Sequence record: SRR20825006_950
Reading direction: 5' to 3' (one strand)
Length of the DNA: 48,094 nt
Part shown: positions 1-48,094 of the stretch, in pieces
Position numbering within the stretch: position 1 is the first letter of the stretch
How the letters are laid out: every line of letters starts with the position of its first letter
Translations under genes and position numbers: made by a program
The notes under the pieces: model-generated
What the model was told of the DNA's origin: nothing
What the model saw: the letters and a program-made list of their open reading frames with translations, nothing else
The model's database searches: none

Positions 1-1866
1 GACTTCAATATGGGGGCGATGGAAAACAAAGGGCTGAATATTTTCAATGCTGCCTGTGTGTTAGCCAGTCCGGAAACCGCTACCGATCAGGATTTTTATA
101 CCATTCAGAGTATTGTCGGCCATGAGTATTTCCACAACTGGTCCGGCAACCGTGTGACCTGTCGTGACTGGTTTCAGCTCAGCCTCAAAGAAGGCTTTAC
201 CGTCATGCGGGATCAGCAGTTCAGTGCCGATTTAAACTCGGCGGCCGTCGCCCGCATAGACGATGTCGATAAACTTCGCAGCATGCAGTTTGCTGAAGAT
301 GCCGGCCCCATGGCACATCCGGTGAGACCAGATTCCTATATCGAAATCAGTAACTTCTATACGGTGACGATTTACGAGAAGGGTGCTGAGGTCGTTCGCA
401 TGATCAAAACGCTGGCTGGTGAAGCCGGTTTCCGTAAAGGCACCGATCTGTATTTCGAGCGCCATGATGGTCAGGCCGTGACCACCGATGATTTTGTTAG
501 AGCGATTGAAGATGCCAACGATCTCGACCTGTCACAGTTCAGACGCTGGTACAGCCAGGCAGGGACACCGGAACTGACAGTTGAAACTGACTATGATGCG
601 GTTGAACAGCGGCTGACAATGACAGTCAGTCAGCACTCTCCCGCAACACCGGGACAGGATAAAAAGCAGCCACTCCACATTCCTTTTGCCGTCGGGCTTA
701 TGGATAAGGATGGAGACAGTCTGCCATTGCAACTGGAAGGTGAGAGTAAACCTTATCCCGCTGATACCCGTGTTTTGTCTGTGACTGAATCCAGCCAGAC
801 TTTTGAGTTTATTAATGTCGCTAGTGAACCGCTGGCATCAGTTCTGCGTGGCTTTTCAGCACCGGTTAAACTCAATCACAAGCTCAGCAATCATCAGCTT
901 GCTTTTTTGATGGCCAATGACAAGGACAGTTTTAATCGTTGGGATGCCGGGCAGAAACTGATAATTAATATCCTGTTATCGCTGGTCACTGACATACAGC
1001 AACAAAAACCATTGACCTTGTCACCGCTGCTGGTAAATCAGTTTGAACAGGTATTGACGGATAAAAAACTGGATCCGGCGCTCATCGCCAAGATGCTGAC
1101 TTTGCCAACTGAGAATTATCTGGCTGCGCAAATGGATACGCCGGATGTGGATGCGATTCATCAGGCCCGCGAATTTGTGAAGCGCCAGCTCGCGGCGGCT
1201 TTAAAAGCGCAGTTTGATCAAACCTATCAACGCATGAGTGCAAACAAGTCTTATGAATTCAATGCGTCGGAAATGGCGCGCCGCAGCCTGAAAAACCTCT
1301 GCCTCTCCTATCTTGTTGCCAGTGGGGATCCGTTCCAGGTTCAGCGCTGTCTGCGGCAGATGAAGCTGGCCGATAATATGACGGAATTGCTTGCCGGTCT
1401 CAGATTGATGGCTGATCAAATCGGGCCTGAGCGGGAGCATGCTTTACGTGCTTTCTACGAGCAGTGGAAACACGACAAGCAGGTGGTCGACAAATGGCTG
1501 GCAGTGCAGGCGGCTTCAAAGCTGCCCGACACGCTCCTTCGCGTCAAAGGGCTGATGCAGCATGAAGCTTTCAACATCAAGAACCCGAATAATGTGCGTG
1601 CCCTGATAGGCATGTTCTGTCGCAACAATCCGGTCAACTTCCATGCGAAAGACGGCTCCGGTTATCACTTTCTTGCTGAGCAGATCCTGATACTGGACAA
1701 GCTTAATCCGCAAGTGGCGGCACGCATGTTAGGGGCGCTGAACTCATGGCGTCGCTATGATGCCGGTCGTCAGGCCCTGATGAAGCAAGCGCTGGAAAAC
1801 ATTGCTGCAGAAGAATCATTGTCAGCGGATGTTTACGAGATTGTGACCAAATATCTGGCTGCCTGA
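1..1866 (+). CDS. pepN: Aminopeptidase N (M1 zinc peptidase), 5' end outside window
   Basis: Frame is open from base 1 (DFNMGAMENKG). GAMEN motif, HEYFH...E zinc motif and PepN C-terminal region (NPNNVRALIG, NPQVAAR). Confidence 0.97.
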   Translation, partial: DFNMGAMENKGLNIFNAACVLASPETATDQDFYTIQSIVGHEYFHNWSGNRVTCRDWFQLSLKEGFTVMRDQQFSADLNSAAVARIDDVDKLRSMQFAEDAGPMAHPVRPDSYIEISNFYTVTIYEKGAEVVRMIKTLAGEAGFRKGTDLYFERHDGQAVTTDDFVRAIEDANDLDLSQFRRWYSQAGTPELTVETDYDAVEQRLTMTVSQHSPATPGQDKKQPLHIPFAVGLMDKDGDSLPLQLEGESKPYPADTRVLSVTESSQTFEFINVASEPLASVLRGFSAPVKLNHKLSNHQLAFLMANDKDSFNRWDAGQKLIINILLSLVTDIQQQKPLTLSPLLVNQFEQVLTDKKLDPALIAKMLTLPTENYLAAQMDTPDVDAIHQAREFVKRQLAAALKAQFDQTYQRMSANKSYEFNASEMARRSLKNLCLSYLVASGDPFQVQRCLRQMKLADNMTELLAGLRLMADQIGPEREHALRAFYEQWKHDKQVVDKWLAVQAASKLPDTLLRVKGLMQHEAFNIKNPNNVRALIGMFCRNNPVNFHAKDGSGYHFLAEQILILDKLNPQVAARMLGALNSWRRYDAGRQALMKQALENIAAEESLSADVYEIVTKYLAA

Positions 1867-1867
1867 G

Positions 1868-2281
1868 ATGTACAAGTTACATCCGAAACTGGCACAGGAC
1901 ACCTTCAGCATCGGCGAGTATGAGCTCAGTGAAGTGCGACTGATGAATGATACCCGTTATCCCTGGGTGATTTTGGTGCCAAAGCGGCTTAATGTGGGCG
2001 AGATTTATCAGCTTGATGAACAAGGGCAACAGCGGCTGATTTATGAGTCGAGCTTCACTGCACAGCAGATGATGCAGCTGTTCTCGGCAGAGAAAATGAA
2101 TGTGGCGGCGATAGGGAATGTCGTTGAGCAACTGCATCTGCATCATGTCGCGCGTTTTACTACTGATGTCACCTGGCCACTGCCGGTCTGGGGCATTGGT
2201 GAAGCGCAAGCCTATTCGGATGTCGCTGCCAAAGCGATGCTTTCGCAGCTCCGAAGAGCGCTGGATGACTTGCTGATTTAA
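1868..2281 (+). CDS. HIT family protein
   Basis: LHLHHVAR histidine-triad-like motif, YPWVILVP, GNVVEQLH. Starts 1 nt after the pepN stop. Confidence 0.9.
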   Translation: MYKLHPKLAQDTFSIGEYELSEVRLMNDTRYPWVILVPKRLNVGEIYQLDEQGQQRLIYESSFTAQQMMQLFSAEKMNVAAIGNVVEQLHLHHVARFTTDVTWPLPVWGIGEAQAYSDVAAKAMLSQLRRALDDLLI

Positions 2282-2283
2282 TT

Positions 2284-2508
2284 ATGACCGAATTACGATT
2301 TCGCCTGCACCTGCCGCGGCAAGAGGCACTTCGTTATTATCAGGGCCAGGTCAGCACGGTTGTTGTTCTTGCCAGCAACGGTCAGACCATCAGTTTTCCT
2401 GCCTACTACATCCGCCCTTTTGTCGATGCCGCCGGTGTTAACGGTTTGTTCCGGATCCGTTTTGACGAGAACCATAAGCTGCAGTCACTGGAACGGATTG
2501 GGAGTTAA
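2284..2508 (+). CDS. DUF2835-like small protein
   Basis: 74 aa with YYQGQ...G.TI.FPA..IRPFV...GV.G.F pattern recalled for DUF2835. Operonic with the HIT gene. Confidence 0.75.
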   Translation: MTELRFRLHLPRQEALRYYQGQVSTVVVLASNGQTISFPAYYIRPFVDAAGVNGLFRIRFDENHKLQSLERIGS

Positions 2509-2516
2509 CACCGATG

Positions 2517-2617
2517 CATCCCAGCCTTCCCCCGCAAGGGGGGGAAGGAGTTGAAACCTGGTCTGGATTCAGATGCGTTCCCTTTCCCCTGGCGGGTGAG
2601 GGCCAGGGTGAAGGGGG
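2517..2617. repeat. BoxC/REP-like palindromic doublet, copy 1
   Basis: Unit A catcccagccttcccccgcaagggggggaaggag (2517-2550), 29-nt spacer, then inverted unit B ccctttcccctggcgggtgagggccagggtgaaggggg (2580-2617). Homologous to 3023-3128 and 36099-36253. Confidence 0.9.
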
Positions 2618-2622
2618 CAGCG

Positions 2623-2986
2623 TCAAACAGAATTATCATCAGAGGACTCAAGTGAGAGACCTAAATTAATCAAAATTGTCTCTAAAACAGCCTCAACATC
2701 CCTCAGTACTTCATGATTCCAAAACCGAATCACCACAAAGCCCTGCTGTGATAAATACTCACTGCGGCTATCGTCGTAAGATTTATTTTGTGCATGCTGG
2801 CCGCCATCAATCTCAATTATCAGCCTGTGTTCCAGACAGATAAAATCAACGATATAAGTACCCACAATAAACTGGCGGCGGAATTTGGCGTTTGACAGCC
2901 CGGCCCCTAATCCTGTGCCAAAGTGTTCGTTCAGCCTCAGTCATGTTTTGACGGAGTTGGCGGGCGCGATGTTGAAGTTCTTCCAT
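2623..2986 (-). pseudogene. DUF559 (YcjD/Vsr-like) endonuclease gene, frameshifted near 2900
   Basis: AGGAG RBS and ATG at 2986 give MEELQHRARQLRQNMTEAERTLWHRIRGR. The family continuation LSNAKFRRQFIVGTYIVDF...IIEIDGGQH...IRFWN is in another frame (2986 to 2865 is 121 nt, not a multiple of 3). Confidence 0.85.
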
Positions 2987-3022
2987 GAATGTTAGCTCCT
3001 TGCATGTCATTAAATTCTACAT

Positions 3023-3128
3023 CCCCCCCATCCCGACCTTCCCCCGCAAGGGGGGGAAGGAGTCAGAATCTGGCTCGAATTTAAATATGTTCCCTCTCCC
3101 CCTTGCGGGAGAGGGCTAGGGTGAGGGG
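3023..3128. repeat. BoxC/REP-like palindromic doublet, copy 2 (further degenerate unit at about 3181-3223)
   Basis: ccccccatcccgaccttcccccgcaagggggggaaggag, 29-nt spacer, ccctctcccccttgcgggagagggctagggtgagggg. Direct repeat of 2517-2617. Confidence 0.9.
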
Positions 3129-3261
3129 AATCACTCAACAATTCGCTATGTCTCCTGCCATTCCGACAGTGCTTGACTGCCTCCCTCGCCACATCAGGGC
3201 TTTCCCCCACAAATGGGAAGGAGAGAGAGCTTGTGGTGAACTGAAAATTTTTAGGCTGAAG

Positions 3262-3699
3262 TCACGACGATTTCTTCTCAACCTTATGCACAATCAATTG
3301 CGTGCCTGACAGCAAATCATGCCAGCTCAGTTTGTCCTTGCTGAGCCACTGCCAGAGAAAACCCAGTCCGAGACAGAGCCAGGACACAATGGCCACTGCA
3401 AAGCGAATCGACGCCTGTTTCCAGGTGATCTGCACCTGTGTCTGTCCGACCAGGTAGACTTTCCAGGCACGCATGCCCAGCGTCTGGCCACCATGGGTCC
3501 AGAACCAGCCATAGAAGAACAGACTGACCATCAACAGATAAAGCAGAAATATCGGGTTGCCTGCCTGGATGGCTTCACCCTGATTCAGCGCGACGGGGAT
3601 GACGGCGGCCAGAAGCAGCGCAGAAAGCAGAAGCATGAAATCGTACAGCATAACCATAAGCTGTCGCAGCGGGCCGGGACGGGTATTTGTATCTGTCAT
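3262..3699 (-). CDS. RDD family membrane protein
   Basis: R..(M)LYD..L, FWTHGGQTLGMRAWK and WHDLLSGT motifs. Likely start ATG 3699 (MTDTNT). Confidence 0.9.
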   Translation of the reverse strand: MTDTNTRPGPLRQLMVMLYDFMLLLSALLLAAVIPVALNQGEAIQAGNPIFLLYLLMVSLFFYGWFWTHGGQTLGMRAWKVYLVGQTQVQITWKQASIRFAVAIVSWLCLGLGFLWQWLSKDKLSWHDLLSGTQLIVHKVEKKSS

Positions 3700-3789
3700 A
3701 TAAAACCTGAAAAAGAAGCATTTTATTTGGGCGTTAAACCCCACTTAAAGTATCATTATCGCTTTAATTTATCTTGAATTGGGTTCCGC

Positions 3790-6700
3790 ATGCTGCAATT
3801 GATAGGCCGTCCGGCTTTTTCTGCTTTCCGACTGGAGAAATTACTCAGTGCTATTCAGGCTGAAGTCGCCGCCGTCACCGCGATCAGAACTGAATATCGC
3901 TACTTCGTGGAAATTGAAGGCGAATGTATTCTGCCCTTGCCGGAACTGAAACTGGTCGAAAGTCTGCTGGAAGCCAAGGTCGGTGATACGCAACCGGAAG
4001 CTGATGAAAGCTTTTTCCTGGTCACGCCGCGGCCGGGCACCATTTCACCCTGGTCAAGCAAGGCGACCGATATCGCCGAAAACAGCGGCGGCAATGATAT
4101 TGAGCGTATTGAGCGCGGCGTCGCCTTTTTTGTTAAAAGCAGCCAACCCCTGACTTCGAGAGAAAGACAACGGGTTGCCGGACATCTGCATGACCGCATG
4201 ATCGAGTCGGTGTTCGAAAGTATTGATGATGCTGACCGTTTATTTATGCATGGCGCTTCGCGCCCGCTGGTCAGCGTCGATATTCTCAATGGCGGTCGTG
4301 AAGCGCTGGTCGCTGCCAATCAGCGCATGGGCCTTGCGCTGGCTGAAGATGAAATTGATTACCTGTTCGATAACTTCACCATGCTCGAACGTAATCCTAA
4401 TGACATCGAGCTGATGATGTTTGCCCAGGCAAACTCTGAACACTGCCGCCACAAAATCTTCCGTGCTGACTGGATCATCGATGGCGAAACACAGCCGCAT
4501 ACCTTGTTCAACATGATCCGCAACACGCATGACAAAAACCCGGAGGGTGTGGTTACTGCCTACTCGGATAACTCCTCCGTGATTGAAGGACCCCGCAGCC
4601 ACCGTTTCCAGGTAGATATGGCGAATGGCCAGTATCACTACGAGGGTGAAGTTCAACATATCATCATGAAGGTGGAAACTCACAACCACCCGACCGCGAT
4701 TTCGCCATTTCCTGGCGCTGCCACCGGTGCCGGTGGTGAAATTCGTGACGAAGGGGCAACCGGACGTGGTTCCAAGCCCAAAGCCGGCCTGACCGGTTTT
4801 ACTGTCTCTAACCTGGAAATCCCCGGTTTTGAACAGCCCTGGGAAACGCCTTACGGCAGACCGGCGCGCATGGCCTCAGCATTAGAAATTATGACTGACG
4901 GCCCGCTGGGTGGCGCCGCTTTTAATAACGAGTTCGGCCGCCCCAATCTGTGTGGCTACTTCCGTACCTTTGAAATGCAGGTGGAATCGAGCCAGGGCTT
5001 TGAAGTCCGTGGTTACCACAAGCCGATCATGGTCGCCGGCGGTATGGGCACAATTCGTCCGCAACATGTCAAAAAAGGCATGATGGATCCGGGCATGCAA
5101 CTGATTGTGCTGGGAGGACCGGCGATGCTGATCGGTCTCGGTGGCGGTGCTGCTTCCTCAGTGACTTCCGGTACCAGCGATGAAGGTCTCGACTTTGCCT
5201 CCGTACAAAGGGGCAACCCGGAAATGGAACGCCGTTGCCAGGAAGTCATTGATCGCTGTGTGGCGCTGGGTGACGACAATCCGATCATTGCGATCCATGA
5301 TGTCGGTGCCGGTGGCCTGTCGAATGCCTTCCCCGAACTGGTTGATGACAGTGGTCGTGGCGGTCGTTTTGAGCTGCGCTTGATTCCGAATGACGAATCC
5401 AGCATGTCGCCGATGGAAATCTGGTGTAACGAGTCACAGGAACGTTACGTACTGGGCGTACACCCTGATCGCGTCGATGAATTCCAGGCCATTTGTGAAC
5501 GTGAACGCTGCCCGTGGGCCATTGTCGGTGAGACCACTGAAGAAGAGCACCTGATGCTCGGTGATGCCGATAACGAAAACCTGCCTATCGACATGCCATT
5601 GTCTCTGCTGCTGGGTAAACCGCCCAAAATGCTGCGTGACGTTACTCATGTCGACAAGACTTACCCTGAACTCGACCTCAGTGAGATTTCAGCTGAACAT
5701 GCGCTGGAACGGGTGTTGAAACTGCCGGCAGTGGCGAGCAAAAACTTCCTGATTACGATTGGTGACCGGACGGTAACGGGGCTGGTGGCTCGTGATCAGA
5801 TGGTCGGACCATGGCAGGTACCGGTAGCCGACTGTGCGGTGACGCTTGCTGATCACCATGAACTATTGGGTGAAGCGATGGCGATGGGTGAACGCACGCC
5901 TCTGGCCTTGATTAACGGTCCGGCTTCAGGCCGCATGGCCGTCGGTGAAGCCATCACCAATATTGCGGCAGCTAAAATCGAGAATTTGAGTGATATCAAA
6001 TTGTCGGCCAACTGGATGGCACCATGTGGTCATCCGGGTGAAGACGCCGTGTTGTATGACACCGTCAAGGCGGTCGGCATGGAACTGTGCCCGGAACTCG
6101 GTATAGCGATTCCTGTAGGTAAAGATTCGCTGTCGATGAAAACGGTCTGGGAAGAAAAAGGCCAAACCAAAACGGTCACCTCACCCTTATCACTGATTAT
6201 CAGCGCCTTTGCGCCGGTCACTGATGCAGCCAATACCAGTACGCCTCAATTGCGTACCGATCTGGGCGAGACGGACCTGATTTATATCGATCTGGGCCGC
6301 GGTCAGAACCGTCTGGCGACCTCGGCGCTGGCACAGGTCTTCAAACAGGTGGGCACTGAAGGGCCGGACCTCGACAATGCTGCTGATCTGAAAAACTTCT
6401 TTAACGCGATCCAGCAACTCAAGGCGCAGAACAAAATCCTGGCTTATCACGACCGGGGTGATGGCGGTCTTGCGGTGACACTGGCAGAAATGGCTTTTGC
6501 CGGTCGTTGTGGTCTGGACGTCGAGTTAAATGGAATGGGGGATGCACTCGCTGTTCTGTTTAGTGAAGAGTTGGGCGCGGTGATTCAGGTTCAGCATGAT
6601 GAACTCGAAAACGTCATGAATCTACTGACTGATAACGGTCTTGAATCTTTGTCATTTGTTATCGGTAAACCGACTGAAGAGCAGCGTCTGCGGATCCGTG

Positions 6701-7674
6701 TCGATGAGCAGACAGTCGTCGACCAGTCTCGTGTGACCCTGCAGCGTTTCTGGGCCGAGACTAGCTACCAGATGCAGGCACGGCGTGATAATCCGGAATG
6801 TGCCAGGCAGGAGTTCGACACCATTCTGGATGAAAACGATCCGGGCATGTTCGCCAAACTGAGCTTTGATGCCGCAGAAAATATCGCTGCACCACTGATA
6901 GTCAGTGGCAAGCGTCCCAAAGTCGCTATCCTGCGCGAGCAGGGTGTGAACGGTCAGGTGGAAATGGCGGCTTCATTCGATCATGCCGGCTTTTGTGCTA
7001 TCGATGTGCATATGAGTGATGTGCTGGAAGGCCGTGTTCAACTGGCCGACTTTGTGGGGCTGGTCGCCTGTGGCGGCTTCTCTTACGGCGACGTCTTGGG
7101 TGCGGGTCGTGGCTGGGCCAGCACGATTCTGCATAATGAGCGTGCCCGCAAGCAGTTTGCTGACTTCTTCCAGCGTGAGGATACCTTTGCACTGGGCGTC
7201 TGTAACGGCTGTCAGATGCTGTCTCAGCTGAAAGAACTGATTCCGGGTAGCGATCACTGGCCGCGTTTCTCTCGCAACCTGTCAGAACAGTTCGAGGCAC
7301 GTTTCTCGCTGGTTGAGGTGCTTGATTCACCGTCCGTTCTGTTGGAGGGAATGGCTGGTTCCATCATGCCGATCGCGGTGGCACATGGTGAGGGCCGGGC
7401 CGATTTCACAGAAACCGGATCCGAATCTCAGGCGATTGCCGCAATGCGCTTTGTCGATCACTATGGAGAAGCCACCGAGACTTATCCATTCAACCCTAAT
7501 GGCTCAAAGAGTGGTCTGACGGCACTGACCACAGAGGATGGTCGTGTCACGATTATGATGCCGCATCCGGAACGGGTAACCCGTGCCGTTCAGCACTCAT
7601 GGCATCCGGATAACTGGAGCAAGGAAGGTCCATGGTCCCGCCTGTTTCAGAATGCCAGACGCTGGGTCGGTTAA
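3790..7674 (+). CDS. purL: Phosphoribosylformylglycinamidine synthase (large-type PurL)
   Basis: 1294 aa. [33 protein letters not shown] and MMPHPER motifs. Confidence 0.99.
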
Positions 7675-7679
7675 AACGA

Positions 7680-9824
7680 ATGATGCCTCGCAGACTTGCC
7701 TTGCGGGGCAGATTGTTTTTCCTGCTGCTACTGCTGTGGGGCGGGTTTGCATTCCACTCTGGCGCAGAGGCTGCCCAGCCGTCGGTTGATCTTGCCGATC
7801 TGAACTGGGAGTACCATTGGGGCGACCTGGCAGTCACCGATGCCGGGTCCGACTTTCCCGCGGATGCTTCACAATGGCAGTCAATTGCCTTTCCGGCCAA
7901 TCCTCCCGGGCGCGATGAACATCAATATGTCTGGTTTCGCGCAGTGTTACCCGAGGCCAATCTGTCTGAGCCGGTCATTTTCATTACCAGTATTAACCTC
8001 AATGTCGAAGCCTATCTCGACGACCAGCTGATTCACCAGTTCGGTGAGCTGGGAGACAACAAAAATCAGCGCTTTATGGGCTGGCCCTGGCACCAGATTA
8101 CGCTGCCCGAAAACTTTGCCGGTAAAACGCTGTATCTCCGTATTTATTCCGATTACACCGATATTGGCTTGTGGGGTGAAGCCAGGCTAATGGAACGCTC
8201 CAATATGCTGCTGCATGTTATCAGCAGTGGCCTGCATGAGTTGATTGTTGCCGCTTTTTCTCTGCTGGTGGCGTTTGTGACGCTGGTGTTTGCCCTGTTT
8301 CGTGGTACCAAAAAAGAATTTTTCTATCTCGGTTTGTTCTCTCTTGCCACAGCGGGTGTGCTTATCGGGGAAAACCTCGCAATACAGCTGGTCATCCAGT
8401 GGCCATTACTGAAAACCTATCTCGCCGCAGTCAGTTACTTCTCGATGCCGATATTCATCGCCATGCTGCTTTATCACTGGCTAAATGGGGCCAAAGGCAG
8501 CCGACTGCTCAAATTTGTGGCTCAGGTGCACCTCGCTTATCTGGCATCGGCAGTATTACTGTCATTGACGGGCGTGGTGAATCTCGCCATCTTTTTCCCG
8601 ATATTTGATGCGCTGTTCGTTGTGTCCTTGCTCATCATGATGCGGGTTGTGCTGCAAATATCGAGACAGGTCAATTACTCCCAGCAACTGGTGTTGGGCG
8701 CATTTGCCGTTTATGCCATCTTTTTACTGGTCGATATGCTGGTGGCACACAGTTTCCTGCCATGGGTCGATTTCCCTATCGCCATAGGCGGTCTATTGTT
8801 TGCTCTGGTGCTGGTGGTGGTTTCGATACGCAGTTATGTGCACACCAATCTGTCGATGGAACAACTGAATCAGCAACTTGAACAACGGGTCACTGAACGC
8901 ACAGCTGAACTGCATGCCTACGTTGAAGCAGAACAACAGCGCCGCAAAGAACTGGAACGGGAAAACCAGTTCAGTGCGGAACTGGAAAAATTCAATGTGG
9001 CGCTGCAATCCTGCCAGGATATTGATGAAGCCAAGGAGCTGATGCGAGGCGGGCTCGCCGCTGTTTTCAGCCCGACCCGGGTTCAGGTGAGTCTGGATGG
9101 CGATACCATCAATACACTACCGGACGCACAAATCCGTTTACAGCAGTTGGAGGGGGGCAGCCAGGTTCTGGCCTCGCTGACACTGGATGGGGGTGATGAG
9201 GCATTACCCAGAGACCGTCTGGAAGACTTCATCCGCCGTGCTTCTCAGCGGCTCACGGTAACACTGGGCAATATCAAGCTGCGCGAGGATTTACAGCGTT
9301 ACTCCTTTGAGGATTCCCTGACCGGTTTACGCAACCGTCGTTTTTTTGATGACGCGCTGGCACGGGATATTCAGCTCGCCAAGCGTAATCAAACCGCTTT
9401 GTCATTGTTGGTTTGCGATATCGATCATTTCAAGCGCTTCAATGATGAGTACGGTCATGATGCCGGCGATGCCGCTTTGCAGGCGGTAGCTGAGACATTG
9501 CAGCAATATTTTCGTGAGAGTGATATACCGTGTCGCTTTGGCGGTGAGGAGTTCGTGGTTTTGATGCGTGATGCCGAAGCTGAAGATGCCAGAGCCAAGG
9601 CGGAAAAGCTCAGAGAGGCTGTGCAGGCGCTGGATATCCACTATCGTGACGAGAAACTCTCACACCTCACCATTTCCATTGGTGTTGCCTCTTTAACTGA
9701 ACAGGACATCGATGCAGAAACGTTGCTACGCCAAGCTGATCAGGCACTGTATGCGGCCAAGCAGGGCGGGCGCAACCAAGTCAAATCTGCTCATGACAGA
9801 ATCAACAGAGAAAATCTGGCCTAA
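7680..9824 (+). CDS. Membrane-bound diguanylate cyclase with 7TM-DISM-like sensor
   Basis: Signal/periplasmic domain, about 7 hydrophobic helices, coiled coil, DSLTGLRNRR, DIDHFK.FND.YGH..GD, RESD I-site and RFGGEEF. ATG 7680 chosen to avoid overlap with purL. Confidence 0.9.
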   Translation: MMPRRLALRGRLFFLLLLLWGGFAFHSGAEAAQPSVDLADLNWEYHWGDLAVTDAGSDFPADASQWQSIAFPANPPGRDEHQYVWFRAVLPEANLSEPVIFITSINLNVEAYLDDQLIHQFGELGDNKNQRFMGWPWHQITLPENFAGKTLYLRIYSDYTDIGLWGEARLMERSNMLLHVISSGLHELIVAAFSLLVAFVTLVFALFRGTKKEFFYLGLFSLATAGVLIGENLAIQLVIQWPLLKTYLAAVSYFSMPIFIAMLLYHWLNGAKGSRLLKFVAQVHLAYLASAVLLSLTGVVNLAIFFPIFDALFVVSLLIMMRVVLQISRQVNYSQQLVLGAFAVYAIFLLVDMLVAHSFLPWVDFPIAIGGLLFALVLVVVSIRSYVHTNLSMEQLNQQLEQRVTERTAELHAYVEAEQQRRKELERENQFSAELEKFNVALQSCQDIDEAKELMRGGLAAVFSPTRVQVSLDGDTINTLPDAQIRLQQLEGGSQVLASLTLDGGDEALPRDRLEDFIRRASQRLTVTLGNIKLREDLQRYSFEDSLTGLRNRRFFDDALARDIQLAKRNQTALSLLVCDIDHFKRFNDEYGHDAGDAALQAVAETLQQYFRESDIPCRFGGEEFVVLMRDAEAEDARAKAEKLREAVQALDIHYRDEKLSHLTISIGVASLTEQDIDAETLLRQADQALYAAKQGGRNQVKSAHDRINRENLA

Positions 9825-9928
9825 GCTTATTATGACGCTTTAAATTTTGGTTATCTGACGTAATCATGTTCGGCGACTTTGCCAGAGTATGCTGATAAAG
9901 TTGTCATGAAAGAAGTTCTGGAATAAGC

Positions 9929-11584
9929 ATGTTTGATAGTGTATTTACGCAAATCGGTGCCATTTTGGGCTTGGCGGCTATCGGCGGTATATTAGCTCAG
10001 TTTCTCAAACAACCGTTGATCGTCGCCTTCATCGTGGTGGGTATTCTGATTGGCCCATCTGGCTTTGAAATGGTCTCTCACAGCAGCGAAATTGAGTTGT
10101 TTGCCAGGCTCGGTATCGCGCTTCTGCTATTCGTCGTTGGTCTCAAGCTCGACTTACATGTTATCAGGACAGTGGGGCCTGTCGCCTTAGCCTCCGGCCT
10201 GGGTCAGGTATTTTTCACTTCTGTGGTTGGGTATCTGATTGCCCTCATGCTCGGTTTTGAGCATGTCCCTGCCATCTATATCGCAGTGGCACTGACCTTT
10301 TCCAGCACCATTATTATCGTCAAATTACTCTCAGATAAAAGAGAAGTAGATGCTTTGCATGGTCGTATCGCAGTCGGTTTTCTGATCGTGCAGGATATTG
10401 TGGTGGTTTTGGTGATGATTGGACTCACCGCCTATGGACAAGCCGACAGCGATACCAGCCTGGGATGGGAAGCGATTCAAATCATCCTCAAGGGGGGCGC
10501 GATGCTCCTCGTCGTCGCTTTGTTGATGCGCTATGTGCTGCCATGGTTGCTGCATCGACTGGCGCACTCCACTGAGTTATTGATGCTTTTTGCTATTGCC
10601 TGGGCCGTGATCGGCGCGACCACGGGTGAGCTACTGGGATTCAGTAAAGAAGTGGGCGCATTTCTGGCTGGAATTTCAATCGCCTCCACAGCTTATCGGG
10701 AGCAAGTCGCCGCTAGACTAGTCAGTCTGCGTGACTTTCTATTGCTGTTTTTCTTTGTTGAGTTAGGAGCCGCACTGGATTTGAGTTTGCTCGGTTCACA
10801 AGTTTTCGCGGCAAGCATCTTTTCAGTCTTTGTTCTGTTTGGTAACCCGCTGATTGTCATGGCGATTATGGGGTATATGGGGTACCGGAAACGAACTGGT
10901 TTTCTAGCTGGGCTGACCGTGGCTCAAATCAGCGAGTTCTCGCTTATACTCGCTGCACTGGGTCTGTCATTAGGACATCTCAGTCAGGAAGTCGTCGGCT
11001 TGATCACCCTGGTCGGACTGATAACTATCAGTGCCTCTACTTATATGATTCTCTATTCACATCAGATTTATGAACGCTATGCCCGGTTCTTATCTGTTTT
11101 TGAAAGACGAATTCCTTATCGTGAAGTGAATAATGCAGCGGCGTCTGAGCGTAATATAGAGATTCTTCTGGTTGGCCTTGGCCGGTTTGGTGCCTCGGTG
11201 GCAAGCAACCTGGCAAAGCGTGGCTGCCATTTTATGGCAGTGGACTTTGACCCTGAAGCGGTCAGGCGCCACAGCAGAGATGGTTATAACGTCCGCTACG
11301 GCGATGTGGAAAACCCTGAGTTTGTCGCGTCACTCCCGCTGGATAAAATTAATTGGGTAGTCAGTACGGTACGTGACAGCCAGATAAATCGCATGTTATT
11401 GAATGGCTTGAGACAACATGCTTACAAAGGGAAAACGGCTTTTTCAGTGACAAACAGACATGATCAGGTCATGTTTGCCAATGAAGGGGTGAATGTTGTG
11501 CTGGAGCCCTATTCTGACGCTGCTAAAGAAGCAGTGGATAAACTCCTCTCTGGTCGTTCCGGGGACAAAAAGGCAGATGAATGA
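9929..11584 (+). CDS. CPA2-family cation:proton antiporter with C-terminal TrkA-N/RCK domain (Kef-like)
   Basis: FSSTIIIVKLL, GFLIVQDI, QISEFSLI. C-terminal GLGRFG...YGD. Confidence 0.9.
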   Translation: MFDSVFTQIGAILGLAAIGGILAQFLKQPLIVAFIVVGILIGPSGFEMVSHSSEIELFARLGIALLLFVVGLKLDLHVIRTVGPVALASGLGQVFFTSVVGYLIALMLGFEHVPAIYIAVALTFSSTIIIVKLLSDKREVDALHGRIAVGFLIVQDIVVVLVMIGLTAYGQADSDTSLGWEAIQIILKGGAMLLVVALLMRYVLPWLLHRLAHSTELLMLFAIAWAVIGATTGELLGFSKEVGAFLAGISIASTAYREQVAARLVSLRDFLLLFFFVELGAALDLSLLGSQVFAASIFSVFVLFGNPLIVMAIMGYMGYRKRTGFLAGLTVAQISEFSLILAALGLSLGHLSQEVVGLITLVGLITISASTYMILYSHQIYERYARFLSVFERRIPYREVNNAAASERNIEILLVGLGRFGASVASNLAKRGCHFMAVDFDPEAVRRHSRDGYNVRYGDVENPEFVASLPLDKINWVVSTVRDSQINRMLLNGLRQHAYKGKTAFSVTNRHDQVMFANEGVNVVLEPYSDAAKEAVDKLLSGRSGDKKADE

Positions 11585-12549
11585 AGAAAATTAGACATAT
11601 TCTCTATCTATCCGAGCCGTCATTAGATCAGACTGAGATCCTCAAACAGGCCTTATCATTAGCTCAGCACCATAATGCCGGCTTGACCCTGTTAGAGGTC
11701 ATGCCAGAGGTTCGCACACAACTCAATCCCTTACCGCAAAACCTGAACATCCAGGAGCTGGAAGCAGAACTGCAGCATCAACGCTACACAAAGTTAGAAG
11801 CTTTGGTTTCTGAGCTGGAGCCGGATAGGGAAGTCAGCATTCAAGTCAGGAGCGGCAAACGATTTGTAGAAGCCATCCGGATGGTCTTGGCAGAGCACTA
11901 TGACCTGCTAATCAAAGCGGCTGAAAACCCACCCTGGCTTAATCGTTTGTTCGGTAGTGAGGATATGCACCTGTTGCGAAAATGTCCTTGTCCGTTATTA
12001 ATTATCAAGCAGAGTGGTAGAGCAGAGTATAAAAATGTTCTGCTGGCAATGGATTTTGATGCGACCGACCCCGGCTCTGCATTGAATCCTCAGAATATGG
12101 CTATGCTCGAACTGTCAGCCGATGTGGTCGCTAATCCGGAAACCCGTTTGCACATTCTGCATTGCTGGCAGCCACCAGATGAGATGCTGCTCAAGGCCTG
12201 GGGCAATATAGACGATAAGCAGACCCGTCAGTATGTTCATGATGAGAAGTCCGCCCATCAGCGTAGTCTTCAGCGTATTGCGGATACCATTAATCCCAAA
12301 CTCAGTAATTCCGAGCAGGGACAACGTTATGCCTATTTTCATTTGATCGAGGGGCCACCGCAGAAAGTGATACCAGAGCAGGCGCATCAAATCAGCGCCG
12401 ATCTGCTTGTAATGGGAAGTGTGGCCCGAACCGGCATCAGTGGGCTTTTTATTGGTAATACCGCAGAAATGGTACTGGAGCAGGTGGACTGTTCTGTGTT
12501 GATCATTAAGCCGGCAGGTTTTGTCTCTCCGGTAAAGCTTGATGATTAA
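11581..12549 (+). CDS. Tandem-domain universal stress protein (UspE-like)
   Basis: LFGSEDMHLLRKCPCP and DLLVMGSVARTGISGLFIGNTAE motifs. ATGA overlap with the upstream gene. Confidence 0.9.
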   Translation: MKKIRHILYLSEPSLDQTEILKQALSLAQHHNAGLTLLEVMPEVRTQLNPLPQNLNIQELEAELQHQRYTKLEALVSELEPDREVSIQVRSGKRFVEAIRMVLAEHYDLLIKAAENPPWLNRLFGSEDMHLLRKCPCPLLIIKQSGRAEYKNVLLAMDFDATDPGSALNPQNMAMLELSADVVANPETRLHILHCWQPPDEMLLKAWGNIDDKQTRQYVHDEKSAHQRSLQRIADTINPKLSNSEQGQRYAYFHLIEGPPQKVIPEQAHQISADLLVMGSVARTGISGLFIGNTAEMVLEQVDCSVLIIKPAGFVSPVKLDD

Positions 12550-12599
12550 TTTACCTGATAATCAGTCTTACCTCGCCGACGCTGTATGAAGAAGCTCAG

Positions 12600-13892
12600 A
12601 TGAAACCGGCCCAGTTTGATTCCCTCACTCGCTACATCGACATGCTGCTCGATGCGATTTGTGTAGTCGATGATCAAGGCCATTTTCTCTATGTCAGTGC
12701 CGGCGCTGAACGAATCTTTGGCTACAAGGCAGAAGAGATGATAGGCCGTCAGATGCTGGAGATGGTGCATCCGGATGATCGCGAGCGGACCTTGCAAACG
12801 GTCGCTGAAATCATGTCCGGTGTTGCCAAAGTCGATTTTGAGAATCGCTATATCCGTCATGATGGCCGCATAGTCCATCTGCTCTGGTCGGCACGCTGGT
12901 CGGAAGATGATGGTATCCGTGTCGCGGTCGCCCGCGATATTACCCGGCTTAAGCAGACTGAGGCACGGCAGACCGCCCTGATCAGTATTTCCGAAGCAGC
13001 GCATACGGAGCAGAGTCTCAATGATTTATATAAACGTATTCATGACGTCATTGCCGGCCTGATGTCGATGCAGCAATTTGTTATCGGTTTGTTTGATGAA
13101 CAAAGTGCTGTGACCGAACTGGCCTATCAATGTGGCTCAGGCGCTCTCAAAAATCAGGAAAAAGTGCTGGAAACGCTCTGCAGCCAGGTGGCGAGAAGAG
13201 GAGAGAGCTGGCCGAAATCGGAATGGGAAAAAACAGCCGTGCCGGGCTGGCTGGCTGTGCCACTGAAATCTCAGGATGGCATTGTCGGCGCGCTGATGGT
13301 GAAAACGGACGCCGATAACAAAGCAGACAATGTCGATGAAAGGGAACTGCTGGAATTTGTCTCTACCCAGATTGCGGCGGCGATAATGCGCCGGAAAATG
13401 CTGGAAAGCCTGCATCAGCTGGCGATGTTTGATCAACTCACCGGTCTCCCCAACCGGCGGCTTTTCCATGACCGTTTTCAGCAGGTACTGGCACGGGCCA
13501 AACGCAATCAGGAAAGCTTCGCATTGCTATACCTTGATCTGGATAAATTCAAACAGGCGAACGATCATTTCGGTCATGAAGCCGGGGACTGTATATTGCG
13601 GCAAACCGCCCAAAGGCTGAACACCTGCCTGCGTGATACGGATACGGTCGCCAGATTGGGCGGTGACGAATTTGTGATGATTCTGGATTGTATCGACCCA
13701 AAAAATGTTCAGGAGGTCGTCGATAAAGTCAGGGCTGAGCTCTCACTGCCTTATCAGCTCGACGATACCATGCTGGGCATGTCAGCCAGTATCGGGGTGG
13801 CCTGCTTTCCTGAGCACGGCGAGACACAAAAGGCGCTGCTGCAGCAGGCGGATAGTGATATGTACCGGGTTAAGCGCGCTGGTCGGCATTAA
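12600..13892 (+). CDS. PAS-GAF-GGDEF diguanylate cyclase
   Basis: PAS (VHPDDR), GAF-like (WLAVPL...G.VGAL), DQLTGLPNRR, RDTD I-site and RLGGDEF. Confidence 0.92.
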   Translation: MKPAQFDSLTRYIDMLLDAICVVDDQGHFLYVSAGAERIFGYKAEEMIGRQMLEMVHPDDRERTLQTVAEIMSGVAKVDFENRYIRHDGRIVHLLWSARWSEDDGIRVAVARDITRLKQTEARQTALISISEAAHTEQSLNDLYKRIHDVIAGLMSMQQFVIGLFDEQSAVTELAYQCGSGALKNQEKVLETLCSQVARRGESWPKSEWEKTAVPGWLAVPLKSQDGIVGALMVKTDADNKADNVDERELLEFVSTQIAAAIMRRKMLESLHQLAMFDQLTGLPNRRLFHDRFQQVLARAKRNQESFALLYLDLDKFKQANDHFGHEAGDCILRQTAQRLNTCLRDTDTVARLGGDEFVMILDCIDPKNVQEVVDKVRAELSLPYQLDDTMLGMSASIGVACFPEHGETQKALLQQADSDMYRVKRAGRH

Positions 13893-14005
13893 ACGGTATG
13901 ACTTGCTTCACAGTTTTATTAAACGATTGAATCAATAACTATTTTCAATCGAACTCCTCAGTGTCAGCCCTGTCCTAATAACTAACAAAAATGACAGGAG
14001 GTTAC

Positions 14006-14431
14006 ATGAAAAAATTCACTTCGGTACTCACTGCGTTATTTTTTACCGGTCTTCTGGCTGCTGGCTCAGCCATGGCTGCAGACCACAGCGTTCAAGCACA
14101 GGGCATGAAGTTCTCGCCTATGATCATTACCATAGAACCAGGTGACACCGTTTCCTGGGGAAATATGTCCACACACAATGTGCATATGATGGAAGGACTT
14201 ATCCCGGAAGGGGCTGAAGCCTTTGTTTCTCCGATGAGTGACGATGTAAGCCATACTTTTGAAAATGAAGGTATCCACATCTATCAGTGTGATCCACACA
14301 TTGGTGCCGGCATGGGCGGCGCTGTAATCGTCGGTAAGCCAAGCAACCTGGAAGACATCAAATCTCAGGATGTGTCAGGTGGTTTAGGTCGGGTTGTCGA
14401 CAAAGCTATCGAAAAAGCTGAAGGAATGTAA
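14006..14431 (+). CDS. Pseudoazurin/plastocyanin-like blue copper protein
   Basis: Signal peptide and type-1 Cu ligands H(NV)...C-D-P-H-x4-M. AGGAGG RBS before ATG 14006. Confidence 0.88.
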   Translation: MKKFTSVLTALFFTGLLAAGSAMAADHSVQAQGMKFSPMIITIEPGDTVSWGNMSTHNVHMMEGLIPEGAEAFVSPMSDDVSHTFENEGIHIYQCDPHIGAGMGGAVIVGKPSNLEDIKSQDVSGGLGRVVDKAIEKAEGM

Positions 14432-14453
14432 TCAACAACCCATCGCAGAACTT

Positions 14454-14482
14454 AAACCGGCTGCATCTGCAGCCGGTTTTTT
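14454..14482. terminator. Rho-independent terminator between convergent genes
   Basis: aaaccggctgca-tc-tgcagccggtttttt. Confidence 0.85.
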
Positions 14483-14493
14483 ATTGTCTGTTA

Positions 14494-14814
14494 TCAGCTG
14501 AAAAACACTGCTAGCCAGATGGTCGGCTGCTCAGCATCGGTTCTGACAACCTTGTGCCGCTGGTGCGCTGGAATCAACACATAGTCGCCGGTTTTCAGTT
14601 CGATTACGCGTTCATCTTCAAACAAAAGCGTGCCTGAACCGCTCAGCATGATAACCCATTCATTTTCCTCCTGGTCATACCAGCCTGATTCAGGAGAACA
14701 ATGGCCGTGAGAAATAATGCGTTCTATACGAATATTTCCCCTGGTCAGGATGTCCTCAAAGACCTCTTTATCAATCGATTTTGGCAAGTCTGAAAAAATA
14801 TTGTTTTTAGTCAT
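14494..14814 (-). CDS. Cupin domain protein
   Basis: RIERIISHG...WYDQEENEWV...IPAHQRH...TIWLAV. Likely start ATG 14814, overlapping the symporter stop. Confidence 0.85.
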   Translation of the reverse strand: MTKNNIFSDLPKSIDKEVFEDILTRGNIRIERIISHGHCSPESGWYDQEENEWVIMLSGSGTLLFEDERVIELKTGDYVLIPAHQRHKVVRTDAEQPTIWLAVFFS

Positions 14815-16189
14815 TGCTTGTTGAAGTTGATTCAATTTCAGTCAGTTTCTCAGCCGGACCGGCCTGTTTTCTAGCCCAAGCCTCCATCAGGCGGGAAGTG
14901 ACCAGATCCCCGGTCACATTAACGGCCGTCCTCGACATATCCAGAATACGATCAACCCCCATAATCAGTGCAATACCGCTGGGCGGAATACCGACCGTTG
15001 TCAGCACCATTGATAGAATCACGATGCCGACACCGGGTGTGGCGGGGGAACCAATTGAGGCACCAACCGCCATCGCCACAATCAGCGCCATGCTGGCCAT
15101 ACTCAGATCGATACCATAAGCCTGGGCCAGAAAGACGGTAGCGACGCTTTGATACAGCGCTGTGCCGTTCATGTTGATAGTGGCACCGAGCGGAATAACA
15201 AACTGTGCAATCGAAGGTCTGACGGCCAGCTTATCCTGAGCTGTACGTATCGACAATGGCATCACCGCGGCAGAACTCGAGGTGGAAAAAGCGAGCAACA
15301 GTACATCCCGGCAATGTTTGAGAAACAGCACTGGATGCTGTCCGGCCAGCACTCTTAACAGCAGCAGATAAACAAGCATCATCAGAAGAAGGCCTGTTAA
15401 CACAGTCAGGACATAAGAAGCCATGCCCAGCAAAGCACTGAAACCGATACTGGTAGTGAGTTGAGCCATAAGACCAAAGACGGCATAGGGCGCCAGTCGC
15501 ATTGCCCAGTGAACGACGGTCATGCAGATTTGTTGTAGGGAACGCAGCAGGTCCAGCATCGGCCGTGATTGTTCAATGGGCATAGACACCATGGCCACGC
15601 CGACAATGATGGAGAAAATAACGACCTGTAACATCTGCCCCTGCACCATCGCATCAAGCGGGTTCCCCGGTAGCAGGCCCAACACTACATCAGGCAGGGT
15701 GGTCAGATCCGGAATAGTGGCCGGTGCAACCTGACTGTTGTCCCTCGGAGGCAGGGCGACGTTCTGCAGCAGTTTACCCGGGCTGAACAAATGTCCGACC
15801 CACAAGCCGATAGCAGCAGCCAATGCCGTCGTGGCGGTAAAGAACAGAACCACCCTGACCCCGACTTTGCGCAGTTGCTCCATATCTTCAGTGGCGGCTA
15901 GCCCGCGTACCACTGAGGCGATGACCAAAGGAATGACAATCATCTGAATGGTGGCAATAAACAACCGACCCGGAAAAGCCAGCCAGTTACCGATAATGGA
16001 TCCGGTGGCAGGTTCAACGAGCCCGACTGAGGGGCCAAGCACTATCCCGGTTAATAAGCCCAGAAACATGCCTATCAGGACTTTAAGCCAGAGTCGATCC
16101 TGGACCAGGCCAAATAAGTAGCTGCTGAGGGAGCGATGAGGTGATAAAGCGGGTTGACTGTCTGGCTCTTGGATTGTTTTTTCTGACAT
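14807..16189 (-). CDS. Dicarboxylate/amino acid:cation symporter (DAACS family)
   Basis: AFSTSSSAAVMP, PLGATINMNGTALY and GVDRILDMSRTAVNVTGD signatures. Confidence 0.95.
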   Translation of the reverse strand: MSEKTIQEPDSQPALSPHRSLSSYLFGLVQDRLWLKVLIGMFLGLLTGIVLGPSVGLVEPATGSIIGNWLAFPGRLFIATIQMIVIPLVIASVVRGLAATEDMEQLRKVGVRVVLFFTATTALAAAIGLWVGHLFSPGKLLQNVALPPRDNSQVAPATIPDLTTLPDVVLGLLPGNPLDAMVQGQMLQVVIFSIIVGVAMVSMPIEQSRPMLDLLRSLQQICMTVVHWAMRLAPYAVFGLMAQLTTSIGFSALLGMASYVLTVLTGLLLMMLVYLLLLRVLAGQHPVLFLKHCRDVLLLAFSTSSSAAVMPLSIRTAQDKLAVRPSIAQFVIPLGATINMNGTALYQSVATVFLAQAYGIDLSMASMALIVAMAVGASIGSPATPGVGIVILSMVLTTVGIPPSGIALIMGVDRILDMSRTAVNVTGDLVTSRLMEAWARKQAGPAEKLTEIESTSTSND

Positions 16190-16398
16190 GACGCGTCCCT
16201 GAACTGATGGTTGAGCGAGTCGATAAAGCTAGCTCAAATTCAAAATAGCACAAGAAAAGCCTTGTTGGGTCCCTCAATGAGAGAGGGAGCCAGTCGCAGC
16301 AGGAATTGCGTCATAAGCCGGATTCTGTTCCACTTGGGGGCATAGGGTGTGCAACAATACGCACAACAATTCTGGGCGGTCAAAAGGACGATTTGAGT

Positions 16399-17487
16399 AT
16401 GACCTTGCGGGCAATTTTTAGTGACTGGGCTGAGCGTTACTTTTCTGACGAAGAAGCAGTGGTCATGCTGATTGTACTGGTACTGGGCTTTGCCGCAGTG
16501 ATCTGGTTCGGTCGCATGCTGGCCCCGTTTTTTACAGCGCTGGTGCTGGCCTTCCTGCTGCAGGGCGTTGTGAACTTGCTCACCCGCAGACATGTGCCGG
16601 AAAAGATCGCCATCGGCATGGTCTTCCTGGGCTTTATTGGCGCGATGCTGGCCCTGGCCTTTCTGTTGATGCCACTGTTATGGAATCAGTTGGTTAATCT
16701 GGTGCAGGAAATCCCCAAAATGTTGTCCAGCGGCCAGCAATGGCTGGATCAACTGCAACAGAAATATCCCAATTTCGTCACCCAGGATCAGATCCAGACC
16801 TGGATTGCTGCCATCAGCCGCGAATTCAATCTCTATGCACAACGGGCGCTGACTTTGTCTCTGGCTTCGCTTGGCAGCGTGATTGGCTTGATTGTCTATC
16901 TGGTACTGGTACCGATTCTGATCTTTTTTATGTTGAAAGACCGTGCAAAACTGGTCGGTTTTACACTGTCGGTATTACCCGAAAAACGTGGCCTGATGAG
17001 CCGGATCTGGAATGAAATGGATGACCAGATTGCCAACTATGTCCGCGGTAAAGTGGTCGAAATCATCATTGTCGGTTCAATCACTTTCGTCACCTTCGCC
17101 TTGTTCGGTCTGCCTTATTCGGCGCTGCTTGCTGTATTGGTGGGGTTTTCCGTATTAGTCCCGTTTATCGGGGCGGCTGTGGCTACCTTGCCGGTTGCTG
17201 CCGTGGCCGGTTTTCACTTTGGTCTGACCAATGAGTTTCTCTATGTGGTGATCGCCTATGGCGTCATTCAGGCCCTGGATGGCAATGTACTGGTACCGGT
17301 GTTGTTCTCCGAAGCGGTCAACCTGCATCCGGTCTCGATCATTCTCGCCGTGTTGTTCTTTGGCGGGATCTGGGGCTTCTGGGGTATTTTCTTCGCCATT
17401 CCTCTGGCGACACTGTTGAAAGCCTTAATGAACGCCTGGCCACGCAGCCTGAAGCGCAGTCAGCAACCGCCTGCACCTTCCCTTTAA
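16399..17487 (+). CDS. AI-2E family (PerM-like) transporter
   Basis: NYVRGK..EI.IVG, QALDGNVLVP.LFSEAVNLHPV, FFAIPLATL. Start probably ATG 16399. Confidence 0.9.
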   Translation: MTLRAIFSDWAERYFSDEEAVVMLIVLVLGFAAVIWFGRMLAPFFTALVLAFLLQGVVNLLTRRHVPEKIAIGMVFLGFIGAMLALAFLLMPLLWNQLVNLVQEIPKMLSSGQQWLDQLQQKYPNFVTQDQIQTWIAAISREFNLYAQRALTLSLASLGSVIGLIVYLVLVPILIFFMLKDRAKLVGFTLSVLPEKRGLMSRIWNEMDDQIANYVRGKVVEIIIVGSITFVTFALFGLPYSALLAVLVGFSVLVPFIGAAVATLPVAAVAGFHFGLTNEFLYVVIAYGVIQALDGNVLVPVLFSEAVNLHPVSIILAVLFFGGIWGFWGIFFAIPLATLLKALMNAWPRSLKRSQQPPAPSL

Positions 17488-17536
17488 GTATGGTTTAAGC
17501 CTGTGCATCGGCACTATAGGCAGGCTTTTTGTTATA

Positions 17537-17559
17537 AACAGGTAAATTAAATACCTGAT
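17537..17559. promoter_or_regulatory. Putative Rrf2/NsrR-type operator upstream of the NO reductase
   Basis: 23-bp imperfect palindrome aacaggtaaattaaatacctgat, resembling the 11-1-11 NsrR box geometry. Confidence 0.45.
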
Positions 17560-17816
17560 TATTGAATTCTCTGTTCGATAAGCGTAACTTATCACTAACG
17601 CTTGATTGTATTAAATAAAAAGCCATTAATAATTAATATGTTACAAGATATTTTTGATAAAGCGTTCGTTTACTGGGAAGTCAGCTGATATACGTCCTGA
17701 TTTACTCTCACTAACAGATAAAAAATCACCGCGCGGCACCCTATCACTCGATGAGCCCAAGTTGTAACTGACTCTGGCCCTCAGGGATAGGCGTTATCAC
17801 AAAAAGGAGTGAGCTG

Positions 17817-20081
17817 ATGACAAACGTAAAAAAACTCTGGTCGTTTCTGGCGCTGCTACTGGTTGTTTCATTTGGTGTTTTAATCTGGAGCGGAAACCAG
17901 ATTTATCAGAAAGCGCCCCCGATGCCTGAAAAAGTCGTCACCAGCGGTGGCGAGTTAATCTATAGTCGCGATGAAATCCAGCGTGGGCGTCAGGTCTGGC
18001 AATCATTCGGAGGCATGCAACTGGGCTCGATCTGGGGCCATGGCGGTTATGTCGCCCCAGACTGGAGTGCCGACTGGATGCATCGGGAGATAATGGCTTT
18101 ACTCGATATCTGGGCCAGTGAGGAATACGGCCTTGATAGCTATGAACAGGCCAGTTCAGAACAACAGGCCGCACTGGAAGGCCGGCTTAAATCCCGTGTC
18201 AGAGAAAATACCTACAACCCTGAAACGGGCGTCATCACGCTCAGTCAGGATAGGGCCCAGGCAATCAGCCAGGTAGCCGGGCATTATCAAAGTCTTTTCA
18301 GTAACGATCCGGCAACCGCTGAGCTGCGTGAAGCATACGCCATGAAGAACAACACGGTCTCCACGCCTGAAAACCGCCGTGTTTTATCCGCTTTTTTCTG
18401 GTGGACTGGCTGGGCCACCATGACCAACCGAATTGATGACGATACGACCTATACCAATAACTGGCCCAGTGAGCCACTGATTGATAATGAGCCACCACCC
18501 AGCATGTTCCTGTGGTCCGTGTTCAGCGTGACTTTTCTGCTCGCCGGTATTGGTCTGATGGGCTGGTATTACGCGGTTTCACATGACAGAGAGAAAGCCA
18601 CCAGCCAGTTGCCGGAAACCGACCCCATGCGGGATTTGCAACCCACGCCTTCGATGCTGGCAACAGCAAAATATTTCTGGGTATTACTGGCCTTGTTCCT
18701 GGTGCAGATTCTGCTTGGGGCGATAACGGCTCACTATCAGGTGGAAGGGCAGGTGATGTATGGCTATGAGCTGGCCGATATTCTGCCTTACTCGATAACG
18801 CGAACCTGGCATACGCAACTGGCGGTGCTGTGGATCGCACTTGCCTGGCTGGCAACCGGGCTCTATATAGGTCCGGCTGTGTCTGGCTATGAGCCGCCTT
18901 ATCAGCGACTCGGTGTGAATGTGCTCTGGGTTTGTCTGCTGGTGATTGTGGTCGGTGCGTTTGCCGGACAGTGGCTGGCGATCAATCAAACCCTGGGTCT
19001 GGAACATAATTTCTGGTTCGGCCATCAGGGCTGGGAATATGCGGATATCGGCCGTTTCTGGCAATGGTTTCTGTTTATCGGTCTGTTGCTCTGGCTGTTT
19101 CTGGTCGGTCGCGCCTTGTGGCCGACTTTGCGGCAGCCTTCTGAAAACCGTTCGATCATTGGCTTGTTGTTCCTGTCTACAGTCGCCATCGGTTTATTCT
19201 TCGGTGCGGCACTGGTCTGGAATGAACATACCCATATCTCGATGGTCGAGTACTGGCGCTGGTGGCTGGTTCACCTCTGGGTGGAAGGCTTCTTCGAGGT
19301 GTTCGCGACAGCGGTTATCGCCTTTCTGTTTACCCGTCTGGGGTTAATACCGGTGAAAATCGCCACAGTCGCGGTCCTGTTCGCCACCATTATCTTTATG
19401 TCCGGCGGCGTGATCGGAACCTTGCATCATCTCTATTTTGTGGGCTCACCAACACCGGTACTCGCCCTGGGGGCCAGCTTCTCGGCCCTGGAGGTGGTGC
19501 CATTGGCCTATATTGGCTTTGAGGCCTACCACAACTACCGGCTGGGCAAAGCCACGGAATGGATGAAGCGCTATCGCTGGCCGGTGATGTTCTTTGTTGC
19601 GGTGGCCTTCTGGAACCTAGTCGGCGCCGGCCTGTTCGGCTTTCTGATTAATCCGCCCTTATCGCTGTATTACATGCAGGGCCTGAACCTGACGCCGTTA
19701 CATGGACATACCGCTTTATTCGGTGTCTACGGCATGCTCGGTATCGGACTGGCACTGTTTTGTCTGCGCGGCATCAGACCGAACCTCATCTGGCCGGAAA
19801 GCATTCTGAAAGCGAGCTTCTGGTGCCTCAATATCGGTCTGGCCTTAATGGCGTTGCTCACGTTGTTGCCACTGGGTGTGCTGCAATTATTTGCCAGTCT
19901 GGAGAAAGGCTACTGGTATGCCCGTTCAGCCGAATTTATGCAGCAACCACTGGTTGATTTGCTGGTCTGGATGCGTGTGCCCGGTGACACAATCTTTGCC
20001 ATTGGTGCGTTGCTGCTGGCCTGGTTTATCGCCAGCCTGTGGATTGCGCCGAAATATGATGAGGCGGCGAGCCGGCGCTGA
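17817..20081 (+). CDS. norB: Quinol-dependent nitric oxide reductase (qNor, long-chain NorB/NorZ)
   Basis: 754 aa. GSIWGHG.Y.APDWSADW.H, RTWHTQL, VHLWVEGFFEVF, GTLHHLYF and TPLHGHTALFGVYG motifs. AAAGGAG RBS. Confidence 0.95.
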   Translation: MTNVKKLWSFLALLLVVSFGVLIWSGNQIYQKAPPMPEKVVTSGGELIYSRDEIQRGRQVWQSFGGMQLGSIWGHGGYVAPDWSADWMHREIMALLDIWASEEYGLDSYEQASSEQQAALEGRLKSRVRENTYNPETGVITLSQDRAQAISQVAGHYQSLFSNDPATAELREAYAMKNNTVSTPENRRVLSAFFWWTGWATMTNRIDDDTTYTNNWPSEPLIDNEPPPSMFLWSVFSVTFLLAGIGLMGWYYAVSHDREKATSQLPETDPMRDLQPTPSMLATAKYFWVLLALFLVQILLGAITAHYQVEGQVMYGYELADILPYSITRTWHTQLAVLWIALAWLATGLYIGPAVSGYEPPYQRLGVNVLWVCLLVIVVGAFAGQWLAINQTLGLEHNFWFGHQGWEYADIGRFWQWFLFIGLLLWLFLVGRALWPTLRQPSENRSIIGLLFLSTVAIGLFFGAALVWNEHTHISMVEYWRWWLVHLWVEGFFEVFATAVIAFLFTRLGLIPVKIATVAVLFATIIFMSGGVIGTLHHLYFVGSPTPVLALGASFSALEVVPLAYIGFEAYHNYRLGKATEWMKRYRWPVMFFVAVAFWNLVGAGLFGFLINPPLSLYYMQGLNLTPLHGHTALFGVYGMLGIGLALFCLRGIRPNLIWPESILKASFWCLNIGLALMALLTLLPLGVLQLFASLEKGYWYARSAEFMQQPLVDLLVWMRVPGDTIFAIGALLLAWFIASLWIAPKYDEAASRR

Positions 20082-20113
20082 AAACCGCCTGATAAGCCGG
20101 GGAGTGACGCATA

Positions 20114-20539
20114 GTGACTGAGTTCTATAGTGAAGTCAGGCTGGTACATATGCTGATGGCATTGGCCAGCGGCAGCCTGTTATTCATCCATGGGCTTATT
20201 CCGATGCGTCACTCCGTTGGTTTGTTTTCCCAGTCGTTGCGCTATCTGCGATATGGTGTTGATAGCATCTTGATCACAGCGGCACTGATGCTCACCAATA
20301 TCGTGCAGCAATATCCGTTTATTAACAGCTGGCTCAGTGTGAAATTTGTGTTGCTGATGGTTTATCTCAGTCTCGGACAGATCCTGTTCTACACCGCACG
20401 ATCCGGTCAGCAACGCTTTATAGCCTGGCTGCTGGCATTAATTACCCTGCTGTATATTTTCAGCGTGGCAACAACGCAGCATGAGTGGGGTGTTTTCAGC
20501 CTCGGTCTTGGTTATGCTGGTGATATCAAAGCCAGTTAA
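20114..20539 (+). CDS. SirB2-family membrane protein
   Basis: H.....S..L, VDSIL..AA...L, WL.VK...L.VY..LG pattern. Four hydrophobic segments. Confidence 0.8.
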   Translation: MTEFYSEVRLVHMLMALASGSLLFIHGLIPMRHSVGLFSQSLRYLRYGVDSILITAALMLTNIVQQYPFINSWLSVKFVLLMVYLSLGQILFYTARSGQQRFIAWLLALITLLYIFSVATTQHEWGVFSLGLGYAGDIKAS

Positions 20540-20550
20540 ACAGGACAGCT

Positions 20551-21027
20551 ATGTCGACTTTAGTCGTGCAAATTGTTATCCAGCAATGGGATAAAGGGCA
20601 ACGTTCAGAGGCGGATATCAAAGACCGGGCAGAGCAGCCGGATCGCTATCCAGTCAACGACCCCAACGCCCATTATTTGTTTGATCATCAGGTTGTGTTC
20701 GATCAGCACGGTGATGATCTGATGGGCAATCGTGTCCACTATGAACTCAGTGATGACGGTGGCTTCATTATTGACCGCTTTCGTTTTGACCTGAATCGCA
20801 AACTGCTTGAATACATTGCCCAGCCGGATTCCATGTTACCGACAGAGCCGGTTGCTGATCTCAGCGATGGCTGGGTGCAGTGCCGTTATCAATGGCGTTA
20901 TAAAGTTTATGAGGGTGGCTTTTATTACTGGCTTTATGAGGCGATTACCGTCAATGCCGGTTTCGTAGAGAGTGTGACCGAGGATGTATTCACCGGCTCG
21001 GAACCGGCCGTGGTATTTGAGCCTTGA
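20551..21027 (+). CDS. Hypothetical protein
   Basis: 158-aa ORF with AGGA RBS, followed by a terminator. No family recognised. Confidence 0.7.
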   Translation: MSTLVVQIVIQQWDKGQRSEADIKDRAEQPDRYPVNDPNAHYLFDHQVVFDQHGDDLMGNRVHYELSDDGGFIIDRFRFDLNRKLLEYIAQPDSMLPTEPVADLSDGWVQCRYQWRYKVYEGGFYYWLYEAITVNAGFVESVTEDVFTGSEPAVVFEP

Positions 21028-21032
21028 GCAAT

Positions 21033-21065
21033 AAAAAAGAACCGGCCAGTGGGCCGGTTCTTTCT
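21033..21065. terminator. Bidirectional Rho-independent terminator
   Basis: aaaaaagaaccggcc-agtg-ggccggttctttct between convergent genes. Confidence 0.85.
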
Positions 21066-21077
21066 GTTTGACCAGGC

Positions 21078-21593
21078 TTACTTAATCACACCACAGGCAA
21101 GGCGGGCACCGCCGCCACCTAATGGCTTGGGATGATCTGAATAGTTATCGCCATTCATATGAACCATTAAAGACCGGTTTCTGATTTCCTTCAGCGTCAG
21201 CTTAGGTGCCAGTACCGGTTGTGTAGCCATACCATTTTTATCAACGTACAAGGCCGGTAAATCGCCGGCATGACCATGTAGATCCCAGGGTTCAGCATGG
21301 CGACCGGTATTTGCCGGATCAAAGTGACTGCCTGCGGAGCCACCGGGTACCATTTCACCGTTCTTTTGTTTGGGGCCGCAGGACGCAACTTCATGCACGT
21401 GGAAACCATGGTTACCTGTCGACAGGTTACGCATATCAGGTGTGAAGACGGTACCGAAAGGGTGCTGGCTGATAGTCACGGTGCCTGCCGGTTCACCGGT
21501 CTGCAGGTTGTTCATATTGACCGTGATTGAATCAGCAGCGAAAGCACTGGAAGTCAGAAATAGCGACGAGAGTAGGGCGAGTTTTAGCTTCAT
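21078..21593 (-). CDS. sodC: Periplasmic Cu/Zn superoxide dismutase
   Basis: HGFHVHE, AGSHFDP, GHAGDLP, SLMVH..GDNYSD.P.PLGGGGARLACGV. Signal peptide from ATG 21593. Confidence 0.96.
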   Translation of the reverse strand: MKLKLALLSSLFLTSSAFAADSITVNMNNLQTGEPAGTVTISQHPFGTVFTPDMRNLSTGNHGFHVHEVASCGPKQKNGEMVPGGSAGSHFDPANTGRHAEPWDLHGHAGDLPALYVDKNGMATQPVLAPKLTLKEIRNRSLMVHMNGDNYSDHPKPLGGGGARLACGVIK

Positions 21594-21740
21594 ACTACCT
21601 CCTTTTTTATGAGTCATTTCAGGTTACTAATCTGGACTCTGTGAAAAGAGAGATGTTCCTGTCAGCCTGCCCGGGCAGCAAACACAATCCCCCGTCAAAT
21701 AAGGGGGTTAAAGGGCTTTTTTGCAATGTTAGGGTTTTAA

Positions 21741-21888
21741 TCAGGCAGGCAAGAGCGGTCATCGATGATTCATGGATGACCGTTGTTCCATTATTCACTT
21801 GGAGTGACTGGACTTACTCTTACTGTCTGTCTTGATAGATCTTTCAGGTAAGGCCAGTCACTCATAGAAGTTGAAAAGGAGCCTAAAC
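21741..21888 (+). ncRNA. Putative structured 5' leader RNA, copy 1 (motif not recognised)
   Basis: Stems 21754-63/21775-84 and 21802-11/21854-63. Homologous to 22856-23004 with compensatory substitutions. Confidence 0.65.
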
Positions 21889-22299
21889 ATGAAATTTCTG
21901 AATCAACAGAATACTCACTTCAAAAAGACCACATTGGCTCTGGGGCTGATGTTTGCCCTGGGTAGTGGCAGTGCTTTTGCCAATACGTTTTCCGAAGTCG
22001 ATGCAAACGACAATGGCAAAATTTCCAAGCAGGAATATCAGAACTACGTCGATGACAGCGGTCTGTTTGCTGACTGGGATGAAAACGAAGACGATCGCCT
22101 GGATAAAAACGAATGGGAGCAGGCTGACAGAAAGGCCAGACATTTCGACAAGTGGGACAGTGATAACAATGGCTATATCTCAAAGGATGAGTTTAATGAA
22201 GCCAGCTTCAGCAAGTATGACCAGGATGACGATGACTTCTGGGATGTCTCAGAATGGGATGAAAACATCGCAGCCTGGTTTGATGATGTTTTCAGCTAA
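21889..22299 (+). CDS. Secreted protein with four EF-hand loops, paralog 1
   Basis: AAGGAG RBS and ATG 21889. Signal peptide ending SAFA. Loops DANDNGKISKQE, DENEDDRLDKNE, DSDNNGYISKDE, DQDDDDFWDVSE. Confidence 0.88.
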   Translation: MKFLNQQNTHFKKTTLALGLMFALGSGSAFANTFSEVDANDNGKISKQEYQNYVDDSGLFADWDENEDDRLDKNEWEQADRKARHFDKWDSDNNGYISKDEFNEASFSKYDQDDDDFWDVSEWDENIAAWFDDVFS

Positions 22300-22328
22300 T
22301 CACTGGCTTTAAAAATGGCTTACGAGCT

Positions 22329-22359
22329 AAAAAGCCCGGCTTTTTGCCGGGCTTTTTTT
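22329..22359. terminator. Bidirectional Rho-independent terminator
   Basis: aaaaagcccggc-ttttt-gccgggcttttttt. Confidence 0.9.
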
Positions 22360-22422
22360 GTCAGTCATCAAGCACTATCAGGCGTTACGCCCCAAACCAT
22401 TCAGGCTGGATTTCGTCTTACC

Positions 22423-22671
22423 TCAGTTACTGCATTGGTACGGACTCTCCGTGTCATACTCTTCCCCCGTTTTAGCATCGACAATTGTCACGGTTGCCCC
22501 CGGATGAGCTTCGCATAAAGCGTTTCTGGCAGGGTAGATGCCAGAACCCTGGGCCATGACAGCAGTGGGCACAGGTGTGCCGTCAGAACGGGTGGCCGTG
22601 ATCGTGTAGTTCCCGTTGGTAGACACACAGGCTGAGATGAACACGGCTGATAATAAAATGAGGTGCTTCAT
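22423..22671 (-). CDS. Small hypothetical lipoprotein
   Basis: AAGGAG RBS. MKHLILLSAVFISAC lipobox-like signal. 82 aa. Confidence 0.75.
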   Translation of the reverse strand: MKHLILLSAVFISACVSTNGNYTITATRSDGTPVPTAVMAQGSGIYPARNALCEAHPGATVTIVDAKTGEEYDTESPYQCSN

Positions 22672-22855
22672 CGGCTCTCCTTACGAGCAATACTTATCAA
22701 AGGCTTTTTCAATATAAAACCTGATAGCTTAAATAAGCACAAAAATCCAAATTGAGAATTTAACGCTTCCAAACTAACTATCCGGTTTTAAAAAAATCAG
22801 TCCACCCCTCAACTAAGGGGGGGGATAATATTTTTTGGCAATGTTACGGTGAGAG

Positions 22856-23004
22856 TCAGGCAGGCAAAAGCGATTGTAAATTCAATGATTTATAATCGTT
22901 GTTCCATTATTCACTTAGAGTGATTGGACTTACTTTAACTGTCTGTCTTGATAGAACTTTCAGCTAAGGCTAATCACTCATTGGAGTTGAAAAGGAGCCT
23001 AATC
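22856..23004 (+). ncRNA. Putative structured 5' leader RNA, copy 2 (motif not recognised)
   Basis: Stems 22869-81/22888-900 and 22918-27/22970-79. Single-stranded blocks identical to copy 1. Confidence 0.65.
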
Positions 23005-23418
23005 ATGAAATGTCTTCATTCCGAAATTATGCTGTTCAGAAAGGCGTCGCTGATGATATTCAGCATGATGCTCGCGGTGGGAAATGGAATCGCGCTGGCG
23101 GAAAATCCATACTCATCATTAGATTCAGATCAGGATGGACAGATTTCCCAGCCGGAATATAACAGCTACATGGAAGATGACACACGCAGATATGAAGGTT
23201 GGGATCAAAATAATGATAGCCGCATTGATGAAAATGAATGGATTGATGCCTATCCCGGGGAGCGAGGTGATTTCAACAGCTGGGACAGAAATCAGGATAG
23301 TTATCTCGACAATAATGAGCTTAACGACGGCAGCTTCAACAGTTATGACAGAGATAATGACGGTCTCTGGAATGAGGATGAAGTCGGCAGTGCCGCGGAA
23401 GATGGCTTGTTAGACTAA
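23005..23418 (+). CDS. Secreted protein with four EF-hand loops, paralog 2
   Basis: AAGGAG RBS and ATG 23005. Signal peptide ending IALA. Loops DSDQDGQISQPE, DQNNDSRIDENE, DRNQDSYLDNNE, DRDNDGLWNEDE. Confidence 0.88.
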   Translation: MKCLHSEIMLFRKASLMIFSMMLAVGNGIALAENPYSSLDSDQDGQISQPEYNSYMEDDTRRYEGWDQNNDSRIDENEWIDAYPGERGDFNSWDRNQDSYLDNNELNDGSFNSYDRDNDGLWNEDEVGSAAEDGLLD

Positions 23419-23439
23419 TTTGTAACGGATGATTTTCTG

Positions 23440-23462
23440 AAAGCCCGGCAGGCCGGGCTTTT
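23440..23462. terminator. Rho-independent terminator
   Basis: aaagcccggc-ag-gccgggctttt, same stem as 22329-22359. Confidence 0.85.
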
Positions 23463-23527
23463 ATTAAACTCAACCAGTCGCCTGGTTTGAATGCCATAAA
23501 ATTCAACAACTCCCCTGACCAGCAATA

Positions 23528-23555
23528 TTAGGTTTCGCGCTATAACCCAAGCTAC
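23528..23555 (-). repeat. Degenerate GTAG-type REP
   Basis: Minus strand reads gtagcttgggttatagcgcgaaacctaa (GTAG tag plus imperfect hairpin). Confidence 0.55.
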
Positions 23556-23567
23556 AAGTTGTCAGCG

Positions 23568-24053
23568 TTAACCTCTGAGCGCGGCCTCAATCGTGGCAAT
23601 ATCAATTTTCCGCATCTGCATCATGGCGTCAAACGCCCGTTTGGCAGCCGCAGGGTCGGGGTCAATGATGGCTTCTGACAACACGACAGGGGTTATTTGC
23701 CAGGACAGCCCCCATTTATCTTTACACCAGCCACAGGCGCTTTCCTGACCACCATTGTTTACAATCGCATTCCAGTAACGATCGGTTTCCGGCTGGTCAT
23801 ACGTGGCCACCTGAAATGAAAAAGCCTCGTCGTGACTGAAGGCAGGGCCGCCATTCAAGCCGAGGCAGGGAATTCCCATCACGGTGAACTCAACCGTGAT
23901 GACATCACCCTGTTTGCCTGAGGGGTAGTCGCCAGGTGCCTTATGCACCGCGTCCACAGAAGAGTCGGGGAAAGTCCCGGCATAAAATCGTGCAGCCTCT
24001 TCGGCATCCCCATTGAACCAGAGGCAGACTCTGTTTTTGGCGGGTGTAGTCAT
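23568..24053 (-). CDS. VOC family protein (PhnB / 3-demethylubiquinone-9 methyltransferase-like)
   Basis: CLWFNGDAEEAARFY, LNGGP.F...EAFSFQV, CGWCKDKWGLSWQI. Confidence 0.92.
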   Translation of the reverse strand: MTTPAKNRVCLWFNGDAEEAARFYAGTFPDSSVDAVHKAPGDYPSGKQGDVITVEFTVMGIPCLGLNGGPAFSHDEAFSFQVATYDQPETDRYWNAIVNNGGQESACGWCKDKWGLSWQITPVVLSEAIIDPDPAAAKRAFDAMMQMRKIDIATIEAALRG

Positions 24054-24221
24054 GGTGATTCCTCCTTATCTCTTTGATCCTGCTTAGGTTTGATCGTCAG
24101 TTGCGACAACTTTACACTACAGATATGAACAGCCGATGCAATTATTTTGTGGAGGCTGACTTCAAATTTTGCCCGGACTCGCGGGTGGTTCATCAGGCAT
24201 TCACTTTATTAGGAGGACACT

Positions 24222-24935
24222 ATGATCAACCTATATAGCTGGAGCACGCCTAACGGACAAAAAGCCTCAATCATGCTGGAAGAGCTGCAGCTGGATTATT
24301 GCGTAACAGCCGTGAATATCGGCAAAGGGGAACAGCATCACCCGGAATTTCGACGGATAAGTCCGAATGGAAAGATTCCGGCCATCACAGACCAGGACCT
24401 GAAAAATGAAGCAGGCGAGCCCGTCAGGATCTTCGAGTCCGGCAATATTCTGATCTATCTGGCGGAGAAGTCAGGCCGATTATTGCCATCCCGGTGGGAA
24501 GACAGAGCGGAGGTGCTGGCTTGGGTATTCTTTCAGGTGGGTCATCTCGGTCCCATGGTCGGTCAATGGCATTGGTTTGACGACATTGCCCCTGCTCAAA
24601 GTGAATTGGCGATAAAACGCTATCGGGAAGAAACGCTGCATCTGCTAGAGGTGCTTAATGGCCGACTGGGTGAAGCGCCTTATCTGGGCGGCGTGGATTA
24701 CAGTATTGCCGACATTGCCAATTACACTTGGGCAAAATCAGCAGTAGAGCAAATGAAAGACGAGGAAGCGGATGCTATCGCCACGCTGGAATCATTACAT
24801 GACTGGCTACAGCGTGTAGGCTCGCGACCGGCAGTACAACGCGGTATGAATATTCCCTCTGAGGAGCAGAAAGAGCGGGCAGCGAAGGCAGAACCGATTC
24901 CCGGCCCTGCAGGCGGCGGAACGGTTCTTCCCTGA
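24222..24935 (+). CDS. Glutathione S-transferase family protein (YfcG-like)
   Basis: TPNGQK, SPNGKIPAI, FESGNILIYLAEKSG, YSIADIA. Confidence 0.93.
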   Translation: MINLYSWSTPNGQKASIMLEELQLDYCVTAVNIGKGEQHHPEFRRISPNGKIPAITDQDLKNEAGEPVRIFESGNILIYLAEKSGRLLPSRWEDRAEVLAWVFFQVGHLGPMVGQWHWFDDIAPAQSELAIKRYREETLHLLEVLNGRLGEAPYLGGVDYSIADIANYTWAKSAVEQMKDEEADAIATLESLHDWLQRVGSRPAVQRGMNIPSEEQKERAAKAEPIPGPAGGGTVLP

Positions 24936-24996
24936 GGCTTGGCTTGAGGAGCGACATCCAACAGCTCAACTATGTATCAATCTCGACCCAGGCTAC
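24934..24996. repeat. Degenerate inverted pair of GTAG-type REPs
   Basis: gaggcttggcttgaggagcgacatccaaca (+) resembles the reverse complement of the 26387 and 28038 REPs. tcgacccaggctac reads GTAGCCTGGGTCGA on the minus strand. Confidence 0.45.
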
Positions 24997-25071
24997 GAGC
25001 TGTGCGAGCATTGAACTAAGCTCTCTATTGTTACAATTAAGGAAGATTTTTGTCTTTCGGAGGAGTCAGCC

Positions 25072-26367
25072 TTGAGCGAACACAACCGAGAAAGCCAGGA
25101 ACACCGCGCCCAGCACCGCTTTGGTCGCCGACTTCGTGAGCATATTCTGGTCGAGTTTCGCGAGATATTCGCCAACAACGAAGATTATGAAGACGACGAA
25201 GGCTTGGGTGCCCATGCGCTGCTACACGATACGCTAAAGGCCAGGGCATCAGACATACATCTTGACCCGTTTCCGACTCATTACCAGATCCGCCTCAGAA
25301 TCGATGGTGTGATGATTGATGCCATAGAAATTGAACTCGAACAGGGCCAAAGGCTGGCCCATCAATTCAAGGTGCTGGCTAATATCGACCCTTTGCCCAG
25401 CGTGAACTGTGATGAAGGCAGTTTTAGCTATGAAATCGAGTCGCAGGCGCTGGATTTAAGGGTTACAGCCGTGCCCTGTGTATCTGGTGATAAGCTTGCC
25501 ATTCGCTTGTTGTCACCACCGGAAGCGGTAAAAGAAGTCAGGCAACTGGGTATTCGAAGCCAAGGCGTGGAGTCGATCCGACGCTGGATGGATGCCAACG
25601 GAAGCATGTTTCTGGTTGCCGGTCCTACGGGTAGCGGTAAAACGACTACGCTCTACGCTATGCTGCACGAGTTGAAACTGAACGACAGTCACGTCATTAC
25701 TCTGGAAGACCCGGTTGAGTATGAAGTGCCGGGCATCAATCAGATTCAGGTCAATCCGACCCATAACCTGACATTCGCCAATGGCAGCGAAGCCATGCTG
25801 CGGCTGGATCCGGACTATGTGCTGATCGGTGAGATCCGGGATGTGCCCTCTGCCCGGGCGGCCATCAGCATTTCAACCAGCGGTCGGGCACTGATGGCGA
25901 CACTGCATAGCCGGGATGCCGTGGGTACCATTACCGCACTACGCAACTTAGGGCTGGACGATTACGAAATCTCCAGCAACCTGGGGCTGGTAGCCGCGCA
26001 GCGACTGGTGCGCATGCTGTGCCCGGAGTGCAAAGTTGCAGATACGCCCGACGATATCGAGAAAAAATGGCTTCAGGAACAGGGACGTGAAGTGCCTGCT
26101 AAAGTCTGGCGGGCAGAAGGTTGCGCTGCATGTAACGAGCTGGGTTACAAAGGCCGGATAGGTATCTTTGAAGTCTGGCAGCCAAGCGAAGAAGACTTCG
26201 CCATGATCCTCAACCACCAGGACGAACATGCGCTACGACATGCACTGATTGAACGTGGAGAGTGGCTGATGCTGGATGACGGTCTGGCAAAAGTAGAAGA
26301 GGGCCAGACTACCCTGCGGGAATTGCTGCATACCGGTATGTTATTGCCGGGATACAGGCACGAGTAG
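25072..26367 (+). CDS. GspE/PulE/PilB-family secretion ATPase (stand-alone)
   Basis: ASDIH, Walker A GPTGSGKTTTLY, TLEDPVEY, LRLDPD.VLIGEIRD, TLH, and CPEC...CAAC zinc knuckle. TTG start after GGAGGAG. Confidence 0.9.
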   Translation: MSEHNRESQEHRAQHRFGRRLREHILVEFREIFANNEDYEDDEGLGAHALLHDTLKARASDIHLDPFPTHYQIRLRIDGVMIDAIEIELEQGQRLAHQFKVLANIDPLPSVNCDEGSFSYEIESQALDLRVTAVPCVSGDKLAIRLLSPPEAVKEVRQLGIRSQGVESIRRWMDANGSMFLVAGPTGSGKTTTLYAMLHELKLNDSHVITLEDPVEYEVPGINQIQVNPTHNLTFANGSEAMLRLDPDYVLIGEIRDVPSARAAISISTSGRALMATLHSRDAVGTITALRNLGLDDYEISSNLGLVAAQRLVRMLCPECKVADTPDDIEKKWLQEQGREVPAKVWRAEGCAACNELGYKGRIGIFEVWQPSEEDFAMILNHQDEHALRHALIERGEWLMLDDGLAKVEEGQTTLRELLHTGMLLPGYRHE

Positions 26368-26386
26368 TTATAGTCCATAGCAGGGA

Positions 26387-26417
26387 TGTTGGGCTTCATC
26401 CCTTCAGCCCAACCTAC
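26387..26417 (-). repeat. GTAG-type REP
   Basis: Minus strand reads GTAGGTTGGGCTGAAGGGATGAAGCCCAACA. Near-identical copy at 28038-28068. Confidence 0.85.
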
Positions 26418-26442
26418 TTGCTTGCCTTTTCGTGCAGCCTGT

Positions 26443-27108
26443 TTAGTTCGCATACCAGAGAACGGCAAAATAGTGGCATGTGGTGCCTCCCATAACAAAC
26501 AGGTGCCAGATGAAGTGCCCGTAATACAATCTGGAATCAGTGGCGAAGAAGATCACGCCCAATGTGTAAAACAGGCCTCCCGCCAGCAACCAGATAAGGC
26601 CATTTAGCGGCATCAACATCAGTAATGGATCGATGGCGAGCAGGATAAGCCAGCCCATCAGCAAATAGAGGCAGGTTGAAAGAATCGGATGCGACTGGCG
26701 TTGAAATATTTTCAATGAAACGCCCAGGGCCGCCAGGCCCCATATCAAACCAAACAGTGTCCAGCCCAGGGCACCGTTCAATATACCCAGTGTGAATGGT
26801 GTGTAGGTACCAGCGATAAGCACAAAGATGGCTGAGTGCTCAATCATCCGCCACCGGTGTTTGTTTCCACCTGCAGGCAGGGCATGATAAATAGTGGAAG
26901 ATAAATAAAGAAATATCGCACTGGCCGAAAATACTATTGTGGCCAGTAACTGAAGCGAACTTTGTTCTTTCGCACTGAGGATGAGAAACGGGGTGCCAAT
27001 CAGCACGGCAAGCAGGGATATGCCGTGGCTGATGTAATTTGCGAACTCTTCACCTCTCGATTGCGCACGTACAGGGTTTCTCATTTTCATCATGACATTG
27101 TCATTCAT
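26443..27108 (-). CDS. Hemolysin III / PAQR family membrane protein (YqfA/TrhA-like)
   Basis: EEFAN..SHG, SSTIYH, HSAIFVLIAGTYTPF and HFIWHLFV..G...H motifs. Exact start among several Met codons is uncertain. Confidence 0.92.
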   Translation of the reverse strand: MNDNVMMKMRNPVRAQSRGEEFANYISHGISLLAVLIGTPFLILSAKEQSSLQLLATIVFSASAIFLYLSSTIYHALPAGGNKHRWRMIEHSAIFVLIAGTYTPFTLGILNGALGWTLFGLIWGLAALGVSLKIFQRQSHPILSTCLYLLMGWLILLAIDPLLMLMPLNGLIWLLAGGLFYTLGVIFFATDSRLYYGHFIWHLFVMGGTTCHYFAVLWYAN

Positions 27109-27364
27109 AATAAACACCCTCCGTGGGGATAAGGGACGTCAGACAGTTCAGAGATACCGGTTCTTATCTGTGAGCCATGGCAATGATCCAGGGTTCCGCC
27201 ATCATCTACTGTTGCCGTATAAAAAGCGAATACGGCAGTACCTTACCAAAGCGAATATTGCTTTTCAGCATCGGCTTCTTGTTCCTCGAACTTCAGCCCA
27301 AGCTTAAGTCTATTGTGATGAGAATTCAGGCGCTATGGCAAGGCTGCGAGCAGAGCTATCGTAA

Positions 27365-27946
27365 TCAGTGCTTAAGCCACTCATACGCCATCTGTCTGGC
27401 TGTTCGTTCGGCCAGCTCTGGCCCAAGAAAGCGGGATACCAGATGAAGGCTCATATCAATGCCCGCAGAGATACCGCCTGAGGTAATCAACTTACCTTCA
27501 TCAACCCAGCGTTGTGCTTCAATGACCGTCAAATCGGGGTAGGTTTTCCGAAGCGCATCAATATCTTCCCAGTGCGTCGTGACCTTGCGTCCGGCAAGCA
27601 GGCCTGCTTCAGCAAGGATAAATGCACCGGTGCAGACAGAGGCGACGACCTTCGCTTTTTCAGCCGTTCTGGCTACCCAGTGTATGACATTGGATTTGTT
27701 CAGCTCCTGGCTGTGAACGCCACCGACAACGATAAGCAAATCAATCTCAGGATGGTTGCTCAGGTCGTAATGGGGATTAACACTGAAACCACCTCTGGCA
27801 ACAACAGGCGCTTTTTGCTCAGCAATAAAGAAGACCTCAAAGGCGTGGTTTGAATCAGCTAAGCGGTTAGCCGTTGAAAACACCTCAAAGGGGCCGGAAA
27901 AATCCAGCACCTCGGCGTTTTCATAAATGTAAATTCCTATGTTCAA
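27365..27946 (-). CDS. DJ-1/PfpI family protein
   Basis: EVLDFSGPFEVF, SVCTGAFILA, TTHW, TSGGISAGIDM. Confidence 0.93.
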   Translation of the reverse strand: MNIGIYIYENAEVLDFSGPFEVFSTANRLADSNHAFEVFFIAEQKAPVVARGGFSVNPHYDLSNHPEIDLLIVVGGVHSQELNKSNVIHWVARTAEKAKVVASVCTGAFILAEAGLLAGRKVTTHWEDIDALRKTYPDLTVIEAQRWVDEGKLITSGGISAGIDMSLHLVSRFLGPELAERTARQMAYEWLKH

Positions 27947-28037
27947 ATCTGGCTCTTATGATCCTGGTTTTAACTTGCCGTCAATTTGACTTGTGCCATT
28001 GGTATAAATCAACCGTGTCTGGCCTCTTTGATACAGA

Positions 28038-28068
28038 TGTTGGGCTTCGTCCCCTCAGCCCAACCTAT
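28038..28068 (-). repeat. GTAG-type REP (ATAG variant)
   Basis: tgttgggcttcgtcccctcagcccaacctat, homologous to 26387-26417. Both copies are followed by ttgctt. Confidence 0.85.
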
Positions 28069-28076
28069 TTGCTTAA

Positions 28077-29906
28077 TCACCGAGCGTAGCAGCTTGAGAT
28101 ATCCGGCCATTGATCGGTCTTAATGGTCGTGTAGTGATTCCAGAACGCATTGTCTATGGCCTTCAATTGGGCGGGCGTCGTATCGCGACGGTATCGAGCC
28201 AGGTGTCCCGGACCGCCGTTATAAGCGGCATAGGTTGCCTTTATCAAATTGTCATCACCGCCGGGCTGCTCGTGCTCGCCCAGCCGGATCGCATAATCAA
28301 CCAGGTAATGGGTCAGAATATCGATACCGGCATTCACATTGTAGTCGACCTCATTAACGAGACGATCCAGATCGTAGACCTTGCGCCAGACCCGGCCGTT
28401 GATTTGCATCATGCCCACAGCGCCACCGGCGGAACGCAACACTTCCGGCGGACTACTTGAACCCGCGAAATGACGCCAGCAGGATTCTTTCCAGGCTGTG
28501 GCACGAACCAGCGGATCGAGCCGCTCTGTCAGTCTGTCCGGCAGGCTGTTGTTTTTGTCCAGCCAGGCGCTGGCCTGTTCCTCCAGCAAACGGGCGACCA
28601 GCTCAAGGTAAGCATCAAGGTTATCCAACTGCGGGACCAGTCCCTTTAAAGCCTCGGCCGGGGTGATGCTGTCGGCATGCGCGGCTGGTAACAGCCAGGA
28701 GCCAACCCGGCCAAAACCGCCGGCGATTTGTTGGGTCAACGCGACGGTTGTGAATTCGGCCTTGTCCTGGCTGTTAAAACCGAACAAATCGCGAAACTCC
28801 GGGTCGACTTCCAGCGGTAAGGGTGTAAAACTCGGCGGCACCGATTCGGCTAACAGCAAGCGGGCAAGCCTGCGTAGCCCGTCACGCGTGATTTCCAGAC
28901 CATATTCCGGCCCCAGGGCATCAAGTGCCCGTAGTGCGTCACCACCGGCCAGAAACGCGGCAAGCCGGAAGTCTACTTCCAAACCCGGCGTCTCCAGACC
29001 TTCAAGTATGCCCATCAGCGGCCGCAAGCGATCCCATGTGGTCAGGAACAGTGCTCGAACCGGATCATGTTCGGGATCATCGATTGTCAGTGCCTCGGCA
29101 ATCGCGTGTCTCGCATCCAGCAACACGGCGAATAACTCAAGCCGCAAGGCACGGGAATCCGTAGATTGGGCCAGACTCATAATGATGGTGGTCAGAAAGC
29201 CGTCTAACTCGTCTTCAAGCGTTTGCCATTCAGCCAGTTCACTAGCGTCCAGAATCGGCTCGGGTCCCAGTTCGACAGGTTCAGGAGGGCGAACCTGAAA
29301 AGCCAGCCAGGCTCTGACGCCGGTTTCTTCAGTTTGGATGCGGGTAATGTGGGTTCGCTCCACCAGGGATGGCTCAGCATCCGGACCCAGCAATTGTTCG
29401 ATCAACTCATCCAGACTGTTAAGTGGACCGGCCAGGTCAACTTTGACGCTTTTCATGCGTGGCAGCACCAGTGCATCGGTAATGATCTGAACGGGTTTGC
29501 TCAAAAGGGCGGGGCTATTATCCGGGCGCGATAAGATAATCGAATCAGGCACAAATTCAATCGCCAGTCCCGATTCTGTCACCTGCGGGGTCAGTTTCAA
29601 TGCAAGACGGCCCTGCCACGGTTTCGGACCCCGGCAGACACCGAGTAAATGGGCCCCCGTCGTGGCAGTCAATGCCATGTCGACAGACAGTTGGGCATCC
29701 TCGGTCACCACCTGCACATCGGACAACTCAAGCTGGTTGCAAAGATCGTTGCGAAGCGTGCTCTGCCCATTCTCATCGAGTTCAAGGACACGACTGATCG
29801 CAGACTGCAGATGAGCCGTTTCAGCCAGCAAAAGGATTTCAACTTCGTCCGCAGATAATGCGTTCGAACTGAACAAGATGAAAAGCAGCCATCCAATGTG
29901 CTTCAT
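28077..29906 (-). CDS. Secreted protein with C-terminal lytic transglycosylase (SLT) domain
   Basis: Signal peptide. ATAWKESCW (catalytic E-S), GAVGMMQIN and AAYNGGPG SLT motifs. Confidence 0.85.
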   Translation of the reverse strand: MKHIGWLLFILFSSNALSADEVEILLLAETAHLQSAISRVLELDENGQSTLRNDLCNQLELSDVQVVTEDAQLSVDMALTATTGAHLLGVCRGPKPWQGRLALKLTPQVTESGLAIEFVPDSIILSRPDNSPALLSKPVQIITDALVLPRMKSVKVDLAGPLNSLDELIEQLLGPDAEPSLVERTHITRIQTEETGVRAWLAFQVRPPEPVELGPEPILDASELAEWQTLEDELDGFLTTIIMSLAQSTDSRALRLELFAVLLDARHAIAEALTIDDPEHDPVRALFLTTWDRLRPLMGILEGLETPGLEVDFRLAAFLAGGDALRALDALGPEYGLEITRDGLRRLARLLLAESVPPSFTPLPLEVDPEFRDLFGFNSQDKAEFTTVALTQQIAGGFGRVGSWLLPAAHADSITPAEALKGLVPQLDNLDAYLELVARLLEEQASAWLDKNNSLPDRLTERLDPLVRATAWKESCWRHFAGSSSPPEVLRSAGGAVGMMQINGRVWRKVYDLDRLVNEVDYNVNAGIDILTHYLVDYAIRLGEHEQPGGDDNLIKATYAAYNGGPGHLARYRRDTTPAQLKAIDNAFWNHYTTIKTDQWPDISSCYAR

Positions 29907-30102
29907 TCGATGCTCCAGTGGTAAGAGCGAGATGACTCGCGGGGTATGCCCGGTCCTGATTCTGGGCTGCGATATTATCCGCGCTTTTTAGGGAACTGTC
30001 ATGAAATATAGTATTGGTTTAAAAGACCGCTGAGTGTCGTCTCAGAGGAGGGCGGGGGACAAGCAAGATACTGAATTTGAAACCTTAATTTGTCAGCGGC
30101 CA

Positions 30103-30438
30103 TTAACTGATTTTTGAGAGTAACTTGCGAACCTCGTCAATCTTTAATGGCCGTACCAGACGAGCCACTTCCTTACCATCCTGCAGCAGTATCAAAGTCG
30201 GCCAAAGCTTGACCTTGAACAGACGCCCCAGACGCTTGCCTTTGCCGTCATAGATTCTGATATGACGTAGTTCTGAATGTTCAGCGAGGGCTTGTTTTAT
30301 GGCAGGTGTGGCGGCCTGACAATGTCCACACCAGGGTGCGCCAAATTCAAGTAGCGTGACACCGGCAAGTTGGCTGATGTGTTCGAATGTAACTGCTTCT
30401 TCTGAGTAATCAGCGTTAAAACCAATCATTGGCTTCAT
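30103..30438 (-). CDS. Thioredoxin family protein
   Basis: EFGAPWCGHC, FKVKLWPTLI...GKEVAR. Likely start ATG 30438 after GGAG. Confidence 0.88.
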   Translation of the reverse strand: MKPMIGFNADYSEEAVTFEHISQLAGVTLLEFGAPWCGHCQAATPAIKQALAEHSELRHIRIYDGKGKRLGRLFKVKLWPTLILLQDGKEVARLVRPLKIDEVRKLLSKIS

Positions 30439-30482
30439 CTCATGTACTCCACACAATCGATTTTAGATTACCCGGTGAAGGA

Positions 30483-30559
30483 AGCGAACGCTGAACTTTT
30501 CGGCAATTTTGGAGCCGCGATGCGGTGTAAAATTGTCCGATAGCAGCGTATTGTAAAAT
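30483..30559 (-). mobile_element. Integron attC site (degenerate), downstream of the HNH cassette
   Basis: Minus strand ATTTTACAATACGCTGCTATCGGACAATTTT...AAAATTGCCGAAAAGTTCAGCGTTCGCT, directly after the stop codon. Palindromic and similar to the attC at 32373-32450. Confidence 0.75.
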
Positions 30560-31426
30560 TTAATCATAGAGATACCAAGACTGATACCTATTAGAAGTAA
30601 TCGCATTGCCAGCACTTTTTTCTTTTTGGTTACATTCTTTACAGAGCAACTGGATATTTGATACGTCATTTAACCCGTGTTTAGCTAGCGGAACTATATG
30701 ATCGTAATTTTCCTGGTTGTCCAGATTAAGGGTCCCAGAAAGGTCTTTATCACACAGCACACAACGCCCACGATCTCTAAAATATACAGCTCTTTTAACC
30801 CAACTCGGTATGGTGGTTCGTTTCAAGACACCGGGTCGGGAAAACAGAGACTCTTGCTCTTCTGGGGGAGCTATGTCGACTTGCCGCTCAAGCTCGCCTG
30901 ACATCATCTGGTTAAAAATCATCAGAAGGCTTCTGTTCTGAAAAAGAACGTGAAAAACCTCTTTAACCGTTTGCTGTACTAACATTTCATAGTCGCCGCT
31001 TAGGCGGAGTTCGCCCATGTATTCATAAACATCATTTTCAGAGGCATCTACAAACGACTTTCCGACGCTCTCTAAATGGGACTCAAAACTCAAGCATTCA
31101 ATGTCATGAAACTCGAATGCTTGCTCAATCGGTAACCTCTGCGGTTTCATGTCAATTATCGCCGAAGGGATATCTCTGAACTTTTCGATCAGTTCCTTCC
31201 GGTCCTCTAACCCTATATTCGATGCTTCTTCATAGTAGATATCCTCTACTATGAACTCGATAAACTCGTGGAATATTGAATATTTTTGAAACGGGGAAAC
31301 CAAATAAAATATTCGCTCGTCACAATAAAAATCGTTCAGATTTCGTATATAAGAAAACTGATCGTGAAGTACATTTCTCACCACGTTACAGAAGTAGTAA
31401 GTTTCATAGAAACGAGCTTCGAGCAC
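30560..31426 (-). CDS. HNH endonuclease domain protein (integron cassette 3)
   Basis: RDRGRCVLC...YDHIVPLAKHG.ND.SNIQLLCKECN. True start is probably GTG 31426 after AAGGAG, downstream of the attC. Confidence 0.88.
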   Translation of the reverse strand: MLEARFYETYYFCNVVRNVLHDQFSYIRNLNDFYCDERIFYLVSPFQKYSIFHEFIEFIVEDIYYEEASNIGLEDRKELIEKFRDIPSAIIDMKPQRLPIEQAFEFHDIECLSFESHLESVGKSFVDASENDVYEYMGELRLSGDYEMLVQQTVKEVFHVLFQNRSLLMIFNQMMSGELERQVDIAPPEEQESLFSRPGVLKRTTIPSWVKRAVYFRDRGRCVLCDKDLSGTLNLDNQENYDHIVPLAKHGLNDVSNIQLLCKECNQKEKSAGNAITSNRYQSWYLYD

Positions 31427-31441
31427 TGGCTCTCCTTGACA

Positions 31442-31502
31442 ATTTAACGCCCGTGTAATAGGTGCGAGGTTGCGGGCGTCCTGAGTGATGCGCTTGTTAT
31501 CT
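31442..31502 (-). mobile_element. Integron attC site (61 bp)
   Basis: Minus strand AGATAACAAGCGCATCACTCAGGACGCCCGCAACCTCGCACCTATTACACGGGCGTTAAAT. The R'' box overlaps the TAA stop; R' is GTTAAAT. Confidence 0.85.
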
Positions 31503-32360
31503 GATACACAAACCAACCCCATCCACATCAATATATGTTAAGTGATCATCTTCACCATATTCTGAGCGAAAGTCATTTAGACCTTTCCACTCCCCCTTGG
31601 CTATCGACTCATGAAGCAATAAGTACAACGAACCCTTCGGAGGAAAATACGGTATGCGGTAAGCGAGAAAGCTGTGCGGAAGATCATCAATTTGATTTGA
31701 AGGTTGCATATCTATCTGCTCAACAGAGTCTAGGATTGAGCGATAGTAAATAGATATTAACTTTCGATTGACATTTTCAGAGTATTCAATGTCATTACCT
31801 ACCGGATCATGAAACTTAACCGCTGGCGACTCGTATAAATTGTAAGCAACGCTAGCTACAGAAAAATGGACTGGTATTGGTCCATCTCTTGACTGCGATT
31901 TATGGTCAACCATCTTGTTAGCTGATACCGATGAAACCTTATAGCCCTTTGCTTCAACCGCAAATTGTCTTGACAGCGTGTCACAGTACAGATCAGGTCT
32001 TTTGCCCTTAATGGGGAACCCATGTTGAACCATTGCGTCCTCATAATTATGAGTATACCTAGCGCAATAGATTCTTTTAGCTAGAAAATCAGCTAGCCCT
32101 TTACCAATTCTGTTGGATATCTGACCAAGTTCAGTTGGGTCATGAAAAATGACATCTGGTGCCGAAAAATAATCACCGCCATATCTCCAATACTCAACGA
32201 ACTCAAGCATAAACCCGGAAAACCTAAAAAAATTATATAGAGAACGATTGATTCCCATACCTGCAAAGGCCAAGTGCTTCGTAAACTGAAGATACGACAA
32301 ACTAAACTCTAGATCTCTGAAATTTCCTTTTTCATCTAAATGCTCAACCTTTAGCTTCAT
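31497..32360 (-). CDS. Hypothetical protein with PD-(D/E)XK nuclease-like motif (integron cassette 2)
   Basis: ATG 32360 after AAAGGA. KRPDLY...FAVEAKG catalytic-like motif. AT-rich sequence. Confidence 0.7.
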   Translation of the reverse strand: MKLKVEHLDEKGNFRDLEFSLSYLQFTKHLAFAGMGINRSLYNFFRFSGFMLEFVEYWRYGGDYFSAPDVIFHDPTELGQISNRIGKGLADFLAKRIYCARYTHNYEDAMVQHGFPIKGKRPDLYCDTLSRQFAVEAKGYKVSSVSANKMVDHKSQSRDGPIPVHFSVASVAYNLYESPAVKFHDPVGNDIEYSENVNRKLISIYYRSILDSVEQIDMQPSNQIDDLPHSFLAYRIPYFPPKGSLYLLLHESIAKGEWKGLNDFRSEYGEDDHLTYIDVDGVGLCIR

Positions 32361-32372
32361 GGTATTCCTTTC

Positions 32373-32450
32373 AGATAGCGCCACGCTCCGCGGCAAATTT
32401 GTAGCGCAGCGGAAATTTTGTCCTGCAGCAGCACCAGCACCTTGTTAGCC
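32373..32450 (-). mobile_element. Integron attC site (78 bp, R' box altered)
   Basis: Minus strand GGCTAACAAGGTGCTG...GGACAAAATTTCCGCTGCGCTACAAATTTGCCGCGGAGCGTGGCGCTATCT. R'' GGCTAAC overlaps the stop codon. Confidence 0.82.
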
Positions 32451-33104
32451 ATTTTCCATCTCAGCAATAAGGCTACGGATAAAGCTATCAAAAACTCTTA
32501 GTGCCTCGATCACCACATTCTCATTAAAGAATATTTGGGCATCTTCTTGATTCATGACTTCCTGGCGCAATTCAACACCGCCAATTTTGCACAATTTTGA
32601 ATATGTGGATTTTGGTGAATCAGGCTCATAATCGACATATCCATCTCTGTGAGCCACTGAGTTTCTCAGAACACCTAGTAATTTAATTGCCTGCCAATCC
32701 GACGTCGAAAAGGATTTTTCTAGACCGACAACCTTAACCAGATAGTTTCTTGCTCTCTCAATTCCTTGCCCGTGTATATCTTTTAAAGAAAGCCTTATAT
32801 TATCCGAGCCTTGGTACTCAACGCAGAAGTCATTAAGAATCTTCTCGAAGTAGCCATAAGCAACCATCAACTGGGAATACCATTGAAGTCTAGGAAGTGT
32901 TTCTGCCGTTTCTATCCAGTGATCGTTTACGTCTCTAAAAAAAGCATCCTGCTCGAATTCGTCCAAGCCATCTAGCTGTTCATTCATCTGGTCTTCTAAT
33001 TGTCGAAGCTCGTCCTCCAGCCCCTTCTTGGACACTGAGCAATGACGCACATAGGTCGGAAGCTCCCAAAGTGACTTATAAAGAATGTGACTTTGTCTAG
33101 GCAA
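32445..33104 (-). CDS. Hypothetical protein with HEPN-like RxxxxH motif (integron cassette 1)
   Basis: 219 aa, probably largely helical. YGYFEKIL...LRNSVAHRDG. TTG start after GGAG. Confidence 0.7.
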   Translation of the reverse strand: MPRQSHILYKSLWELPTYVRHCSVSKKGLEDELRQLEDQMNEQLDGLDEFEQDAFFRDVNDHWIETAETLPRLQWYSQLMVAYGYFEKILNDFCVEYQGSDNIRLSLKDIHGQGIERARNYLVKVVGLEKSFSTSDWQAIKLLGVLRNSVAHRDGYVDYEPDSPKSTYSKLCKIGGVELRQEVMNQEDAQIFFNENVVIEALRVFDSFIRSLIAEMENG

Positions 33105-33126
33105 AATCGTATTTCTCCATTCTGAT

Positions 33127-33175
33127 GGCTAATAGCGCGTTTATGAGGCCGTTGACCTCATATTAATTATTAGCG
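33127..33175 (-). mobile_element. attI-like site heading the cassette array (no integrase in window)
   Basis: Minus strand ...taataattaatatgaggtcaacggcctcataaacgcgctATTAGCC. TTAGCC is complementary to the cassette-1 R'' GGCTAA(C). Confidence 0.55.
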
Positions 33176-33385
33176 TGAAAGGGTCATAATTCGATGAGAA
33201 AAATAATCCTCTTTGTATGTGTATGAATTTATGAGTTTTTTATAAAAGTTTAGAGGGGGGAATTAATCGTGAAACGTTGACGGTTAATTTCCGGATTAGA
33301 TTGAATGATGTGAGGTGAGAGGGCATTAATGTGAATTCCTTTTCAACATGTTCATTTCCATCTGATTTCTCCAAGCTCTTCCTGG

Positions 33386-33955
33386 CTACAAAGGCTGTGG
33401 CTGTTCCTGATGCTGTCGCTTAAGTAAAACATACAAGGCCCCAGTCCCGCCATCTTCCACCGTGGCACTACAAAAAGCGAGCACTGCAGGGCTTTGCCGC
33501 AGCCAGTAATTGATTTTGCTTTTGAGGATGGGCTTGTTATCTCTTGAGCCCCAGCCTTTGCCGTGAATGATGCGTACGCAGCGGAGTTGCTGCTGCTGGC
33601 AGAGTTCCAAGAACTGACCCAGAGCGGGTTCTGCTTTGATGAGGGTCATACCATGGAGGTCGAGTTCGGCTTCCAGATGCACTTTGCCGTTTCGGAGTTT
33701 GGAGAACAGTTTGTGCTGAATGCCGGGGCCGCGATATTCCAGATATTCCTCATTGCCCACGGTGTCGGGCGCGAACATATCGGAGAAAGCCTGGCCGGTG
33801 ACTTCATGTTCGATGCTGCGTTTGCGGCGGGTTTTGACTTCAGGTTTGGGGCGTTCTATCAGTTGGCTTTTGTGGCGAATCGGCGTGGCATCGCGCATTT
33901 CCTGTCGAAACAGCGCGAAGTCATCGTTCTCCTTATCTTTCTGCCTGTCAGCCAT
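33386..33955 (-). CDS. Smr/MutS2 C-terminal domain endonuclease (SmrA-like)
   Basis: LDLHGM, VRIIHGKG, LKSKINYWL, VLAFCSA...DGGTGALYVLL. Confidence 0.92.
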   Translation of the reverse strand: MADRQKDKENDDFALFRQEMRDATPIRHKSQLIERPKPEVKTRRKRSIEHEVTGQAFSDMFAPDTVGNEEYLEYRGPGIQHKLFSKLRNGKVHLEAELDLHGMTLIKAEPALGQFLELCQQQQLRCVRIIHGKGWGSRDNKPILKSKINYWLRQSPAVLAFCSATVEDGGTGALYVLLKRQHQEQPQPL

Positions 33956-34051
33956 GAGCGGGATAAAACCTGAGTGTGGGATGGGATATAGCGTTTATTG
34001 TGCCAGATGACGCTTGTGTAAAAAACGGCTTTTGATTTACCATGCCAGTCA

Positions 34052-34140
34052 CTTGTCGGGGTGCCCGAGCGAAATGTTTCGCAGAGGCTGAGATGAAACC
34101 CGTTGAACCTGAAGAAGTTAAGACTTCCGTAGGAAACAAG
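34052..34140 (+). ncRNA. TPP (THI-box) riboswitch
   Basis: P1 cttgt/acaag, ggggtgc...gctgaga...acccgttgaacctga...cgtagga. Directly upstream of thiC. Confidence 0.95.
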
Positions 34141-34173
34141 CAGGATAACTGCAAACACCCTGGGTGTATCTAA

Positions 34174-36075
<1,902 letters not shown>

Positions 36076-36098
36076 GGGTTTGATTTGCCCTTTTAACT

Positions 36099-36253
36099 CC
36101 CCCCATCCCAGCCTTCCCCCGCGAGGGGGGAAGGGGCTCATCTCTCCCTCTCCACTTGATGGGACAAATGCGTCGGGAACGCATTTGGTCAGCGATAGCT
36201 GCCCGAAGGGGGACGGACAAGGACGTCCGTCAACAGAGGGCTAGGGTGAGGGG
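36099..36253. repeat. BoxC/REP-like doublet, copy 3, with a 71-bp insertion (36165-36235) in unit B
   Basis: ccccccatcccagccttcccccgcgaggggggaagg ... ccctctccacttgatggga[insert]gagggctagggtgagggg. Confidence 0.88.
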
Positions 36254-36290
36254 AAATGGGGATAACCAAGCTCAATAAAAGATCACAACC

Positions 36291-37370
36291 ATGAATCGTT
36301 ATCTGATTATCGGAAGTGGCCTGATCGGACGCCTCACAGCTTGGCGTCTGCTTCAGGCCGGCCATCAGGTCGCACTCCTGTCGAAAGATGATAAGGAGGG
36401 GAGTGACAGTGCCGGTTATGTCGCGGCATCAATGGTGGCCCCAGCCACGGAGGCGATTAGTGCCGAACCCATGGTGAAAACCGTGGGTTTGCGCTCTTAT
36501 TCCTTGTGGCCGCAGTGGCTGAAAGAATTGACGGAACCTGTTTATTACCAGGATCAGGGTACGCTGGTGGTTGCCCATGCCGGCGATCAGGCCGATATGG
36601 CGCGCTTTCAGCGACGTGCTGCGCATGTGCTGGATGAATCCGATTTCCGGATGCTGGATCGACAGGGCTTGCAGGAGCGCGAGCCGGAACTGGCTGATAA
36701 TTTCTCTCAGGCGATGTGGTTTGAGCAGGAATCATGTATTGATAACCGTCAGCTATACCGGCAGTTAACAACCCTGCTGGAAACGCATTGTGACTGGAAA
36801 CAAACCGGGGATATCGGTGAGTTGAATCCGGCGGAAATCGATCGGCTTTGTCAGCAATATCTCAATTGCAAAGCTGAGCATTTTGATGCGGTCATTGACT
36901 GTCGGGGTAACGGGGGCAAAGACAACCTGACCAACCTTCGCAGTGTGCGTGGTGAGGTCATTCGGGTGCAGGCACCGGAGGTGAATTTCAAACATGCCAT
37001 TCGTTTGATGCACCCGCGTTATCCGTTCTATCTCGCACCCAGGCCCAATTATGAATATGTGCTGGGTGCGACGGTGATTGAAAGTGATGATCGTTCACCG
37101 ATTACGGTTCGTAGCGGGCTGGAATTAATGTCAGCTTTGTACAGCCTGCATAAAGGCTTTGCTGAAGCCAGGATTGTGGAAATGACAGCTCATTGTCGCC
37201 CGGGCCTGCCGGATAATATGCCGACCATTAAACGCACTGACTGGGGTTACATCATTAACGGTTTTTACCGCCATGGCTATCTGTTCGGTCCTGCCGTGGT
37301 TGAGGATTTGACGCAATTGCTCGCAGGGCAACACGAGCAGGTGCATTTCGGAGAGTTATATGACATCTAA
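36291..37370 (+). CDS. thiO: Glycine oxidase (FAD-dependent, thiamine biosynthesis)
   Basis: GSGLIG FAD motif, VRGEV, HPRYP.Y..PR, NGFYRHGYL. Position in the thi operon. Confidence 0.9.
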   Translation: MNRYLIIGSGLIGRLTAWRLLQAGHQVALLSKDDKEGSDSAGYVAASMVAPATEAISAEPMVKTVGLRSYSLWPQWLKELTEPVYYQDQGTLVVAHAGDQADMARFQRRAAHVLDESDFRMLDRQGLQEREPELADNFSQAMWFEQESCIDNRQLYRQLTTLLETHCDWKQTGDIGELNPAEIDRLCQQYLNCKAEHFDAVIDCRGNGGKDNLTNLRSVRGEVIRVQAPEVNFKHAIRLMHPRYPFYLAPRPNYEYVLGATVIESDDRSPITVRSGLELMSALYSLHKGFAEARIVEMTAHCRPGLPDNMPTIKRTDWGYIINGFYRHGYLFGPAVVEDLTQLLAGQHEQVHFGELYDI

Positions 37371-37572
37371 TCAACAACAGATTCAGTTTAACGGTGAACC
37401 GCTGTCGATTGATCCGGCACAGACAGTCTCTGCTTTTCTTGAGAGCCAATCAGTCGCTGGTCGTTTTATCGTGGTCATCAATGACGAAGTGGTACCCAAA
37501 TCCAATTGGGATCAGCATCCTATCCAAGCCGGCGATCAGATAGAAATTATGTCTCCGATTAGTGGAGGTTAG
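37360..37572 (+). CDS. thiS: Sulfur carrier protein ThiS
   Basis: 70 aa ending [13 protein letters not shown], between thiO and thiG. Confidence 0.95.
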
Positions 37573-37580
37573 ACTTAAAT

Positions 37581-38375
37581 ATGAAAGCATCCAACTGGAC
37601 AGTTTACGGTCAGGAACTCGGTAGCCGTTTGTTTATCGGCACCGCCCTGTATCCCTCGCCCAAAGTCATGGTCGATGCAATTCGTGCCTCACGGGCCGAG
37701 GTCATTACCGTCTCTTTGCGTCGTCAGTCGGCTAATCAGCCTCATAGCGGCGACCAGTTCTGGCAGATGATCGAGGATTTGAATTGTCATCTGCTGCCGA
37801 ATACCGCCGGTTGCTACAGCGTTAAGGAAGCCGTCAAAACCGCCCATATGGCACGTGAGCTGTTTGATACAGATTGGGTGAAGCTGGAGGTAATGGGCGA
37901 TAGCTACAATCTGCAACCGGATCCTTTTGCGCTGGTGGAAGCGACTAAAATTCTGATTGAAGATGGTTTTAAGGTCTTTCCTTACACCACCGATGATTTG
38001 GTGCTGTGCCAGAAACTGGCGGAGCTCGGTTGTGAAGTCCTGATGCCCTGGGGTGCCCCGATTGGCACTGGTCAGGGGCTGCTGAATCCCTATGCCTTGA
38101 AAACACTGCGTGAACGTCTGCCTGAGCTGACCTTGCTGGTGGATGCCGGTATCGGTAAACCGTCCGATGCAGTGCAGGCGATGGAGCTGGGTTTTGACGG
38201 TATTCTTCTGAACACCGCGATTGCTGAAGCATTGGAGCCTGAAACCATGGCCTATGCTTTTGCTGATGCCATTAATGCCGGCCGTCTCGCACATGAAGCC
38301 GGGGTGATGCCCAAACGGGATAATGCCAAGCCGAGTACGCCGACTCTGGATCAGCCGATCTGGCAGCAGGGGTAG
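37581..38375 (+). CDS. thiG: Thiazole synthase
   Basis: [42 protein letters not shown]. Confidence 0.98.
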
Positions 38376-38391
38376 GAGTCTGAGCGTAAGC

Positions 38392-38483
38392 CGTCATTGC
38401 GAGAAGGGGACGACGAAGCAATCCAGTCCGGTGCATTTCAGGGCTGGGGCCGGATCGCTGCGGGCAGTGACCTTACGATGACG
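38392..38483. repeat. CGTC-type REP inverted pair (degenerate)
   Basis: cgtcattgcgag...cgaagcaatccag ... ggatcgctgcg...ttacgatgacg, with CGTCAT/ATGACG termini. Confidence 0.7.
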
Positions 38484-38521
38484 AATCTTTTTAAACAACA
38501 TTCATTTACTGATAAACGGCA

Positions 38522-39970
38522 ATGACAACCCAACCCAAACCTGCAGTATTACTCATTGGTGGCCTCGATCCCCAGGGCTGCGCCGGCATCGCGGCCGATA
38601 TCGCGACGGTTCAGCATCACGACTGTCATGCTTTGCCGTTGATCACTGCGATGACTGAGCAGACTTCGGCAGGTCTTACAGAGCTCGGCGCGGTCAGCCC
38701 GGCAAAACTGCTGGCACAGTTTGAAAACTGTAGGGCAGATTTTGAGATTGCTGCCGTCAAAATCGGCTTGATTCCCAATCTCGAGATTGCTGAGTGCATT
38801 AAACAGATCCTGCAGCAACTGGAAGGTATTCCAGTCGTGCTGGACCCGGTGCTGGCCAGTACCAGTGGCGGTGAGTCAGTAGCGGCGGAGGTGCAGGCTT
38901 ATATCTGTTCGGAGTTGATGCCACTGATTTTTTTGCTGACCCCGAATCTGCCGGAACTGAGCTTGCTCGCCGGGGGGACGGATCCTGAACAAGGTGCCCG
39001 GGAGCTTCGTAAAGCCGGTCTTAATGCGTGTCTGGTGAAAGGGGGGCATAGCGACAGCCAATTTGCCAGCGACTATTTTGTCTTTGAAGAGACCGGGTTT
39101 TATTGCTACCAGGAAAAACGGGATAAGCAAGTGCGTGGTACAGGCTGCGTGATGGCCTCATCAATTGCAGCCCATCTGGCGAGCGGTCAGGATATCCGCG
39201 ATGCGGTGGTGCTGGCCAAGGCCTATGTTTCCAGAGGCATTCGATTATCCGAGAGAGCAGGGCCTTACCAGGTCATTGCCCATAGCCGTGAGCCGATGAA
39301 GCTGGAAGATATCCCCAGGCTTTGTTATCAGGCGGCGCTGATTGGCAAACAGTTTCATTTCCCCAGTTGCCCTGAACGTTTGGGCATTTATCCTGTGGTG
39401 GATAGCAGTGATTGGATTAAAAAGCTGGTGGATGAGGGCATTCAAACCCTCCAGCTGCGGGTGAAAGATCGTAATGAGACCGAAACCTGGCAGGAAATTA
39501 AACAGGCACTGTCACATCTGAGTGGCAATCAGGTCAGCTTTTTCGTCAATGATCACTGGCAACTGGCGATTGATGCCGGTGCTTATGGTGTGCACCTGGG
39601 GCAGGAGGATTTGCATGATGCCCATCTGCAGACGATTGCTGACGCCGGATTGAGGCTGGGTATTTCAACGCATTCTTACTGGGAACTGGCACGGGCTCTG
39701 GCAGTTAATCCGAGTTATATCGCGCTGGGACCGATTTACGAAACAACCAGTAAACAGATGCCTTTTTCACCTCAGGGGATCGAACGCCTGCAACAGTGGG
39801 TGGATATTTTGTCTGAGCGTTACCCGGTGGTGGCCATCGGCGGCATTAACCATGAACGGGCGCGGGAATTACAACCCACCGGGGTTGGCTCGGTGGCGAT
39901 GATTACGGCCATTACACTGGCTGAGGATTACCGTGCCGCGACGCAGGAATTGTTGTCGCTCTGGCAATAA
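38522..39970 (+). CDS. thiE: Fused HMP(-P) kinase ThiD / thiamine-phosphate synthase ThiE
   Basis: N-half: GGLDP.G.AG..AD, VLDPVL, LTPNLPE, KGGH, RGTGC. C-half: QLRVK, VNDHW, GVHLGQED, GISTH, VAIGGI. Confidence 0.9.
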   Translation: MTTQPKPAVLLIGGLDPQGCAGIAADIATVQHHDCHALPLITAMTEQTSAGLTELGAVSPAKLLAQFENCRADFEIAAVKIGLIPNLEIAECIKQILQQLEGIPVVLDPVLASTSGGESVAAEVQAYICSELMPLIFLLTPNLPELSLLAGGTDPEQGARELRKAGLNACLVKGGHSDSQFASDYFVFEETGFYCYQEKRDKQVRGTGCVMASSIAAHLASGQDIRDAVVLAKAYVSRGIRLSERAGPYQVIAHSREPMKLEDIPRLCYQAALIGKQFHFPSCPERLGIYPVVDSSDWIKKLVDEGIQTLQLRVKDRNETETWQEIKQALSHLSGNQVSFFVNDHWQLAIDAGAYGVHLGQEDLHDAHLQTIADAGLRLGISTHSYWELARALAVNPSYIALGPIYETTSKQMPFSPQGIERLQQWVDILSERYPVVAIGGINHERARELQPTGVGSVAMITAITLAEDYRAATQELLSLWQ

Positions 39971-39972
39971 AT

Positions 39973-40662
39973 TCAGCTGTCGTTGCCGTACTCGTCAAAG
40001 TCACCCCATCTGGGTTCCAGTTCCGGCTGGGGTGTGCTTGATCGGCTCTCCCGGTAGTAAAGCGGGATATCATCACTGTTGACCAGCTGGTCATCATTAA
40101 TGACTGCATCAGGATTGGTATTGTCAATTTGTCGGGTTTTCGATTTTAAGGCTTCATTTTCTTTTGCCAGTTCTTCAACCCGTTTAATCAGGGTCTGATT
40201 TTCTTCCTGCAAGTTGGCCATTTGCTGTTGCAAAGCCACCAGTTCAGACAGAATTTTTGTGGTCGGCTGCGTGACCGGTGAAGTGACAGCCGCCGCACCC
40301 GCCGCAGCCATGCCCACGGCCGGATTTATCTCACTGGCATTATCAGCACTGGGTTCTTCAGCGGTGTCATCCGATGGGACTTCAGGCAAGGCGAGGGTAT
40401 CTTCAGTATTACTGCTATCGGTTTCAGCTTCGGTTGATTCCGTTGCGACTTCAGATTCTTTTTCCACAGTTTCTGACGTGCTTTCAGCATCGATATCGGC
40501 TGATTTCGACAGGAAAAAGAAACTGACAATAAGCGCAATTAACAGTATGGCGAGACCGGCAGCCACTTTAATCAGCAAAGACGTTGATAAACCTTTCTTT
40601 TTAGATTGGTCTTCCTGTCCCTCACCTTCTTCAAGAATCTCGTCAGCGGTATTTTCTGCCAT
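39973..40662 (-). CDS. Hypothetical single-pass membrane protein with acidic linker and coiled coil
   Basis: KKK then a hydrophobic helix, an E/S/T/D-rich stretch and a heptad region (LVALQQQMANLQEENQTL). Confidence 0.75.
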   Translation of the reverse strand: MAENTADEILEEGEGQEDQSKKKGLSTSLLIKVAAGLAILLIALIVSFFFLSKSADIDAESTSETVEKESEVATESTEAETDSSNTEDTLALPEVPSDDTAEEPSADNASEINPAVGMAAAGAAAVTSPVTQPTTKILSELVALQQQMANLQEENQTLIKRVEELAKENEALKSKTRQIDNTNPDAVINDDQLVNSDDIPLYYRESRSSTPQPELEPRWGDFDEYGNDS

Positions 40663-40728
40663 TGTGGTATTTGTCCTGTCAGTGTCCGATAGGGTTATCG
40701 GACACTGACAGCGATGCTTTACTTTTAA

Positions 40729-42606
40729 TCAGCTTGGCAGGCGGTTTTCGTCGAGGTTGCCATTATCATTTGTCGGCCCCTCGGTTTGTGCCGGATCGGT
40801 ATCGTCCTGAATTAATGAGACTACAGTCCAGCCGGTTTCCGGTGATGGCGATTCAGCCGCCGTGAAGAAGCGCAAACGCTTACGCGGGTTAAATGCAAAC
40901 AGCGGGGTCACGCGGCGACCATGCTGTTGCAGATAATCTTCAAAGCTGAAGTTTTCAGTCAGCTTGGTCTGTTTGATTTTAGCGCCACGCGAAATCAGGC
41001 TGGCCAGCTTGGCATAGGTGATTTCATTGCCAAACAGGGTATGTGAGTCGTGGCTTATCGCCTTGCGTGATTTAGCTTCGTTACGTTCTTTGTCTCTCTC
41101 TTTCTCGGTAGAGAGGAAGTAAACCTGATTACTGCCAAATTCCGTTTTGTAGCGCATACCGACCAGGGCATTAAGCTCACTTTGCGGTGTCAGCGCCAGA
41201 ACCTGGCCCAGTCCAATCAGATCCAGATGCCGGTCAGCATGCTCCGAGACGGCATTACCGTAATAAGTATCGAGACCACTCATCCGGGCTTCTTTAACAT
41301 TGGTCCAGCTGCCATCGGTGAGGCGGGTGCGGAAGCCATTCTCATTCAGGGCCTTGGCCACTGTTCGTGCCACCGGGTTCGCCCCCACAATCAGAAATCC
41401 ACTGTCTTCCGGTTCGGCAACGCCCAAACGCTTGGCAATAAATTTTGCCGTGGAGCCCTGTACCAGTACGGTACCGATGATGATGGCAAAAGCCAGCGGT
41501 ACCAGCAGTTCGGCGTTTTCCATACCGATGTCCTGCAGACGCAGTGCAAACAGGGCGGTGACCGCCGCTGCAACAATACCGCGCGGGCCGATCCAGCTGA
41601 TCATGGTTTTTTCCTGCCAGCTCAGATCCGAGCCAATTGTCGACAGAAAGACTTTAACCGGACGGGCGATAAACTGGATAAACAGGAACAGCAGTACTGC
41701 CCCCATGCCCAGTTGCTCAAAGGAGGCGAAGTTGAGTCGTGCCGCCAGCAATATAAACAGGCCGGAAATCAGCAGAATGCTCAGGTCTTCCTTGAAGTCG
41801 AGGATATTTTCGACCGACACGTTTTTCATATTGGCGAGCCAGATCCCCAGAATGGTGACGGTCAGCAGGCCGGACTCTTCCGAAATCTCATTGGAGATGG
41901 CAAAGGTACCGAATACCAGTGCCAGGGTACTGACGTTATGCAGGTATTCAGGCAGCCAGTGCCGGCGCAGTACAATGCCGAACAGATAGCCTGCGACAGC
42001 ACCAATCCCCACACCGACAGCGATAGTCTTAGCGAACATGTAGATCGTGTGTCCGACAGAAACATGACCCTGCAACTGAATTGATAGCAGTACTTCAAAT
42101 ACCAGTACCGCCAGAATGGCACCGAGAGGGTCAATGACAATGCCTTCCCAGCGCAGGATATTGGAGATTTTGGCATTGGGTCGTACGGTTCGGAGCATGG
42201 GCACAATCACTGTCGGACCGGTGACAACCATGATTGCACCGAACAGGATTGATAAGCCCCAGGAAAAGTCCAGAAGCAAATGGGTCGCGACCGCAATCAG
42301 GCTCCAGGTAATTAATACACCGACGGTGAGAATGTTGCGGACCACACGCTGCAGCCCGCGTATGTCTTCGAATTTGAGGGTCAGACTCCCTTCAAACAGA
42401 ATCACGGCCACGGCGAGAGAGACCATCGGGAACAGAAGGTCGCCAAACAGCGCTTCAGGATTGAGCCAGCCGGTTAAAGGGCCCAGCACGATGCCGGCAA
42501 TCAGCAGGAAAACAATCGCAGGGAGTTTTATCCACCAGGCAAACCACTGACAGAGGATGGCGACGATTCCGATGACTGATAGCGCGACGACGGCTTCCTG
42601 ATTCAT
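40729..42606 (-). CDS. CPA1-family (NhaP-type) cation:proton antiporter with cytoplasmic C-terminal domain
   Basis: ILFEGSL, VTGPTV, LRWEGIVIDP, WIGPRGIVAAA. Confidence 0.92.
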   Translation of the reverse strand: MNQEAVVALSVIGIVAILCQWFAWWIKLPAIVFLLIAGIVLGPLTGWLNPEALFGDLLFPMVSLAVAVILFEGSLTLKFEDIRGLQRVVRNILTVGVLITWSLIAVATHLLLDFSWGLSILFGAIMVVTGPTVIVPMLRTVRPNAKISNILRWEGIVIDPLGAILAVLVFEVLLSIQLQGHVSVGHTIYMFAKTIAVGVGIGAVAGYLFGIVLRRHWLPEYLHNVSTLALVFGTFAISNEISEESGLLTVTILGIWLANMKNVSVENILDFKEDLSILLISGLFILLAARLNFASFEQLGMGAVLLFLFIQFIARPVKVFLSTIGSDLSWQEKTMISWIGPRGIVAAAVTALFALRLQDIGMENAELLVPLAFAIIIGTVLVQGSTAKFIAKRLGVAEPEDSGFLIVGANPVARTVAKALNENGFRTRLTDGSWTNVKEARMSGLDTYYGNAVSEHADRHLDLIGLGQVLALTPQSELNALVGMRYKTEFGSNQVYFLSTEKERDKERNEAKSRKAISHDSHTLFGNEITYAKLASLISRGAKIKQTKLTENFSFEDYLQQHGRRVTPLFAFNPRKRLRFFTAAESPSPETGWTVVSLIQDDTDPAQTEGPTNDNGNLDENRLPS

Positions 42607-42686
42607 TCCTTACCCTGGCTCATCCGAGCATTATTAAAACAGTCTGCAATGGTGACACTAAATGCCCCCAGCGGAAAGGGGGAGGC

Positions 42687-43535
42687 TCAGCGTAGCAGCC
42701 TAATCTCGGCGCGGCGGTTGCGGGCACGACCCTCGACAGTTTTATTACTGGCTGCCGGTTTGTGGTCGATAAATGACTGTATTCGGATCAGCTCCGCCGG
42801 TAGTTCATGTTCCTTCAAAAGATAGGTTTTGACTGCATGTGCGCGTGCATCTGAAAGCGGTTCATTGACTCTTTTGCGGCCGTAATTGTCGGTATGGCTA
42901 CTGATCCGGACTTGGCGGATGCTGTCATCCAGCTTCACATAATCCGCCAGGCGGTTAAGTGCTTTTTTGCTGGCAGCATCCAGCGTGGCTTTGCCCAGCG
43001 GGAAATAGACCGTGAGCTTGCTGATTTCTTCAAAGCTGTCCGGGTGCAGGTTTTGCAGGCATTGCTGGAAAGCAGGCAGGGAATCATTGAGTCTGATTGT
43101 GGATAACATGACTCTGATGTCTCTGGAAAAGGATTGTGATTGGTATTCAATAAGCGGAAAGCGACCTTCCTGCAACTGGGCCAGCGCTTCCAGAGCCACG
43201 CTGCCTTCGATCTGAAAACGGGTCTGGCCGGCCTGGGTCGGCAGGCTGGTCAGCGTTTCGAGCTCGTCACTGTTCTGCCAGGGTGCCGGGGCAATCTGAA
43301 ATTGCACATTATTCTGTTCTGCCGGTTGTGACAGGGTATTGAATACCAGCTTGAGAGCGGAGCCGTTGCGGCGATAAAAACCGGCGTTACCAAAGCCCGG
43401 GATTTCCTGGGTCAGAGAACATTCCAGTGGTGATTCCACCACCTGCCAGCGGGTATCCGTCACCGGTGCCTGAAACTGCTCGGCAAGCAGAGGCTGGGTA
43501 AACAGGCAGCTGAGTAGAAATAAGAATTTTTTCAT
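42687..43535 (-). CDS. motY: MotY-like OmpA-family protein
   Basis: N-terminal W....SPLECSL.Q.IP.FG.A.F (MotY N-domain) and C-terminal OmpA motif HTD..G....N..LS..RA...NRR. Confidence 0.8.
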   Translation of the reverse strand: MKKFLFLLSCLFTQPLLAEQFQAPVTDTRWQVVESPLECSLTQEIPGFGNAGFYRRNGSALKLVFNTLSQPAEQNNVQFQIAPAPWQNSDELETLTSLPTQAGQTRFQIEGSVALEALAQLQEGRFPLIEYQSQSFSRDIRVMLSTIRLNDSLPAFQQCLQNLHPDSFEEISKLTVYFPLGKATLDAASKKALNRLADYVKLDDSIRQVRISSHTDNYGRKRVNEPLSDARAHAVKTYLLKEHELPAELIRIQSFIDHKPAASNKTVEGRARNRRAEIRLLR

Positions 43536-44050
43536 CAGTATTGAATCAGTGAGTGCAGGGGATAATGAGCAAGCTGTTCACGGCCGCCAAGAAAAGTCAG
43601 TTCCATCACAAAAGCACAGGCGATGACCTCACCACCCAGCATTTCCACCAGTTCACAACTGGCCCTGGCCGTGCCGCCAGTCGCTAAAACATCGTCGATA
43701 AGTAAAATGCGGTCGCCGGGACTGATGGCATCAATATGCGCTTCGAGCGAGGCATTGCCATATTCCAGGTCGTAATCCACACGCTGCACGTCGTAAGGCA
43801 GTTTGCCCGGCTTGCGCAGCGGGATAAAACCCACATCCAGCTCCCAGGCGGCCAGAGAGCCGAAAATAAAACCACGGGCTTCCATACCGGCGACAGCGGT
43901 AATGTTTTGATCACGGTAGGGGCTAATTAAAGCTTCAACACATTCTTTTAAGGTGGCCGGGTCCCTAACCAGCGGTGTGATATCTTTAAACACCACGCCC
44001 GGCTTGGGAAAGTCGACAATATCTCGGATTTTGTTTTTCAAAGTTTCCAT
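43535..44050 (-). CDS. apt: Adenine phosphoribosyltransferase
   Basis: DFPKPGVVFKDIT, EARGFIFG, RKPGKLP, Y.LEYG, IDDVLATGGT. Confidence 0.98.
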   Translation of the reverse strand: METLKNKIRDIVDFPKPGVVFKDITPLVRDPATLKECVEALISPYRDQNITAVAGMEARGFIFGSLAAWELDVGFIPLRKPGKLPYDVQRVDYDLEYGNASLEAHIDAISPGDRILLIDDVLATGGTARASCELVEMLGGEVIACAFVMELTFLGGREQLAHYPLHSLIQY

Positions 44051-44150
44051 CAGGCTAGCATTGAGTCCAGTCGAAGTGGCCGTTTATTATATCGGCAGCC
44101 CGGCGTGAGTTTTTAGCCCGTCTTCAAACCATCATTAAAAAGGAGCTGTT

Positions 44151-44789
44151 TTGAAAGCCCTGACACACGTTTTCAAACTTATCTTGCTGCTCAGTCTGAC
44201 CAGTCTGCTCAGTGCCTGTTTCAGCTGGGGTGGTGGCGAGGATGAATCCGACACGCCGCGCTATTATGTGGTGGATGTGGACCGTGGCACAGTCGCTCAG
44301 GAATTTGCCCGCGACCGCGTTTTATTACTCAAACCGGTCAGGGTTGTACCGCATTTTCGTGATAAAACCATCGTATTCCGGGTCAACGACAGTGAGTATC
44401 AGGCGCAGCCGCCCCATGAGCTGTTTACAGAACCGGAAGAGATGTTCACCGCTCAACTTAAACGCTGGCTGCAGAAATCCGGCCTGTTCAGTCAGGTGGT
44501 CACCGATGAATCTGTAGATGCCGATCTGGTGCTAGAGTCGGCCGTTACGGCACTTTACGGTGAGAAACGGCCTGAGTACTCCCCCCAGGCCGTACTGGAA
44601 ATGCAGTTCTTTATGACCGCAGCAGATGACAAGAAAAACCTGTTCCAGACAGGGCTCAGAGCCGATGTCGATATTGAAGAAACCACGCCGGGAAATGTTG
44701 TAACAGGATGGAAACAAGGGCTTGAAGAACTTCTCGCGACTTTGGAGCAGGATTTAAGCGCTTATTTTGCCAAAGTCGATGCTAGGTAG
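44151..44789 (+). CDS. PqiC-like ABC-type transport auxiliary lipoprotein
   Basis: Lipobox LLSAC, RYY...IVFR..., LQKSGLFSQV. TTG start after AAGGAG. Confidence 0.7.
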   Translation: MKALTHVFKLILLLSLTSLLSACFSWGGGEDESDTPRYYVVDVDRGTVAQEFARDRVLLLKPVRVVPHFRDKTIVFRVNDSEYQAQPPHELFTEPEEMFTAQLKRWLQKSGLFSQVVTDESVDADLVLESAVTALYGEKRPEYSPQAVLEMQFFMTAADDKKNLFQTGLRADVDIEETTPGNVVTGWKQGLEELLATLEQDLSAYFAKVDAR

Positions 44790-44896
44790 CAGTTAGAGAT
44801 TAGCGTGCAGGAAATCGCCGTTGGTGGTAGGATTATCGCTTTGGTGGATAAGTTCACCTGTTGCAGATAGCTAAGCTTTAACTGGACGAATAATCA

Positions 44897-47509
44897 ATGA
44901 GTGAAATTGCCTTAGAACTGGATTCGATAGGTATCGAAGCCGAGATGAAGCAATCGTACCTGGATTATGCCATGAGCGTAATCGTGGGACGGGCGCTGCC
45001 GGATGTTCGCGATGGTCTGAAACCGGTTCACCGCCGGGTTCTGTATGCAATGCGGGAACTGGGCAACAGTTGGAACAGCCCTTATAAAAAGTCTGCCCGT
45101 ATCGTCGGTGACGTTATCGGTAAATATCACCCGCATGGTGATACCGCTGTTTACGACACCATGGTACGGATGGCTCAGCCATTCTCAATGCGTTACATGC
45201 TGGTTGATGGTCAGGGTAACTTCGGTTCGGTTGACGGCGATTCACCGGCAGCGATGCGTTACACCGAAGTACGCATGGCCAAGATCACCCATGAAATGCT
45301 GGCTGATCTGGAAAAAGAAACAGTCGATTTCATTCCCAATTACGACGAGTCGGAATCCGAGCCGGCTGTACTGCCTACCAAAATTCCGGCGCTGCTGGTT
45401 AATGGTTCTTCCGGTATCGCGGTCGGTATGGCGACCAATATCCCACCGCATAATCTGACCGAAGTGCTCAATGCCGCAGTTGCGATGATTGATGATCCGG
45501 CTATCGGCCTGCCAGAGCTGATGGAACATATCCCAGGTCCGGACTTCCCGACTTCAGCCATTATCAACGGCGCCCGCGGTATTGCCGAAGCCTATGCAAC
45601 CGGCCGTGGCCGCGTCCACATCCGTGCCCGTGCCGATATCGAAACCAACGAAGCCACTGGTCAGCAGAGCATTGTCGTTAATGAACTGCCTTATCAGGTC
45701 AACAAGGCCCGCCTGCTGGAAAAAATTGCCGAGCTGGTCAAAGACAAGAAAATCGAAGGTATTTCAGCGCTGCGCGATGAGTCTGACAAGGACGGCATGC
45801 GCATGGTTATCGTGCTTAAGCGCGGTGAAGTGCCGGAAGTTATCCTTAACAACCTCTATCAGCAGACCCAATTGCAGACCGTGTTCGGCATCAATATGGT
45901 GGCGATTGTCGATGGTCAGCCGCGTACGCTGAATCTGAAAGAAGTTTTACAAGCATTTATCCGTCACCGCCGTGAAGTGGTGACACGTCGTTCTATCTAC
46001 GACCTGCGTAAAGCCCGTGAACGCGCCCACATTTTGGAAGGGTTGGCGACCGCACTGGCCAATATCGATGAAGTCATTGAACTCATCAAGTCCTCACCGA
46101 ACCCTGCTGAAGCCAAGCAGGCACTGGTTGCTAAAGGCTGGGCATCGGATCTGATCCAGGAAATGCTCGGTGCTGCCGGCGCTGAGGCGTCACGGCCTGA
46201 AGATTTGCCTGAGGAACTGGGTCTGGTCGAAGGACTTTATTATCTTTCACCGGCCCAGGCTCAGGCGATTCTGGATATGCGCCTGCACCGTCTGACTGGA
46301 TTGGAACAGGACAAAATTCTCGATGAGTATCGTGAAGTTTTGAACCTGATCGGTGAATTACTCGCTATTCTCAGTGATCCGGATAACCTGATGGCCGTCA
46401 TTCGTGATGAACTGATTGCAGTCAAGGATGAATACGGTGATGAACGTCGTACCGAAATTCTGGCCAATCATCTGGATCTGACGCTGGAAGATCTGATCAG
46501 CGAAGAAGAGATGGTGGTCACACTGTCTCACGCCGGTTACGCCAAAACCACTCAGTTGGATACTTATCAGGCACAGAAACGCGGGGGTAAGGGTAAAGCC
46601 GCAACCGGCATGAAAGATGAAGACTTTGTCGAACATCTGTTTGTGGCGAACACCCATGACACCCTGCTGTGTTTCTCCAGTTTCGGTAAGGTCTATTGGA
46701 AAAAAGTTTATGAACTGCCGCAGGGTGGTCGTACCGCACGCGGTAAGCCAATCGTCAACCTGCTGCCACTGGAAGAAGGCGAACGCATCAACGCTGTCTT
46801 GCCGATCCGCGAGTATGAAGCCGATAAATTCATCTTCATGGCAACCGCCTCCGGTACGGTGAAGAAAACGCCGCTGGTGGATTATTCACGCCCCCGTTCC
46901 AGCGGCATCATTGCCGTCGATCTGAAAGACGATGATCGTCTGGTGGATGTAGCGGTGACTGACGGTCACTCGGATGTGATGCTGTTCAGTTCGGCCGGTA
47001 AAGTGATTCGCTTCCCTGAGACCGATGTCCGTTCCATGGGCCGGGTTTCGCGTGGTGTCCGCGGTATGCGGCTTGCGGCGGATGAGCGCATCATTGCACT
47101 GATTATTGCTCAGGAAGAAGGCGCCATCCTGACTGCGACCGAATTTGGTTACGGTAAACGCACCGATCTGGCTGAATACCGGGTTCAGGGTCGTGGTGGC
47201 CAGGGCATTATTTCGATTCAGACTTCCGCCCGTAACGGCAGCGTTGTGGGGGCCGTGCAGGTCTGCGATGAAGATCAGATCATGTTGATCACCAACGGCG
47301 GCACGCTGGTACGCACGCCGGTTAAACATGTATCACTGGTTGGTCGTAACACCCAGGGTGTGCGTCTCATTAACCTCAGCAACGATGAAAAACTGGTCGG
47401 TGTGGAACGGGTGATTGAAGATGAAGAAGACGCCGAACTGCCAGTAGGTGATGACGAAGACGCCGAACTGTCGGTGGGTGATGACGAAGACACAGCAACA
47501 GAAGAGTAA
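44897..47509 (+). CDS. gyrA: DNA gyrase subunit A
   Basis: [25 protein letters not shown], GyrA-box QKRGGKG and acidic tail. Confidence 0.99.
47420..47491 (+). repeat. 30-bp tandem repeat (about 2.4 copies) in the GyrA acidic tail
   Basis: gaagacgccgaactgccagtaggtgatgac / gaagacgccgaactgtcggtgggtgatgac encode [10 protein letters not shown] / [10 protein letters not shown]. Confidence 0.9.
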
Positions 47510-47511
47510 CT

Positions 47512-48094
47512 TTGAGAGCGTATAACTTTAGTGCCGGCCCGGCCATGTTGCCGGATGCCGTGATGAAACAGGCACAGCAGGAAATGCTGGACTGGCAGGG
47601 AACGGGCATGTCAGTGATGGAAATGAGCCATCGCGGCCCGGAATATACTTCGATCGCCGAAAAAGCCGAAGCGGATTTGCGCGAACTGATGGGGATTCCG
47701 GATGATTATGCCGTGCTGTTTCTACAGGGTGGAGCCTCATTACAGTTCCCGATGATTCCGATGAATCTGCTGCGAGGCAAGACCCGGGCGGATTACTTCA
47801 ACACCGGTGCCTGGTCAGGCAAAGCGATTGCGGAAGCCAGACATTTCTGTGATGTGAATGTGGCAACTGATTCCAGCAGTAATCGCTTTAGCACGGTGGC
47901 TGATGCCAGTGAATGGCAGTTGTCCGATGATGCGGCCTATGTGCATTACACGCCTAACGAGACCATTCACGGTCTGGAAATTCATGATGTGCCGGAGGTG
48001 GGCGATGTACCGCTGGTGGCTGATATGTCATCAACGATTCTGTCTCGCCCCATTGATGTCAGTAAATTCGGTCTGATTTACGCCGGTGCCCAGA
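47512..48094 (+). CDS. serC: Phosphoserine aminotransferase, 3' end outside window (absent from ORF track)
   Basis: TTG 47512 gives MRAYNFSAGPAMLP...SVMEMSHRG...LFLQGGA...NETIHG...ADMSS...GLIYAGAQ. Canonical gyrA-serC order. Confidence 0.97.
   Translation, partial: MRAYNFSAGPAMLPDAVMKQAQQEMLDWQGTGMSVMEMSHRGPEYTSIAEKAEADLRELMGIPDDYAVLFLQGGASLQFPMIPMNLLRGKTRADYFNTGAWSGKAIAEARHFCDVNVATDSSSNRFSTVADASEWQLSDDAAYVHYTPNETIHGLEIHDVPEVGDVPLVADMSSTILSRPIDVSKFGLIYAGAQ

Follow-up and report, generated by a model that had tools for sequence, protein, structure and literature searches.

Two genes encoding small secreted EF-hand proteins lie in the window (the whole 48,094-nucleotide stretch of DNA analysed here, from record SRR20825006_950), each preceded by a leader of about 150 nucleotides. 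Why has this untranslated DNA diverged less than the genes that follow it, and could it act as a regulatory RNA? The copy A leader (21741-21888) and the copy B leader (22856-23004) are identical at 124 of 149 positions (83%), compared with 38% identity between the proteins of gene A and gene B, 52% at the third codon positions of these window paralogs and 47% in the DNA 5' of the promoter (-150 to -26). The original prediction that the leaders are better conserved than the coding regions was thus borne out. Across ortholog and paralog comparisons, leader identity ranges from 0.73 to 0.89, against 0.48-0.69 for third codon positions and 0.42-0.59 for upstream DNA, and this excess over both suggests that the leader is under selection. 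Contigs of four DNA runs are nearly identical to the window; their one difference, a G>C at 22496, lies outside the leaders, and they therefore add no leader variation. No RNA run containing the locus was found among 21 runs. We consider the two leaders a real candidate for a new cis-regulatory RNA of narrow range; they are conserved, structured, sense-strand 5' leaders that fall outside any Rfam family.

Covariance-model and pattern searches yielded 12 distinct copies of the leader, confined to a narrow Methylophaga subclade (4 of 90 genomes of the order, the window and two metagenome contigs). Each of the 12 ends at a Shine-Dalgarno sequence and the ATG of a signal-peptide EF-hand gene, so that the model search and tabulation of downstream genes proposed as a check returned a constant 5' placement. 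No model match was found away from EF-hand genes in 83 family and 90 order genomes. A MITE or other dispersed repeat, named beforehand as an outcome that would overturn the prediction, was rejected because every model match precedes an EF-hand gene, both in the window (2/2) and in the related genome G001 (5/5), where the leader precedes five of six such genes. Four copies (L008, L010, L014 and L020) lack the conserved 5' block, and the genes downstream of L008, L010 and L020 are truncated or contain in-frame stops. The leader was not matched at any of 24 loci beside distant EF-hand homologs in 22 other gammaproteobacterial genomes, and the distant family homologs in G053, G054, G056 and G074 likewise gave no upstream match. 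The metagenome pattern scan gave seven loci; L012 and L015 are identical to L002, and L011, L013 and L016, which have the pattern alone in common, were dropped as chance. A leader BLAST match in G026 (L009, E 0.0016) was likewise attributed to chance, as it lies within apparent coding sequence and was missed by both covariance models, and an AT-rich locus in G063 (L021, E 0.17 / 0.0045, 22.8 bits), absent with model R2, was left uncounted.

In the predicted fold, a conserved linker joins a first hairpin, P1, to a long second one, P2, whose apical loop is also conserved (Table 1). The two leaders have predicted folds more stable than those of their shuffled counterparts (z = -5.10 and -4.15; 0/200 shuffles equally stable). 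As first described, stem 1 passes from AGCGGTCATC/GATGACCGTT in copy A to AGCGATTGTA/TATAATCGTT in copy B through three compensatory double changes and one A-U to G-U replacement, and stem 2 from GAGTGACTGG/CCAGTCACTC to GAGTGATTGG/CTAATCACTC through one double change and one G-C to G-U replacement. Covariation was assessed across the 12 copies against shuffled controls, and both P1 and P2 covary. In the model-fitted alignment of these copies, a small and closely related sample (~6 genomes, several paralogs) for which shuffle controls overstate significance, 89.3% of cells pair versus 83.7% when shuffled, 14 pairs are changed on both sides, and none of five measures was reached in 500 shuffles; slid controls on this alignment left 35-43% paired. 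A structure-blind MAFFT alignment gave 86.3% paired versus 82.3% shuffled, 11 pairs changed on both sides (equalled in 14/500 shuffles), a count of 17 cells (0/500) and a covariation score of 0.271 versus 0.216 (0/500). Both sides have changed in 6 of the 9 P1 pairs in the model-fitted alignment and in 3 of 9 with MAFFT, and, also with MAFFT, in 6 of the 15 pairs of the outer and inner P2 helix, where 91.5% of cells are paired. A local hairpin within the P2 loop was not conserved among the copies and was dropped.

Table 1. Features of the two leaders and their surroundings (window coordinates)
Feature	Position	Strand	Sequence	Remark
C5-N9-G5 hairpin, copy A	21689..21707	+		~35-55 nt 5' of the putative start; possible regulator site
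Extended -10 motif, copy A	21727..21735	+	TGTTAGGGT	putative transcription start ~21742-21743
5' block, copy A	21741..21752	+	TCAGGCAGGCAA	complementary to P2 loop and, via GG..AA, to the UUGUUCC linker
P1 hairpin, copy A	21754..21784	+		variable loop, covarying stem
Linker, copy A	21785..21801	+	GUUCCAUUAUUCACUUG	GUUCC (21785-21789) = proposed anti-Shine-Dalgarno
P2 long hairpin, copy A	21802..21863	+		from fold, RNAalifold consensus and covariation
Apical block of P2 loop, copy A	21822..21839	+	ACUGUCUGUCUUGAUAGA	conserved; possible partner of 5' block
Shine-Dalgarno, copy A	21876..21881	+	AAGGAG	ATG at 21889
Gene A	21889..22299	+		136-aa signal-peptide protein, four EF-hand loops, lanmodulin-like predicted fold
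Terminator-like GC hairpin and T run	22331..22360	+		3' of gene A; read from sequence
C4-6/G hairpin, copy B	22805..22824	+		upstream of copy B promoter
Extended -10 motif, copy B	22842..22850	+	TGTTACGGT	putative start ~22857
5' block, copy B	22856..22867	+	TCAGGCAGGCAA	
P1 hairpin, copy B	22869..22900	+		three compensatory changes relative to copy A
Linker, copy B	22901..22917	+		proposed anti-Shine-Dalgarno GUUCC at 22901-22905
P2 hairpin, copy B	22918..22979	+		
Conserved P2 loop block, copy B	22938..22955	+		
Shine-Dalgarno, copy B	22992..22997	+	AAGGAG	ATG at 23005
Gene B	23005..23418	+		137-aa signal-peptide EF-hand protein, paralog of gene A

P1 and P2 contain many G-U pairs, and the fold therefore belongs to the sense RNA. 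The covariance model scores the reverse strand at 27 and 22 bits versus 175 and 162 bits forward, and an antisense RNA reading of the leader was rejected. The same pairs bear on whether the conservation lies in the DNA, as operator sites downstream of the promoter or as gene conversion between paralogs, with the RNA fold incidental. The duplicated homology begins farther 5', at ~21689 and ~22803, taking in the promoter-like motif and the C5/G5 hairpin, and promoter, leader and gene were duplicated as one unit; conservation of this upstream region would suit such an explanation. So would the L001 leader, which is 0.86-0.88 identical to A-type leaders and 0.78 to copy B, its positional counterpart, so that leaders do not strictly track the gene tree. 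However, pairing in P1 and P2 has been maintained by compensatory changes, a cruciform or the opposite strand would have A-C mismatches where the RNA has G-U pairs, and the P1 hairpin is kept with at least six different, unrelated stem sequences at one position. The differences between leaders are also spread out and stem-preserving, with no arrangement in conversion tracts, and we regard conservation at the DNA level as very improbable.

Transcription of the leader from its 5' end is suggested by an extended -10 motif (TGnTAnnnT) located 6-7 nt 5' of the 5' block in 7 of the 12 copies, with variable bases at its three middle positions and an invariant TG, TA and final T; an eighth copy, L002c, has a degenerate match. 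This spacing places the putative start at the conserved 5' block, where a promoter of this type would begin the RNA. A C5/G5-like hairpin is present in 4 of the 12 copies (the two window copies winA and winB, L001 and L002b). No U-tract terminator was found after P1 or P2, either in the sequence or by hairpin scan. A leader-peptide attenuator was rejected, because the 19-codon ORF (MTVVPLF...) of winA, L002b and L001 is broken in winB (no ATG and one TAG) and in L002c (no ATG), and the lengths of P1-loop indels are not multiples of three.

No Rfam 15 family, including c-di-GMP-I/II, M-box, yybP-ykoY, NiCo, ROSE, fourU and TPP, matches either leader even at E <= 10, in line with the initial impression that the structure belonged to no known family. 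At this threshold, positions 20500-24500 gave 26 weak matches, none overlapping 21741-21891 or 22856-23007, and the sole match in the whole window at gathering scores is a TPP riboswitch at 34047-34152. The generic hallmark of a riboswitch, a conserved structured 5' UTR domain with covarying helices, is seen in the leader (12/12 copies 5' of a gene), while recurrence across lineages with linked but different genes is not, only EF-hand paralogs following the copies found.

What might such a leader do? The blocks TCAGGCAGGCAA, GTTCCATTATTCACTT and ACTGTCTGTCTTGATAGA, reported as invariant, are indeed the same in copies A and B, and the 12-nt gap between the end of stem 2 (21863) and the AAGGAG (21876) was also confirmed. 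The original prediction held that the 5' end pairs with the stem-2 loop in a pseudoknot or alternative fold. The complementarity stands, with nine contiguous pairs, two of them G-U, and the 9-bp match is kept in 8/8 copies with intact genes; covariation of the pseudoknot was not found, and the changes seen are one-sided (G-U to A-U, C-G to U-G, A-U to G-U). By itself the complementarity is 1-5% unlikely per sequence, and when the sequence downstream of the 5' block was subjected to mononucleotide shuffling, 60-62 of 2000 shuffles equalled it for the two copies in the window. Pairs extending P1, between GG..AA of the 5' block and the linker, likewise occur in all eight intact-gene copies. RNAalifold includes a GUUCC:GGAGC pairing in its consensus, 93% paired over the copies and not covarying, and in a constrained fold the linker pairs with UGAAAAGGAGC across 11 bp. 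Compensatory changes are missing from the pseudoknot and the anti-Shine-Dalgarno helix because both sides are nearly invariant. CTGTCTGTC occurs a third time in the window, on the minus strand at 29682-29690; this occurrence lies within a 609-codon ORF and was put down to chance.

The leaders probably control translation of the two EF-hand genes. Our best explanation, with roughly an even chance of being right, is that they are the transcribed 5' UTRs of monocistronic EF-hand genes and represent an uncatalogued cis-regulatory family of the Methylophaga subclade that works as a three-way switch. The 5' block CAGGCAGGCAA could pair with the P2 loop CUGUCUGUC to form a pseudoknot, or alternatively, through GG..AA, with the linker UUGUUCC, extending P1; the linker UUCC is in turn the complement of the Shine-Dalgarno GGAG. 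With the pseudoknot formed, the linker would be free to pair with the ribosome-binding site, and translation would be low; with the pseudoknot open, the 5' block would hold the anti-Shine-Dalgarno, and translation would be high. An ion, a small ligand, a protein, an sRNA or temperature might shift the balance. A crude mimic of the pseudoknot, using nested folding only with 5' block and loop blocked, raised the mean predicted GGAG pairing to 1.00 in 5/5 b-type leaders; with the loop alone blocked the mean was 0.38-0.81. Elsewhere the predicted pairing rose from 0.01 to 0.44 in L024 and from 0.78 to 0.88 in L002a, and GGAG pairing did not change in L025 (0.50 to 0.50), L008 or L020. The complementarities that a possible expression platform would use are present, and the mimic hides the Shine-Dalgarno in all b-type leaders, but the a-type leaders respond weakly or not at all and these helices do not covary; in the a-type copies L024 and L025 the Shine-Dalgarno instead lies within a small local hairpin.

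Fold energies bear on whether the element switches at all. In unconstrained folds of winA, the nested alternative reaches -44.3 versus -58.5 kcal/mol for the P2 fold, and the two are also far apart in L002c, so that simple two-state bistability between P2 and a nested 5'-block:loop helix is not general; it was rejected, since just 4 of the 8 a/b-type copies have similar energies for the two folds. Bacterial mRNAs are stabilised by structure at their 5' ends, and a constitutive element that sets a fixed low level of translation, mRNA stability or a processing site for the co-duplicated genes would agree with this background, with the large stability advantage of the P2 fold in winA and L002c, and with the duplication of promoter, leader and gene as a unit. 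It is nevertheless unlikely, since it leaves unexplained why the 5' block, the loop and the linker, all single-stranded and complementary to one another, are so strictly conserved and why one 5' block can have two partners, and since alternative folds lie within ~1-5 kcal/mol of each other in winB, L001, L002a and L024.

A second possibility concerns the P2 loop, whose block is the most conserved element and persists in L008, L010 and L014 despite loss of the 5' block. An RNA-binding protein or small RNA might dock on it, the 5' block serving as an internal competitor only, and the invariance of both sides, rather than covariation, does suggest a constraint beyond mutual pairing. However, a search for a partner gave no candidate, the loop complement RGACAGACAG showing no enrichment in G001, G002, G059 or G076 (17/12/16/21 versus 20/19/18/22 for the reversed control), GGA-in-loop sites of the CsrA type are absent from the leader, and the loop-only copies precede truncated genes and thus may simply be decaying. 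Docking of this kind seems improbable to us.

The nature of the genes suggests what a switch might sense. According to a published account, EF-hand spacers in lanmodulin (LanM) are 12-13 residues long versus ~25 in typical EF-hand proteins, and proline at EF loop position 2 is a LanM hallmark (PMC11845868). The downstream protein has the four EF hands and short spacers of lanmodulin (loops D38-E49, D64-E75, D90-E101 and D111-E122; spacers of 14, 14 and 9 residues). Its AlphaFold2 model (pLDDT 75.8, from an alignment only 12 sequences deep) has as its top Foldseek match in the PDB 8fns, LanM-Nd (E 1.4e-4; TM 0.52 by query and 0.64 by target; rmsd 3.5 A), and 8dq2, 8fnr and 6mi5 are further LanM structures among the matches. 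On this model the fold of the downstream proteins may resemble that of lanmodulin, and like it they are small, secreted and provided with four EF-hand loops and short spacers; they differ from it in that no loop of either window protein has proline at position 2 (gene A has A, E, S and Q) and in that their sequences have no significant similarity to LanM (E 0.08-0.11).

Given this predicted fold, Ca2+ or a lanthanide as the ligand is a guess, and the metal riboswitch reading is speculative. A true riboswitch would use P1, P2 and the pseudoknot as an aptamer for a small ligand or metal (Ca2+, lanthanide or Mg2+), whose binding stabilises the pseudoknot and sets ribosome access. Conserved unpaired blocks beside covarying stems, a pseudoknot and a platform sequestering the Shine-Dalgarno look riboswitch-like, the targets are secreted four-EF-hand proteins whose best structural match is the lanthanide-bound lanmodulin 8fns, the host genus is methylotrophic, and neither protein-coding nor repeat explanations fit. 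The probability of this reading is nonetheless small: the leader occurs with a single family of paralogous genes in a small clade (4/90 order genomes) and is absent beside more distant EF-hand homologs, whereas known classes are usually broad and also regulate transporters or biosynthesis genes. In addition, EF-hand proteins act in the periplasm and the RNA would sense the cytoplasm, and our literature searches on lanmodulin or Methylophaga with riboswitches yielded no Ca2+ or lanthanide riboswitch. More doubtful still is the reading of the leader as a calcium or rare-earth sensor, the first made of RNA, in which a metal-set pseudoknot between 5' end and loop would tune the output of a set of lanmodulin-like periplasmic binding proteins in marine methylotrophs.

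Known regulatory RNAs offer partial parallels to the proposed switch. SAM-II and preQ1-II are translational riboswitches that hide the Shine-Dalgarno through a pseudoknot. Like them, the leader is a compact 5' UTR for which a hairpin-loop pseudoknot and control of ribosome access rather than termination are proposed; unlike them, its putative pseudoknot partner is the extreme 5' end of the RNA, and a separate linker, not the pseudoknot itself, would hide the Shine-Dalgarno. The metal-sensing riboswitches M-box (Mg2+), yybP-ykoY (Mn2+) and NiCo are all in Rfam. As in those cases, metal-handling proteins would be the regulated products, and cations could plausibly compact the RNA in favour of the pseudoknot; however, their models find no match to the leader even at E <= 10, its architecture is two hairpins and a proposed pseudoknot rather than a multi-helix junction, and its genes encode secreted binding proteins only, with no transporters. 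ROSE and fourU are RNA thermometers, which the leader resembles in the predicted pairing of its pyrimidine stretch UUCC with GGAG. Thermometers need neither conserved distal loops nor a 5' partner, though, and the leader has no Rfam thermometer match and precedes genes that are neither heat-shock nor virulence genes, a class that does not fit.

If regulatory, the leader would add an uncatalogued RNA family and a switch design, testable by mutation, in which a single 5' segment can pair with either of two partners. The larger interest probably lies in the targets, paralogous secreted four-EF-hand proteins with a predicted fold nearest lanmodulin, in a genus living on methanol. To our knowledge, transcription factors are the only known level at which lanthanide-handling proteins are regulated, and no paper connecting an RNA leader to a lanmodulin-type or EF-hand gene turned up in our literature search. 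An RNA layer of control for lanmodulin-type genes would therefore be new, and a metal-responsive one a first. As a separate observation, at the terminator-like hairpin 3' of gene A, where a simple hairpin scan made no call, weak terminator-type Rfam look-alikes cluster.

The leader preceding each of the two EF-hand genes comprises, from 5′ to 3′, a 5′ block, a hairpin (P1), a linker with the anti-Shine-Dalgarno GUUCC, a long hairpin (P2) with a conserved loop, the Shine-Dalgarno AAGGAG and the ATG. As originally predicted, the leaders are much better conserved than the coding regions, with 124 of 149 positions (83%) identical from 5′ block to ATG, against 38% identity of the proteins (BLASTP, 48/126) and 52% at third codon positions. 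In an alignment of the 300 bases that end at the start codons, the copies become homologous at about 21689 and 22803, with almost no interruption past 21723 and 22839; between −150 and −26, copies A and B share 47% of their positions, roughly what unrelated sequence would give. The stem changes described in the prediction proved exact: P1 differs by three compensatory double substitutions and an A-U pair turned G-U, P2 by one double substitution and a G-C pair turned G-U. The three blocks named there are the same in both copies.

Both window leaders are more stable than dinucleotide shuffles (z = −5.10 and −4.15; 0/200 as stable), and P1, P2 and a GUUCC:GGAGC helix were recovered by RNAalifold on MAFFT alignments. 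In the model-fitted alignment, 89.3% of 450 cells are paired, compared with 83.7 ± 0.7% after shuffling, and both partners have changed in 14 of 38 pairs (P1 6/9, outer P2 4/11, inner P2 3/4). Each of five measures of pairing and covariation was reached by 0/500 shuffles, and sliding the partner by 1–3 columns lowers pairing to 35–43%. Because this alignment leans towards the structure, the count was redone on a structure-blind MAFFT alignment of 12 copies. There, 86.3% of cells are paired (82.3 ± 0.8% shuffled; 0/500), both-side changes occur in 11 pairs (reached by 14/500) and 17 cells (0/500), further pair types are not significant (36 versus 33.2; 68/500), and the covariation score is 0.271 against 0.216 (0/500), although such shuffle controls overstate significance because the copies are few and related. 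The covariation claimed from two copies extends to P1 and P2 in 12, on two alignments. P1 takes at least six unrelated stem sequences, with a variable loop length. The fold can be assigned to the sense RNA, since both P1 and P2 are rich in G-U pairs and the reverse strand reaches 27 and 22 bits, compared with 175 and 162 for the sense strand. Neither leader is overlapped by a match to any Rfam 15 model at E ≤ 10, and at gathering score the window yields one match, an unrelated TPP riboswitch. The leader is a genuine, uncatalogued structured element and a candidate cis-regulatory 5′ leader RNA.

Screening 185,579 species genomes with a two-block pattern gave two records, L001 and L002, both labelled as uncultured Methylophaga MAGs; L001 carries a single leader copy, and L002 carries two that match the pattern as well as a third, diverged one found on reading. 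A looser pattern over a metagenome collection gave seven loci: L010 and L014 are new variants, another two repeat the L002 sequence exactly, and the remaining three were dropped as chance matches. A covariance model built from nine leaders (R1) found real matches in 4 of 83 family genomes, with five copies within 15 kb in G001 and one each in G002, G059 and G076, the last diverged; a weak match in G063 was left out of the count. A second model from all 13 rows (R2) matched the same four among 90 order genomes and no others. Each of the 12 distinct copies runs up to the ribosome-binding site and ATG of a gene whose product is an EF-hand protein with a signal peptide, which bears out a consistent 5′ placement. 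EF-hand homologs are present in 8 of the 83 family genomes. With filters off, no leader was detected upstream of the genes in the four that have only distant homologs (29–35% identity), nor upstream of the sixth EF-hand gene of G001. In a sample of 400 genomes of the class, a profile of the EF-hand proteins gave matches in 25, of which G384, flagged as unpublished, was set aside; R2, again with filters off, found no leader at 24 loci from 22 of the 25. From the 12 copies before EF-hand genes and the absence beside distant homologs, we conclude that the leader RNA is real and recurrent, yet confined to a small clade.

Distant EF-hand homologs in three loci (L032, L033 and L034, from G054, G056 and G053) share a different conserved segment, CAATCTTATAAATATTTCACYTTTCC, which includes a UUUCC stretch and lies about 100 nt upstream; it may represent a second, unrelated leader type for this gene family. 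G053, one of the four genomes with distant homologs only, also retains the ATGTTAGGGTGA promoter motif.

Other readings of the leader were rejected. Its copies are found only before EF-hand genes, which rules out a repeat or MITE. A leader peptide is contradicted by a 19-codon frame that is open in three of five b-type copies (the type of both window leaders), broken in copy B and absent in L002c, a copy in L002, and by loop indels that are not in threes. Gene conversion does not fit differences spread through the leader with the stems preserved, copy B being the most diverged b-type leader, and no U tract follows P1 or P2 as termination control would need. The papers found on Methylophaga EF-hand proteins hold nothing on such a leader, none was found joining an RNA motif, EF-hand, cis-regulation and covariation, and the entries listed for lanmodulin and riboswitches mention no leader RNA before genes of this type. 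In the literature on Methylophaga and riboswitches, PMC12530212 reports c-di-GMP, TPP, cobalamin and SAM riboswitches for one strain; none of those listed lies beside EF-hand genes, and supplementary tables could hold further RNA elements.

The motif TGTTAGGGT (variants TACGGT, TAGTGT, TAGCGT and TAGCTT) precedes the 5′ block by 6–7 nt in 7 of 12 copies, with a degenerate match only in L002c. Its invariant letters are TG, TA and the final T, the signature of an extended −10 element. Transcription would therefore start near 21742 (copy A) and 22857 (copy B), and the conserved 5′ block would form the first bases of the mRNA. Because each EF-hand gene is followed by a terminator-like hairpin of its own, as read from the sequence, the units appear monocistronic. 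A C5-N8/9-G5 hairpin about 35–55 nt upstream of the putative start in 4 of 12 copies, with a good T run in copy B only, may serve as a binding site for a regulator or as an insulating terminator.

Coordinates of features in the window and in related loci
Feature	Record	Position	Strand	Remark
Leader, copy A	window	21741-21888
Leader, copy B	window	22856-23004
EF-hand gene A	window	21889-22299
EF-hand gene B	window	23005-23418
C5-N8/9-G5 hairpins	window	21689-21707; 22805-22824		also in L001, L002 upstream of b-type leaders
Conserved 82-aa ORF	window	22423-22671	-	between the two EF-hand units; kept in L001, L002
GGDEF diguanylate cyclase genes	window	7632-9824; 12600-13892
TPP riboswitch RF00059	window	34047-34152	+	62.9 bits (gathering score 54.3); ahead of 606-codon ORF 34255-36075
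Shortened EF-hand gene	L008	1630-2079		stop after ~101-103 codons, at third EF loop
Shortened EF-hand gene	L010		-	as L008
Shortened EF-hand gene	L020	1054-1503	-	as L008
Fused EF-hand gene	L002	2257-2973		double-length, 244 aa

The 5′ block, linker and P2 loop are conserved single-stranded blocks; the 5′ block complements both the P2 loop and the linker, and the linker complements the Shine-Dalgarno. Pairing of the 5′ CAGGCAG with the P2 loop had been proposed as a pseudoknot or alternative fold. Positions 3–11 of the block complement the loop ACUGUCUGUCU over 9 bp, a match reached in 1–5% of shuffles, and this complementarity is kept in all eight copies that precede intact genes; the changes seen (G-U to A-U, C-G to U-G, A-U to G-U) include no true compensation. 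In the same eight copies, G8 G9 and A11 A12 of the block can extend P1 by pairing with linker U46 U47 C48 C49. The linker UUCC complements the Shine-Dalgarno GGAG as well, and in b-type copies the whole linker GUUCCAUUAUUCA matches UGAAAAGGAGC in 11 bp interrupted by two bulges. Plain folding already divides the ensemble among alternative pairings; in copy A, linker C49 and C48 are paired to Shine-Dalgarno G138 and G139 with a probability of 0.70. When the 5′ block and loop were made unavailable, mimicking the pseudoknot, mean GGAG pairing probability rose to 1.00 in all five b-type leaders (0.38–0.81 with the loop alone blocked), from 0.01 to 0.44 in the a-type L024 and from 0.78 to 0.88 in L002a, with no change in L025 (a-type; 0.50 to 0.50), L008 and L020. 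A formed pseudoknot would thus turn translation off, and an open one would allow it, because the 5′ block would then hold the anti-Shine-Dalgarno. The leader's most likely role is cis control of translation. A simple nested switch between two states does not hold generally, the energies being close in four of eight a- and b-type copies and far apart in copy A and L002c.

The four copies without a 5′ block (L008, L010, L014 and L020) weigh little against the pseudoknot because their loci look like decaying ones. In L008 and L010 the downstream genes lose their frame and terminate after about 101 codons, and the L020 gene has two in-frame TGA codons; the L014 contig stops before the state of its gene can be read. 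The shortened gene is cut at the same place in G059 (L008), a metagenome relative (L010) and G076 (L020), where the old frame runs on past two TGA codons, and this shared break point occurs in two diverged lineages.

As to the trigger, sequences complementary to the P2 loop, sought as a possible trans partner, showed no enrichment. The original prediction had guessed a metal-ion ligand in view of the downstream genes. Both window proteins match Pfam EF-hand models and have short, lanmodulin-like spacers between four metal loops (14, 14 and 9 residues in gene A); section 10 of PMC11845868 gives 12–13 residues for lanmodulin and about 25 for typical EF-hand proteins. The same section describes a proline at loop position 2 of lanmodulin, whereas the window proteins have no such prolines. 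An AlphaFold model of gene A (12-sequence alignment; pLDDT 75.8, pTM 0.65, signal peptide disordered) has neodymium-bound lanmodulin 8fns as its best PDB match (E 1.4e-4, TM 0.64 by target, rmsd 3.5 Å over 103 columns, 25% identity), with other lanmodulin entries at ranks 7, 9 and 12; similarity to lanmodulin at the sequence level is not significant (E 0.08–0.11). Neighbourhood genes encode NorB, SirB-like, SodC, PhnB-like and GST-like proteins, with no methanol-dehydrogenase or lanthanide-uptake genes among those scanned. A riboswitch for a metal or small ligand seems to us unlikely, its distribution over one gene family in one clade arguing for caution.

Some 8–14 kb upstream are two diguanylate cyclase genes, of which one encodes PAS and GAF domains; no link to the leader was found. 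G001 carries six such EF-hand genes within about 16 kb, one of them fused. The 82-aa ORF has no Pfam match and carries a lipoprotein-like signal sequence, with a cysteine after a hydrophobic stretch.

Follow-up and report, generated by a model that had tools for sequence, protein, structure and literature searches.

Gene content of the locus downstream of smr

The window analyzed here, a stretch of 48,094 nucleotides, is DNA from the genome of a Methylophaga, a marine methylotroph, and carries three genes, g1, g2 and g3, which lie in the same direction on the minus strand between smr and a thioredoxin-like gene (Table 1). The GC content is 0.39-0.45 over positions 30400-33400, compared to 0.47-0.59 in the flanks. 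smr is 94-97% identical in five Methylophaga relatives, and homology with the relatives picks up again at the start codon of the thioredoxin-like gene; between these borders, the five closest relatives hold wholly different cargo. A status of the thioredoxin-like gene as a cassette itself was not supported, as an attC match after the gene was absent. In the relative L003, this gene is present in two copies. The sole Rfam match in the window was a TPP riboswitch; the attC family is absent from Rfam.

Table 1. Coordinates of genes, recombination sites and core-site pairs in the window.
Feature	Position	Strand	Description
thioredoxin-like gene	30103..30456	-	Pfam Thioredoxin E 6e-13; downstream limit of the variable region in the clade
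attC3 (decayed)	30483..30559	-	R'' ATTTTAC (TAC replaces AAC); R' GTTCGCT
g3	30560..31426	-	cassette 3 cargo, 288 aa, C-terminal HNH nuclease domain, N-terminal part without assignment
attC2 (weakened stem)	31442..31502	-	R'' AGATAAC, g2 stop codon inside; R' GTTAAAT
g2	31497..32360	-	cassette 2 cargo, 287-aa PD-(D/E)xK-like protein, R122-P123-D124 ... E137-x-K139
attC1 (decayed)	32373..32450	-	R'' GGCTAAC, g1 stop codon inside; R' GCTATCT (GCT replaces GTT)
g1	32445..33104	-	cassette 1 cargo, 219-aa HEPN-like protein, R147-N148-x3-H152
attI-type recombination site (anchor), 75 nt	33127..33201	-	R'' CGCTAAT 33175..33169, then hairpin; R' ATTAGCC 33133..33127
smr	33386..33955	-	encodes an Smr-domain protein; conserved core gene that flanks the array upstream; Pfam Smr E 6e-27
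Cassette 1 core-site pair	33133..33127 and 32450..32444		ATTAGCC with GGCTAAC
Cassette 2 core-site pair	32379..32373 and 31502..31496		GCTATCT with AGATAAC
Cassette 3 core-site pair	31448..31442 and 30559..30553		GTTAAAT with ATTTTAC

HEPN proteins are four-helix bundles whose last long helix bears an Rx4-6H motif. The g1 product conforms to this, as it was predicted to be helical (pLDDT 91.9) and its R147, N148 and H152 were invariant among 28 sequences of the family. HEPN or HEPN-like chains occupied ranks 1-8 in a VIA-align comparison with Z 7.5-8.3, which is middling for helical folds, and the closest folds were toxins of HEPN-MNT pairs. The Pfam model HEPN_RiboL-PSP scored 17.7 bits, under its gathering score of 28.4, and none of the 49 homologs contained any Pfam domain. 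Foldseek found nothing with an E-value of 0.001 or lower, and neither NCBIfam and PHROG nor a comparison with DUF4145 and PD-T7-4 yielded a match. No g1 homolog was found among 400 genomes sampled from the class, a sample that does not prove absence.

PD-(D/E)xK nucleases carry their catalytic motif on an alpha-beta-beta-beta-alpha-beta core. In the g2 product, the putative catalytic residues D124, E137 and K139 were invariant among 29 sequences. The AF2 model (pLDDT 86.7) placed the PD-(D/E)xK cores of an exonuclease, HsdR and Hjc in the top rows of VIA-align, at only Z 5.0-6.0 and over residues 74-191; a Foldseek match at E 0.001 or better was not found, and Pfam, PADLOC, NCBIfam and PHROG were all without match. 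We found 68 relatives of g2, and tblastn detected none on plasmids.

Translation of g3 starts at a GTG codon 6 nt behind AAGGAG, and its product exceeded the gathering score of Pfam HNH (PF01844; 35.3 versus 21.4 bits). Among the 120 of its 576 homologs that were listed, nearly all were 279-314 aa long with 97-100% coverage, and four were shorter (65-91%). For the N-terminal 205 residues, no relative of known function was detected and the ESM Atlas gave no usable match. The McrA-type Type IV restriction enzyme in PDB 6ghc (287 aa) is of the same length and likewise carries its HNH domain at the C-terminus (residues 206-268, 211-272 in g3); at E 0.23, this match is not significant. Sampling of 401 genomes of the class revealed no g3 homolog, which again is no proof of absence. 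The Rx4H, PD...ExK and HNH motifs that had been proposed from the sequence alone are thus demonstrably present, the first two being invariant in their families, and the cargo comprises three unrelated predicted nucleases of HEPN RNase, PD-(D/E)xK and HNH type.

Recombination sites of the array

Early structure-based scans for attC sites gave many false positives; therefore, the training sites were curated by hand and a covariance model, R2, was built from intI-adjacent attC sites of five genomes of the same family. On five arrays R2 identified 45 sites, every one on the expected strand, including 18 sites outside the training set that scored 17-48 bits. In an unfiltered run over both strands of 94 kb, for which the calibration of the model was rough, the top matches were L002 9353-9434 (20 bits, E 0.008), window 32450..32373 (attC1, 17.6 bits, E 0.036) and window 31502..31442 (attC2, 15.4 bits, E 0.13). 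Each of them directly follows the stop codon of a gene within the variable smr locus, and noise started at E 3.3. Both window matches coincide exactly with the spacers in which attC sites had been predicted beforehand; attC3 reached just 3.8 bits, and the scores of the window sites are at or below those of the weakest real sites (17 bits). Judged with the family-specific model R2, the array contains two attC matches 870 nt apart, where CALINs are defined by at least two attC less than 4 kb apart, and the third site was recognized by alignment only.

The alignments with attC sites of real integrons brought out the relationship of all three sites. The best local alignment of attC1 reached a score of 37, where the null maximum was 27, and attC3 was colinear over 65 nt with the real attC L047:18034-18111 (score 33, null maximum 25); in both cases 0 of 200 shuffles scored as high. 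attC2 is homologous to the attC after g2 homologs in L049 (36.8 bits) and L051 (36.2 bits), and by our reading of the alignment has lost 3 of 11 L-box pairs compared to L049. The sequence-only reading had described an attC-like palindrome behind each gene. This holds for the similarity to real attC at all three sites, but two of the three spacers fold like shuffled sequence: single-strand folding of the g1/g2 spacer (z +1.0) and the g2/g3 spacer (z -0.7) was no better than that of shuffles, and the hairpin after g3 alone stood out (z -2.8 to -3.3).

The core sites quoted in the sequence-only reading were all found at their indicated positions. In each of the three cassettes, the outer three non-consensus bases of R' complement those of R'', for which our arithmetic gives a chance of (1/64)^3. 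All three junctions are complementary at 6 of 7 bases, and the single substitution per pair always affects the conserved triplet (ATT, GCT and TAC). None of the three sites has the complete canonical core of an attC, with RYYYAAC as R'', GTTRRRY as R' and paired L boxes that give a hairpin; attC2 retains AAC and GTT, yet some of its L-box pairs are missing. From these alignments, which document the anatomy of the sites, each cassette is followed by an attC related to real-integron attC sites of the same bacterial family, and the window sites are recognizable relatives of attC that are not intact.

The boundaries of cassette 2 recur elsewhere. In the four metagenome arrays L049, L050, L051 and L052, homology to g2 starts exactly at G|TTATCT, and it ends at G|TTA in those loci that have an attC model match there, namely the window, L049, L051 and L052; the alignment with L050 reaches GGGCGTTTC, where an attC model match is absent. 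Outside the cassette, the flanks in L049-L052 are unrelated and the neighbours are others. On the strength of these sequence comparisons, cassette 2 can be regarded as a proven mobile cassette. By our count, 10 of the 80 loci that contain g2 homologs had an abutting attC match, among them all 4 loci with at least 76% identity; in the other 70, the family-specific model detected none. For cassette 1, mobility is indicated less firmly, by a g1 homolog in a single array in G059 that has attC sites on either side (30.5 and 11.2 bits). The cassette status of g3 is based on the window's own sites only, and no attC was found near its homologs at either of the two copies in genomes of the family.

The palindrome ahead of g1 was dropped as an ordinary attC because R2 does not match it. 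A homologous element lies downstream of smr in 10 relatives, and copies found with a further model, R3, are located 125-169 nt upstream of intI in divergent orientation in 9 genomes, out of 10 that have model matches plus intI or an intI remnant. This is the position of attI, and by comparison the element is probably the attI-type site of the family. The window copy has no adjacent intI and its R' reads ATT instead of the consensus GTT. Orphan copies of the 75-nt site elsewhere each have a cassette array behind them. The R' after the element and the R'' of the first attC were complementary at 7 of 7 bases in 17 of 18 arrays (4/5 smr-linked, 4/4 intI-adjacent and 9/9 orphan arrays). The covariation score of the element was equalled or beaten in 28 of 500 shuffles. 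We found no earlier description of stand-alone attI copies in the literature, which is weak evidence as the word-start matching of our search also caught unrelated words.

Origin and present state of the array

The lack of an integrase that had been proposed for the array is borne out on a larger scale. None of the 24 other ORFs of at least 180 aa in the 48-kb window encodes a tyrosine recombinase (Phage_integrase), tblastn with IntI of the family gave no match in the window, and IntI above the cut-off was found in 0 of the 5 closest genomes, compared to 29 of 83 genomes of the family. In L008, a broken intI remnant is located at the same position, directly behind smr, which suggests loss of the gene. 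No such remnant was detected in the spacer between smr and the anchor in the window and 11 relatives (all tblastn E-values at least 0.1). Strong attC arrays (21-55 bits) were found downstream of smr in L012, L020, L006, L023 and L019.

We conclude, with a probability of roughly 0.75, that the locus represents what is left of an integron platform, consisting of an attI-type site and three promoterless single-gene cassettes downstream of smr, without an integrase gene. The R2 matches, the exact boundaries of g2 and the attC alignments confirm the original observation of an integrase-less cassette array with three putative nucleases; the element is genuine and of an already known kind, a CALIN. 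An integron integrase would have placed each cassette into the G|TT of a resident site, because of which the first bases of a cassette complement its own terminal R'' box. Because the junction triplets are changed, the attC stems weakened and no integrase was found in 48 kb or the five closest genomes, we regard the array as a frozen CALIN that is probably immobile.

A different explanation, which we consider conceivable but rather doubtful, is that the gap between smr and the thioredoxin-like gene is a generic defence-island hotspot, whose cargo is swapped by homologous recombination via the conserved flanks after DNA uptake, and that the attC-like sequences are passive relics in the present turnover. 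The replacement of the entire cargo among the five closest relatives despite the lack of IntI in all of them would fit such a scenario, as would the weak or undetected sites in the clade and the reported role of natural transformation in driving cassette shuffling in chromosomal integrons (PMC12614218). However, recombination via the flanks is compatible with an integron origin and bears on recent turnover only, the junction complementarity identifies insertions made by an integrase, and G002, which is devoid of IntI, keeps strong attC sites (55-57 bits) in other arrays.

The integron remnant may in addition be part of a larger arrangement, which we put forward tentatively. Methylophaga could have a distributed integron: of as many as 8 attI-type sites on a chromosome, one would lie next to intI and the rest would be solitary, and every copy would have received its own cassettes independently. 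Many CALINs of Methylophaga would then be satellites that are served in trans or were left by loss of intI. The array in the window would be a decaying satellite, and its three nuclease cassettes would encode undescribed anti-phage effectors, each made up of a single gene, that are about to become fixed in the chromosome. Copies of one attI-type site were found at the head of several separate arrays within a genome, also in genomes without integrase, so that a single integrase and a single site would suffice to test directly how CALINs arise and whether they are active.

Cargo functions and relation to known integrons

A function of the cargo in defence was part of the sequence-only reading, according to which a lack of DefenseFinder and PADLOC matches would support novelty. 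The best E-values in PADLOC-DB v2 were 0.0027 for g1 and 3.9e-5 for g3, with no match for g2; accordingly, g1 and g2 are without significant match, but g3 has weak matches that are restricted to the HNH domain. At the same site, L002 and L003 contain PD-T7-4 (E 1e-75) and ABC-3C/PDC-M68 proteins, which makes a defence role plausible, and integron cassettes that protect against phages were reported by Kieffer et al. (10.1101/2024.07.02.601719). Of the 25 cassette ORFs from 9 further orphan arrays, none matched PADLOC at E 1e-5, and none of the 5 ORFs in the smr array of L012 at E 1e-3; most cassettes of the sister arrays have no known function. At somewhat less than even odds, the g1-g3 proteins may each defend the cell against phages or plasmids as single-gene effectors. 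The three genes would be expressed by read-through from smr. The sequence upstream of g1 yielded no promoter-like site. With 49, 68 and 576 relatives of g1, g2 and g3, respectively, three compact, uncharacterized nuclease families seem to travel as cassettes and represent cheap candidates for a defence screen.

It is also imaginable, but in our view unlikely, that the cargo is selfish or addictive, consisting of a homing-type HNH endonuclease, an orphan restriction-like nuclease and a HEPN toxin, which stabilize the array or merely persist. The PHROGs matches of g3 were phage HNH endonucleases, aligned over the HNH domain only, the HEPN-MNT toxins are the closest folds of g1, toxin-antitoxin cassettes are known in chromosomal integrons (PMC13108822), and the mostly unassigned cassettes of the sister arrays would agree with this idea. 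Against it speak the absence of an antitoxin-sized partner gene from all three cassettes, the lack of PHROG matches for g1 and g2 and the known defence genes at the same site in relatives.

Far less probable is a single three-component operon or system of g1, g2 and g3, with ordinary intergenic sequence or terminators as spacers, as might be assumed from the co-oriented, tightly spaced genes and the two spacers that fold no better than shuffles. A homolog of g1 or g3 was present in 0 of the 80 loci with g2 homologs, which agrees with the independent capture assumed in the sequence-only reading (two apparent g3 matches at g2 loci turned out to be the shared attC, translated). Moreover, g2 and a g1 homolog each stand alone between attC sites in other arrays, and the spacers fit the attC model or real attC sites. 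That the palindromes and core-site pairs arose by chance in AT-rich intergenic DNA is scarcely credible, because despite modest single E-values from a roughly calibrated model, both matches lie at predicted positions, cassette 2 has exact boundaries in four further arrays, shuffles never reached the similarity to real attC at any of the three sites and strong arrays occupy the same locus in other species.

Among known systems, the integron remnant in the window shares the 75-nt site, the attC family and the rule of 7/7 complementary junctions with the sedentary chromosomal integrons in G073, G062, G055 and G071, but differs from them in that intI is not located beside the site. PD-T7-4 (PADLOC PDLC04109, a single-gene system with DUF4145) is, like g1-g3, a single-gene cassette and resides in the same smr-linked array in L002 beside an attC match, but is not homologous to g1. 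The bacteriophage resistance integron cassettes (BRiCs) of Kieffer et al. (10.1101/2024.07.02.601719) are similarly short, had no known function and are stacked into arrays; their protective effect was proven experimentally in mobile integrons with intI, whereas g1-g3 are candidates without significant PADLOC match. The same source also mentions a small chromosomal island that contains homologs of defence genes with pseudo-attC sites. In the SALIN/attG route of Loot et al. (10.1101/2022.09.11.507474), cassettes are likewise found apart from any integrase; there, attG is unstructured, whereas the cassettes in the window were inserted at a conserved and structured site with a GTT crossover, of the same kind as the intI-adjacent site.

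With the CALINs of Cury et al. (2016; PMC4889954), the array has in common at least two attC within 4 kb, co-oriented promoterless cassettes and no intI nearby. In contrast to that description, a copy of the attI-type site heads the array, arrays are found at this position of the chromosome throughout the genus and every core-site pair contains one substitution that looks inactivating. CALINs with very degenerate attC sites were suggested there as an intermediate towards the fixation of captured genes, and the array in the window may provide a concrete example of this step, in which cassettes turn into normal genes of the chromosome while their attC sites degenerate.

The smr locus and its attC sites

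The window derives from the chromosome of a species of Methylophaga. The encoded Smr shares 97% identity with its counterpart in a Methylophaga MAG, and housekeeping genes (pepN, purL, thiC/O/G, gyrA and similar) account for the remaining large ORFs. Three co-oriented genes, the cargo genes g1, g2 and g3 of cassettes 1 to 3, fill the interval between smr and a thioredoxin-like gene, and the GC content of this block is 0.39–0.45 compared to 0.47–0.59 outside. A 323-aa reading of g3 was rejected as an artefact, since nearly all of 120 listed homologs have 279–314 aa at 97–100% coverage (four shorter ones cover 65–91%); the GTG start of g3 is positioned 6 nt after AAGGAG. On the island's coding strand, a single promoter-like site is present, within the 3' end of g3 (30578-30550, –), and it could drive the thioredoxin-like gene. 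A TPP riboswitch upstream of thiC (34047-34152, +, 62.9 bits) occupies the spacer common to thiC and the divergent smr.

Features of the smr locus in the window, with altered core triplets (R'' and R', outer core boxes)
Feature	Coordinates	Strand	Description	Altered triplet
smr	33955..33386	-	upstream flank
anchor	33201..33127	-	75-nt attI-type site	R': ATT in place of GTT
g1	33104..32445	-	219 aa
attC1	32373..32450	-	site after g1	R': GCT in place of GTT
g2	32360..31497	-	287 aa
attC2	31442..31502	-	site after g2
g3	31426..30560	-	288 aa
attC3	30483..30559	-	site after g3	R'': TAC in place of AAC
thioredoxin-like gene	30456..30103	-	downstream flank

Because Rfam has no attC family, an attC model was built from real sites of the bacterial family, in which 29/83 genomes contain a TIGR02249 integron integrase above cut-off. 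From 20 kb beside intI in five intI genomes, 27 clear attC sites were picked for training. The resulting covariance model R1, run unfiltered, gave 45 matches on the five arrays, all 45 on the strand expected from the intI orientation and 18 outside the training set (17.1–48 bits). After rebuilding as R2, it was applied unfiltered to both strands of the window and four loci of relatives (L001, L002, L004 and L005; 94 kb in total); L003, searched separately with default filters, gave no match. The best match was L002 9353-9434 (20 bits, E 0.008), followed by attC1 (17.6 bits, E 0.036) and attC2 (15.4 bits, E 0.13), and the next had an E of 3.3. Each of the top three starts at a stop codon on the coding strand within the variable smr locus. 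R2 thereby recovered both the g1/g2 and the g2/g3 spacer, for which attC sites had been proposed from the sequence alone, and the core-site strings quoted in that reading are all present in the window where it had placed them.

The region after g3 scored just 3.8 bits with R2. A 65-nt stretch of attC3 aligned colinearly with a real attC (L047:18034-18111) with a score of 33, which was reached by 0/200 shuffles (null maximum 25), and the alignment contains a compensated stem (GGTTTT/AAAACC versus AATTTT/AAAATT). The similarity of attC1 and attC2 to real attC was also above all 200 shuffles. In single-strand folding, the element after g3 had z values of –2.8 and –3.3, and attC1 and attC2 folded no better than shuffles (z +1.0 and –0.7). 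Given the weak model scores and the fact that only attC3 folds better than shuffles, we consider the sites recognisable but degraded. Start and end of each of the three window cassettes are complementary at 6/7 positions, and the lone mismatch always falls in the conserved triplet.

The attI-type site and the integrase

The 75-nt element before g1 (the anchor) recurs as a conserved feature after smr in ten relatives. It consists of CGCTAAT, 5 nt, a 10-bp hairpin, 6 nt and GTTRRRN, and homology stops at GTT. Its interpretation as an ordinary attC was discarded, as R2 gave no match. R3, a covariance model of the element, identified copies in 33/83 family genomes, with up to 8 per genome (G002, G055, G073, G076 and others), and 24 of the 33 have no IntI above cut-off. 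Ten genomes have R3 matches together with intI or, in G057, an intI remnant, and in nine of them (G073, G062, G055, G071, G079, G010, G051, G057 and G077; the exception is G064) a copy lies upstream of intI at a distance of 125–169 nt, on the other strand. As this is the position of attI, the element is taken to be the family's attI-type site. The other 20 intI-bearing genomes gave no R3 match and may use a different site. Eleven stand-alone copies were fetched and nine searched with R2; attC arrays followed on the correct strand in 9/9 (L135-L143). R' of the anchor was complementary to R'' of the first attC at 7/7 positions in 4/4 intI-adjacent, 9/9 stand-alone and 4/5 smr-linked copies. The junction heptamer differs in every copy, indicating that each site was loaded independently.

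A short TTTCACGATTAAT-like sequence resembling the left end of the anchor occurs ~60-80 nt upstream of it in the window (33280-33262, –) and in L005 (~8670-8690), and just after smr in L001 (~8660-8680), and could represent an older, truncated copy of the site. L001 additionally carries an anchor-type site (10220-10294; AAC in R'', R' GTTGCAA), located not beside smr but at the distal end of the cargo, immediately before the thioredoxin-like gene.

The proposed lack of an integrase is supported by the absence of a recombinase gene from the 48-kb window and of IntI above cut-off from the five closest genomes, one of them a complete chromosome. In a single Methylophaga isolate (L008), smr is followed directly by a broken intI in convergent orientation (1674-1914, –; residues 1-39 and 270-314 of a family IntI), which suggests that an ancestral platform here once included intI and later lost it. 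The window shows no detectable intI remnant. In other species the smr locus holds strong arrays, with four attC of 32–55 bits in L012 and further arrays in L020, L006, L023 and L019. Throughout the window's clade smr arrays are weak (best 20 bits in L002, a 9-bit match in L004), and L001 has no R2 match at this locus. G002 has three other arrays (L135-L137) with attC of 40–57 bits despite a complete chromosome without detectable IntI; its smr-linked array, in contrast, has a single weak site of 20 bits. The closest relatives contain wholly different cargo at the smr site, which indicates recent turnover, whether integrase-driven or due to recombination via the flanks.

In L003, a 4-kb segment (11358-15813) without attC match lies between two copies of the thioredoxin-like gene; its translations were read as EF-hand-like proteins, an ATP-dependent DNA ligase-like protein and a small putative toxin-antitoxin pair. 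A second inverted-repeat family, ATCAAAGGGGTCAGACA ... TGTCTGACCTTTTGAT-like, occurs in L002 (~11060-11110 and ~10155-10185) and L004 (~2040-2100); in two relatives it closely precedes the thioredoxin-like gene, and by model it is unrelated to attC.

Mobility of the individual cassettes

The 68 relatives of g2, every one unnamed or 'hypothetical', are spread across Vibrio, Chromohalobacter, Pseudoalteromonas, Serratia, Hafnia and other taxa, with up to 87% identity. In 80 loci from a metagenome scan for g2 homologs, R2 gave 41 matches with E ≤ 1, each of them on the strand of the gene. Counted from scan and R2 results, an attC match abuts the homolog in 10/80 loci; for the remaining 70, this family-specific model found none. 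All four loci at 76% identity or more have an abutting match. When the window was aligned at the DNA level with L049, L050, L051 and L052, the upstream regions proved unrelated as far as G/TTATCTGAAAGGA (slash, boundary), from where all five align through the gene. Homology ends at GGGCG/TTA in the window, L049 and L051 and at TGGCG/TTA in L052; in L050 it runs to GGGCGTTTC, and no attC model match follows the gene. The opening of cassette 2, GTTATCT, is the exact complement of its own R'' AGATAAC, as expected of a circular cassette; at this point the window has GCTATCT. By reading of the alignment, 3 of the 11 L-box pairs seen in L049 are missing from attC2 in the window, which explains its score of 15.4 compared to 36.8 bits. 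With the five-sequence alignment as decisive evidence, cassette 2 is a proven mobile cassette. None of the 80 g2 loci contains a g1 or g3 homolog, so the three genes travel separately, in agreement with the independent capture suggested by the sequence-only reading. Two apparent g3 matches at these loci were dismissed as translated attC, as the over-long g3 ORF reads through attC.

For g1, 49 relatives were found, none with a Pfam domain; it is present in 3/83 family genomes and in 0/400 sampled genomes of the class. A close copy in G059 (71% identity, interrupted by a stop) sits within a larger array, with a 30.5-bit attC ending 22 nt before it and an 11.2-bit attC starting at its stop. The g3 family, annotated as HNH endonucleases, has at least 576 members, and g3 was found in 0/401 sampled class genomes. 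The two g3 homologs detected among family genomes lack a neighbouring attC, so the evidence for g3 as a cassette comes from the sites in the window itself. Homologs in cassettes elsewhere, whose complete lack would have counted against the sequence-only reading, were found for g2 and g1.

Cargo proteins and comparison with known systems

The HEPN-like, PD-(D/E)XK and HNH motifs attributed to the cargo were all recovered. In g1, R147-N148-x3-H152 is invariant among 28 sequences; the predicted structure (pLDDT 91.9) has HEPN or HEPN-like proteins in the eight best VIA-align rows (Z 7.5–8.3, middling for helical folds), and Atlas neighbours carry the name RiboL-PSP-HEPN, with a Pfam score below threshold. 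In g2, R122-P123-D124 ... E137-x-K139 is invariant among 29 sequences, and structural comparison of the prediction (pLDDT 86.7) yielded PD-(D/E)xK nucleases as best rows (Z 5.0–6.0), with no significant Foldseek match. The HNH domain of g3 scores above the Pfam cut-off, and Pfam and ESM Atlas searches gave no assignment for the N-terminal 205 residues; the layout is like that of McrA, but the match to McrA is not significant.

At the same site, the L002 array holds PD-T7-4 (E 1e-75) with an ImmA/IrrE-type peptidase, and L003 an ABC-3C set (CTD11-HNH, MC7, DUF2326) matching PADLOC PDC-M68. Together with the documented existence of phage-protective integron cassettes (Kieffer et al., 10.1101/2024.07.02.601719), this argues for g1-g3 as candidate defence genes, to which we assign a probability of about 0.45. 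Counting against defence, PADLOC gave no significant match for g1-g3, an outcome held beforehand to favour novelty, and none for 25 cassette ORFs from nine sister arrays (4/25 have Pfam matches) or for five L012 ORFs. A selfish or toxin role of g1-g3 is considered somewhat less likely than defence, and other roles account for what is left.

The element in the window fits the definition of a CALIN, an attC cluster without integrase, and CALINs with degenerate attC were suggested to represent genes on the way to fixation (Cury et al., 2016, PMC4889954). CALINs as a type, the fixation idea and defence cassettes in integrons are thus already known. Less expected, and not described in the literature covered by our non-exhaustive search, is a single attI-type site present in several copies per genome, each at the head of its own array.
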